Positions 1-64,000 of a stretch of DNA of 64,000 nt are shown one piece after another. The DNA comes from Chiloscyllium plagiosum. Lineage: Eukaryota. Within the stretch, counting starts at the first letter, position 1. Every line of letters begins with the position of its first letter. A program made the translations under genes and the position numbers. The stretch is from positions 87,168,139 to 87,232,138 of the forward strand of contig NC_057718.1 of NCBI RefSeq assembly GCF_004010195.1. The letters run 5' to 3'. The notes below the pieces were generated by a model, which made no database searches, had not been told where the DNA came from, and worked only from the letters and a program-made list of their open reading frames with translations.

Positions 1-439
1 TCTCCTCCAGATCCGAACTCCAACCCACCAGACCTGACCCAAACTGACTCCACCCAAACCCCTAACACCCATTCCCAACCTTGCCTAATTAGCCCCCTGC
101 CCACTTATGTACCTGCTGCCCTAACTCTCCTGTTACTTTGTCCCCCTACTCACCCTTGCCACCTTAACAGCCTTGCCACCCTGCCATCCAGCCCAATCTT
201 CCATCCTATTCGCCTTGCTACCCTAACTTAACCTGCCATTATGTGTTGATGGTTGCTCTGCTTCGAAGTATTGTAAGAGTGGTATAATGAAGGCTCCAAC
301 CATAACTTCACTGCTTTTCAATCCTATACCTCTAGAAAGTATCACAGCATTTCATTTGTTATTTTACACTGTATTTGCAAGCGAAATAAATATAGAAGTC
401 AGAAAGTCATTATTGTTAAATAATTGAAATGTGGAATTG

Positions 440-995
440 ATGAGGTCAGATCTGGAATACTCAGAACAAGTAGGCATCATTAGGTATTTTTTAATAAATG
501 TCATAAATATGATAGAGGCAGTTAAGAGTATTATTGCTCAACATGAGATGATCTTATGAGGATAAAGTAGACATGCTGGGGCTCTTTCCATTGGAGTTTA
601 GTAGAATGAGATATGCTATTATTGAGTCACACAAGATCCTGAGAAGAGTAGACAGAATTGATTCTGAAAAGATGCTTTCCCTCATGAAAGAGATTAGAAC
701 TAGGGATACCATTTAAAAATAAGTGCATTCCCATTAAGATGGAGATGACGAAGATTTTATTTTTATTGGGGGTTGAGAGTCTTTGGAACTCTCTATCCCA
801 AAGATTGATGTGGACAGAATCATCGAATATTTTTAGGACAGAGGTAAGTAGATTCTTGACTTACAAGGGAGTATTATGGATAGGTGAGAATGTGAAGTTG
901 AGACTGTAATCAGATCAGCCATGATCGTATTGAATAGTGGAGTAGGCTAGAGGGGCTGAATGGCCTGCTCCTGATTCTAATTTATATGTTCATAT
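440..995 (+). mobile_element. Old CR1 LINE 3' fragment
   Basis: Decayed RT C-terminus (gatctggaatactc..., agaatgag...attgagtcacacaagatcctg) and CR1-type 3' tail. Confidence 0.75.
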
Positions 996-1277
996 ATTTA
1001 CAGCACAGACACTGGGTATTCAGTTCAACAAGTGCATGCTAGTGTTTTTACTTTATAATTCAGTATTGCTATTTTCGTGATTTGTATGTGAACCTCTCAA
1101 TTCATTTGCTCTTATTGCTCTTACTGTTGTTTTCCAAGTAGCTATATGGCTTTTTTACATTGCCTCACAAATGGCTGCACCTCATACACTAATATTAAAA
1201 TTAACTTTCCAATTATGCACCCATTTTGCAAGTCTATTAATGTCTCCTGTAACACATATTCTTCTGTACCAATACAG

Positions 1278-1371
1278 GGTCAAAACAACACAATTATGTC
1301 AAAACTATCCTGCAGGAAATTTGGAATTTACTGGAATCAGACGTAGAGAATAATGCCTCGTACTTACTTAG
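1278..1371 (+). CDS. ADGB: Androglobin exon (first in window); displaced globin helices A-B, (G)SKQHNYVKTILQEIWNLLESDVENNASYLL(R)
   Basis: acag acceptor, gtatga donor; 94 nt, phase 1 to phase 2, in frame with next exon; resembles remembered human ADGB GTKENISVADTLQKVWAVLEMNLEQYAVSLLR. Confidence 0.88.
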
Positions 1372-2739
1372 GTATGATCCACTGAACACAACTGTGACGT
1401 TCAGATCTCCAAAGATGTTTCTTGAAATCTTGCTCATAATTATTATTTACTATGAAATGTACTTAGAAATGTAAATTGTCTAATCAAAGGTGCTATGGAT
1501 CCACATGGATAGGAGAGGATGTGATTGATGGTGATTAAAATAGAAGCCCAGATTTTAATTCAGGAGCAGTTTCGTGGTTAGGTAATCAGAAACTGGGTTT
1601 ATGTTAGTCCCCCAAAGCATTTAATTGATTTACAGAGGTTTTTCAATTTTTTGGCTGCGGCCTTCTAGATTGAGAGGCTTAACTGATTTCGAAGCACCAA
1701 GATTTAGCCAGAGAGTAGGCAGGGTGAAGGGAGAGCCGATGAATTAGGAACTTTGCATCAATAGGGAATATCAATGCTTTGGAGACACACACTGGAGTGC
1801 GCGGAATGAGGCTTAACAAAGATGACATCAGGTGGGGTGGCTGGATATTACAGTTGGGGGTGAATGGCATGAAACCAGATTGTTGATGAGCCAGAGACAG
1901 TGATGAATCTAGATGGAAAATATACAAAGAATGAGGAAGATTTAGAGACACAGATGTGAGAGCAAATAAGCTAGATTTAGCAGAGGGGCTGGAAGGCATT
2001 TGTGTGCTGGATACAGTAGTCTTCATCTCCTTTTAGATGCCGTATTTTCTAATGCTTCATTTTAATATTTATGCGATCAACATGCCTCCTGGGAGCGGAA
2101 TAATCATTGATGCTCTGTTCCATCTTATTTAAACCATAAATTGGAGGGCTGGGGTCAGGGTTGAGATTTGTAATAATTTTATCCGTCACCTGACAAGTCA
2201 GACATGTTTTTTAGTTGAAATTCCCATCTAAAAGATAGAAATGGGTCACTGGTGTGGCAATATAATCATTGCTTGTAAATCAATTTATGTTTGTGGAAAT
2301 GTTCCTTCAATGGTGTGCCATTTAACCAGAGTATCTACAAATGCCAAGGCTGTCCACAGCAGTAATGTGTTTACCAAACAATGTTGAATATTTTACCGGA
2401 ATTATTGGCTTGTTGAAATCCTTTCAATAATTCTATTCTTGTAGGTTTTAATTAGGTGACATAGGAGTTTTGTAAAGGTAAAATTATACTTGTTTAAATT
2501 ATTAGAAACACAGCATTTTCATGATTCTGTGGTGCCTGAATCTACACATAGCTTATGGTTTTTGGTGTTGGAGAATTTAAACAGTTTGATACTTCACGTT
2601 TCTGAACATGATAGGGAAGAATGAGTAGGAATGGAAAGAGATGATGTCTAGTAATCTTCTGAATGGTCAAGCTGGAGATCTTCACGACTCAGTAAGATTT
2701 AAAGTGCGGAGAGAACCAAAAAATATGACAAAGATAAGA

Positions 2740-3440
2740 TAGAAATTCTGTAATGCTTTTCACGGTGACAAGCCTTCCCAAATCATTCAATATCCAATTA
2801 AGTACTTTTGAAGTGTTATCACTTATGTAAAATAGAAACTATGACAGCCTGTTGGCACTGAACACTGAAAAAAACAATGTGATAATAGCCAAAATCTGTT
2901 TTAGATATTGATTGAGGGCTACATATTGGTTCAAATCACCGGATTTTCTGTGCTCTTAAAAGTAGAACTGTGACGTCTTTTTCTATCTAAGAGGCCATCT
3001 GAATCCTCAACTTAACATTGCATCTGAGAAACCACTGGGTGGCACGGTGGTTCAGTTGTTAGCATTGCTGCCTCATAGCATCAGAGATCCAGGTTCAATT
3101 CCAGCCTTGGGTGACTGTCTGTATAGAGATTGCACATTCTGTCTGTGTGGGTTTCCTCCCACAGTCCAAAGATGTGCGGGTCAGGTGAATTGGCCATGCT
3201 AAATTACCCAGAGTGTTAGGTGAATTAGTCAGAGGGAAATAGGACTGGGTGGGTTACTCTTCGGAGTGTCGGTGTGGACTTGTTGGGCCGAAGGGCCTGT
3301 TTCCACACTGTAGAGAATCTAATCATATCCAACAGCACAGCATTCTTTCACTATCAGCCTGGATTTTGCAATTAAATCTCTGGAGTGGAGCTTTGTCTCA
3401 CAACCTTCTAGCTACCCTGACTTAAGAAGGTTTCATTTTA
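2740..3440 (-). mobile_element. Old conserved-domain (Deu/SacSINE-like) SINE remnant interrupted by an HE1 SINE
   Basis: Similar decayed copies near 34740-35060 and 36660-37090; family assignment from memory. Confidence 0.45.
3037..3324 (+). mobile_element. HE1-like tRNA-derived SINE
   Basis: gggtggcacggtggttcagttgttagc head, B-box ggttcaattcc, CR1-derived tail gggccgaagggcctgtttccacactgta, aatct repeat end. Confidence 0.85.
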
Positions 3441-4785
3441 CGAAATTGCCATCTCAGTTGTATCTGCTCCTACATCCAGACTTACATGATCAGTAATGAT
3501 GATTCATGCGTTGAAGTTCTGCTCACTATCGATTGGAGACATCATTGTGATAAGAAATTATGCAATTCATTGCTGTATCCTGGAAATAACAGGTTGCCTT
3601 TATGTAGATTCGACACCATTGTTAAACTGTAGGTCAAAGAACAAGTACAGATGAGGAAAGCCACAAAGCCACTTAGAAAATCCAATCACCACATCTAACT
3701 AGGTGAAGGATTCTAAATTTGTGTCATTCTATAAATTAGTCATTCATTGTTTAAAGAAGATTTATCAAATAATCTTCTATATTGTTGCTTTGATTCTGTA
3801 TCCCCATGTTGTCACGTACAGTTTAGTCTGATGCACCATTCTGGATCTACAGCGTTATAGCACATATTAGCCTTATTGTGTCACCTCTTGCTCACATTAT
3901 TCCAAAACTAGGACGCCCAATTTTCTGCAGTGTGTCCATTTAATCCTGTCCTCTAGCATGGGCATTTTTTTTAATCTCATCTTTAGACTCTTTGTGTCTA
4001 CAATTTTGCTAACTGTTCTCAAAAGGAAGGCATCTTCTCAATAGTTCATTGAGTTCTTTTGTTAGTAAGCAAAACTGGAGAAAGATAATTTCCATAACTA
4101 TTATTTTGTTCCTTCATAAATGAATGGTACATTAATAGAAACAATAAAAGGGACAGTGTTCATGATTTGTGCTTATTTTATGTTCTTGATATTTTCTAAA
4201 CAGCCTGTTCAGTAATGTTATTACACACCTCTGAAGCAGGTGGGACTTGTGTAATAACCAAGAAGAGTAATTGCACTTGCCCCGTAATCAATCACATCAC
4301 AAAACAGATGACTGATTGATAGTGCACTAGAACTAATATGCTGTTAAGGCTGTGTAAGTTAGTATTGTTCTTATAATGTTAGAATTCAAAAATAAATAGA
4401 CTTACTGAGGAACAAAATAGTGAGATGTAGGCTTGTTTCTCCTGCCTCTTAGCTGGATATTTTACTGCAATAGCTAATGTGAGCAAATATTTGGCTAAGT
4501 AGATACAACAAAATGAGTTAATGACCTCCAATATGTTCAGAGAAATTTTAAAGGCTTTGGTGGCATTAAAAGCATAGGGTGCAAACTGCCCAGCCTGCTG
4601 CTATCAAGAATTGAAGTATTGACAGGGCCTTGAAGCTATTGTTGCATTGCTGAGAAAGATCAAAAGTGTTGGTTAGCATTCATTCCCTCAAAAGATTTTT
4701 TAAAAAATAAGACCCCCCCAGTTCTTTTCTATGTATGTGCAAACATGGAATGTGTTTCATATCCATTTTCCTTTTGATCTTCCAG

Positions 4786-4920
4786 GTACATGCTTAATTT
4801 AAGTCCAAAACTGGCAAAACTGTATCCATTTTATGAAGATGAATGGTGTCGAACAGTATATGCAGATTACACAACCACATACAATGATCAGCCTCCCAAT
4901 TCCTGGTTTGTGGTATTCAG
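4786..4920 (+). CDS. ADGB: Androglobin exon, (R)YMLNLSPKLAKLYPFYEDEWCRTVYADYTTTYNDQPPNSWFVVF(R)
   Basis: Pyrimidine tract + ccag, donor gtatga; 135 nt, phase 2-2; ADY...QPPNSWF motif as in ADGB. Confidence 0.93.
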
Positions 4921-5161
4921 GTATGAATAGAAGTTGCACTCTTTGATCCTGGTAACTTTCCCAAGAGATTAATCTGTGCACTTGCAGAAAACTACTTTCT
5001 ATCACAAGGATTAGCAAGTGATTCTTTTCCATTCATTGGCCTTTTAAGTCAGTGATTACTAATAATTCCATTCATTACTATGTGTCTGTTCCAGTATTAT
5101 AGAAAGTCGATTTTAATTGAACTACAAGTAATGTACTTGCACTGGGCAATAAAACAAATCT

Positions 5162-5319
5162 TTGAAATCGACGTTTCGAGCAAAAGCCCTTCATCAGGAA
5201 GGGCTTTGGCCCGAAACGTCGATTTCAAAGCTCCTTGGATGCTGCCTAAACTGCTGTGCTCTTCCAGCACCACTAATCCAGAATCTGGTTTCCAGCATCT
5301 GCAGTCATTGTTTTTACCT
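5162..5319. mobile_element. Short Penelope-derived insertion with terminal palindrome and hammerhead core
   Basis: 14-bp TSD aataaaacaaatct (5148-5161, 5320-5333); palindrome 5160-5230; minus-strand CTGATGA-A-GGGC-TTTT-GCTC-GAAACGTC. Confidence 0.8.
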
Positions 5320-5804
5320 AATAAAACAAATCTAATTTGTTTGAAAATAAAAATTGTGCAAGTGTTACATGCAAAATGTGGCACATGACCAAGGTGTGAT
5401 CACTTTTATATCTGGTTTTCACAAGATAATTTCATCAGGAAGCCCTCCAGACCACCTTGGTTCAACCAGTTAGAAAAATGTTAACGGTTCCCAGTTGCTT
5501 CTTAAATGATTCTAGGCTTTTGCCTCTACTATTCTATTTTGAAATTTAATCCCTACCTCTATATGACTGTTGAAAGGCCCAGAGAAATCAAAAAGGTAAG
5601 TATTTTATTCATTTGGAAAATTTATGATTTGTTTTAACAGCACAGCAGAACCAATACATATATAAAAATATAGAGTTAGAGTAGCACTGTCTTGTCTTTC
5701 ACACGTGTAAATGTTGTTTCTATCAATAAGGGCAATTTAAGCAGGACCTGCAATTTGAAGGAAAATCTCAACAAAATGATTGCTTAAGTGACTCAGAGCA
5801 ACTC

Positions 5805-6021
5805 CAGGTGTCCCCTGCTTTTCAAAAGTTCACTTTTTGCCATTTCACTTTTACGAAAGACCTACATTAATACTGTTTTTGCTCACTGAAAGAAATCCAA
5901 AGAGGATTTTTGCTTTTACGGAAAAAATTGTACCACTGTAATTGCTTCTTCGCTTTACGCCATTTCAGCTTACAAAAGGTTTCATAGGAACGCTCTACTT
6001 TTGGATAGCGAGGAAAACCTG
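5805..6021. mobile_element. Tigger/pogo-like MITE (old)
   Basis: Imperfect TIRs caggtgtcccctgcttttcaaaagt / acttttggatagcgaggaaaacctg followed by TA. Confidence 0.6.
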
Positions 6022-6106
6022 TATCAGTATTTAAGAATCAAACTCTTTCAATCAAATTTTCATCACTTTCTTGGAAATGCAAGTTGGGCCATGTCCAACT
6101 ATCACA

Positions 6107-6300
6107 TTAGATTAGATTACCTACAGTGTGGGAACAGGCCCTTCTGCCCAACCAGTCCACACCGACCCTCCGAAGATTAACCCACCCAGACACAGGGAGA
6201 ATGTGCAAACTCCACACAGACAGTTGCCTGAGGCTGGAATCGAATCTGGGACCCTGATACTGTGAGGCAGCAGTGCTAACCACTGAGCACCATGCCACCC
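6107..6300 (-). mobile_element. HE1-like SINE, internally deleted
   Basis: Reverse complement of HE1 head and tail, middle missing. Confidence 0.8.
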
Positions 6301-7214
6301 TAAGTTATGAATGAGCTCACATGCACATTTTTCACTACAGGTGGAGGCAACAGTTGAGGTTGGCACAACCTGAAGCAACTCAGCAAGCTACACTCCCCAA
6401 CCTTTTTCCATGCCCTGCAAAATGTTTCTTCCTCCAATAATTATCCAATACACTTTTGAAAACCACAACTGGATCTGTCAAGCATATGTCGGCCATAACT
6501 ACTCATGGCACCATTAGCTCTTTTGCCATTGACCTTAAAATTAATGTGATCTGGTACTCAACTTTTTTTTAAAAACGAGAACAGTTTCTACCTAGCTACT
6601 CTGTCCAAATCCCTCGTGATTTTTAACATTGCTATAAACTCTGTCAGCATTTGTTTTCTAAAGAAAACAGACCAAGCTTCTCAACTCTATCCTTGTAACT
6701 CTGGAAACACCTTGGTTAGTCATTTCTGTATTTTGTTTTCTAGTGTCTTTATGTCATTCTTAAAGTGTGCTGCACAAAATTATACACAATATTCCATTGA
6801 GGCTGGATCAATTTTTATAAAGTGTCACCATAATCTCCTTTTGCGCTCTGCACATATGTATAAAGCGCAGAATCCAATGAATCAGCTCGGCTTTCTCAGC
6901 AAACCCTGCCATAAATAGTGCTTATATGTTCCCAAGTTCCTCTGTTCCTGCCCCTTTATTAGGATTCGATTTTATCGTCATATGTACTCAACTCCAGGAA
7001 TACAATGAAAAGTATACAAAGTCACTGTTCTGCGGCTCCATCTTCAAAAACAAAATATAAAAATCAGAATTTTTTTTTAAAAAAGATAAAAAAGAAACAG
7101 AGCCAAAAGAAAAACAAAACTCATCCAGATCTTAAAGCTCTTATCCAAATGAAAAGGAAAAAGTCCAATTTTAAAGTCTAATCTCCTGGACCTAATGATG
7201 GGAGTTGATTGAGA

Positions 7215-7812
7215 AGGTGCTGGCCTAGTGGTATTTATCCCTAGGCTATAATCTAGAAACTCAGCTCATGTTCTCGGGACCTGAATTCGAATCCCGCTGC
7301 AGCAGATGATGGGATTTTAATTTGATTATAAAAACTCTGGAATTAAGATCCATTGACGATCATGAAACCATTATCGATTGCCAGCAAAAACCCCATCTCG
7401 TTCACTAATGTCCTTGAGGGAAGGAAATCCTCAACTGGTCTGGCCTACCTGTGACTCCACACCCACAGAAACGTGGTTGACTCTCAATTGCCCTTGCCAA
7501 TAACTACAAAGTCTCATGGAAATAAAACTGGCCAAATCACCTGGCATTGACCAAGGCACCAGAAAAGGCAGTGACAGAAACACCCCTGTGGACTCTGCGA
7601 AGTCCTCCTTATTAACATCTGATGGCTAGCGTCAAAATTGGGAGAGCTGTCTCACAAACTAGTCAAGTAACAACCTGTTATTGTCATATTCATGGAATCA
7701 TATCTTAACAGACAATGTCCCAGACACCACTATCACCGTCCCTAGACATGTCCTGTCGCATTGGCAGGACTGACCCAGCAGAAATGGCAGCACAGTGGTA
7801 TACAGTCGGGAT
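7215..7812 (+). mobile_element. 5' part of a non-LTR element: tRNA-like head, UTR and start of APE endonuclease
   Basis: A-box tggcctagtgg 7221, B-box-like attcgaatccc 7285; decayed KLGELSHKLVK..P.IVI.MESYL; same body at 20205-20640. Confidence 0.7.
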
Positions 7813-7906
7813 CAGAGTACCACGTAGGCCATTTAGGACTGAGATGACGACTAATTTCTTCATCCAGAGTGGTGAGCCTATGTGGAATTCTTTGCCACAA
7901 ACAAGT

Positions 7907-7988
7907 AGTAGTGTGGCCGAGTGGTCTAAGGCGCTGAACTCAAATTCCCGTCTCAGTTGAGGTGTGGGTTCCAACCCCAGCAATCCAA
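7907..7988 (+). pseudogene. tRNA-Leu-derived sequence (nominal anticodon CAA at 7941-7943), probably non-functional
   Basis: TGGCCGAGTGGTCTAAGGCGCTG D-arm, long variable arm, GTGGGTTCCAACCCCA T-arm; acceptor and anticodon stems mispaired. Confidence 0.75.
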
Positions 7989-8090
7989 TCGTACTGGCAG
8001 CCCATTCCTTCGCTGCTTTAGATTTTCCTTGCTGCCTGAATCATGCGCTGCTATGCACCATCTTGCTCAAGATGTTTCCACACTTCTTTC

Positions 8091-8380
8091 GGGTGGCATG
8101 GTGGCTCAGTGGTTAGTACTGCTGCCTCACAGCACCAGGGTCCCAGGTTCGATTCCAGCCTCAGGTGATTGTCTGTATGGAGTTTGCACGTTCTCTGCGT
8201 GGGTTTGCTCCGGTTTCCTCCCACAGTTCAAAGATGTGCGGGTCAGGTGAATTGCCCATGCTAAGTTGCCCATGGTGTTAGGTGCATTGGCTAGAGTGAA
8301 ATGGGTCTGGGTGGGTTAATGTTCAGAGGGTCGGGTTGGGCTGAAGGGCCTGTTTCCACACTGTAGGTAGTCTAATCTAA
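8091..8380 (+). mobile_element. HE1-like SINE, near full length
   Basis: Canonical head, body and ctaatctaa tail. Confidence 0.85.
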
Positions 8381-10783
8381 GTGGTTAAGGTGTAAGCATT
8401 AAGTGTTTTGAAGTAGCAATAGCTCTTAGAGCTAAAGGGATCAAAAGGTATGAGGATAAGGAATTACAGAATACTGAGTTGGGTAATCCGCCAGGATTGA
8501 TCATATTGAATGGTGGAGCAGGTTTAAAGGGCCAATTGGCCTACTTCTGCTCTGATATTCTATGTTTCCTCTTGAGGTCGATCACTATTCCCTTGTTTAC
8601 ACTGCTGGTCACCCATTTTCTTAAACAATACGCAGGAGCCGCCTGGCTTCCACAAATGTTTATTTGCGTTTTATATATATTTTATATTTTATTGAAAAAG
8701 GTCCAGAATGCCCTTTCTGCTATTTGATTAGCTCCCTCTACTGGCAGAAACCAGCCCTTAAAAATATGTATTCCAATGATCATCAACTACTCTCTATTTT
8801 CTCTGGAGCTTGTCCTGTTTCGTTGTTAAAGGGACCATCATTTACAGCATTGTTACTCCTAATCATTCATAATAATCCCAAGGTTTCTGTCACAACAACT
8901 TTTAAAATTGTGTTCTGCACACCAAAGTCTAAGTCATTGAAGTACATCAGTAAAAGCAGTTATCCTCGTACCAATGGCTCGAGACGCAGCTACATCCCCA
9001 CCTCCACTTTAAAATCAACCAGTCACCACTATCCTTCAATTCTTTACACTTAGTGAACTTTCTATTCATTCTACCACTTCATTTTTAATTCCATGGGCTG
9101 TGATATTTGTTGAAGGTCAGTGTGGGAGAGAGAAGGAAAGAGAGATTAAGGCAATAGTTGATAGTGGCAAAACAAAATACAGAAGTTATCTTTGTGCACT
9201 AAGAAGTTCCTAGAGCTGTGAGCTGTTGGCTGAGAGAACCAGACACAATCACCCTTGGCATGGTCTAGCTAAATCTAAAAATGAATGAATAAAAAAGTTG
9301 TGTGCCATCTCGAAATACCTATGCCTTGGGCTCAATGACTGAAGATGGGAACTAGGTTAACGATTGGGATAGGAGGGAGCAAACATTCTCCTTTTCACTT
9401 GTTCAGTCAAATTGACTCGTGCAAAAATGATCAGTTTGACCCCAAGTCGAAGTCTGCACATTAATCCTAGGAAATTGCAAATGAGATGCCTCCATAGCTA
9501 ATGTTAGGATCCAAAACCCTATTTACAAACCTTGATCGGACTAAAAAAAAAAATGCCCACTTAACTTTGGACAACTTCTACATAATCTGGGTGTTGGTGG
9601 TCACTGCATCAGGATTTCCACAGGGTCCGTACACACAATTTCAGTCCACATTGCTACAGCAATAATCGGGCCATCAGAATATCTGAGCTATTACTATGTT
9701 GACAGCCCTAAATTCTCAGCATTGGAGCTCAGAAGTAGAAACCATCCATGTTTGGAGCTAATGTCAGGATGGGACTTAGATGATGAATCAGAGAGAACTG
9801 GAATGGAACTCTAAAATATTGCAGCACAGTACAGAGTCAATGAGACAAGTCTAGTGAAGAATAGGGTACTTCACTAATTTAAGGGAATCCAACCAAATTT
9901 GCAATTGTGGCTGGTAACAACATGGCATTAAATGCTATTTAAGTCAAGCAATCTTACCTCACTATTGTCCCTATCTCTGAGCCAGGAGACGCAGCTTCAA
10001 GTCCCACCTGTTTCAGAGATGTGTAGCATCATCTCTGAAAAGGTTGATTCAAAAATATTTCCCTCTGTTCTGCCTTGCCTCTCAGAAGTTACTACATTGT
10101 GGACCTCTAGGATCACAAATCCCTGGAGAGCAAGTTTACAATGATTGATACTTTTAATTTGTTGACTGAATTGATCCTTTGCCATAATTCCCAACCCAAC
10201 AAAGTAAAGGTCTGTGATTCAAACAACAGTCCAGTCGCAGGGAGTGTCATTACTAGTTTTTCACTAAAAGTGAAGTTTGGAAGAGTAGGAATAGCGCTAG
10301 ATTTAAAGGCCAATAACCTATCTATTCTGCTTTAATAATCAAAGAGAGAATATATGTTTGACTGTAATATGTTGATAGTTTAAAAATATCAAAGTTTACC
10401 TGTATTAATTGGTTATCAAAGATGAAATCCAAAATTTAAGTACAAATCTGATGCAATTAGATTGTAATCATCATTTTATACAGAATGTTTTATTATCTTT
10501 TGGTCAGTTCTTATTTCAGTGATTAGTTTCTTATTGTAAAATGTTTGCAGATGCAATATATTCTATTTTTCAGTTTTTCGCTCTCTCAAGAAACATGTAA
10601 ATTACCTTGTGAACTCGGTCTGCCATCCTATTAATCTGTCTCACAAATTCTTTATGTTTAAAAAAAACTTCGCGAATTTTTTTTTTGCTATTTACTTCCA
10701 AGTCCAATATTTGTCCTTTTTGTTCCCTTTGTTTTCACTTTGCTATGCTTTAACTACCTAACTGAACTTTGTTATGTCTACAG

Positions 10784-10937
10784 AGAGGTGTTTAATATCC
10801 CTAAAGACATGCTGATTGTGCCAAAGATTTACTCTGCACTGACCACTTGCGTTCTTCATGTGGTCAATAATGATACAGGAGAAGAAATACCCAGGGTTTT
10901 TCAAAAAGTAGCTCCTTATACATATAAAAAAAATTTG
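10784..10937 (+). CDS. ADGB: Androglobin exon, EVFNIPKDMLIVPKIYSALTTCVLHVVNNDTGEEIPRVFQKVAPYTYKKNL
   Basis: ctacag acceptor, gtaagt donor; 154 nt, phase 2-0; LHVVNNDT..VFQKV motif. Confidence 0.95.
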
Positions 10938-11105
10938 GTAAGTCAATCTAGTAAATGGAGGTGTCATCCCCAATGTGTAATTTTGTTTGGAATTTGCTTC
11001 TCATTTCTTTGGTATTGTCCTTTGATTGTGCAGATATTTCATTCAAATTAGCAAAAACTCAATTATAAGTGGCTACCTAAAACTGCAAATTTTATTTTTA
11101 TTTAG

Positions 11106-11293
11106 AACGGCTATACATTCACAGCTGAAGCCCAGACAGGGAGTTTCCCAGTTCCCAGTGGTAAATGGAGATTACGTTTGTTTGGCTCCAGGCATCCTCT
11201 TCCTGTTCTGGCAAATGAAACTGTCAACAGCAGCTTTTCAATAAAGGAGATTAAGTCCTACTACATTCCAAATGACAAAAACATCATCTTCAG
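11106..11293 (+). CDS. ADGB: Androglobin exon, NGYTFTAEAQTGSFPVPSGKWRLRLFGS...SIKEIKSYYIPNDKNIIF(R)
   Basis: tttag acceptor, gtagtc donor; 188 nt, phase 0-2; GYTF.AEA, W.LRL.GS and YYIPNDK motifs. Confidence 0.95.
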
Positions 11294-12039
11294 GTAGTCA
11301 TAAGAAATTGCTTTGCAACTTAACATTACCATCTTGACACATCTTGAAAATAATCTTAAACTAGTCGCTGATTCCATTTCCTAAAATGAAAGTCTTGTGA
11401 AAAGTGACAGCTGGATGGAACTAAATGAATAGAATCGCTCAAGTACAAAGTGGTTTTAGTGCAAGATCAGAGTGATCCTCAGCTGGTGCATCCTGATATA
11501 CTGTTTATGAATTCCAACTGAAAGGAATGCAATTTACTTTTTTGACTTGAAGTAAGAATAGAATCGGTATTAGATTGCCCTGGTTGAAAAAATTAGTGAT
11601 TTTTGAAAAAAGGATATAGATAGTTTTTGAAGATTTTCTGACAGATAAAGTGATATAATCATAGAATGACGCCATCAGAAATGGAAGTAACTTGGTCTAC
11701 TATGTCTATAGTAGACATACTATATCTTTGATAGTGCTATCCATTTGCAATATTCTCTTGCTTTCCTCCTATGCTCTGTAAATCTTCCATTCAAGTACTT
11801 GTTCAATTCTCCTTTGAAAGTTTACTATCAAATTTGCTTGAAGCACATTCCTGGGCAGTGTGTTCCACGCAAGAAATACTTTCCTCATGTTATTTCTGTT
11901 TTTTGCATTTGTATCCTCCAATCACCACACCTTCTTCCACAACAGATTCTTCTTGTTTACCCTATGAGAACATTTCCTGATTTCAACACTTCTTTCAAAT
12001 ACTCCCTTGATGTCCTCTGCTTTGAAGCAGTTTGTGTCC

Positions 12040-12790
12040 AAATGTAGTGAGATAACTTTTAACGTGGACCGACAAGTGACAAGTAACATTTGTGCCACAT
12101 AGGTGCCATGCAATGGCCTTCTCGAATTTCAGAGAATCTAACCATCACTCCTTGATGTTCAATGGTATTACAATCACTGAATTCCCCAATATCAATATTC
12201 TGGGGGTTTCATTTGACCAGAAACTGGGCTGGACCGGATGAACACAAGAGCAGGTCAGATGCTAGGAAATTTCACCTCCTATCTCCCCCATGTCTGTCCA
12301 CATCTCCAAGGCACAAATGAGGAAGGTGCAAGAATACTTTCCACAAATCTGGAGCTCCAACAACACTCAAGAAGAGACCACTCAGGTCAAAGTATGCTGC
12401 TTGATTGGCACTCTATCAAAATTCAGTCCCTCCACCACAGATGTACAGTGGTAGCAATGCATACCATCTGCAAGATGTGCTGCAATAACTAACTAAGCCT
12501 CCTTCAAAGCACCTTCCAAACCTGTGGCCTCTACCACCTAGAAGGACAAGGGCATGTGGACACTCATTGCCTGGAATTTCCCTTCCATGTCCGATACACA
12601 CTATATCGCCATTCCATGACCATTGCTTGGTCAAAATCTCAGAACTCCAAACTCAACAGTCTGCAGTCTACATCCAAAGACTGGCAGTTTAAGAAGGCAA
12701 GTCACCATTACTTCCTCCGAGACAATTTGGGATGGGCAACAAATGCTGGCCTCGCCAGCAAATACTCACATCCTCTGAATGAATGGGGGA
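12040..12790 (+). mobile_element. 3' fragment of the LINE family seen at 20205-21900
   Basis: Decayed RT C-terminus and tail gatgggcaacaaatgctggcc...gaatgaat. Confidence 0.65.
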
Positions 12791-13203
12791 AAGTCCCAGC
12801 TTCTCTTTACTTTTCCTGTAACTGAAATCTTTCATCCCAATTATCATTCCAGTAAATCTTCTTTGCACCTGCTCCAAAACCTGGATATCCCTCCTAAAAA
12901 TGTGCTATCTAATATTGGCCATAATGGTCCAACTGAAGCAAACCCAGTGTTTGATAAACATTTTTGTTCAAGTTTTTTTTAACTCTACTCTATCTCTCCA
13001 CAAATAAAAGCAAGAGTCCCGTATGTGTTCCTGTTAAACAGCCTTCTCTATTTGTCCTGCCACCTTCAAAGTTTCCTGTATATAAAATTCTTTATACTCT
13101 GTTCCTGCACCTCCTTTAACACTGGGCCATTTACTTCATATTATGTCTCCTATTTTTCTAAAAAAAATGTATCATTCAGATTTCTTAATTTTATTCATAA
13201 AGT

Positions 13204-13605
13204 CGAAAAGGGTGGTGCTGGAAAAGATCAGCAGGTCAGGCAGCATGCGAGGAGCAGGAGAGTCAACATTTCGGGCATAAACCTTTCATCAGGAATGTGA
13301 AGGGTGAAGGGGGATGAGAGATGAATAGGGGAATGGGGTTGAGGCTGGGGTGAAGGTAGGTGGGAAGGTGATACATGGCTGCAGGTGGGGGTAATTGTGA
13401 TAGGGAGGGAGGGTGGAGAGGTGTGGTGGGAACGAAGATGGACAGATAGGACATGTCAAAAGGGCAATGCCAATTTGGAGGGTTGGCGTTCTTCCTCCAT
13501 TTGGGGGGTTGGCTTTGATTTGGCAGTGTAGGAGGCCCAGGGCTTAGATGTCCTTGGGGGAGTTGAAGTAGTCGGCGACATGATGGTGGGATTGTTTGGT
13601 GCACA
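13204..13605 (-). mobile_element. Penelope-like 3' fragment with decayed hammerhead core (13261-13296)
   Basis: Same terminal block as 57702-59538; minus strand attcCTGATGAAAGGTTTATGCCCGAAATGTTG. Confidence 0.7.
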
Positions 13606-13741
13606 CACCCAACGATTGATACTTACAATTAGATTTCATTAGAATTAAATTTTATTGTCATGTATACTTAAGTACAGGAATACAGATGTACAGTGTAAAG
13701 TACACAATGTCGCCATTCTGGAAACCAACTTAAGTACAAAG

Positions 13742-13870
13742 GTGAAAGTGGGTACTGCAGATGCTGGAGATCAGAGTCAAGATTAGAGTTGTGCTGGAAA
13801 ACCACAGCAGGTCAATCAGCATCCGAGGAGCAGGAAGATCGGCGTTGAGCAGGAGCCCTTCGTCAGGTTT
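13742..13870 (-). mobile_element. Short Penelope-derived terminal unit with degenerate hammerhead core
   Basis: Matches the ...actgcagatgctggagatcagagtc...cccttcgtcagg unit seen at 24548, 30038 and 56234. Confidence 0.65.
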
Positions 13871-13876
13871 CCTAAT

Positions 13877-15800
13877 GGGGGCTGTTAGTAGCCGATAATA
13901 GGCGTGCGTAGTCATGGCCCATGTGATAACAAGACCTGAAGTGTGGGGGCTGGTGGCAGGTTGGGGTTGGGGTAAGGACATGGCCTTAAACGCTAAAGTT
14001 GTTGAACTCAATATTAAGTCCAGAGGCCTGCAGAGTTCCTACACAGAAAATGAGGTGCTGTTCTTCCAGCTTTGCTGGAGCACTGCAACAAGCCTGAGGC
14101 AGAGATGGTGGCTGGGAATCACAGTGGTGCGTTGAAGTGGCAGGCAACTGGAAGCTCAGGGTCTTTTTTGTGGACAGAAATGTGCAAACCAGTCACTCAA
14201 TCTGCAGTTCATTTCCCCAATGTAGATGAGACCAAATTGTGAGCAGCTGATTGAGTGAAGTGCAAGTAAAGCACAGGTTCACCTGAAAGGTGTGTTTGGG
14301 CCCTTGGATGGTGAGGACGGAGGAAGTAAATGGGCAGGTGTTACACTGTCTGTGATTGTAGGGGAAGGTGCCATGGGGCTGTTGGGATGTGTTGGGAGTG
14401 AAGAAGGAGTGCTTCAGGATGTCCTGGAGGGAATGATCCCTGCAGAAGGTTCACAAGGGAGGGAAAGGGAATGTGTTTGATGGTGGCAATCCATTGGAGG
14501 TAGTAGAAACGGGGGCTAATGATCGTAAGCATGTGGATGCTAGTTGGATGGTAGGTCAGGACAAGGGGGACTCTTGTTATTGTCGGAGGGAAGACAGAAG
14601 GTGAGGTCCAAAGTGCAGGAGAAGGTCGGACCTGGCTGAGGGCACTTCAGCCCTCACCCCTTCTCTTCCTGCCCACATCCATAGGATCATTAACCACCAT
14701 TTCCACCACCACCAGCAGAATGCCACCACTAGACATATATTCCCTCCCCTCCCTTGTCAGCCTTCCACAATGACCATTCCCTCCAAGACACCTTCCCCTG
14801 CAGTTACAGAAGGTGTAACATTTACACATTTACTCCCTCTCTTCTCACCACCCAAGGCCCCAAGCACACCTTTTGGGTGAAGCAGTGCTTTACTTGCACT
14901 TCACTCAATCAGCTCACAGTTTGGCCTCATCTACATTGGGGAAGTGAACTGCAAATTGAGTGACTGGTTTGCACATTTCTGTCCACAGAAAAGACCCAGA
15001 GCTTCCAGTTGCCTACCACTTCAATGCACCACTGTGATTCCCAGCCACCATCTCTGCTTCAGGCTTGTTGCAGTGCTCCAGCAAAGCTGGAAGAACAGCA
15101 CCTCATTTTCTGTGTAGGAACTCTGCAGGCCTCTGGACTTAATATTGAGTTCAACAACTTTAGCGTTTAAGGCCATGTCCTTACCCCAACCGCCCACCAC
15201 CCCCCACACTTCAGGCCTTGTCATCACATGGGCCACGAGTTATCGGCTACTAACAGCCCCCAATAACAGCTATTCATTCCCCAGACTGATCTTGAGCCAA
15301 TCCCAGCAAATCTGTCTGGTTTTTTTTCTCTCTTTGGGCTCTACCTAAATCTATCATTTATTCTTCTGCCTCCCCCCACCACATCTTCTGCATTAAAAAA
15401 GAATAGAGCTTGAAGATCAGTGACTTTGACTTTAGTTGGCTGTTAATGGCAGTGAAGCTGTGGAGAAGAGATGGCTCAGGACTGATGGACTCTCTTGAAG
15501 TTATATCTTTCTTTTTTCCTTATTTGTACGTTATTTGACATGGTGCCGAATTGTGACAGCAAATGAAAGCTTTTCACTGTAATTTTATTGTATTCTTACT
15601 ATAAAGTTCACATGACAATAAATCGTTCATTTATTCATTAAATACCAACATTTTCATAGCTGCCATTAGTTCTGAAGAAGGCTCACTGAACTCAAAATGT
15701 TAACTCTGATTTCTCTCCACAGATGCCATTAGAACTGTTGATTTTTCCAGCGGTTTCTTTTATTTCTGATTTCCAGCATCTGCACTTCTTTCAATTTTTT
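13877..15800. mobile_element. Inverted pair of Penelope-like GIY-YIG remnants plus 3' tail
   Basis: Arms 13877-14371 and 14788-15261 are reverse complements; + arm encodes decayed QGPKHTF.VKQ.FTCTS...GLIYIGE...PVA.HFN; tail with ctgaagaagg..caaaatgttaac near 15670. Confidence 0.8.
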
Positions 15801-16624
15801 CCCCTTTAAAATTTCAATGGTTGATACCCCAAGGCACTTGAAACCACTTAGGTTTGTGTAAACAAAAACTGTGAAGTTAGTACCAGAGATCAGACTGCTA
15901 GGTTAATCAAAGCTGAGTGCCACTGTTTCAACAATCTAATGATTTGCAGAAATCTCAGCCAAAAACAATACTTAGGCTTAGCTGAGAGCCCAGACAGAGG
16001 AGAGCTGAAACAACTGAGTCCCCACTTGATTGACTGATCTGGCTGTCTGGCCTCTAGCATCAATTTCACAATGTTTGTTTGCAGAACCTTGAGTAGGAAT
16101 TATAGAGAAATAAATTACAGTTAGCAATTATTGAATTCTTGCAGTTTTGCAGAACGTCACTGAGTTGTGGTTTATTTCTGGAACATAAATCCCCTGCAGG
16201 AAGGGACTGAATATAGAGGGTGCTGCAATTGCTAATAAATCATTGTTTGTGAGCCAATTTATTGCTGATATTTTGGGATTTACGATAAACTTGCTGAGAC
16301 GATAATCCCAGGTGGCACATATGGTATTTTACCAACTGGCAGTATTTGAGGGAATCACATATGCAAGATTCTATAATCCTCTATTTAGACCCATTTTCAA
16401 CCCAGATTCATTTATCTAGTGTTACAGCAATGTGGGCTTCCTAAAAAAATTCTTGCTGACTGGCTCATTGATACTGCTGTGCTTTATAACAAACCGTCAA
16501 AAATTACAGGAGGTGCAACATTGAGATATCTTAGGTTTTGCTATTCAGGATTGTAGTTTTGCACACCCTAATTTCTATCTGTCTGTTGTTAACAATAATG
16601 TATTTCTGCTGACACCTGTTGCAG

Positions 16625-16809
16625 ATTCCAGGTCAATGTGTATATAACTCATCAAGCTACACTCCATGTACAAACCTCCAAACCAGATGTATACATCGAG
16701 CTACAAATCCTAAACAGAAGTAGAGAGGTAGCCAAAGCAACTGGAAAAGGCCATGCTATAATCCCTTCATTCCTGTTTGCCTCAGGTACAGAACGTTCTA
16801 CTACTTACG
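16625..16809 (+). CDS. ADGB: Androglobin exon, FQVNVYITHQATLHVQTSKPDVYIELQIL...TGKGHAIIPSFLFASGTERSTTY
   Basis: ttgcag acceptor, gtaagc donor; 185 nt, phase 2-1; TSKPD and TGKG.AIIP motifs. Confidence 0.94.
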
Positions 16810-17856
16810 GTAAGCATGGTACCAGAATTCTTCGATTTGCTTGTATTCTTTTCTCTCATTATTTCTCTCGGTCTCTCACCCTCTTTTTCCTTTTCCAACA
16901 TTTTTTTAAAAATAACAAGAGATAGTTTTAAATGATCTAAGGTGGAAATTACCCTGTCGGCGTCATACAGAGAAAAATGAGGGGAGAGGAGTTTACACAG
17001 CAGAAAAGTCTCTTTCACCTCAGAATACCTTAGAACTAATCTCCTATTGGAACAGAATCAAACAGCACAGAAAGACAGCATCCAGTGCATCAAATTCATC
17101 CTACACTCCTATTCGTGACCCATAGCCCTGCAAAAATCTGCTGTTCAACTACTTATCCAATAATGTTGGGAAATTTCCAACTTAATTTGCTTCCACCATC
17201 ATTTTACTAGTGTATTCCTAATCTTAATAACTTGCTGTATAAAAAGGTTTCACGTCATCTCACTGATCTTCATTTACTCTTCAAGATTTATTCTTCAGGA
17301 AATTAAAGTTTCCTCAGTAATTCAAAGTGTTAAGATCAGCCACTTATTTTTGATTTCCCCAATACAAAACATCATACATATTGAAATAACTCCACAGAAC
17401 CTAGTATCCATCACCAAGTCACCCTTTATATACATATGACCAGTCCTTGACTTTAGTACTGCCTCATCCAGAGTCAGGTACTGGACTGTCAGTACTCTGA
17501 CATTCCCCCATTTTATCTGATGGCCAGGGCTGCCTGGTTGGATCAGATTCACAGCCCAAATCAGGGAACTTATATTCTATGAGGACCAGCTCAGTGAACT
17601 CATTACACAGAGGTGCTAAATACTAATTATTTTTTGTTTACATTGTTGATGCTGTTTAGACTCTCATAGCATGCAACATATTATAGGTGGTACAACAACT
17701 GGCATCAGTCTGGAAACCCTGAAAGGCTGAAAGGACTCCAATTCAGTAAATCCCTAGAGTTGTAGAATCTGTAACAACAGAGTGAACTAATTTAATCAAT
17801 TATGTTTGTGCCAGCTGTTTGAAAGAGTTATTCAATTAGTCCCACTCATCTCTTTC

Positions 17857-18446
17857 TGTTGAAGAAAACTCTCAGACTCGGACCTTGCGAACTGATTAGT
17901 TTATGACACAATATATCATGGGGAATTCACCGTCCTAACTGTGGCTCAGTGTTATTCCAAAGTACGTCAGGGTACTACGGGATAACATAGAGAAAGCAGA
18001 TAGGATCTGACCATTAATTACCCAGTTTGGCTGCTTACAAGTTGGTACTAAATTAGAGGTTAGTCATTAAGTTCAAAATTAAAGCACTATTATGCATTCC
18101 ACAAGTGGACAGATCAAGTGGTATCACCACCTGCTATAGTTACACAGATTGCTAATACTAAGCAGAGATATCCCTAATTGGCTGAATAACTGTAAAGAGG
18201 CAATAACTAGAGAAGGAAGGGGGACTAATTGGAAAGTCTATGTCAGCTTGACTGGTTCTACAGCCTGCGCTGATCATTCAGCAAAGGGAGGAGACACTAT
18301 CTTGAGAAGGAAGATAAGGACAACCTTTCACATTACCTTATAGTAAGGAATGCATAGCCAGCAAAGTTCTGGCTGGGGACACAAAATGGAACTCTCAGCC
18401 AAATCAGGAAAATGGCTTCCAGGCAAATAATAACTTTTCCCCAACA
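17857..18446. mobile_element. Solo LTR (590 bp)
   Basis: TG...CA ends with terminal inverted match tgttgaagaaaa / ttttccccaaca and 5-bp TSD ctttc. Confidence 0.7.
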
Positions 18447-19594
18447 CTTTCTCTGTAACCTTTGGATCATAACAAATAATGTAAATCAAGCTGAGAGTGA
18501 GGAATAAAACTTAAAAGCGCTGATGATCATCACAAGGCATTGTTGAACACATGGAAGTGTCCGTTGTAATGGAACCCAAACAAAATGGTACTTTTCTTAA
18601 AAAAAAACTGATAGAACAAAATTTTGGTTACAGCAGACTCACTTATCTTACTCATATCAGCAGCCAACCAAATAATGATATTAATCAAGTTCAGATGTTC
18701 ACATCAGAAAGAAACTCCCACCAGTGTTGATGTTGTTGCTGACAAAAAAATAGAAGTGATAGATCGGCCTAACCGATCTCATGGACTATTTTGTTATGAC
18801 ATGATGGTGAACCCCTTTGTTAATTAAACTAAACACCCAGAAAAGCTCACCTCGCCTCGCTTCATAATCTGTTAAAATATGTGAATAACAGAAAATGCCG
18901 AAATTTCACTCTTTAAGGAAAATAAAATCAATTTATTCTTTAGCTCTAAAAGTGAACACCAAACAACAACTATTTACAACTCCAAGTCCCCCTTTATCTT
19001 AACTGCTTATTATCTGCCTCCAACTCTATAATAATATGCTGTTTCAATAAGACACTTATTAAAAATACATCAACTTAATTTCTTTTTACTGCAAATCTGT
19101 TTCATATGAAAAGCTACCTTTGATAGAGAGTGTTTCTAATTGCTTGGCTCTCGGTGGCAGTTGCTCTGTCTGATTTTCAAAATGCCTGCCTTTTTTATAT
19201 CCCCAACATCGAATCATCTCATTGGTTCGATGTTGGCAAAACAATAAATTCAAACTCGACTGGATTTTAGTGACCTGGTACATAATTTAAACTGATTGGT
19301 TTAATTCAAATTGTTGTCAAAACAGCAAACAACTCAGATATCTATTTCTCAGCCAAAGGTTATATATTTTCAATTTTCCAGTACACTCTGTGACTGCTCA
19401 TGTAAGCTCTTAGTGCAGAACAGAATTCACTCTCTCTTAAAACTACAGTACATGCCTTCAACTTCATAACAATTTTGAGAAAGTTACATCTTAAATGGGC
19501 ATTATAAAATATTTTATGATTTACACCTGGATTTCCAAAGCACAATCTTTTCACAGTTCTCCATGTACTTGTTAAACAAACAAAAAAGACAAGA

Positions 19595-19802
19595 TTTGGA
19601 GATGCCGGTGTTGGACTGGGGTGTACAAAGTTAAAAATCACACAACACCAGGTTATAGTCCAACAGGTTTAATTGGAAGTACTAGCTTTCGGAGTGTCGC
19701 TCCTTCATCAGGTGATTGTCAACCACCTGATGGAGCAGCGCTCCGAAAGCTAGTGCTTCTAATTAAACCTGTTGGACTATAACCCGGTGTTGTGTGATTT
19801 TT
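19595..19802. mobile_element. Palindromic Penelope-derived insertion (second family) with hammerhead core
   Basis: 13-bp TSD aaaaaagacaaga (19582-19594, 19803-19815); arms 19631-19714 and 19724-19804. Confidence 0.8.
19681..19714 (-). ncRNA. Minimal type I hammerhead ribozyme motif (AGCU helix-III variant)
   Basis: Minus strand cacCTGATGA-A-GGAG-CGACA-CTCC-GAAA-GC-TAgt. Confidence 0.6.
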
Positions 19803-20204
19803 AAAAAAGACAAGAACATTAATACCAATACATCAACCTCATTTTATGTCCTGCATATTTTGAGTGTGCAGTACAGAAAGCAGGCATTATGCCTCTGAAA
19901 ATGATCCAATTATTCCTGCTCCCTTCCTCTTGTCCCTTTACCTTGAAACCCATATCCCTTTCAAGTATATGTTCAATTATAATTTGAAAAGTTGTTGTAA
20001 GTTTGTTTAGAGATGTGTTTAGAGATGAACGTGGAGCAGATCTTTGTAACCGGAACTGTTTATTGAAGGAGAGACCCCTGCATGACTATCACGGAGTAAG
20101 TCTTTCTCCACGCTGAGTGTCCCATGACCCAGCCTCACTTTATCATTATCTATCATTATCATGTATGGCTACATTACACCACAACTTCCTCTAAATATTC
20201 CCAT

Positions 20205-21900
20205 ATTCACTAATGTCCTAAAGGAAAGAAATCTGCTTTCCTCGTCTGGTCTGGCCTACGTGTGACAGCATGGTTGGCTCTTAACTGCCCTCTGAAATGG
20301 CCAAGCAAGCCACTTGGTTGTATCAATCATTACAAAGTCTCAATGAAGAAATTAAACTGGATAGATCAACCTAGGCACTGGTAGAGACAAAAACAAAAAC
20401 AGTCCTGTTAACCCTGCAAAGTCCAACATCTCAGAGCTAATTGGGAGGACTATCTCACAAATTAGTCAAGCAGCAACCTGACATAGTCATACTCATGGAA
20501 TCATACCTTACAGACAATGTCCCAGCCACCACCATTACAGTCCCTAGATATGTCGTGTCCCATTGGCAGGACAGACACAGCAGAGATGGTGACACATGGC
20601 ATACAGTTGGGAGCGTGTTGCCCTGGGAGTCTTCAACAATGAGTCCAGACCCCACGGAGTCTAATGGTTTCAGATTAACCATGGGCAAAGACACCTCCTG
20701 CTGATTACCATTGTACCATCCTCCCTCAGCTGATGAATCAGTACTCCTCCATGTTGAACAATTCTTGGAGGAAGCACTGAGGGTAGCAAAGGTACAAATG
20801 TACACTGGCTAGGGTATTTCAATTCCACCGCCAAAAGTAGCTCAGCAGCAGCAACACTACTTATCGAACTAGTCAGGTCATAAAAGACATAACTGGTAGA
20901 CCGGGTATGCAGCAGATGGTGAGGGAAGCAACAAAAGAAAAAAACATACTTCACCTCACTGTTACCAATCTGTTGACTGCAGATGCATCTGTCCATAACA
21001 GGATTGGTAAAAGTGACCACGTCATAGTCATTGTGGAGAAGAAGTCCTGCCCTTACATTGAGAATAATTCCCATCGAGTTGGTGTGCCGCTATCACCATG
21101 CTAAATGGGACAGACATCAAACAGATATAGCAAACAAAGACTAGGCCCAGCATATCCCCGACTCAACCATTACCATCAAGCCAGGTGTCAACCCTGGTTC
21201 AATGTCTCAATTTTTCGACATTTAAAAAAAAGTACAAAATATACCTGTTAAAGCCACAGTATCGTCATACCAGAGAGTTAACTGGACTCGTCACATAAAC
21301 ACAGTGGCTACAACAACAGGTCAGAGGCTGGGAATAGTGCAGCAAGTAACCCAGCTCCTGACTCCACAGAGCCTGTCCACCATCTACAAGGCACAAGTCA
21401 GGAGTGTGATGGATTACTCCTCACTTGCCTGGATTGATGCAGCTCCAACAACACAAGAAGCTTGAAAGCATTCAGGATGAAGCAACCCACTTCATTGGCA
21501 CTACATCCACAAACATCCACTCCTTCCACCACTGACATTCAGTAGCTGCAGTATGAACTATCTACAAGGTACACTGCAGAAATTCATCAAAAATCCTTAA
21601 GCATCTTCCAAACTCACAACCACTTCCATCTAGAAGGACATGGGCAGCAGATACATGGGAATACCATCACCATCAAGTTCCCTTCCAAAATACTCACCAT
21701 TCTGACTTGGAAACATATCATCGTTCCGTCAGTGTCACTGGATCAAAATCCTCCCTAATGGCATTATGTGTCAACCTACAGCATGTAGACTCCAGTGGTT
21801 CAAGAAGGCAGCTTTATCACCACCTTCTCAAGGGCACCCAGAACCGGGTAATAAATGCTGGCTCAACCAGCAAAGTCCACATTCCATGAATGATTAAAAA
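20205..21900 (+). mobile_element. Decayed, internally deleted APE-RT LINE (CR1-group, family unassigned)
   Basis: LSHKLVKQQPDIVILMESYLTDNVP (APE N-terminus), GKSDH (APE C-terminal motif), RT C-terminal remnants and tail ataaatgctggc. Confidence 0.75.
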
Positions 21901-22976
21901 AGAATCTGGACATAGCCAGTGAACTGAGCAGTCAATCAGAACATTCTGCCCAATATTGAAGTACTCATTAGAGGTCTTCAGTATGCTGCTGAATCTTCAG
22001 GGATTAGCTTGCCTTGTCAACATATGATCTAATGTTTTCTATATGATGTGTGTAAAAGAGCTGCGGTGACACTGAAATATTGGCACCTTTGGTGCTAACT
22101 GTTCCATTTTGTGGTCTGGTCTCAGCCTTCCACTTGGTGAAACAGCTCGATAGTAGAGAGATCCTCTCCTTCACCACGTAACTGTGGCATATTGTGCCAG
22201 GACTCATTTAAACTTGCTTTTGCCTGCTTTGAGTTCTGTTTGTCATGATTTATGCCATTTTTGCTTACTGTTCTCAACCTGTGCCATTGCCTGTTAATTT
22301 CCCTTTCCTCTTGGCATGAGGGTTTATCTCCTTCATGTTCTGCTCTTTTTGCCACGGCTTGTGTGCCCAAGTGGTATAGTTTGCTGCTGGAGTCTGTTTG
22401 CTTTCTGTTTTGGAAGTTGCTCATGTCACTGAAGTCAGTCCATTCCACACTCTGCCTGTCTTGCTTACCTGTGCTGCTGTCATAACGATTTGTTTACTGC
22501 ATATTTGTTGGTTTCCTCCCTTCATGGTTAGTTGTTCTTCACCTGACACTGTCCATTGAGGCCTGTTTTGTATACCTCCGCCTATGATGACTTTTCCTCC
22601 CTTTCACTATGCTGCCTATCCCATTTTAGTGTCCAAATGAAGCTACTGCCACTGGTGCTGTTGACCTTTGATTACATTTTTGTGCCTGCACTGGGTGCCA
22701 TTGTAACCTCTTCCATTGCTCCCAGAAAGATTTTTCTTTCTGTTTATGTTCTGCCATCATATTGTAAGTGTGCTTCAAGATGAATATGAAACAGAAAAGG
22801 GAGAGATCCCTGCATAAATATCTTGTCCTTCGACACACTGACTGTCACGTGACCTGATATGTCAGTAGCTATCTGATTGATAACTGCTCTTTACATTATG
22901 CAAGTTACTATTGAATATGGTTCCACACCTTTCACGTGTACAGCATTGACAATAATTAGTCTGTATTTATTCCTAG

Positions 22977-23155
22977 TACCTTCACGTAAACCTTCTGATG
23001 TTCCTAATATTTTGGGAATTTCCAAGAAGTTGGGAACCACTCCAAGTAACAAGACTGCAAGGAGTTCTGCTAAGGCAACAAGTGAACAAAAATCACCCGT
23101 ATTATTAGATGAGAACACACTTCCTATGGATATAGAACAATCATTGACAAAAGTG
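22977..23155 (+). CDS. ADGB: Androglobin exon, low-complexity linker (V)PSRKPSDVPNILG...PMDIEQSLTKV
   Basis: ttcctag acceptor, gtaagt donor; 179 nt, phase 1-0 bridges both neighbours; peptide weakly conserved. Confidence 0.85.
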
Positions 23156-23547
23156 GTAAGTATTGCCATGAATTAATAGGTTTATAGGTTGTCTTCTCTG
23201 AATAATAACACTTAGGGATACAAGTGCACTTCTTCCAATTGAAATTTTGAAAGAACAAAGTCATAACCACCAATACCAACCATAGAATATGCTCAATGCG
23301 TTATCGTCCTTTACATTGGCCACCCGTATTATTAGATGAGAACACACTTCCTATGGATATAGAACAATCATTGACAAAAGCGGTAAGTATTGCCATGAAT
23401 TAATAGGTTTATAGGTTGTCTTCTCTGAATAATAACACTTAGAGATACAAGTACACTTCTTCCAATTGAAATTTTGAAAGAACAAAGTCATAACCACCAA
23501 TACCAACCATAGAATATGCTCAATGCGTTATCGTCCTTTACATTGGC
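23094..23547 (+). repeat. Tandem duplication, 2 x 227 bp, spanning an ADGB exon end and splice donor
   Basis: 23094-23320 repeated at 23321-23547 with three substitutions. Confidence 0.95.
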
Positions 23548-23669
23548 CATTAACTCATAAAAAAACCAAACAACTCAAAGCATTGTTTCAACCCTGCACT
23601 AAGATTCAAGTCTCACAAGCTGTTTACGGCCAAGACTGCTTGCAAAACTGGTCCCTTTTTTCTAAAAGC

Positions 23670-26150
23670 TGTTCCTTTTCTCAAGGATACTGTCCTTGAT
23701 CTTTTTCAGAGGGGTAATAAACCAGGTCGGGCTCCAATCAGAATGGTTTGATATAGAAATGAAAAGGACTTTGAGAAGCCTTTTGTTTATATGTAAACAG
23801 ATGAGACTTCAGGCCAAAGTGGTCATGTTTTAGAAGTGACCTGTATAAAGAGAGGAGAGTGGTCAGCTCTCTAGCTGAGCAGTTCAGCCCAGAACAAGTT
23901 GGGAGTTCATCAGTAAGCTGTGTGGAAACGGATTCTCTGTCTCTCCTTCTGCCCTTCTAACTTCAACCTGTAAGCATTTGTTCCCGTTGTACTGTGTTTT
24001 AAAGGGGGTTTGCTTATTGGGACTGTTGTGTATATTTGGAACAGCATAATTAAGTCTAGTTTGGATAGACTGAGTTCTGGGGTTCTTTATTCTGTTCTTG
24101 TGTTTCATTATGTAATTTTGTGAATAGATTTTTGTCTGTTTAAAAACCTGGTAGTCAGCTTCGCTAACTTACTCCGGATAATTTTCACGGTACACTTACC
24201 GAAACAAATTGCAAAGTTATTTTTAGCTCTGCTAAGCTGACTGAGTTACACAGAAAGATGAGAACTTAAAACAGTTGTATCAAAAAGCATATACAGAGAA
24301 GGAGAGTGAATGCATCCCTGTGTGTTATTACTTAACAAATGACGTCTTAATGAGGAAATGGAGACCATCACACATTCAAGCAGATGATTAATGGGCAGAG
24401 AATCATCAAATTGTTTTGCCAGTAGGGTATAGAAAGGAAGTGCTGCGAGTGGCGCATGAGCTACCACTTGGAGGTCATTTAGGGGTTAGGAAAACACAGA
24501 CTGAAATACAAAGATATTTTTACTGACCTAGACTACACAAGGTTGTAGGCAAAAGTGAGGACTGTAGATGCTGGAGATTAGAATCGAGACTGGTGCTGGA
24601 AAAGCACAGCAGGTCAGGCAGCATCCGAGGAGCAGGAAAATTGACATTTCAGGCAAAAGCCCTTCATAGCACAGCAGGTCAGGCAGCATCCGAGGAGCAG
24701 GAAAATTGACATTTCAGGCAAAAGCCCTTCATCAGGAGGTTGTAATTGAATTTTGCCAGACACATCATACATGTCAGCTAATCAGAAAACCACAGGCAGT
24801 AATAAAGCCTGCACCTTTAATACCTATTCCAGCATTTGAGGAACCTTTCACAAGAGTCTTGATTGATTGCATAGGTCCCCTACCTCAAACAAAAAGTGGG
24901 AATAAGTATTTATTAGCAATATTGGATGTGTTGACTAGATTTCCAGAGGCAATCCCATTATGCAATATCACAGCAAAAGGGTTGTAGAAGAATTACTTAA
25001 TATTTCTTTACTAGATACGGACTAACAATAGAGATCCAGTCAGATCAAGGATCAAACTTCACATCCAACCTATTCAAGGAGATTATGGATAATTTGGGAA
25101 TAAAGCAATTTAAATCTACTGCGTACCATCCTGAATTGAAGAGAGCGCTAGAGTGATGTCATCAGACATTAAAGACCATGTTGATGGCTTATGGTCAGGA
25201 TTATCCAGATGATTGGGATAAGGGAGTTCCGTTTGTACTTTTTGCAATCAGAAATGCACCAAATAAATCAACCAAATTCAGTCCATTTTGAAGTAATTTT
25301 TGGGCATGAAGTAAGAGGACTGTTAAAATTGATTAATGAGAAATTAATAAGTCAGAATTCAGAGACCACCCATTTGGACTATGTGTCACATTTTAGAGAA
25401 CGATTAAATAGAGCTGGAGAGTTGGCTGGAGAGCATTTAAAAGTATCACAGCATACAATGAAACAAGAAGTGAATAAGAAATCACAAATTCGCAATTTTG
25501 CAATTGGGGATAAGGTATTGGTGTTACTTCCAGTAACAGGTGAGCCTTTAAAAGCAAGGTTTCGTGGACCTTATCAAATCGAGAGGAAATTGAGTAAGGT
25601 GAACTACGTGAGAAGGACTTCAGACAGGAAGAAGTCTCAAAAATGTGTATTGTGGATATGCTCAAAAGGTATTTTGATAGAGAAGGAAAGCAAGAGGAGA
25701 AGGTGTTAATGATTACAGCACAGAAGGATGAACCAAGTTCAGAGGATTCTGAATTGGACATTCCTCAAATCAAATTGGACAATGAGGAAGTTGGGTTAAA
25801 TTGTTGAGTTACCTTCCACAAGAAAATTCAAATGACCTGGAAGAGTTATTATTATCACATGGGGAGATATGCGGAATTAAACTGAGAAGTGCTAACCTAA
25901 TTGTACATGATGCAGATATAGGAGATGCTGTTCCAATTAAGCAACATCCTTATAGGCATAACCCTCTAAAGTTGGCACAGGTTCAGAAGGAGATGGAGTG
26001 CATGCTCCAGGTAGCATAATCAAAGTGAGCTACAATGACTGGAGCTCACCCATAGTCATGGTGCCAAAGCCAGATGGTATCCACTGGTTATGTGTGGGCT
26101 GTCGCAAAGTCAATACCATTATAAAGTGGAACTTTTCCAATTTCCACCTT
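23670..26150 (+). mobile_element. Decayed Ty3/gypsy LTR retrotransposon, Gmr1-like order (LTR-like segment, integrase, then RT start)
   Basis: AHELPLGGHLG..C..CQ zinc finger, EPFTRVLIDCIGPLP, QSDQGSNF, GPY motif, then IKQHPYR...WSSPIVMVPKPDG; stops and frameshifts; LTR boundaries approximate. Confidence 0.85.
24548..24736 (-). mobile_element. Penelope-derived terminal unit inserted in the integrase, with 65-bp internal tandem duplication
   Basis: 8-bp TSD aggttgta (24540-24547, 24737-24744); 24603-24667 repeated at 24668-24732. Confidence 0.85.
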
Positions 26151-26472
26151 TGCTAGAAACAAGTATAGCCTGGCAAAGCCTAAAATACAGTTAGCGAGTA
26201 GGAGAACTCAGTGTGGGAATTCACTCTGTGTTCCCTCGAACATTTTCATTTATTGCAATTTTAACCTTTTAATGGGGAACAAGTAGTAATAATCTATCAA
26301 TGTCGTTTTTGCTGTGCTGCATAAATGAATCTCATTGATCCACCAAGTACTTGAAATCTCTGCAGTTTGTAATTTTTATTCGTTTGTAAAAATGAAAGGT
26401 TTATGCACAAATTGCATACCCCAGTCAGTTGCCTGATCATTCATGTTATATTAATAATCTGGCATCCCACAG

Positions 26473-26581
26473 GTTCACAAATACATTATTCAAGCATCAA
26501 TTCTTTACAGAAGCTGGCCACTAACTGAAAGTGAATTAGCTTTTGCTGAATCGCAGAAGGATATGGACATCGAACTTGCAG
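26473..26581 (+). CDS. ADGB: Androglobin exon, VHKYIIQASILYRSWPLTESELAFAESQKDMDIELA
   Basis: cccacag acceptor, gtaaag donor; 109 nt, phase 0-1; KYIIQ..SWPLTES motif. Confidence 0.94.
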
Positions 26582-27094
26582 GTAAAGTAACATACTGTCA
26601 TTCTGATCATTTACTTGGAGGAACAGATGTGCATTGCAAAATGCCAAGTAGTAGCAAGTTTAATTCCTGCATTGTTTTCGTCTCTGAAGCTTACAATTGT
26701 GCAAAAACAGGTAAAATCTGTAATCCTACCTCTCGATAATTTATAAAACAAATCAAATTTACCAGTCCTATTGCAGTTGGAAGCTCTCTGACTTGGCTTG
26801 TTAAAGTGTCACATTTCCACCTGTTCTTCAGCTCTTTCATGAAAACATGAGGTTGCAATGGCAATCATTCTCTAATGAACATGATTGTCTACCTAGGAAA
26901 TTCTGTGTCACTGGTTATGCATTCTATTGGTCTTTGGATAGCTGATGAACCCAATACTAGAACTGCATCTCTGACTACATATTTGGTAGGTGTTTCCAGG
27001 AGGTGGAATTGGACCTTGGCCTTGACATCATTGGCATTCCTTTCTTCAGCTGTTTTTCCATACTTATTATTGCTGTCAGATGTTCTCAAAAATT

Positions 27095-27416
27095 CATAGA
27101 ATCATAGAATCCCTACGGTGTGAAGGCAGGCTGTTCAGCCCATTGAGTCCACACTGACCCTCTGAAGACCATCCCACCCAGATGTACTACTTCCCTGTAT
27201 TTCCTATGGCTAATCCACTTGGATGCTATGGGCAATTTAGTTCGGCCAATCCATGTAACTTGGACTGTGGGAAGAAACCAGAATACCTGGAGGAAACCTA
27301 TGAAGACACAGGTAGGGTGTGCAAACTCCACACAGACAATCGCCCAAGGTGAAATTGAACATGTGTCCCTGGTGCTCTGAGGCAGCAGTACTAACCACTG
27401 AGCCACCATGCCACCC
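27095..27416 (-). mobile_element. HE1-like SINE
   Basis: catagaat tail repeats, head ...gagccaccatgccaccc. Confidence 0.8.
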
Positions 27417-27419
27417 TTC

Positions 27420-29930
27420 CTACAGGGATTGTATACCTTCACACAAGAGTTTCCTCCAAATCAGTTTATTCTGAACGAGGATATCCTATGCATTGATATC
27501 TATGTTGTATTTCTTGAAATAAGTCTCAGGGAGTGTTTGAAACACGACCTCTGTCCTTCTCTTGTTAAAGTACCTTCCTTGAGATTGGCAAAAAAGATTT
27601 GCTTTAATAGTCAGAACTAGTGGCCGGCCCAGCGGAGTTGGTTTTGGATAATCATGGCCTTGATACTGGTGCTGTTAGCTGCTTCAAGGACACTAATGTT
27701 AGCATACCTATCCTCCCAGTAGATGTAGAGAATCCATCTCAAACAATGCTGATGATACTTCTCAAGGGTCTTGAGGTGGTGTCTATACATAGTCCAAGTT
27801 ATGGAGCCGTACAGAAGAACCGGAATGATGATTGCCTTGTACACAAGGATCTTAGTGTCAGCATGGATATCACAATCATCAAACATTCTCATCCTTAGGG
27901 GTCCAAAGGTGGCACTCGCAGATTTGATGCAATATTATATCTCCACCTCATTGTCAGCCTTAGGCGAGAGGTAGCTTCCCAGGTACGGGAAATGTTTCAG
28001 AGGATTTCTCCATTAATCTCAATGGAGAGATTGACCAGAACCTGACCTGGAACTAGATGGTAAAGGATTTAAATGTTTTTGAAGTTGAAGCTAAGACAAA
28101 TTCTTTGGTCTGCTTCCACGAGCACTTTAAGTGAGGCTTGAGAATTCGCTTCTGAGAGAGCAGAGATGACATTGTCATTTGCAAATTGAAGTTCCACAAG
28201 CAAGACAGTGTTGTTTTCACTTTGGATTTCAAACAGTTGTGGTTGAAAAGTTTTTCATCCATCTTGTAGACAATCTCCACAATACAGGGAAGCTTGTTCT
28301 TGATAAGATGAAGAGTGTTAGGGATGAAGTTGAAGAAAAGGGTGGAGGCGATGGCACATCCAGCTTGACCCCTGTCTTGACCTCAGGATTTTGTCATATC
28401 ATCATTGGTGAGGATTGTCATCACATTCCTGTCATGTAGGAGACACAGGATGTTGATGAATTTCTCTGATAACCTAGCCTTTGACAGGATCTTCCTTAGC
28501 ACTTCCCAATTGACTGAGTCAGAGGCTATGGTCAGGTTGATGAAAACCACATAGAGTGTGGTGTTGTTCCTGACATTTGTCTTGGACTTGGCAAGCAGTG
28601 AAGATCATGTCTATCGTTGCACTCTTTGGTCAGAAACCACACTGTCTTCCCAAAACTGGGAGAAGGAGCTGAGTGAGGATTCAGGCAGTATTCTTCCAGT
28701 GATGGAGAATAGGGAGATTCCTTTGTAATTCCCAGTACACCTTGTCTCCTTTGTTGAAGACAGTGGCAATGGCAGCATTCCTGAGATTGGCAGAGATTTT
28801 GTCTTTTTGTCCCAGATTTTAAGTAGCAGTTGATGAAGATGAAGGGTAAGCTCTGCTCCTCCAATTTTCAAAATCTCTACTGGAATCCCATCTACTCCTA
28901 CAGCTTCTCTATTCTTCATGTGTTTAACGGAGGCTTCAGCTTCTGCCACACTAGTTGGGAGTCCAAGATCATCTTTGATAGGATGTTGGGGATGTCTTCA
29001 AATACATGCTCAATGATTGTTTCATGGTGTAGGAGTTCTTTGAAGTGTTCTCTCCATTGGAAACTGATGTTTTCTCTGAATCTGAAAAGGGTGTCATACT
29101 TCCTCCACACCAGTTGAGGCTAATGGTTTTGAGTCCATATATTGCCTTTATGGCACTGAAGAAACCCCGGATGTCGTGTTTATCAATAAGGAGTTGCAGA
29201 TACTTTCTCAGTCTACCATTGCCTTTTATTTCCCTAGTTCCTCTTTGTAACTTGGATTTTGCTGTTTGGTGATAGCTCCTGTTTGCCTCACTCGTGGCGA
29301 TGTTTGCCAGACATGGAGAGCTTTCCTCTTCTTGTCAATGATGTGGTCATTCTCATTGAACCAGTCTTGGTAATTCTTGATCTTGTGGCCAAAGGTTTCT
29401 TTACAGCATGAGATGATGGCTATCTTCAGCTCTTTCCAGATTTCCTTTATCCCAATAAAATTAACTCTGGCAATTTTGGTGAAGACATTGTTAAAAGTTT
29501 GCTAGTCTGCTTGGCTCTTGAAGCAGCTCAATGTTAAGATGTTTTTCTGAACTCTTTATTCAGCTGCTTCTGGTAGTATTTAATGAACACTGGGGAGCAG
29601 ATGAATCGGTTGACTGTCTAGCAGTCATCTGCATTGATCATTGCTTTGGTAATGAGGACATATGTTAGGTCTCGGGATCAAACAGTGGCATAATCGATCA
29701 TGTGCGAGTCCTTTGATTGTAGACGCGTCCAAGAAGTCTTGAACCTTTGGTGGAACAATGTGTTCGTGATAATCAGTTGGTGTTCTGCATATTTGGTGAG
29801 GAGGAGAATCCCATTGGTGTTGTAATTCCCAACTCCTTCCTTTCCAGTGATTCTTTTCCAGAATTGTGTATCTGGCATTGAAATCTGAAAGGAGGATAAT
29901 TTTATCTTCCTTAAAGATGTTGGCGCTATA
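27420..29930 (-). mobile_element. Decayed RTE-clade LINE
   Basis: GKEGVGNYNTNGILLL..LIITNTLF (APE), AVGVDGIPVEILK (RT N-terminus), YKAIIIPVLLYGSITWT..LRWAGH (RTE C-terminus). Confidence 0.85.
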
Positions 29931-30037
29931 TCAGAATCTGATGTCAGTATTTTAAAATGGCAAAATCCAATTTACCAGTCCTACTACAGCTGGAGTCTCT
30001 CTGACACAGCTTGTTCAATAGGACTCCATCCCTTCAG

Positions 30038-30211
30038 CTAGGCAAAAGTGAGGACTGCAGATGCTGGAAACCAGAATTTAGATCAGCGTGATGCTGGAAA
30101 AGCACAGCAGTCAGACAGCATCCGAGGAGCAGGAAAATCGACGTTTCAGGCAAAAGCCCTTCCTGTTGAAGGGCTTTTGCCTGAAACGTCGACTTTCCTG
30201 CTCCTCGGATG
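30038..30211. mobile_element. Short Penelope-derived insertion with terminal palindrome and hammerhead-like core
   Basis: 14-bp TSD ctccatcccttcag (30024-30037, 30212-30225); arms 30117-30162 and 30168-30213; + strand CTGTTGA-A-GGGC-TTTT-GCCT-GAAACGTC. Confidence 0.85.
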
Positions 30212-30369
30212 CTCCATCCCTTCAGTTGTTGTCTGCTCCTAAATGATCCTTTCCACTATGAATTGACAATGCCTGCCATATTTCCCCCACTCTCAGGCAT
30301 CACTCAAGCTCATATGATGTTCTCAATTTCAAGCTCATCAATCACTCTTACCTCATTTACTACCAGTGA

Positions 30370-30686
30370 CAAGGTGGCTCAGTGATTAGCACTGCTGTCT
30401 CACAGTGCCAGGGACCTCGAGTCGATTCCAGCCTTGGGTAACAGTCTTTGTCAAAATTGCATGTCTGCATGGGTTTCTTCCAGGTGCTCTGGTTTCCTCC
30501 CAGAGTCCGAAGATGTGCGGGTTAGGTTACTCATAGTATCCAGGAATGTACAGGCTAGCCCGGTTAGCCGTGGGAAATGCAGGGATAAAGTAAGAGGTTG
30601 AGTCTGTGTAGGATGTTCTTTGGAGGGTTGGTGTGGACTCAATTTGCCAAATGGCCTGCTTTCACTCTGTAAGGATTCTATGATTT
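30370..30686 (+). mobile_element. HE1-related SINE (variant body)
   Basis: ggtggctcagtgattagcactgctg head; tail ttcactctgtaaggattctatgatt. Confidence 0.75.
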
Positions 30687-31089
30687 CATTTTGGAGCTTC
30701 ATTGCCTGTTTGTCTATTCTCACCCTTTGGCATCTTCCATGCCTGCTCACCTACTTTTACCTTACCAATCTCTATATCCCAAAAGTTGTTTTTGATCTAA
30801 TCTGTACTGTACTTGCCCTGCCTTTTGACCTACACTAAAACCAGTTTATTCTTGATTCTTCACCTGTCTCAAACTGTAATCAAATCATTAGTTAACATGC
30901 TTACTGCACTGAAAATAAATTGCAATCAATAAGTGGGTTGAAGAGCGTATGCATTATAGTACCAGCAGGGGAAGCGGAATAAATTGTAGGTGGATAAGGA
31001 AGATTTGGGAAGCGAGGGTTTGAAATGAAGTGCAAAACTAATGAGAGCAAATGACAATCAAAATATCAGATAAAGAAGCTCATGGTGAT

Positions 31090-31505
31090 GAGGCACTTCT
31101 GGCCAGCCTCCCATTTCCTACTCTTAGTAAACCTCAGCTCATTCAAAATTCTTCCATCTGTATCTTAACCTATACCAACTGTTGTTCACACAGCATCATT
31201 GTGTTGCTGACTTTTACTGGAGTCTGGTCCAGCAACGCCTTGCTTTTAAAATTTTCAACTTTGCATTCAAATTCTACCCATGCCCCACATTGTAACCCTC
31301 TCCAACCCTGATTTGCTCTAGGACCTCTGCATTCATCCATTTTTAGTATTTTCTGCATCGCAGATTTCCTTTGCCCCATCACTGACAGCTGCACCTTTAG
31401 AATTCCTATCCTAAACCGCATCATGTCTCGGAATTCCTCTCTTCTAAAGCTCTTCTGAAGATCTAGGGATGCCATATAGATACAATATAAATGCAAGTTA
31501 TTGTT
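31090..31505 (+). mobile_element. Old L2-type LINE 3' end
   Basis: Decayed C-terminal coding remnant and ...tataaatgcaagttattgtt tail. Confidence 0.55.
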
Positions 31506-32227
31506 TTAAAGCCCTATAGTGACTACATTTGTTTTCTTTCTCAAATGATTTTTCCTGAACATGTTGATGTTAACATCACATACTAAGGCAGAGTTGGGCA
31601 TGAAGAGCAACTATTTTGCATTTTTGCTGCTCAACTACAAGTGTACCACCTGTGATGAGCAATATAAATGGAACAAATCCATCCACCTTGATTTATAGTG
31701 ATTTTCAATTGAAACTATTTGACTAAAATGCTTGGAACAATGAAGTAATTCATCCTACAAACAGACAGGAGTAATTTATTTGTCGGTTTCTGATAAATTG
31801 GATTATTTAACATGACTTCCATAGATTATGGCGACTGTGGCTTTTTTTTTGCATCTGTTCACAAACATTTTAGAGGTATAGTATACATAATAGTCAAAAG
31901 GGACCAAGGGCATTTCTCTGGACCCACTTTTCCACAAAACCACCACAATTGTCAGTACCCGTAGAACCCACCTCTTCCTAGTTTTTCACCCCAAAATCTT
32001 ATCCAGGCATTACATTCACTTCTATCGCTTACAGTCACTGTTCTATTTCAAGCAACTGACCACTGCATTTTTCCTATCCTCCACTTAATTTGCATTCCTC
32101 TATCTTTAAGACTACACCAACATTTCCACTCACATCTCATTCCTATGTGCTCTTCAATCCCAGTATCCTTCAGTTGTTTGTTTTCCAAGAGGCATACATC
32201 TTACAAGTGGAGAAATATGGTAGTGAT

Positions 32228-33001
32228 TGTAGCAAGGTCAGTGAGGTGGACCTCATATAATATGAGTTCATCTGATTAGGGCTGTTAATCTGGTCCAATC
32301 AAGGAGCCCTGCCTGACAGATAAGAACAGGAGTGTTGTATGCACTTTTTGTTACGTAACTGGATTGGCTTTTTATGTACAAATGTCATTGTTGTTGTCTT
32401 GTAATATGTGAAACTGGGATTTGAGGTTTGTCCTCATCTCTCTGTAAACTGGTTGAACGGTAGGGTTTGGGGCCTGGCTTTGCGGCTCCTCTCCCTTGTA
32501 AAATTGCTATTGTATACAGCTGTAAATGTCAACTGTTTTTTGTAAACTGTTCTGTAATTGTTTAATAAAATTAAAGAAAAAGAAAAGGAGTGTCAGTGCA
32601 GTTAGACGGTAGTGTGGGGGTTTTAAAAAAAAACAGAAGTGTCAGATATTCTGCTCATTCTGAGAAAAAAATCAGGAGTATCACATGACATGGATGCTGG
32701 GGCAAAATAAGCACTATCGCTGTTAGGCAGTGGTGTGGGGAAAATTTAAAAAAAACAAATCCTGTGAGAGCTGGCTGTAGAAAAAAAAGGAGTGTGAGAG
32801 GTTCTGTTCACTCAGAGGGAGCTGGATCAGAGGGAGCTGGATCAGTGTTAAGGACTCTCCATAAAAATAGAACAGGACTGTCAGACATCCTGCTCACTCT
32901 GAGAGCTTATTCTGAGGAAACTGGATCACTGTCAAGGACTCTCCATGTGTAAATCAAGAGTGAATTGGTGATGTATTACCAGCCCCTGTGGGGTTATTTC
33001 A
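32228..33001 (+). mobile_element. LTR-like element with nested LTR-like piece and internal repeats
   Basis: tgta...tttca ends; related inverted copy near 17380-17607. Confidence 0.5.
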
Positions 33002-33349
33002 AGTAGCATTAGAGGCACTTAAGCAACTCCAAGGAAAACTCCTGACATAATTTCTCAAGTGAATCAAGCTGGTCACCTGCTCCAATGGTTGGATGATTCG
33101 TAATTGTTTCAAAGAAGTGAAGACTGGAAAAGTTAGGCAATATGCTTTCCTACTTATAATACTTTCCTTCATGTTTAGATCCACTTTATATTGAATCTAT
33201 ATATATACAGAACAACTTTGATTACCTGAACGAGACGGGCGGGGAGTATTTTGTTTGGATGACGGTTTTACGGGACCTTGAGATCTTGTTTGGATAATCC
33301 GAAATTTGGATAATTGACATTACGGATAACCAAATTTATTTTTACGAAA

Positions 33350-33628
33350 CTGTCTGTGTAGAGTTTGCACATTCTCCCCATGTCTGCGTGAGTTTCCACC
33401 GGGTGCTCCAGTTTCCTCTCACAATCCAAGGATGTGCAGGTTCAATGAATTGGCCATGTTAAATTGCCCATAATGTTCAGGGATGTGTAGGTTAGGTGCA
33501 TTAGTCAGGGGTAAATGTACAGTAGTAAGGGAATGGGTCTGGATGGGCTACTGTTTGGAGGGTCGGTGTGGACATGTTGGGCCAAAGAGCTTGCTCCCAT
33601 GCTGTAGGGATTCTATCGTTCTATCATT
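33350..33628 (+). mobile_element. HE1-like SINE, 5' truncated, abutting a partial Tigger MITE (33208-33335)
   Basis: HE1 body and tail; MITE matches 59874-60046. Confidence 0.7.
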
Positions 33629-34302
33629 CTTGAGTTTTATTTTTCTTAACCTACAATGCCACCTATAGTATGAATTTGCCATTTCCTCTGCTCTGGGCTG
33701 AGTTGAAATAGTTCCAAACCTTAGATATCACTGATTAAATGAAAATAGGCATGCAAGAAATCTAAAAGTGAGTTTAATATTTTCAGTTGTGAATGGGGTC
33801 TTCAGTAATACTCAAACAAACCTGAAGAGAAATCAAGCAGAACCTGCCAAGGAATGTTTAAATGCTTGTATCCTTGATGTTAGTTGGTGTGACTTAATTT
33901 ATTTTAAGCATTTGAAGTGATCACATTTTTAAGATGGCTTTAGGTTGAGTAACTGGTGTCCACATGCCTGCCTGCAGCTCCCATCAGTATTCTAGGGTCC
34001 TTGCTGAGGATGGAAACATACATGTCAGCTACGTGAAAGTCAGACATCTCCTGCAGACTCAATTCAGCATATTTTCCAAGATCGCAACCCTCCCAACATA
34101 TGTTGTTTAAATCTTCACCTGACAACTGCTTATGTATAAATACAGAAAATCTTTGTTCTGAATAGTAAATTACTGTGACTTATTGTTCCAGTATTAAATA
34201 TCTGATTACTTATGCATAATGATTATCATGAAATGAGCTGAAAATATTGAGCATCCACATTGTCATTTTGTTCCTGTCGCTGTATGTACATTTGCTTTTA
34301 AG

Positions 34303-34433
34303 AGAGGACTATTGATTCTACTTTTCCTGACACTGAAGAGATAAAGCCCCAAACAGCCAAACATAGCAGGAAAGGAAAGGAGAAGGATAAAGGAGGGAAA
34401 GAGAAAAGTGCACCATCCAAGCCAGAGATTCCG
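34303..34433 (+). CDS. ADGB: Androglobin exon, (E)RTIDSTFPDTEEIKPQTAKHSRKGKEKDKGGKEKSAPSKPEIP
   Basis: ttttaag acceptor, gtacat donor; 131 nt, phase 1-0; RKGKEK motif. Confidence 0.87.
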
Positions 34434-35297
34434 GTACATTTTTTTAAAATGATCATCTTGTTCATTTGTGGAATGGAGGGAACATGGGGTTTTTGTCCTC
34501 TTAAAATACATTTCACAAGAAAAGGCCATCGGTGCTAAGTAAAGAACAAAGAACTGAAAACAACAAATTCTGGATGTCACAGCAGGTCAGGCAGCATCCG
34601 TGGAGATAGCACAAGCTAACGTTTTGAAGATGCTGCCCGACCTGCTGTGATTCGCGGTGTTTTTTTTATTTTCAGTACAGATTCCAGTATCTGTAGTAAC
34701 TTGTTCCTAAAGAGTGAAGAATTTGTGTTGATATGGTGCCTCTCATGATCTCAGGGCATTCCAAGGTGCTCAACAGACAATATGGATTTTTAATAGAAAA
34801 TCAATATGTATAATTATAATAGTAATACCACAGCCGATGTGTGAACAGCAAGTTCCCTTCAGAAAGCAATGTGATACTAACCAGATGATTAATTGTCGAA
34901 TAAAAATTGGGCCCTGCTTTGCTTCAAAACAGTACTCATAACGACTTTTGTACTGACGTGGGAGAGCATGCAAGGCCTTATTTGAGAAACAATTCCTCCA
35001 AAAGTACAGTACACCCTCATAGTGTCAGCATAGATGTTGGTACTCACATCTCAACAGTGAAATAGTAAAAATGTTCATTGGCTACACAGGGAGGAAATGA
35101 AATAGGAGCATAGGAGCAGAAAATAATACAGTTCCTCAAGTCTGTTCTCCTATTTAACATGATCAAGCACATCTTCAACCAAGTTCCAGATATATTAGTT
35201 CTCTTTTCTTTTTATCCCTTTTTATCATTAGATAACAAGAACTATAAGTAGTAAAAGGATAAATAGTTAATGCTGGTTTGAGGAGAGAAATTTGAAT

Positions 35298-35448
35298 AGA
35301 CTTTTAAAGATGATATAAGAAAGGTTTGGAGTGGTATGGACCAGGAGCAGGCAGTTGGGACCAGTTTAGTTTGAGACTTTTAAAGATGACATAAGAAAGG
35401 TTTGGAGTGGTATGGACCAGGAGCAGGCAGTTGGGACCAGTTAGTTTG
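35298..35448 (+). repeat. 76-bp tandem duplication inside a CR1 3' tail fragment
   Basis: agacttttaaagatga...ccagtttagtttg occurs at 35298 and 35374. Confidence 0.9.
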
Positions 35449-36404
35449 GGATTATTTTCAGCATGGACTGGTTGGATTGAAGGCTCTCTTTCTATGCTAA
35501 ATGACTCTATGACTCCCTGAGGAGAGAGTTATCATATAGGATGGTTTAGGATGAGTGCTAAGGCCTTGCTGAAAAACCTTCCACTGATTATTCTTTTAAG
35601 GGGAGAGGGTTGGAGGGTATTCATAAGAAACAACAAGAGAATATCAAAATACTTGAGCTTGGATTTATGGTGAGTTAGAACGAAATGGAGACCCTTATAG
35701 TAGGCCTGGCTCTGGAAAAAAGTTGCTATAGAGACTGGAGTAAATGGCCAGTGACTTTTCAGATTGGTTTTCTAGCTATGGTCCTCAAAATGTTAATATA
35801 AAAAGCAGTTTGGTTAATCATGTACAGCTGGTGTATGGGTAAAAAGGTAACCGTGGTCTTCTTTAGGATTTTGGAAGTCAAAGGAGCCATTTATAATTTT
35901 TCTGCAAATGATACAGTATTTTTACCTTTTTTTGCTTTCCCAGGAATTCTGGTTGTAGATGAGGTGGTGCACACGGTTACATTGATGATACAGAGCATAA
36001 ATGGTTTTATGGGCTTTCATTGCCATCTCTTTATGGCTTGCATTGTAATTTTGTACTAACAAAAGCAAAATGCAATAGATGCTAGATATTGAAAATTAAA
36101 ATAGAAAGTACTATAAGTATTAAGCAGGTCTGAAAACATCTGTGGAGAGAAACAAAGTTAACAATTGAGGTCATTGATCCATCACTGGCTCTGATCTACT
36201 CATCTTGTGGCTGAGCTCAAACTGATTCACATATTTTGTTACATTACCACAGTGATTACATTACAAAAGTCTACATTAGCAATTGAGATGATCTTCTTTT
36301 CATTTATTGTTCTTGTTTTAACCGTTCTCCTACTTACTGATGTTTAATAGGTATGTGTTGCAATATTTGATGTGGAAATTAACCGATTTTGTTTCATTTC
36401 TAAG

Positions 36405-36566
36405 GTGCAGCAAATTGATTTAACAAAACCTCACTTTACACTTCATTATGTCACTGAGTATGGTGAAAGTGATTGTTTTGACATCAAGAAAGACACCGAA
36501 CGACAAGATGAAATTCAGGCTATGAAACGAGCTTGGGAAGCTGCAGAACCTGGAAGGGCTTTCAAA
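36405..36566 (+). CDS. ADGB: Androglobin exon, VQQIDLTKPHFTLHYVTE...KKDTERQDEIQAMKRAWEAAEPGRAFK
   Basis: ttctaag acceptor, gtaatc donor; 162 nt, phase 0-0; KKDTER.DEI.AMK.AWE..EPGRA is a hallmark of ADGB. Confidence 0.96.
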
Positions 36567-39500
36567 GTAATCCACTGTGAACTAACTAACATTTTTAATT
36601 TCTAAAGTGGTGTTCTTTATATCTCTATATGGTAATGATGTATGTAAAAATATTTAACTCTTTAGGAAATAGCACTCTTCGTGACCTCTGAGTATCCCAA
36701 ACTGCATCACAAAAAAGGCATGAAGTACTGTCCTATAGGCAAACACGGCAGCCAATTTACTTACATCAAAATGCCCCAAACAACATAGAGTAATAACCAG
36801 CTCATGTGTTTCTAATTTTATTAGTTAAGGGGTAAATATTTACAAACTCCCTTGCTGTATTTTGAAATGGTGCCATGCTATCTCTTACACAATTTCTGAA
36901 AGGAGAGACGAGGCCTCTACTTAATGTCTTAAGTGAAAGGTAAAAATGGCACTCTAACGGTTCAGCACGTCCTGAAGACTGCAGTGCGGTGTAAGCCATA
37001 GATTTCATAGGTATGTGTTGCAATAGCTCACATTTCTGCTTTGAGGTTTGGTACGATCCTCTGATTCAGGTAAATGTGCTATCACTGGGCCATGTTGCAT
37101 TTCCAACAGGAACCATATGCTTGGAGATTTGAGGCTTCATCAATGCAGCTGCTGGGTTTAGTCACTAGACTTTGACAGATTGTTTACAATTAGGACTTGA
37201 TCTCATACTGTTGTCGGTGAGTCTTTTCAGCACAAATTCAAAAGATCTAAAGTTGAAGTAAGCTGAGCTTGTACACTGATTCAAAACTCAGGGGTTTTGA
37301 TTTTGTCCCACAGTTAGTGAGTCCACTGACAGAAGAAGTCAGGAATATAGGACAGTAAAGATAAGGCCACTGAACCTGATCATGTGATGTCAAGCTCATT
37401 ATTATGACAAGAATCCTTGTCATCTGAACCCCATGCAGGAGAAGGAATTATATTTGAACGGCAGAAGGCTTTGTTTAAAACCTGAAATGCGATATTGCAA
37501 TCTTCCTGAGTGAGGACTGCAAATAAATTAGACATCTTTGTCAGACATATAAACACCATACTGGAAAACTTTTGAGAGTGCACATAGAAAAAAGAATCTC
37601 ATCTTTGTAAAAGTTCATTTCGTGTCATTGACTGATTTAGCTGTGTTTGGAGATGCCACTATCCATTCACAGCAGCAACCCACAGTTCAGTAGGACCTCA
37701 TTGAGCCAATTCCTTCAGGTGATTTGGGAACACAGAGCATGTCTACTTCCAGCTGACAACCACAAGAAGCCTGATCGAACCAAATGGACTGGACAGAGGC
37801 CACTGAGAAACAGAGCAGCGAGAGACTCCATCTAAGGGACTGGGTCCAGTTTTAAAAAGGGATAAATGACCTCCTCTGAACTGCAAAGATGAGTTTGAGT
37901 CTAATATATGCCAAGAAATGAATGAAAGATAGCGGGAAAAGTCAGGGCATTGAATGATTAAAGGCTCATGTTGAGGTATAGTGTGTTACCCTGATCAATT
38001 TCCAGTGTTGCATAGCTACAAATGTAGCTTGAACATAACTACATTTCCTGAGAGTGTACAGGTTGGAAGAGCAGTGTACAACCTGACCCCTCGTGTGACC
38101 AGGAGCCATTCTGGCAGTGAGTTATTCTCCTCAGCATCACTGGAAACCAAATTTTTCTCCACTGATGCTTATAGGAACAAAAGAACCACTGTGCCAGGGA
38201 GCAATCCAAGACCAGTGATAGACAGCTAGCGATTCATCCCCTGACAGAGGCAGAGTTGGAAGCCCTGAAGTTGGCAGGGAAGCAGGACACATAGCCAATG
38301 GCTGATCTGAGTTCAGATTGAGCAGTGTGGAGAGTGATGAGGAATTGCACTCATCCATCTCTGCCATAACCATGACAACCTGTTGCATCCATGAAGGGCA
38401 ATGACCCTTAACAGCAGCATTCCAATAATTGTTTTTATGCTTCATTTGCATTGTTGACTGCCACAGAGAATACTGACTAGCATCTATGTGATACTTCTGA
38501 CACCTTTCCACAGAATAATAGTCCAGATGACTCTAAGGACATAACAACATACCTGAACCATGTATCTGGCACCTGCACCGATACATAATTTAGCTCCTAC
38601 CAAGTTGTGTGCACTGGCCTGGGGTCGCAATCTGGTGGGTACCACATAGTCACACAGATTATGATGAGAGAGGCAGTGGCAGGTGAGACAAAAGATACTC
38701 TGAGGGTTTCTGAAGAACAGCTGTCCCCACTTATGAAGGACCTCAGATGACAGCAACACTCAACCATTTGGGAGTTGGAGTGGCAAATGAGAGTGAATCT
38801 GATGGAACTACCTCTGGCTTTCAGCATACATAGCTGGGCAATAGAGGATTCCTTCCACAGAATGGCCTCTCCCACATTTCAGATGGGATAAAATATATGC
38901 ATCTTCCACAGAGACAGCATCGACTACCACAGAGTAGCAGAACCAGGAGATGACACCATGGATGCCTAGTGATGGAACGACCTTCCAGACCATTACTAGT
39001 GCCAGAGGCTCACTGAAGTAGTGAGCTAGTAAGAGGTTTTTGGTGCTCCTGGTCACTTCTACAAGCACACCTTGCCACCAAGGAATGGGTCATGCCATGT
39101 CACACTAAGACGTTAGGGAAACTCTGGACCGACACACTCTATGTTGCCAAGAACACCCCAGCTCCAAAGCCAGTGACTGAATCTCTTCCATTGGCAGTGA
39201 TCATATATGCCCCATCCAGGTTAAGTCCAGTCAAAGGTTACTTGTCCAATCAACAAAGGCCTTGGGACAGAGAGAGCAGCAGCCTGCTCACACCATATCT
39301 CCAACTGTCTCAGCACAGCATCCTAAAATTTTTCAAAAGGTGCACTTTCACACAGTCAGGTTGCACTCATGTTTATATTATTATGTTAATGAAGAAGCTT
39401 TTTTGTCCCATTATGATGTTGTCTGTTTCATTCAGCACTTTTTTTTGTTCGAAAGTCTCGTAAATTTTTCCCTTCAGTGATGTATGATGTTTAATAGCAT

Positions 39501-39859
39501 GTGTTACAGAGGCACTGGCTGCTTGCAGTCCTCTGTATGATGTCCAAGGTAGAGCATTGTGAATTCTCAGATGAAATGGGCCATCTGTGGAAAACTGTTA
39601 AGGCTGTAATTATTAGGTCAATTAATAGTGAGCAGGTGCCTGGAAGCTGGTCAGTATGACGTCATTCATAGCCTTCTGTGTGCTAACATCCATGGTACAC
39701 ACTTCCCTAATAGCCCACTGATGTGGATTCCCTTTCATGTCACTCTCTACTTCCCTGTTTTAGACTTCTTCCTACTTTTCTTCCTCTAAGCAAGTGTTGT
39801 CATATCGCTGCATAGAGGTGTTAATACAATGAATAGCACACAATATGATACTTTTACTG

Positions 39860-41242
39860 TGGAAAAGGAAATGGAAGATATAGACTGTAGGGAAATAGAT
39901 GGTGACATCTTGCAAAATGTCCAGATTACAAAGGAGAAAGTGCTGGATGTCTTGAAATGGGGAAAGGTGGATAAATCCCCAGGACCTGATCAGGTGTACT
40001 CGAAAACTCTGTGGGATGCTAGATAAGTGATTGCTGGGCCTCTTGCTGAGATGTTTGTATCATCGATAGTCACAGGTAAAGTGCCGGAAGACTGGAGGTT
40101 GGCAAACGTGGTGCCACTTTTTAAGAAGGGTGGTAAGGACAAGACAGGGATCTATAGACGAGTGAGTCTGACCTCGGTGGGCAAGTTGTTGGAGGGAATC
40201 CTGAGGGACAGGATGTACATGTATTTGGAAAGGCAAGGACTGATTCGGGATAGTCAACATGGCTTTGTGCGTGGGAAATCATGTCTTACAAACTTGATTG
40301 AGTTTTTTGAAGAAGTAACAAAGAGGATTGATGAGGGCAAAGCGGTAGATGTGATCTATATGGACTTTAGTAAGGTATTGGACAAGGTTCCCTATGGGAG
40401 ACTGATTAGCAAGGATGGATCTCATAGAATACAGGGAGAACTATCCATTTGGATACAGAACTGGCTCAAAGGTAGAAGACGAGGGTGGTGGTGGAGGGTT
40501 TCTTTTCAGACTGGAGGCCTGTGACCAGTGGAGTGCCACAAGGATCGGTGCTGGGTCAGTGTTGGTGAACAAAGAGACCTTGGATGCAGGTTCATAGATC
40601 CTTGAAAGTGGAGTCGCAGGTAGATACGATACAGTATTGAGTACAGGAGTTGGGAGGTCATTTTGTGGCTGTACAGGACATTGGTTATGCTACTGTTGGA
40701 ATATTGCATGCAATTATGGTCTCCTTCCTATCGGAAAGATGTTGTGAAACTTGAAAGGGTTCAGAAAAGATTGACAAGGATGTTGCCAGAGTTGGAGGAT
40801 TTGAGCTATAGCGAGAGGCTGAACAGTCTGGGGCTGTATTCCCTGGAGCGTCGCAGGCTGAGGGGTGACTTTATAGAGGTTTACAAAATTATGAGGGGCA
40901 TGGATAGGGTAAGTAGGCAAAATCTTTTCCCTGAGGTTGAGGAGTCCAGAACTAGAGGGCATAGGTTTAGGGTGAGAGGGGAAAGATATAAAAGAGTCCT
41001 AAGGGGCAACTTTTTCACGCAGAGGGTGGTACGGGTATGGAATGAGCTGCCAGAAGAAGTGGTGGAGGCTGATACAATTGCAACATTTAAGAGGCATTTA
41101 GATGAGTATCTGAATAGGAAGGGTTTGGCAGCATATGGGCTGGGTGCTGGGAGGTGGGACTAGATTGGGTTGGGATATCTGGTCAGCATGGACGGGTTGG
41201 TCCGAAGGGTCTGCTTCCATGCTGTACATCTCTATGATTCTA
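39860..41242 (+). mobile_element. CR1 LINE, 5' truncated, RT core internally deleted
   Basis: KSPGPD, PEDWRLANVVPLFKKG, QHGF..GKSCLTNL, LERRRLRGD; 8-bp flanking repeat ttttactg (39852-39859, 41243-41250). Confidence 0.95.
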
Positions 41243-41339
41243 TTTTACTGGGTCATACTACAAAAGCAGCTTCATAACAAGGTGTGGCAGCGAGAACATA
41301 GCTTTGGAAGACCAATGGTTTACTCTATGATGTTGTTTG

Positions 41340-41812
41340 TTACAGAGTCATACAGCATGCAAACAGTCCCATCCGTCCAGTTCAACCATGCCGATCAGGT
41401 TTTCCAAACTAAACTAATCCCACTTGCCTGCATTTAGCCCATGTCCCTCTAAGCCTTTCATATTCATGTATCTGTCCAAATGTCTTTTAAATGTTGTAAC
41501 TGTACCTGCAACTACTACTTCCTTGGGCAGTTCATTCCACATATGAACCACCCTCTGTGTGAAAGACAGTGCCTTTTAAATCTCTATCCTCTCACCTTAA
41601 AATTATTCCCTTTAGTTTTGAACTCCCTTACAGTAGAGAAAAGACCTTTACTATTTATCTTATCTATGCCCCTCATGATTTTATAAACCTTTATAAGGTC
41701 ACCCCTACCATGCTGCAGTGGGAAAAGGTCCCAGCCTATCCAGCCTCTCCTCATAATTGAAACCCTGCAGCTCCGGTAACATCCTTGCACATCTTTTCTG
41801 CAGCCTCTCCAT
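41340..41812 (-). mobile_element. CR1 LINE 3' fragment, tail-to-tail with the previous copy
   Basis: Minus strand RGDLIKVYKIMRGIDK and CR1 tail. Confidence 0.9.
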
Positions 41813-44311
41813 AATGTCTGGCAGTGAACCTCTCTTCAGCCTTATTAGTGTTTTCAGTCCTCTGCTTGGCTGTTCCTGCCAATCTGGATCCTTATGAATT
41901 CTCCAGCCCTCTTGAATAGCACATTCGTTATCTGCTTTATGCAATAACGTATGACTGCTTGGGAAATGTTTCAGATGTTACCTGTAGACTACTGAAATGA
42001 ACCAGCTACGGAAGGTTAAGAGCTGCAGTAATCTATAATGCCATATCATATACCCACTGTATCCCCATGAATTCTGCAGCAGGATGCATAGTTCTGTGAT
42101 CTGTTCAAGAACTATCTCTCCAACATTTTCAGGTACATTCATGTAAGCACTCACATACCCCTGGAGCCTGCATCTGTATCTGCCTCTCCTTGTTGCCTGG
42201 CCTGTGGTTATGCTGTCTCCAATCGCTGCTCCTGCATTGCCTGCACTGGTTCCTGTATGAAAGGGTGTTTCTGTGCAGTGCTGATCACCTCCAGTGCTTG
42301 AGGATGAAAGATACAGAGTAAATTACTTCCATTGTGCAATACCCTCTTCTTTAATAGCAGCTTCTGAAATGCCCTTCTTTTAGAGATTCAGATCTTTGGT
42401 TTAGTAAGTGGCCTTTAACTTTTGGAACAGACATTTCAGGCTGAGTCACTTCCAGCCAGGCTTCTATACTTAGCAAGAATCACTATTACAAATAATGAGA
42501 TTCAAGCTACAGGTAAACTATGAACTGTGGACAATTAACTCAAATAGTTGAAATTCAAACCCTCTAATAAAACTTCCTCTACACACACACACATAGACAG
42601 ATAAAAGCATTGATGTTATGAGTGAAGGGGAAAAGTGAGAACAATGGGGTCACAACGTTCTGTGGTGTTTAAACAATCTTAATGGTTACCTGTGTTAGTT
42701 TGGAACCAGATTTTCCACACATGCTGAAATGCCCGTTGGTGGCACATGCATTTTACACTATCGAAAACAGCTGACGGCTTTTAGGTAGATACAGACAACA
42801 GAACCTGCTACAGATTTGTTGACCGTACCAATAGCATTGGCTGCACTTAATACATCGTTTTTATTGGCTTTATACTTATGTCCATCCTCAAGTAATTTGT
42901 CAGCAATGTGGCCCTTTTCCTTGACCAGAAGATCCTTCGCAAAGGATTTACCTAGTGTGGTGCTGATTACCAACTCAATGAATCTCTCTGACAATTCTTT
43001 GGAAAAGTCACTCTCCTATCCTTTATTGTAGCCTTTCCAAAAAAAACTGGGCAATAGAATCTTAGAATTACTGACTATATGGAATGAATTGGAGTCTGAA
43101 AATCTCGAAGTTAATTTTTACCTTGAGATGATCTTTGAGAATTTTCTGGATTTTCTCTAGATCTTTCTGATCATCTACAGAAAAACTAATATTTTACTTC
43201 TGTGAAACCCATTTTTGCCAATGGCTATTTACCAGGATTGTGTACTGTTTGATCTGTAAAATAGAATGGCAAACATTGTCTGCACAGTTGTAATTCAGTA
43301 ATTCAGTAAAGATACCAATTGATGTCCTGTCCATTTTATGCATTTGCCTTCCATTTTGTTTTACAGATCTTTATCTTTTTTTATAGAAGTAGAGTGTAGT
43401 GCTTCTGTATTAATATATTTTAAGGACTTTGCTTCACTTCCATTTTTTTCCACTTTATTGCATCTGTTTCCCTTCACTTTATGCTATTGTTGCCTCTTTA
43501 CAGGCCTTGATTCCTTTAACATTTGTTTTATAAAGGGCAGGATTGGATTTGTAGGTTTCTGTTTGCCATTTATGACAAATAAGGATTGTTGATATTATGT
43601 GGACATTTTAAAATTATTTTTGTGTTGATTTGGAGAAAAGAAATTGCAATACCCAACTGAGGTATGGGCATAGATATGCTTTCTTAATGTTTTTATGTCT
43701 TGTTTTCTTTGAGGAGAGCTTTGGGGTTATGCTTTCAGGACTATTTAACTACTTTATTTTTGATTGGACAACATCCTCTATTTTTAAAGAGAAAAACAAC
43801 TTCAGTACAGATCTGTAACCTTTACTTTAGAGTTATTTTTTTTTAAATTTCATCTTTTTTTGGTTTTTAAGTAAAATTTCTTAGAAAATCCTTGTATCTT
43901 GAATGACTAATATTCTAACTAAAAGGAAGTTAGCTCTGTCTGCTTCATAATCAATATTCTATCTATAGGTCTGTATAGTTGTCCATACTGACAGAAACTA
44001 ATGTTGCTAATTGTCCACATTCTCTATCCAGAGCTGTTGCACAGATGGTCATCAAGTAGTTTTTCAAATATCTGCCATAAAGACACTTCAAATTTGAGAC
44101 ATGCTATTTGGTTGTTGCAGTGCAGTGAGGTTGCCATGTAATCTGCTGGTATGACATTTAGATAGGAAGATGCCTACAGCAAACTGTCCAACCCTTTGAC
44201 TGCTGACAGTCAACAGAAGCTGCTTGGCTTTCTGTCTTCCTTGGAACAGCAATACTCTGAGCAGAAAACACCATCTGAGCGGGGTGAAATGCAAAACGGC
44301 TAGGCAAAGAT

Positions 44312-44596
44312 GAGATTAGATTAGATTACATACAGTATGGAAGCAGGCCCTTCGGCCCAACAAGTCCACACCGACCATCTGAAGAGTAACCCACCCAGCC
44401 CCATTCTCCTACCCTATATTTACCCTTGACTAATGCATCTAACACTATGGGCTATTTAGCATGGCTAATTCACCTGACCTGCACATCTTTGGACGGTGGG
44501 AGGAAACCAGAGCACCCAGAGGAAGCCCACGCAGACACGGGGAGAATGTGTGAACTCCACACAGATAGTGCTAACCACTTAGCCACCATGCCACCC
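44312..44596 (-). mobile_element. HE1-like SINE
   Basis: (agatt)n tail, head ...agccaccatgccaccc, short deletion near the head. Confidence 0.8.
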
Positions 44597-45664
44597 CATA
44601 TGTTGCAAGCTTCCATATAGATGCAAAGTGAGTGCATGCTAAGAATGAGAAAGCAATCCTGAGATGCTCCCTGTTACAGTACAAAGTATTCTTGCAGCAA
44701 CATTACAATAAAAGATCCCAGTGTATTCCAAAGTACAGCACAAATGTAAGTGGATCGGAAATGTACCATGATGCAGCAGAGAGACTGGTACGAGTTAGAT
44801 GTCAATACATGGATGTGAGATGCAGGTGACTGCTGTCCATGGAGTTTAGTCTGGGATGTTGATGCCGGGTATCATAGATGGAGGCCTGGAGGCTCAATAT
44901 CAAGCTGGAGGCACCAGTTACCTGTTCTGACTTTCATGTCTGGAACGCTCAAAATGTTCCTATCTGGACAGCAGAAAAATAGAAGACTGCATATTAATAG
45001 GTTGAGATTAAGTCCTGATGAGATTGATAATAAATGATAATCTATGTTAATAGATCTCTTGCTGCTCACTGCCAAGAATCTCATCTTAACATCCAAGACT
45101 TGGTTGGAAATGCAACTTTTTGGTCCCAAATTTGATAAAGCACCTTCATGCCCTGTTTTCCTAAACCTGTCGCCATGGCCAACTTCACTCAGAGGCTGAC
45201 AAGATTCCACTGGAAGTGAAAGCAAAGGGGAAGTTGCCGTCCTCTCAGAGGGCTGCTCCCTCATTAGGGAGATATGACTGCTGGTGGTTTAACCTGAGGG
45301 TCACCACACTTCAGGTGAGGGGAGAAGTTGAGAAGGAGAGTCCTTCATGATAACCTCAGCTAGTGTAGGAATTGAACTTAATTTGTTGGTGTCACTCAGG
45401 ATCACAAACCAACCATCCAGCCAACTGAGCTAACTGAACGCCGCCACACCAGGAGTCTTATAGGACAGAAGGAGACCATTCTCTTTGAAGAGATATCTAG
45501 TTAATCGTGTTCCTCACATTTTCTACAAATCCCACTGTTCTTTCCTTTTAAGTGTACATTTAATACCTGTGTCTTCATTTGTACATGCTCCTCCAAAATG
45601 AACGGATGGAAATGCAGTTTCAGACAGTCTGTACCGAAATGTTTTTGTTCCCATTGTCTCCCAG

Positions 45665-45812
45665 GCCTTACAACTCCGACTGCATATCATGAATTACAAA
45701 ACAATAGATAATACATTGCTAAGTACTGCTGGGAAAGAAGGCGAAAATATCAGTGAGGTTCCTTCTGAAAGCGATACCAATGATGCAGCAACACAGGAGA
45801 TGCAATCCGCAG
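45665..45812 (+). CDS. ADGB: Androglobin exon, ALQLRLHIMNYKTIDNTLLSTAGKEGENISEVPSESDTNDAATQEMQSA
   Basis: tcccag acceptor, gtacta donor; 148 nt, phase 0-1; A.Q.RLH follows EPGRA as in human ADGB. Confidence 0.9.
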
Positions 45813-46903
45813 GTACTACTTAGATCATGTGATTAGGAACAAGAGTAACTCATTGAGTCTCTTGCATTAATTTAAATTATAGCTAATCTGTACCTTCCAT
45901 TTGCCTCCTTGGTTTTGTGAGTCTTCATACCCTAATCTAATAGAGTTCTATAATTTGTTTTTAATCTTTCAGTTGAATAAATCTGAGTAGCCTTTGGAGG
46001 AGATGTTGCCATATTTTCACTACAGTTTCTATGCTAAGTGCTTCCTAATATCACCCATCAATAGCCTACATTTTTATCTTGCCTGACTTTATTATTGAAC
46101 AAGTCAGATACCAGACTGAAATCTGGTTTGATAGATCATATTTTGGTTTTAGCAAGGCACTCATTCACTTAAATAGAAGCACACAATGCTGCCAGTAAGT
46201 TTAACAATAAAACAAAAATTTTTTACATAAAATAATATTGACCAAACTATTTACATGTAACTCAAGTTTAAATATTTCAAAACGCATGGTAAAATATAAT
46301 TCCATTTATCCCAAAAGTGTTCCTTAATAGTGCTCACACTCCTGTGAGAATTCCCTTTTTGATCACACACAGGGCTTGACTTAACAAATGCTTCACTTTC
46401 TGAGAATCTGGTAGCCTCTTCATTGAACTTAATGTACAACTATTTACCTTTTTTGTCATTAATACTTACCCAGCATAAACAAATTCCAAGAAGCCTTACT
46501 ATCTCTGCCTGACTATTTTTAAAAGAAATTAAATGGCTGCAGAAATGCTTACAAATTAATCATTAAACTCCTTCAGATACATAGACCAAAACACAAATGC
46601 AATTAACTCAATTCTCAACTCTAAAATAAACAATATTAAAATATATGTAAGTCACATACTTTACATGACTCTAGTTCAAATTTTATTATGTTCAATTCTA
46701 TACTCCTCTACCAAAAGAAATCTATCAATTCCTTGACTCATTTAACTACCTTTTACCATCAAAATTATTGATACCTAAGAATGCAATCTATGCACCTGTT
46801 CTTGTAACTTAACTCTTTATTCCATTTTGGTGAACCTTTGATGTTCCCCTACCAAGGCTAATATATCATTCCAAAGCTATGCCACCTAAAACTGAATGCA
46901 ATA

Positions 46904-47119
46904 CAGTCAGTTCTGCTCTCATGCAATAGTTCAATTTTCATGCAATCCTGTGTTAAAAGAAAATCGTGTAATAGCATCATCTAAACTAATAGGGCCAGAA
47001 TCACGTTATAACCAGTACGTGCTTGAAAACTTCGCACTTTAGAAACAGTGTCCACAATTCATCAAACATGTGAGAACAAATTCATGTTGACAAAATGCAC
47101 GTCATAACAGAATGACCTG
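46904..47119. mobile_element. Tigger/pogo-like MITE
   Basis: TA|cagtcagttctg ... cagaatgacctg|TA. Confidence 0.6.
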
Positions 47120-47605
47120 TACTCTAAATGAGGTCCAACCACTGCTTTAGAAAATTGTAAATCCACTCATTTACAATCCATCACCTTAGTATAAATGCCA
47201 ACATTTTTTGTACCAGCCCAAAGCTAGAAACTACTCAGTTGCATGAAAACAGATTTTAAAAAAGTTCCACATTAATGTGGTTTGTCAAGAATAAGAATGT
47301 AGGTAAAAGGCCATTATAAAATACATCTCAGGGCTCAGTGACCGAATGAAATAAAATAAGAAAACACCTCAATGTTATCAAAAAACCCACACGTGTAGCA
47401 GTTTTCTGTGAAACACGTTTCAGCTTCCATTACTCATTGTGACATGTTAATTGAACTCCTGTGGCATTGATGAAACATTGAAGGGAGAGGAGATTTGGGT
47501 CGGGCAAGGGCATGGGATCTGTGTGAGTCCAAATCCTGGTTTACAGCAAATAAAGCCATAAAGGAACAATAAAAATAATTTCCACTAAAAATAGAAAGTG
47601 AGTAT

Positions 47606-47812
47606 CATAATATCATGGAATCCTTACAGTGTGGAAGCAGGCCATTCAGCCCATCGAGTCCACACCAACCTTCCAAGTAATATCTCACTCAGACCCACCC
47701 TCTTACCATATCCTTGTAACCCTGCATTCCCCATGGCTGATCCACCTGACCTGCACATGTCTAGACACTATGGGCAACTTGGCATGGCCAATCCACCTAA
47801 CCTGCATGGCTT
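47606..47812 (-). mobile_element. HE1-like SINE 3' half
   Basis: Tail and body only. Confidence 0.7.
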
Positions 47813-48551
47813 TAGACATGATTAGTTCTTGGGTATGTGCGTTCCTCTACAAGCATTAGTACCTGAACCAAGACTATTCACAATGGTATCGCCTTTTAAA
47901 AATCCTCTCAGTTCCACTCCAATAGCCCACAGTATAACAAGTTTCTGCATGAATCTGGCATCATAAAGTATCATGACTAAATTTTGGCACAGATCATGTC
48001 CCTGCTATTTAAAAGGCTAAGTTCCCTTACAGTAATTGATTGCCACAGAGCTAATGGTTTTTGTAAGAGTGACTGATTTGAAAGACTTGATATTTCAATT
48101 ACAGAATGTCACATTACAATTTTTGTTCTGCATTCTGTTTTTAGCATTAATGCAGCAAATATTTCTGTGAGTTCTACTTTTTCACATTTTTATGGCATTT
48201 GTTGTTCCTGTCTTGAGGATGAATCCTGCATATTTTGATAGATATGTACATAATTTTATTAATTGTGGTAAATTCAGCTGGAATAAAGCAGATGTTTTAT
48301 GATTCATGAATAAAGTTGCTACAATCCAGATACTACTGGAGGAATGTTCATTTGCAAATGTTCAGCATATTTGTTTAAAGTGAACATTAACCTCAAAACG
48401 TTAACCTGTCTGTTCTGATCATAGTTGCTGGATATATATCAACTAAAATAATGTAGAGAGTATTTCAGATATTGTTTGCATCTTCATGGCTCAAAAGGAG
48501 GTTTCAGTTTTCAAAAGTAAATTGTTAAACTTAGTCTTGTTCTCTATTTAG

Positions 48552-48648
48552 ATCAGTCTCAGGTTTTAGAAGAAAGTCAATACACAGATGTTGACAAACC
48601 TTTACAAGATCGCTCAGTTGTAGAGGAGAAGTGGACACGTTTTGTAAG
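48552..48648 (+). CDS. ADGB: Androglobin exon, (D)QSQVLEESQYTDVDKPLQDRSVVEEKWTRFV(R)
   Basis: ctatttag acceptor, gtattt donor; 97 nt, phase 1-2 bridges both neighbours. Confidence 0.83.
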
Positions 48649-48869
48649 GTATTTATGTGAGGCTGTGTAGCCAGTCAATTTGAGGTGACTCTAAATGTCA
48701 GCAAAAATACCCAATGTCCTGTAATTATACTATACCAAAATATTACTGATGACTTCGTTGGTGGACCAATGCAGTTGATCTTGGACAGTAGCAAAAGAGA
48801 GGTTAATGAATTTTCAGTCCATTTTACACAATGTTCAATGCAACTGATTTCCTTTTACCTCCACTAGTG

Positions 48870-49210
48870 CAGGTAGACAATCCTTTGTCCAAAATCCGAA
48901 AAGTTCCGAAGTCTGAATTTTTTTTGTGAAGTTTTTTTTCTCATTAAGAAGATTGTTTGGCGTGCAAACAGTTAATCCAAATCAACACCCACTCGATGCG
49001 TGTCACTCAGCTGCGATGTGTGGTGGCGTGGCCGAGCACTGGCAGGCCTCAATTCTCTATCAAGGCCCATTTTACTGAGTGAGTCTGCTCCTCCGGTAAG
49101 ATTTTTTAAATTTTCACTATCGGACTGTCACTTATTCTGAAATTCGAAAAATTCTGAATTCCGAAAAACCAGCTGGTTCTGAGCATTTCGGATTAAGGAA
49201 TGTGCACCTG
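48870..49210. mobile_element. Tigger/pogo-like MITE
   Basis: caggtagacaatcctttgtccaaaat ... atttcggattaaggaatgtgcacctg|TA imperfect TIRs. Confidence 0.65.
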
Positions 49211-49481
49211 TACTGGTGAATGACATACACCGAAAAATCTAAGTGTTTCTTTCACCAGGGAAAGTGCACTGAGGGGAATCGCCCTCAACCTAGTGCTGAG
49301 AACATAGATTCTCATCGCAAATCCAGGGGACATAGTCATGCACATGTCACATTACTCCCATGACAAAGACTTGGGCCACACCCAGCTAATCTGACTGAAA
49401 GGTAAAGGTTAAGATTTTGCCAAAGTTGAAGTAAAGCGGAATACACCATTTTTTTTTCTGTCATTGTGGAAAAAACCTATC

Positions 49482-50225
49482 AGACCATAAGACATAGGAG
49501 CAGAAATTAGGCCATTCAGCTAATCAAGTCTGCTCCACCTATCAATCACAATTGATAAGTTTCTCGACCCCATTTTCCTGCTTTCTCCCTGTAACCCTTG
49601 ATCCCCTTGATAATCAAGAACCGACCTATCTGAATCTTAAATATACTCAATTACCTGGCCTCCACAGCCTTCTGTGGCAATGAATCTCATAGGTTCACCA
49701 CTCTCTGGCTGAAGAATTTTCTCCTTATCTCCATTTTAAAAGAACTTCCTTTTATTCCAAGGCTGTGCCCTCAGGTCCTCGTCTCTCCTGCCAATGGAAA
49801 CATCTTCCCAACATCCACTCGTGTTCAGGCCATTCAGTATACTATAGGTTTCAATTAGATCCCTCCTCATCCTTCTAAACTCCATCCAGTATAGACCCAG
49901 AGTCCTCAAACGTTCTTCATATGTTAAGCTTTTCAATCCTGGGTCCATTCTCGTGAACCTCCTCTGAACACACTCCAAGGTCAGTACATCCTTCCTGAGA
50001 TATGGGGCCCAAAACTGTGCACAATACTCCAAATGTGGTCTAACCAAAGCCTTATAGAGCCCCGGAAGTACATCCCTGCTTTTATATTCAAGTCCTTTCA
50101 AAATAAATGCTATCATTGCATTTGTTTTCCCAACTACTGACTTAATCTGCAAGTTTACCTTGAGAGAATCTTGGACTAGAACTCCCAAGTCTCTTCAGAC
50201 TTCTGAATTCCTTCCGTATTTAGAA
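49482..50225 (-). mobile_element. CR1 LINE 3' fragment (different subfamily)
   Basis: LYKALVRPHLEYCAQFWAPYLRKDVLTLECVQRRFTRM; tail ...ctcctatgtcttatggtct. Confidence 0.9.
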
Positions 50226-51481
50226 ATTATGTGCCTGCAGGCATGTAAGGATACCAATTCCCAACTAAGGAGTGAGTGAAAGTGAAATTTCTTTCTTTCA
50301 CAATAATAGATGCTCAATATTATTGCAGGTCATTCATTGGTTCTCAGTTCAAGCCAGACTCAGATTGTTTTCAGTGACATTCTTTCTTTCTAATGTTGTG
50401 ATAAGTTCCCTGGTAATGCCAATTTTTGTTTTATTCTTCTCCATCTCCTATACAGAATGGATAGAACTTTTTGTTCTCAGTTCTTGCCTCCTGCTGAGAC
50501 CAAGTTTCTGATTTTTCCAGATACCACACTGTTTGGTGCTTCTGGGTCCCAATTTTATCCTTAACAGAAATGGAAAGAGATACCACCACCAAAGACCATA
50601 CCCACTTATATGGCTCATTCCAGTCAATAAATCCCATACAAAATGCAAAGGGCGTTTTCTCAAACGCTTGTTTGCAATTTTGCAAAATGCATTGCTGTTG
50701 AACTTTCCTGTGTCTGTACCTTTGACTTACAGAACAATGTTGTGTTATGTCTTACAGTCAACATGCTTATATACATGCACTGGATCATGACATGTCCCCT
50801 GAGGATATAAATGGTTTAGACACCATCTTAACTTGGGTCACTTAAGGCAGTAAGATGTATGAACAAAAGTAGGCCACAGAGCTCAACAAGTGTGCTCTGC
50901 CATTCAATGAGATTGTGGCTGATCTCACAATTCCTAACTCCACTTCCCTGCTTTTTCCCCATATGCCCAGGTTCCTTTATTGATTTAACATCTATCTCAG
51001 CCTTTAATATACTTAATGGCCCAGACCCAACAGTCTTCTCCAGGAAACAAAAATCACAGATTTACTATCCTGTCAGAGAAAAGAAATTCCTCTTTATCCC
51101 TGCCTGAAATGTGCAATCCCTTATTCTGTGATAATGTCCTCTGGTCCCCAACTCTCCCACAAAATGGAAAGGCCTTTTCATATGCACCTTTTACAAGTCC
51201 CCTGAGGATCTTGTATGTTTAAATGAAACCCTCTTCTGTAGATTTCTTCAGACTTTCCCCATTTAAGTAATATTCAGCTTCTCTGTTCTTCTTGCCAAAG
51301 TGCATAACTTCACTGTTTCCAGTGTATTCCATCTGCCAAGTTTCTTTTCCCACTGTTTAACCTGCTTATGTCCCGCTTTGTATCATCCTCACCACTTATT
51401 TCCCCACCTGTTTTGTGTCATCTGCAAACTTGGCTGTAGCATATTCACTTCCCTCATCCAAGTAATTTATAAACATTATAA

Positions 51482-52577
51482 GTTTGTACAAACTTGATTG
51501 AGTTTTTTTGAAGAAGTAACAAAGAAGATTGATGAGGGCAGAGCAGTAGATGTGATCTATATGGACTTCAGTAAGGCGTTCGACAAGGTTCCCCATGGGA
51601 GACTGATTAGCAAGGTTAGATCTCATGGAATACAGGGAGAACTAGCCATTTGGATACAGAACTGGCTCAAAGGTAGAAGACAGAGGGTGGTGGTGGAGGG
51701 TTGTTTTTCAGACTGGAGGCCTGTGACCAGTGGAGTGCCACAAGGATCGGTGCTGGGCCCTCTACTTTTTGTCATTTCCATTAATGATTTGGATGCGAGC
51801 ATAAGAGGAGTTAGTAAAGTTAGTAAAGTTAGTAAAATTACAGCTAGTAAGTTTGCAGATGACACCAAAATTGGAGATGTAGTGGACAGCGAAGAGGGTT
51901 ACCTCAGTTTACAACAGGATCTGGACCAGCTGGGCCAATGGGCTGAGAAGTGTCAGATGGAGTTTAATTCAGATAAATGCGCGGTGCTACATTTTGGGAA
52001 AGCAAATCTTAGCAGGACTTATATACTTAATGGTAAGGTCCTAGGGAGTGTTACTGAACAAAGAGACCTTGGAGTGCAGGTTCATAGCTCCTTGAAAGTG
52101 GAGTCACAGGTAGATAGGATAGTGAAGAAGGCATTTGGTATGCTTTCCTTTATTGGTCAGAGTATTGAGTACAGGTATTGGGAGGTCATGTTGCGACTGT
52201 ACAGGACATTGGTTANNNNNNNNNNNNNNNNNNNNNNNNNNNNNNNNNNNNNNNNNNNNNNNNNNNNNNNNNNNNNNNNNNNNNNNNNNNNNNNNNNNNN
52301 NNNNNNNNNNNNNNNNNNNNNNNNNNNNNNNNNNNNNNNNNNNNNNNNNNNNNNNNNNNNNNNNNNNNNNNNNNNNNNNNNNNNNNNNNNNNNNNNNNNN
52401 NNNNNNNNNAACATTTAAGAGGCATTTGGATGGGTATATGAATAGGAAGGGTTTGGAGGGATATGGGCCGGGTGCTGGCAGGTGGGACTAGATTGGGTTG
52501 GGATATCTGGTCGGCATGGACGGGTTGGACCGAAGGGTCTGTTTCCATGCTGTACATCTCTATTACTCTATGACTCT
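51482..52577 (+). mobile_element. Young CR1 LINE with open RT frame (contains assembly gap)
   Basis: YMDFSKAFDKVPH, SGVPQGSVLGP, KFADD without stops; 7-bp TSD attataa (51475-51481, 52578-52584). Confidence 0.95.
52216..52409. other. Assembly gap (N run) inside CR1
   Basis: Ns. Confidence 0.99.
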
Positions 52578-53149
52578 ATTATAAATAATTGTGGCTCCAG
52601 CACTGATCTGTGTGGCACTCCATTAGTTACAATTGCCATCCTTAAAGTGACCCCTTATCCAAACTCTCTGTCTTCTATTCATTAGCCAGTTCTCCGTCCA
52701 TGCTAATATACTGGCTCCAACACCTTGGGCTCTTACCTTATTAAAGTAACATAATGTGCAGTGCCTTCCCAAACTCCTTATGAATATCCAAATATATCAC
52801 ATCCATTGTTTCCCCTTTATCTATTCACTTGAAGCATGATGGAAGCTTTTGTAATCAATATTTATAACCAATTAAATTAATATTAACCTAGACGTGGATG
52901 TGCTGTGAATGCAATATTTCTATATATTAGTGAACTGTAATCAGTTGGATATTTCAAAACTTTGTTACCTACATCCTGGTTTCTTATGTTACAAGGGATT
53001 GGGTAAAGATACCCTGCTGGAGGTAAAATACAAACATGGTTTATAGTGGTGACTGTCTATAAACTGGGTGACAGATACTTGAAAACTGAATTGAAAGTCA
53101 ACCAGACAAAGGCCCTAGACACGGAAGAATTTGGACAATCGGCAGCATT

Positions 53150-53645
53150 TTGCGATATGAAGGATATTGTAAAACTTAAAGGGTTCAAAAAAGATTTATA
53201 ACTATGTTGCCAGAGTTGGAGGGTTTGAACTATAGAGATAGGCTGGGGCTGTTTTCCCTGGAGAGGGGACCTTAGATAGATTTATAAAATCATGAAAAGG
53301 ATGGAGTGGGTAAATAGACAAAGTCTTTTTTTCCTGGGGTGGAGGAGTCGAAAACTAAAGGGCATAGGTTTAAGGTAAGAGGGGAAAGATTTAAAAGGGA
53401 TCCAAGGGGTAATGTTTTACACAGAGGGTGGTGCGTGTATGGAATTAGCTGCCAGAGGAAGTGGTGGAGGCTGGTACAAGTATAACATATAACAGACTCT
53501 GGATGGGTATACGAATAGGAAGAGTTTAGAGGCATATGGGCCATTTGCTGGCAAATGAGACTAGATGTATTTTGGATATCTGGTCAGCATGGATGAGTTG
53601 GACCAAACGGTCTGTTTCCATGCTGTACAGCCCTATGACTCTATT
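53150..53645 (+). mobile_element. CR1 LINE 3' fragment
   Basis: Matches 40740-41240; ctatgactcta tail. Confidence 0.88.
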
Positions 53646-53970
53646 TGATCAATATAACCAGCTGCTGTGAGTACAGATCTGTACCTAGGTTATTGCCAAG
53701 CCAGAAGACAGAGAAAATCTAAGTTAATTCAAATTTGGATGCTGTTGGCTAGCCAGCAATTATTCCCTGTCGCTAGTTGCCCTTGAGAAAGTAGTGGTGA
53801 GCTGCTTTTGTGAACCGCTGCAGGCCATGTGCTTAAGTCAACCACAATGTTGTTAGGGTGGGAATTTCAAGATTTTAAACCAGCAACACAAAAGGAACAG
53901 TGATATATTTCCAAGCCAGGATAGTGAGTGGCTTGGAAGGGAAATTGAAAGGTTGTATTCCTATCTATCT

Positions 53971-55065
53971 GTTAAAAATGACACAACACCAGTTTATAGT
54001 CCAACATGTTTATTTGAAATTACAAGCTTTCAGAGTGCTACTCCTTTGCCAGGTAGCTGATGAAGCAGGCAATCCCAGAATTTCTTTCAAGTCACAGCTC
54101 CAAGATAAGTTAAGGTTTCTGAACAAAATGAATCTGCAAATACAAATCTGCAAATGCACATTCATGCCGTAGACTTATATTTGTGTGTGTGTGAGCGTGT
54201 GTGTGTTTATTCAAAAAGCACACAATCTGTAGGCAGTCAGTCAATATGACATTTTATAAATTCCTACTTTGGAAATAAAACCAGTCTGACTCCAGGTTGG
54301 GATACAGACAGACTCTAAACTCACACGTTTACTGCATTGTCTGAACTGAGATGTCACATTTTTTTATGTACTGATAAAACCTTAAGTTATCTCGGCACTG
54401 TGACTTGAAAGAAATTCTGGGATTTACATATGAATTAATTGAAACCTGCATCCCCATGCTAAATGATTACAGACTTAACACCCATCTCAGTGTGTTTAAT
54501 ATATCACATCAGTTGTATGACACGTTGATCTTTTACTTATAAATTCTGTGTCCTATGTACAGTAGCGCCTCGACTTACGAACTTAATCCGTTCTGGGACC
54601 CGGTTCGCGAACCGAAAAGTTCACGATCTGAATCAATTTTTCCCATTGTTTGGATAGCGTAAGAATGCTTAGATGGCTGTTCACAGCGCACGCTCCAAAG
54701 ACGAACTGAATGAGATCATGCGGGACCCGAAAGCTTTTGCGTTCAACAAGCGCGTAGCAAAGCAGAACAATGAAACCACGTGGCCGCACACAGGCTTTTT
54801 GCGTTTGTCCCTTCATTCGTACCTTGAATTTCGTACGTATGTTGAAGCAAAATTTTATGTACAATCCTGTTCATAAACTGATTTGTTCGTGAATAGGGTT
54901 GTTCGTATGTCGAGGCGCTACTGTATTTTGCCCCATTAGCTACCTGTCAAACAAACAGCAGTCCAAAAGCTTATACTTCCAAAAAAATCTCTTGGACAAT
55001 AGCCTGGTGTCATATCATTTTTAACTTAGTCCATGCCAGTCCAACACCGGCTCCTCACATCATAT
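53971..55065. mobile_element. Older Penelope-derived element with inverted terminal units (family of 19595-19802), hosting a MITE
   Basis: gttaaaaatgacacaacacc... at left and ...cctggtgtcatatcatttttaac at right; decayed hammerhead-like cores near 54025-54055 and 54940-54975. Confidence 0.6.
54560..54923. mobile_element. Young Tigger/pogo-like MITE (364 bp)
   Basis: TA TSDs; 23-bp TIRs cagtagcgcctcgacttacgaac / gttcgtatgtcgaggcgctactg with one mismatch; many CpGs retained. Confidence 0.9.
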
Positions 55066-56233
55066 CTATTTGTTGTCTTTGTCCTTCTCGGTCTAAGTGT
55101 TTTATTTGTGTTTCTTAATAAGGCAATTTAGTAGGCTTCCCAGCATCACTGCAAAGCCTTTCTACATGAAAGTGCAGCTTAAAATAAACACTTAGAGCAG
55201 TGTTCTGTAGCAAAAAGGCATAGCTGTGAGCAAAGATCAGATGGTTCTGCCATTTTTCCTTTCCAATTCAGTTCAAAAGGAGAAGGTTGCTCGTGTGATG
55301 TCATTATTTCTTATTTGGAATGAACATCCTCCAACGGTTGAAACTTGCAACTGCAAGCCTGCAATATTAAATTACACAGCTATGGTGCTTTGTCTAAAAT
55401 TCCTGAAGGGGCTAAGACCAGTAAAGGTGTGGCAGCAGTGAAAAATAAAGAGAAACAGAAACTAATCAGGGAAAAACAAAAGGAGAGAAAAGCAAAACCA
55501 ATACAAGAAATAATCACACACTGCATGCTATTTCTAAAACAAAGCAAACACCTCCAAAGAGAAGTCTAAGTCAAACACCTGCTTTGATATGTGGGTTGTG
55601 TTGCCAATGGTACCTTTATTAAATTACAACTTTCAAGCTATTTATGCAGTTTTATTAAACAGATCTAGTGATAGGTGATCCTGAGAAGAGAGCTCTGAAA
55701 TCTTGTTTGCCATTGGCAAGGAGAGGCTTCACAGGATCACTGTCTCTGGCCTTCCCATGGACGATCAGAAGATAAACGAACAGACTGTCTTCATCGCTTC
55801 CAAGGCCACAAGTGGAGTGTCGCAAAGAAGCAACCAAGTACAGAGGCCACTACATCATGAATGGCTCTTTCTCAGACCCTGAAGGGAAATTCCAATCCCA
55901 AGGAGTTGAATAAAAATGATGGTTAAACCTCTGGGCAAATGTGTATTCTTCGTTGGTGATAAGAGTTTATATGTTCTAGACAGCACCTTCAATGCAAATG
56001 TTAGTACAGGCAGCTATGAATTATTTCCATACTGAGGTAGAAATTCAGATGAGAGATACCTGAATCAGGTGATCCTTTACATCCGATGAGAACCTGAACT
56101 TTCAGTCCAGACCGGCCTGATTTCTACTTGCAGAATCTTGTTTGGTTAGCAACACAGTCTTGCACCCATTCTCCAGAGGCAGACAATATGGCCACAATTG
56201 GCAGTGACACTATGCAGATAAATTGATCTCCAG

Positions 56234-56368
56234 GGAGAAATTGAGGACTGCAGATGCTGGAGATCAGAGTCAAAATGTGTGGTGCTAGAAAAGCACAGCC
56301 GGTCAGGCAGCATCCGAGGAGCAGGAGAGTCGACATTTTGAGCATAAACTGTTCATCAGGATCTCCGG
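56234..56368 (-). mobile_element. Short Penelope-derived terminal unit with decayed hammerhead core
   Basis: 11-bp TSD ttgatctccag (56223-56233, 56369-56379); unit ends at ...ttcatcagg. Confidence 0.8.
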
Positions 56369-56471
56369 TTGATCTCCAGTTTGTCAACAAGCACATTTTC
56401 AGCCCATAAATAATACCTAAAGTAATCATTACTCAGAAAGATGCTGGTTTGACCTGTTTATATCTCAACAG

Positions 56472-56655
56472 GACTACACGACCTGTTCCAGTTCTCCTGG
56501 ATGAACACATTTTTGAAGAACAGGGGAAGAGTAAGGCAGAAGAAATTCGCAAGTTCCGCCAAAGGCGAGAGATGATCCTCGAACAGCGAGAGAAAGAAAG
56601 GCAGGCTCGCCATCAGCTGAAGACACAGCAACTGCAAATGTGTGAGGCTTTGCAG
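56472..56655 (+). CDS. ADGB: Androglobin exon, TTRPVPVLLDEHIFEEQGKSKAEEIRKFRQRRE...QMCEALQ (coiled coil)
   Basis: caacag acceptor, gtaagg donor; 184 nt, phase 2-0; KAEEI..FRQ.R motif. Confidence 0.94.
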
Positions 56656-57802
56656 GTAAGGTCATTTGTTGCCAGAAATACTCCTTGCGAAGCTTCCATT
56701 ACATACTAGAAAATGCCAGTTTCCTGCAGTATATGCTCCAAAGAAATTTCAGACTTAGTTTACACACAAAATTTAGCATCAGCAGTGTAGTACTAAGGAA
56801 GGGCTGCACTGTTAAAGGAACCACATTTTTGGTGAAGCTGTATCTGCCCGTCCAGATTGTCCCACAACATCTCACATCACCAGTTCCAGTGTTATCCCAG
56901 CTGACGGCATTTCAGATCCCTGACTGAAATATGGCTTGATAGATCACGTTTTGTTTTGGTTTGAATGAGGGGTCTCTCAATGAGACAGAAGCACACCATG
57001 TTGTAGATTTTGTCTTAACAATTAAACAAGTTTATAAAGCAAAAGAAATGAAGATAGAAAAAAAAACAATATAATATAACTTTTAAAAGTTTTAACACAC
57101 TGTTAAAATGTAATCTTATTAATCCCAAAGCACTCCTTACAAGTATCAAAAAAAGATGCTTTTGCACAGGTACTGAAAAGCTACTTCTTTACAGGTAAAA
57201 CATGAGAATTCTTTTCCCTAACACTTCAGTAAGGTAGCTGTGACTTTAACTTCTAGGCTGGAACATCTGATAGCTTATTCCTGGAACTTTTATACACCTG
57301 AATTTAAGAAGACGCAGCTTCAAGCCTTTTTCAGGATTTTATCCCAACACTTCCAATCTTGGGACTGTTACTAACTCCATACTCTAAGGTAGTCTAGTGT
57401 CACTATATTCTCTGAAATAGAATAAAGAACTGCAGATGTTGGAGATCTGAAACAGAAATTGCTGGAGAAACTCAGCAGGCCTGGCAACATCTGTGAGAAG
57501 AAAGCAGAGTTAATGTTTTGAGTCCGGTGACACTTCGTCAGAGCGGTTAGCAGCTGGAACAACTTGGTATTTGTGCTGAAGCCAAAGTTGGGGCAAGGGG
57601 AGTGGTGAACAGCTAGGTGGAGATGAAGCCCAGAGAGAAAGAGATGTGAAAGGGGATAGGTAAACAACGAGACTATGGATAGTGAGTCATTTGGGATTTT
57701 AATCTTCGAGGAGAAAGTGAGGTCTGCAGACGCTGGAGATCAAAGCTGAAACTTTATTGCTGGAACAGCATAGCAGGTCAGGCAGCATCTAGGGAACAGA
57801 AG

Positions 57803-57838
57803 ATTCGACGTTTCGGGCACATGCCCTTCTTCAGGAAT
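57803..57838 (-). ncRNA. Minimal type I hammerhead ribozyme motif, intact
   Basis: Minus strand ATTC-CTGAAGA-A-GGGC-ATGT-GCCC-GAAA-CG-TC-GAAT. Confidence 0.75.
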
Positions 57839-57886
57839 GAGCAGAAAGTGTTCAGCAGGAGAAGATAAAAGATAGGGAGGAGGGAC

Positions 57887-58845
57887 NNNNNNNNNNNNNN
57901 NNNNNNNNNNNNNNNNNNNNNNNNNNNNNNNNNNNNNNNNNNNNNNNNNNNNNNNNNNNNNNNNNNNNNNNNNNNNNNNNNNNNNNNNNNNNNNNNNNNN
58001 NNNNNNNNNNNNNNNNNNNNNNNNNNNNNNNNNNNNNNNNNNNNNNNNNNNNNNNNNNNNNNNNNNNNNNNNNNNNNNNNNNNNNNNNNNNNNNNNNNNN
58101 NNNNNNNNNNNNNNNNNNNNNNNNNNNNNNNNNNNNNNNNNNNNNNNNNNNNNNNNNNNNNNNNNNNNNNNNNNNNNNNNNNNNNNNNNNNNNNNNNNNN
58201 NNNNNNNNNNNNNNNNNNNNNNNNNNNNNNNNNNNNNNNNNNNNNNNNNNNNNNNNNNNNNNNNNNNNNNNNNNNNNNNNNNNNNNNNNNNNNNNNNNNN
58301 NNNNNNNNNNNNNNNNNNNNNNNNNNNNNNNNNNNNNNNNNNNNNNNNNNNNNNNNNNNNNNNNNNNNNNNNNNNNNNNNNNNNNNNNNNNNNNNNNNNN
58401 NNNNNNNNNNNNNNNNNNNNNNNNNNNNNNNNNNNNNNNNNNNNNNNNNNNNNNNNNNNNNNNNNNNNNNNNNNNNNNNNNNNNNNNNNNNNNNNNNNNN
58501 NNNNNNNNNNNNNNNNNNNNNNNNNNNNNNNNNNNNNNNNNNNNNNNNNNNNNNNNNNNNNNNNNNNNNNNNNNNNNNNNNNNNNNNNNNNNNNNNNNNN
58601 NNNNNNNNNNNNNNNNNNNNNNNNNNNNNNNNNNNNNNNNNNNNNNNNNNNNNNNNNNNNNNNNNNNNNNNNNNNNNNNNNNNNNNNNNNNNNNNNNNNN
58701 NNNNNNNNNNNNNNNNNNNNNNNNNNNNNNNNNNNNNNNNNNNNNNNNNNNNNNNNNNNNNNNNNNNNNNNNNNNNNNNNNNNNNNNNNNNNNNNNNNNN
58801 NNNNNNNNNNNNNNNNNNNNNNNNNNNNNNNNNNNNNNNNNNNNN
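57887..58845. other. Assembly gap (N run) inside the Penelope-like insertion
   Basis: Ns. Confidence 0.99.
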
Positions 58846-58901
58846 TGAAACTTTATTGCTGGACCAGCACAGCAGGTCAGGCAGCATCTAGGGAACAGAA
58901 G

Positions 58902-58937
58902 ATTCGACGTTTCGGGCACATGCCCTTCTTCAGGAAT
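58902..58937 (-). ncRNA. Minimal type I hammerhead ribozyme motif, intact
   Basis: Identical to the 57803-57838 motif. Confidence 0.75.
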
Positions 58938-59445
58938 GAGCAGAGAGTGTTCAGCAGGAGAAGATAAAAGGTAGGGAGGAGGGACTTGGAGGAGGGGCGT
59001 TGGAAATGTGATAGGTGGAAAGAGGTCAAGGTGAGGGTGATAGGTCGGAGTAGGATGGAGGCGGAGGGGTCAAGAAGAAGACTGCAGGTCAGGAGGGCGG
59101 TGCCGGGCTGGAGGGATTCGGCTGAGACAAGGTGGGGGGAGGTGGGATGAAGAAACTGGTGAAGTCCAAGTTCATCCCCTGTGGTTGGAGGGTTCCAACC
59201 ACAGGGGATGAACTTGGACTTCACCAGTTTCTTCATCCCCCCTCCCCCCATCTTGTCTCAGCCGAATCCCTCCAGCCCGGCATCGCCTTCCTGACCTGCA
59301 GTCTTCTTCTTGACCTCTCCGCCTCCACCCTACTCCGACCTATCACCTTCACCTTGACCTCTTTCCACCTATCACATTTCCAACGCCCCTCCTCCAAGTC
59401 CCTCCTCCCTACCTTTTATCTTCTCCTGCTGAACACTCTCTGCTC

Positions 59446-59481
59446 ATTCCTGAAGAAGGGCATGTGCCCGAAACGTCGAAT
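59446..59481 (+). ncRNA. Minimal type I hammerhead ribozyme motif, intact, sense to ADGB pre-mRNA; predicted cut after 59477
   Basis: Stem I ATTC/GAAT, core CUGAAGA, stem II GGGC/GCCC, GAAA, palindromic ACGU helix III, GUC triplet. Confidence 0.75.
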
Positions 59482-59873
59482 CTTCTGTTCCCTAGATGCT
59501 GCCTGACCTGCTGTGCTGTTCCAGCAATAAAGTTTCAGCATTTGGGATTTTACCCTAATCTGTTAGTTCTACAATCACAATTACTAGTACTTGGCTCTTT
59601 ATTCCAGATTTATGTAATTTACATCCTCCAGTTATCACAGTGGGAATTGAACATTGGTCTCCCGAGTATTAGTTTAGGTTTCTGAATTTCTACTAACATA
59701 ATCTTGATGCTACAGTTCTAGTTATTAATCCTATTAAGCCACAATTTGCTTTGAGTGACTTGTATATCTGAAACCCCACATCCCTCTGCCATTCTATCGC
59801 AGCCAATTAGTTTTCACAGAGCATATGGCTTTTCTTTTTTTCCACCAAAATGTACTCCATCACATTTTAATTA

Positions 59874-60046
59874 CAGAACAACCTCGATTATCTGAATGAG
59901 ACAGGCGGGGAGTATTTTGTTCGGATAACTGATTGTTCGCTAACTGACCTGATCATAAACAAAGGAAGCATTTACGGGAGCTTGAGATCTTGTTCGGATA
60001 ATCCAAAATTCGGATAATTGATGTTCAGATAACCGAGGTTGTTCTG
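59874..60046. mobile_element. Tigger/pogo-like MITE (173 bp)
   Basis: TIRs cagaacaacctcgattatctgaa / ttcagataaccgaggttgttctg; TA on the left. Confidence 0.8.
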
Positions 60047-60202
60047 TTTATTAAAATTAATTTGGCAATTGCACATTTATTTCCCATGTTTATTAATATC
60101 TTCCTGCAATTTCCACAGCTCTCCTTGATATTAACATCCAGTTTGATGGTTGTTTGTGCAAGCATGAATACTGATACAATCCCTTGTTTTCATTTACTGC
60201 AG

Positions 60203-60388
60203 GAAGCCTTGGATGAAGCTCGAAACAACATCTACCAACTCAGAGAGTCATACAGAAATAAACTTATCGAGGAAGAATTGAAGCAAAGAGAAATTGCAGC
60301 AATGGAAGTAGCTCTCCGAGCAGAGCAAGAGAGAAAGCCCGGGAGCTCCACGAGTAAAATACCTAAGAGCTCAGGAAAGCGAAAGTAA
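60203..60388 (+). CDS. ADGB: Androglobin terminal coding exon, EALDEARNNIYQLRESYRNKLIEEE...KIPKSSGKRK*
   Basis: actgcag acceptor, TAA stop; LDEAR..I..RE.YRNKL motif and basic C-terminus. Confidence 0.95.
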   Translation, partial: EALDEARNNIYQLRESYRNKLIEEELKQREIAAMEVALRAEQERKPGSSTSKIPKSSGKRK

Positions 60389-60723
60389 AACTGTAACATG
60401 ACATATCATTTCCAAAGTTTTAGATTGTATTTTTAATCACATTTTATTGCAATGTCCTCCAGTCATTTAGTGTTTTTAACCATATCTCCAAATTTATTTC
60501 CAAAGTTTCATGCTTTATTTTTAACTAAAATGTTAACTAATTTCTTTTGATCAAGTTCCGAATAGGTAGTCTTTAAAGTAAAAACTCAAAAATACAATTT
60601 ATTTCTTTTCCATTTCTGGTTGGCCTACTCTGTTTCCATTTTTTTTGTTTTGGATCTGCAGCAGTGATTCATGTAGGTCCTTTACTTTGGCATTTCCTTG
60701 TGATTCAAATCTGAATCACACTT

Positions 60724-60776
60724 ATTAAATATTTTTCTCTTGTAGCAGAGGTATGTTTAAGGGGAAGCTAAATAAA
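60724..60776 (+). promoter_or_regulatory. Candidate ADGB polyadenylation signals (ATTAAA 60724, AATAAA 60771)
   Basis: Hexamers about 340-390 nt after the stop; AT-rich context makes this weak. Confidence 0.3.
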
Positions 60777-62391
60777 TATGAGGTAGTAAAGAATCAGAAG
60801 GATTTGCTGATTGTGTGATTGGTTAAAAGAGAAAAAGGTTTGTAGAGAGCATAAACATCAGCATAGCCATGTGGGCCGAATGGCCTGCCAACATTGTCAC
60901 AGGCAAGCTTGGCACCTGATTAACAGTGCTGGCTGCTGTCTGGGGACCAGGTACTTATTCTAGCATGCAACGCTGCAAGACAGATTCTAGCCATTGCTGA
61001 GTTTAACATTGGAATTTAATTGGATTTAATTTAATTAAATTTAATATAATTTAATTGGAATTAACAGCAAATTGGAACAGGCAGGAGAGCAAAAGACCAC
61101 CAGTGACCCTCTCTGCTTAAGCAAAAGCAATTTTGAGCACCTCATTTTAAACGAAACTTTACTATCAGTAGTCTAATATCGCAGCATTACGGCTCACCAC
61201 AGTGCTGTTTGTTCTTGTCATTTGCTGCTTTGAAAATTGCCCCGGTTCTCTCCCTCCACTGAATAACCTCATCAACAAGCTTAACAATTAATTGGAGGTG
61301 ACTGAGTTGCTGGCTTTGTGACCATCCTTTGTGAAAATCACCACGCATTCCAGAGGCATCAAAAGATTAGCACCAAAACCAAGAGTGGCCATACCAGACC
61401 TCAGCTGCCTGGGTGTTAGAAAATCCTGCCCCAACTTCAGAGATATCTTCACATGCTGGAGGCAGCCATGGTGTCTACTATGATGACTGAGGAAAAATGA
61501 AAGAAATATTGGGTTGATGGACTCAGGAAATACATCTCTAGATTGGTGGTTGCTGGAGTTCTTGAGAAGCCCCTCCAGCTGGCAACTTAGTCTGGAAGCC
61601 TAAGCATCTGATTGATGTTGTTCATCCCATAATTAGAATTACAGAATCGTTAAAGCACAGAAGGTGGCCATATAGCCCATCATTTCTGTCTGTTCACTGT
61701 AGGAGCTCCCCAGCTAATGCTACTACTGCCTTTTCCTTCTTTTCTCTTCAGTTAACTTTCAAATTCTCTTTAGAGGGCCACAATTGAATCTGCCTCATGT
61801 GTAATGTATTTGAGATCCTAACTGCATAAAAGGATTTTCTTTATGTTGTTCTGGATATTTTTTTGCAAATTATCTTATATTTGTGTCCTCTCGTTCACAA
61901 CCATTCCCCAATGGGAACACTTTCTCCCTATCTACACGATCTACACCTTCATGATTTTGAACAACTCTATCAAAACTGCTCTCAATATTTAACTGCAATT
62001 GGGAAATCAGTCCTGTTCCAGCAGTTTATGGCAGTAACTCGAAGCTCAACATCATCCAGGAAAAAGCAGACCAGATCCACCACCTTAAACATTCATTGCT
62101 TCCACCACATATACACAGTAGCAGCAAAGTATATGATCTACCGGGTGAACAACAGGAAATCACCAAGGCTCTTAGACAGCACCTTCCAAACCCATGACCT
62201 GCATCATCTGGAAAGACAAAGGTAGCAGATACATGGGAGCACCAAGCTGTACTCCATTGTGTGTTGGGACTGTGTCACTGTTGCTTCATGCTAGGTGAAA
62301 ACTTGCAACCCCCTGCCCAACACCACTGAGTATATACTTGATCTGTATCAGTTTAAGGAAATGGTTCATCACTACCTTCAGAAGGACAAGA

Positions 62392-62497
62392 TTAAAAATC
62401 ATACAACACCAGGTTATAGTCCAATAGGTTTATAAACCTGGTGTTGTGTGATTTTTAACTTTGTACACCCCAGTTCAACACTGGCACCTCCAAATTA
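62392..62497. mobile_element. Short palindromic Penelope-derived unit (family of 19595-19802) inside a LINE tail (about 62050-62565)
   Basis: ttaaaaatcatacaacaccagg ... cctggtgttgtgtgatttttaa; no ribozyme core retained. Confidence 0.7.
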
Positions 62498-63704
62498 TTA
62501 ATAAGGACTATTAGGGATGAGCAATAAGTGCTGCTTCAGCCAGTGACCACCACGTCTCATGATGAATAGAAGTAAACTGAAGTTCCTCATTCCTGGAATC
62601 ACTTTTATAAATCATGCCTGTATCGTCTCCAATTCGTTTGCATCTTTCCTTAACTGCAATGGCAAGAATTTTGTATAACACTCCAGTTGAAACCAAACCT
62701 CTGTTTGTTAAGGACTCACCCAGCAGCCCCCTTCAGCTTTAAAGAAGAGTCCATTGGTCTCAAAATGTTAATGTTTCCGTCTCCATTGGTCCAGAAGGAC
62801 CTCACAAGTTTCTCCTGTAATCTCTATTTTTACCTCAGATTTCTAGCATCCGCTATACTTTGGTTTTATTTCACCATAACTTCCTTTGTTATTTATAAAA
62901 TCCAGCATCCTGGATGCTCTACTAGCCACAGTTTCAAATTGCCCTGCTATTTTCAATTGTCTTTCCAAATATATTCCAGTATTTCACTGTTTATACACTC
63001 CCTTGAGATTTCCATTCTTTATTTTGTGTTGTTTTCCTCATTCTCCTGACTAAAATATATCACTTCGGTCTGTAATATAAAACTTAGAACAGTACAGCGC
63101 AAGAACAGGCCCTTCAGCCCACTATTTTCATAGTGACCATGATGCCAATCTGTCTTCACATGGTCCATATCATTCTATTCCCGTGTCTGTCTAAATGCTT
63201 TTTAAATACTGCTACTGCATTTACTTCTACCAGATCCATGGGCAGTGCATTTTGGGCACTTACCACCTTCTGTGTAAAAAGTTTGCCTTGTGCATTACCT
63301 TTAAACTTCCTCCCCTCATCTTAAACCTATGCCCTCTAGTATTTGAAAAACAGTTGACAATAAGAGCATAGTATTCATTTCCCAACATTTTTTTGCTTAT
63401 TTAGTTTGTCATTCATTCTTGGGATATGGACAGCACTGGTTTGCCAGGTTTACTACATATCCTGCCTGGCCTGAGTTGTTTGTAGTGGGTGAACTGCAGC
63501 AGTCCTTATGATGATGGTGGTCACTTACAGATATGGGAGTGTTATGATCTCCATAGAGATCATTGACACTTAAACATAAATATAATGCACAGTTATTGAC
63601 TGAAAGAACTATGCCATAAAAAGTCATGTTTTAAGTAAAAAAAACTAACTGTACAATCAAGAATAAATTAAACCAAGCACTGTTAAGACTATACTTTGTA
63701 ATTA

Positions 63705-64000
63705 GAGTCATAGATATGTACAGCATGGAAACAGACCCTTCGGTCCAACCCGCCCATGCTGACCAGATACCCCAACCTAATCTAGTCCCACCTGCCAGCA
63801 CCCGGCCCATATCCCTCCAAACTCTTCCTATTCATATACCCATCCAAATGCCTCTTAAATGTTGCAATTGTACCAGCCTCCACCACATCCTCTGGCAGCT
63901 CATTCCATCCATGTACCACCCTCTGCATAAAAAAGTTGCCCCTTAGGTCTCTTTTATATCTTTCCTCTCACCCTAAACCTATGCCCTCTAGTTCTGGATT
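63705..64000 (-). mobile_element. Young CR1 LINE 3' end (runs off the window)
   Basis: Near-identical reverse complement of 52410-52577 and 40950-41240. Confidence 0.92.

What the first reader, a model, noticed from the sequence alone, without database searches (positions are those of the whole stretch)
57702..59538. Three intact minimal hammerhead ribozymes in a young Penelope-like insertion in ADGB's last intron
Seen: the 36-nt motif ATTC CTGAAGA A GGGC ATGT GCCC GAAA CG TC GAAT occurs twice on the minus strand (57803-57838, 58902-58937) and once on the plus strand (59446-59481), inside an insertion bounded by a 14-bp TSD. It has paired stems I and II, the CUGANGA and GAAA cores and a GUC triplet, while helix III is only the palindrome ACGU. 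Known: Penelope-like elements carry such minimal type I hammerheads in their pseudo-LTRs, and these are thought to cleave as dimers. Inference: the two same-strand copies could form a double hammerhead in an element transcript, and the plus-strand copy is transcribed within ADGB pre-mRNA.
Basis: partly seen in the sequence, partly recalled or inferred. Interest (0 to 1): 0.75.

Follow-up and report, generated by a model that had tools for sequence, protein, structure and literature searches.

The report
Unfixed Penelope insertion with buried hammerheads
A broken, mirror-image copy of a very common shark jumping gene sits in the last coding intron of the androglobin gene and is missing from other sampled sharks; its small self-cutting RNA motifs are a known feature of such elements and are predicted to be blocked here by their own mirror image, so this is mostly ordinary.

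Summary
The three identical 36-nt motifs, the 14-bp TSD and the place in ADGB's last coding intron (56656-60202) are confirmed. The motif is the known minimal type I hammerhead of a Penelope-like element (RT, CX4CX2C linker, C-terminal GIY-YIG); its 33-nt core has 1,834 exact genomic copies. The insertion is a 5'-truncated head-to-head fold-back, the family's standard product (one short end plus one tailed end in 33 of 36 insertions; TSD in 34 of 36). It is young and unfixed: one run with identical flanks spans the empty site, a second likely does, and so does a related organism. Across the family, 5' ends pile up at the first base of the hammerhead (27 of 86), not at the cut site (2 of 86), suggesting uncleaved RNA starting there is the template. 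No cleavage was shown. The scan has reported this kind of shark insertion many times on other DNA. Known kind, low interest.

The parts
57688..57701 (.). Left copy of the 14-bp target-site duplication
   Evidence: present once in empty-site contigs
57702..57886 (-). Inverted pLTR copy 1 with the long ('tail') 3' end, 46 nt beyond the reference end point; its 5' side is cut by the gap
57803..57838 (-). Minimal type I hammerhead motif 1 (predicted cut 3' of 57807)
57887..58845 (.). Assembly gap, 959 N; content unknown
58846..59189 (-). Inverted arm (copy 2), 344 nt, begins flush with the gap; first 140 nt repeat the last 140 nt of copy 1 with 4 differences; may be the same arm as copy 1
58902..58937 (-). 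Minimal hammerhead motif 2 (predicted cut 3' of 58906)
59190..59193 (.). Head-to-head junction between the two 5'-truncated arms
59194..59538 (+). Direct arm (copy 3): last 32 codons of the GIY-YIG ORF (stop 59292-59294), then pLTR, ending at the family's short 3' end
   Evidence: 92-95% identical to ORF-bearing copies L044, L042
59444..59450 (+). Initiator-like TCATTCC around the first base of helix I (59446), where family 5' ends pile up; transcription start inferred, not shown; Inr consensus recalled
59446..59481 (+). Minimal hammerhead motif 3, sense to ADGB (predicted cut 3' of 59477)
59526..59531 (+). AATAAA in sense to ADGB inside the arm; use untested
59539..59552 (.). Right copy of the 14-bp target-site duplication
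56470..56655 (+). ADGB penultimate coding exon (start approximate, GT donor at 56656)
60203..60388 (+). ADGB last coding exon with stop
   Evidence: covered by RNA reads in X21

Best explanation
This is a recent, unfixed, 5'-truncated head-to-head insertion of a high-copy Neptune-type Penelope-like retrotransposon in ADGB's last coding intron, whose pseudo-LTRs carry the known minimal type I hammerhead, and the motifs are likely inert passengers here because ADGB pre-mRNA is predicted to fold them into a 344-bp hairpin. Likely route of origin (inferred): the element's GIY-YIG domain made a staggered cut about 14 nt apart; both 3' ends primed reverse transcription inside element RNA, one at the short start site and one about 37 nt further on (the tail); both cDNAs stopped early and were joined head to head. 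In the parent element the hammerhead likely sits at the very 5' end of the RNA and again in the 3' pLTR, cuts only when two copies pair through ACGU, and cutting is likely not needed for insertion, since uncleaved RNA appears to be the template.
For: Shown: 1,834 exact copies of the 33-nt core, 0 in the reversed control; parent copies with RVT_1 (E 1e-8), YIDD, DKG, CNRRRCNTC linker and GIY-YIG at the C-terminus; arm = ORF end + pLTR; 3' ends cluster at two sites (62 of 155 at 0-3 nt, 46 of 155 at 37-39 nt); 33 of 36 inverted insertions pair one short and one tailed end and 34 of 36 have an 11-18 nt TSD, window included; empty site with one TSD copy spanned by one 439-nt contig with no differences in X1 and one 546-nt contig in X9 (+49), X2 consistent on the left half. 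Predicted: both-arm fold -750 (plus) and -735 (minus) kcal/mol, helix I and II probabilities 0.0000, all 36 nt paired long-range at >=0.997. 5' ends: 27 of 86 usable arms at -35..-26 from the cut, 2 of 86 at the cut +-2 (p=4e-10 against uniform over -60..+23, arms of one insertion not independent). Literature: inverted 5'-truncated copy and one-sided 30-40 bp tail (PMC8557442, PMC3846280 passages); two internal RT starts, hammerhead cutting dispensable in vitro (PMC11167929).
Against: Folding is an equilibrium prediction and was made on the assembled sequence, whose middle copy may be a mosaic; if only copy 1 is real the duplex with the plus arm is still -289 kcal/mol over 145 nt. A transcript starting inside an arm would escape the hairpin. 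The window's arms differ at 8 of 324 nt against 11 of 2,478 nt in 31 other pairs, which is unexplained for so young an insertion (different templates, or assembly error). The RNA test had little power: one informative run, about 2% read, no read in unique intron sequence. The 5' start site is inferred from DNA ends only.
Confidence: 0.76

Rival explanations
1. One reading: the gap hides a real partial tandem, the middle arm's own promoter starts a minus-strand RNA at about 58937 that runs through both minus copies, and these fold into an active double hammerhead.
For: Copies 1 and 2 differ at 4 of 140 nt and carry rare letters; the scaffold gap is sized at 959; gap-free three-arm insertions exist (L053, L055); an RNA starting at 58937 would not contain the mirror arm; PLE promoters lie in the pLTR (PMC2377424, PMC6765202 passages).
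Against: Two arms is the usual form; copy 2 stops at the family's short-end branch point flush with the gap, as does one other gap-cut arm (L106), while 0 of 19 readable inner tandem junctions end at 0-3 nt (most of these loci were chosen by a tail pattern, which favours long ends); dimer constructs of such motifs cut only weakly in vitro (PMC4209133); two 36-mers are predicted to pair through the near-palindromic helix II strand (-22.6 kcal/mol) rather than ACGU (-3.1), a competing fold.
Confidence: 0.09
2. The hammerhead is inert but the insertion still alters ADGB RNA in carriers, through the sense AATAAA at 59526 (intronic polyadenylation, loss of the last exon) or through the long hairpin (editing, slower splicing).
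Against: No read joined arm and unique intron in X21, whose genotype is unknown; the signal would also be buried in the hairpin; the site lies about 1 kb from the donor and 0.66 kb from the acceptor.
Confidence: 0.1
3. The plus-strand hammerhead cuts ADGB pre-mRNA in trans-dimers with other element RNAs and so regulates the host gene.
For: The motif is in sense to ADGB and complete; family RNA is present in X21 on both strands; a related hammerhead becomes active with its own protein (PMC11167929).
Against: The antisense arm is transcribed first; helix I probability is <=0.01 even in the single-arm context; the insertion is unfixed, so no conserved host role; no end pile-up in X21 (low power).
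Confidence: 0.05

Closest known systems
[quoted passage not shown]
   Same: Full core, extra base between A9 and helix II, G-C at the base of helix II, short helix I, palindromic 15.2-16.2 without loop III, place in the pLTR, thousands of solo copies, pairs on opposite strands 100-700 bp apart, presence in fish Neptune and Poseidon elements.
   Different: Helix II is 4 bp here, not 7-8 as in Schistosoma; sharks are not named in the parts read (supplementary figures not seen).
Endonuclease-positive PLE insertions with inverted 5'-truncated copy and one-sided tail; Neptune/Nematis type (PMC8557442 and PMC3846280, passages read)
   Same: C-terminal GIY-YIG, CX2-5CxxC linker, head-to-head inverted pLTRs, 30-40 bp tail at one end, TSD, trouble for short-read assembly.
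   Different: TSD here is 11-18 nt with mode 14-15 (microhomology included), against 8-10 bp in the rotifer examples read; this copy holds no RT.
Poseidon element of Anolis carolinensis, PAc (PMC11167929; parts 1-2 of 4 read)
   Same: Two internal RT start sites downstream of the hammerhead that define the tail; both strands cut and extended; no RNA reads begin or end at the cut site.
   Different: Other clade; in PAc the ORF starts inside helix II, here the first AUG seen in read-through copies lies about 135 nt past the cut site. PAc cleavage was shown with protein; nothing was assayed here.
Non-LTR retrozymes (bioRxiv 10.64898/2026.07.22.740005; part 1 of 5 and passages read)
   Same: Derived from PLE pLTRs; 194-224 nt tandem arrays of this pLTR exist elsewhere in the genome (L101, L119, L139).
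   Different: The window's insertion is inverted and TSD-bounded, not a head-to-tail array.

Membership tests
Minimal type I hammerhead (PLE type) | Conserved core C3-U4-G5-A6-N7-G8-A9, G12-A13-A14, A15.1/U16.1, H17 | tested here: met
   read directly
Minimal type I hammerhead (PLE type) | Helix II and short helix I can form | tested here: met
   MFE of isolated 36-mer; helix I weak (0.31-0.50) and lost in context
Minimal type I hammerhead (PLE type) | Helix III reduced to a palindrome | tested here: met
   ACGU here; AGCU in another family of the same genome
Minimal type I hammerhead (PLE type) | Core conserved above its surroundings across copies | tested here: inconclusive
   75 copies: core mean 0.92 vs downstream 0.85, medians 0.92 and 0.92, p=0.16; N7 and loop II vary, majority core letters unchanged; helix I has a U-U mismatch in older subfamilies
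Minimal type I hammerhead (PLE type) | Self-cleavage after H17 as a dimer | not testable with these tools
   no assay; no RNA end pile-up in one low-power run
Rfam hammerhead families | Covariance-model match | tested here: not met
   none at E<=5; these models expect a helix III, so this lowers only the Rfam label
Endonuclease-positive PLE | Single ORF with RT and C-terminal GIY-YIG in the parent | tested here: met
   L042, L044: RVT_1 above cut-off; GIY-YIG E 3e-4, just under cut-off there and over it in L001
Endonuclease-positive PLE | pLTR joining ORF 3' end to ORF 5' start, with one-sided tail and inverted truncated copy | tested here: met
Neptune clade | CX2-5CxxC linker between RT and EN | tested here: met
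   CNRRRCNTC at 741 of L042 ORF; shared with Nematis (PMC8557442)
Neptune clade | RT phylogeny groups with named Neptune elements | not tested
   no named reference set at hand; the bioRxiv passage found only Neptune and Poseidon in vertebrates
Non-LTR retrozyme | Head-to-tail tandem units each with a hammerhead | tested here: inconclusive
   the only same-strand pair straddles the gap; the readable part is inverted

The most novel reading that the evidence does not exclude
The hammerhead begins at the first transcribed base of the element RNA (an initiator-like start at 59446) and is not a processing step but a pairing-dependent off switch: single RNAs stay capped and serve as template, while two RNAs that meet through ACGU cut off the first 32 nt and, in the 3' pLTR, the RT start sites. 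Because this insertion is unfixed, carriers and non-carriers give a natural test of whether a sense-strand hammerhead, poly(A) signal and long hairpin in ADGB's last intron change the host RNA.
Probability: 0.2. Interest if true: 0.6.

Novelty: new member of a known kind. Interest (0 to 1): 0.24.

Why it matters
As it stands it is one of thousands of copies of a known arrangement. Its modest value is as test material: the role of PLE hammerheads is still open (weak in vitro, dispensable for insertion in the one reconstituted system), and this young family offers regular ends that map an RNA start at the ribozyme's first base rather than at its cut site, a longer TSD than the examples read, tandem arrays where dimers could form, and a filled/empty allele pair in a host gene (androglobin's link to testis and cilia is recalled, not from a call).

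Tried and rejected
Rfam scan: no hammerhead family; miRNA-model hits at 59089-59294 only reflect the fold-back and were rejected. Three inverted pairs with the same 76-nt spacing suggested a unit copied whole; their junction sequences differ, so rejected. Flush overlap across the gap as proof of false duplication: only 1 of 27 gaps shows it (the window's own), and it follows automatically when two same-strand copies are cut by a gap, so it decides nothing. One RNA versus two RNAs for the two arms: 30 of 32 pairs share the subfamily marker, within-pair divergence 0.44% vs 0.81% between insertions of the same marker; inconclusive, since subfamilies may have been active at different times. No listed holder run is on record as RNA: no evidence either way. 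X22 laid 0 reads (no test); X6 did not cover the left flank (no test); X21 showed no begin or end pile-up but only about 2% of it was read. No long-read run was listed, so the gap was not resolved. The first breakpoint script stopped at clustered mismatches and was replaced by an alignment-based one; 7 of 93 arms were dropped there because a gap cut them, and one or two calls at about -195 or -165 reflect deletion variants rather than true ends. The automatic fold-back label mislabelled L149 and L170; by eye 11 of the 27 ends at -35..-26 join flank or tandem sequence, so the peak is not a fold-back artefact alone. Literature searches for a shark report: 'Penelope-like + Neptune + shark' 0 papers; 'Penelope + bamboo shark + retrotransposon' 1 listing, not read; supplements of PMC4209133 and of the preprint were not seen and may list shark motifs. 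Sequence and place look-ups in earlier findings returned nothing.

Full report
Observation. The 36-nt motif is present three times at the stated coordinates with no mismatch and is not expected by chance. The 14-bp duplication bounds 57702-59538. The isolated motif folds into helix I and helix II as its lowest-energy form, with helix II firm and helix I weak. The sequence shows the full core, an extra A before helix II, ACGU in place of helix III and GUC ending at 59477. Rfam has no hammerhead match here.

Host gene. Window exons match Pfam Androglobin_IV and V, and one exon is 100% identical to a record named androglobin of Chiloscyllium plagiosum, so the window is from a bamboo shark. Mapping four shark androglobins gives the exon order on the plus strand; the last coding intron runs GT 56656 to AG 60202. 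The plus-strand motif is therefore in sense to the pre-mRNA.

The element. The 33-nt core has 1,834 exact matches in the genome and none in the reversed control. A looser scan of 472,143 bases (42 fetched stretches plus the window) found 19 intact-looking minimal hammerheads, 3 of them this insertion, against 1 in the reversed control; by extrapolation the genome holds on the order of 100,000. [quoted passage not shown] The linker fits the CX2-5CxxC motif of Neptune and Nematis (PMC8557442, passages); clade was not tested by phylogeny. The plus arm is the last 32 codons of this ORF followed by the pLTR. Read-through copies show the pLTR continuing into the ORF start (328 exact matches).

Insertion anatomy. 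Among 155 readable arms the 3' end falls mainly at two sites about 37 nt apart (62 at 0-3 nt, 46 at 37-39 nt; the sample mixes loci chosen in several ways). Of 36 inverted insertions, window included, 33 pair one short with one tailed end and 34 have a TSD of 11-18 nt, mostly 14-16, microhomology included. The window has a tailed left end and a short right end, so it is the standard product. This matches the published one-sided 30-40 bp tail and inverted truncated copy (PMC8557442; PMC3846280, passages) and the two internal RT start sites with cutting and extension of both strands shown for the Anolis element (PMC11167929).

Age. A 439-nt contig of run X1 lies on 59539-59901 (letters 1-363) and on 57612-57701 (letters 350-439) with no differences, i.e. 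it crosses the site with a single 14-nt copy. A 546-nt contig of X9 (organism B) does the same with a few differences. X6 gave no cover. So 2 of 3 organism-A runs laid were informative and both point to the empty site; a filled allele in them is not strictly excluded because contigs drop variants and most pieces were not listed. The insertion is unfixed or private, which supports 'young' and argues against a conserved host role.

Two arms or three. Copy 1 ends and copy 2 begins at the gap and they share 140 nt with 4 differences. For one arm assembled twice: two arms is the norm, merging gives a standard 740-bp insertion, and copy 2 stops at the short-end branch point, where none of 19 readable inner tandem junctions ends (biased sample). 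For a real tandem: the differences, the gap size, and gap-free three-arm copies elsewhere. The window's arms are unusually unlike each other (8 of 324 nt; other pairs 11 of 2,478 nt), and some differences are common family variants while others are almost unseen elsewhere, which fits either separate templates or an error-prone local assembly. I put it at about even odds.

Can the motifs work here? On a read-through RNA of either strand the arms are predicted to form one hairpin in which every base of the motif is paired long-range at 0.997 or more and helices I and II vanish. In ADGB pre-mRNA the antisense arm is made first. Even without it helix I is <=0.01 in the single-arm context and about 0.2 for an RNA starting at 59446. 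Two free motifs are predicted to pair through their near-palindromic helix II strands, a feature not kept in sister subfamilies. Published dimer constructs cut weakly (PMC4209133; review PMC6765202, passages, which cites Lunse et al., seen only as a reference entry). The one informative RNA run covered the last exon, had no read in unique intron sequence and no pile-up of ends; this has little power.

What family ends say about the ribozyme. In 86 usable arms of 93 chosen without regard to the hammerhead, 27 begin at -35..-26 from the predicted cut, peaking at the first base of helix I, and 2 begin within 2 nt of the cut, where about 3.7 are expected under a flat distribution. At least 11 of the 27 join flank or tandem sequence, not a fold-back. 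The peak base sits in TCATTCC, which fits the initiator consensus as I recall it; PLE promoters in the pLTR are published (PMC2377424, passages). The simplest reading is that uncleaved RNA beginning there is copied to its end. This agrees with the Anolis result that cutting is dispensable and that no reads end at the cut. It remains an inference from DNA.

Conservation test. In 75 copies outside the window, core positions were not significantly more conserved than the 60 nt downstream (p=0.16), which are themselves well kept; variation falls on N7 and loop II, CpG decay hits G12 and 16.2, and older subfamilies have a mismatch in helix I. Other families in the same genome keep the core with different helix II and an AGCU palindrome. 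The motif is real as a maintained element feature; selection on this copy is not shown.

Verdict. A new member of a known kind. Earlier notes of this scan describe the same class in at least 29 genomes (267 findings hold the search words); these are unchecked and were used only as comparison after my own tests. One note reports ends clustering at the cut site in another genome, which I do not see in this family. What is particular here is the empty-site evidence and the gap. Interest 0.24.

Noticed in passing
L139 (G000:C8:24156500-24159700), L119, L101: Head-to-tail arrays of this pLTR with 194-224 nt units, up to five intact hammerheads in L139; retrozyme-like and a better place to look for double hammerheads than the window.
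   Followed up: partly
window 57425-57560, minus strand: An older, decayed pLTR of a related family with a broken hammerhead core lies about 130 nt left of the insertion.
   Followed up: partly
window 5174-5300, 13213-13292, 13740, 24546-24735, 30038-30250, 56227: Further older pLTR remnants with decayed hammerheads, some as inverted pairs; 56227 lies just upstream of the penultimate exon.
   Followed up: partly
window 19687-19711, minus strand: Hammerhead-like core of a different family with another helix II and an AGCU palindrome (relatives in L075, L081).
   Followed up: no
window 59873-60047: Small element with 24-nt inverted ends, high depth in DNA contigs of two organisms, so another repeat in the same intron.
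   Followed up: no
window 40027-40521 and 51498-52418: Fragments of other reverse-transcriptase elements in ADGB introns (RVT_1); the second is cut by a 194-N gap at 52216-52409. Four other repeat-like frames tested had no Pfam match.
   Followed up: partly
L137 (G000:C1:55035500-55037600): An inverted insertion whose junction holds pieces of the element's ORF start in both orientations, a sign of template jumps from the RNA 5' end into the ORF 5' region.
   Followed up: no
L106, L116, L128: Three insertions share the same internal junction upstream of the hammerhead, suggesting a deleted sub-lineage that was itself copied.
   Followed up: no
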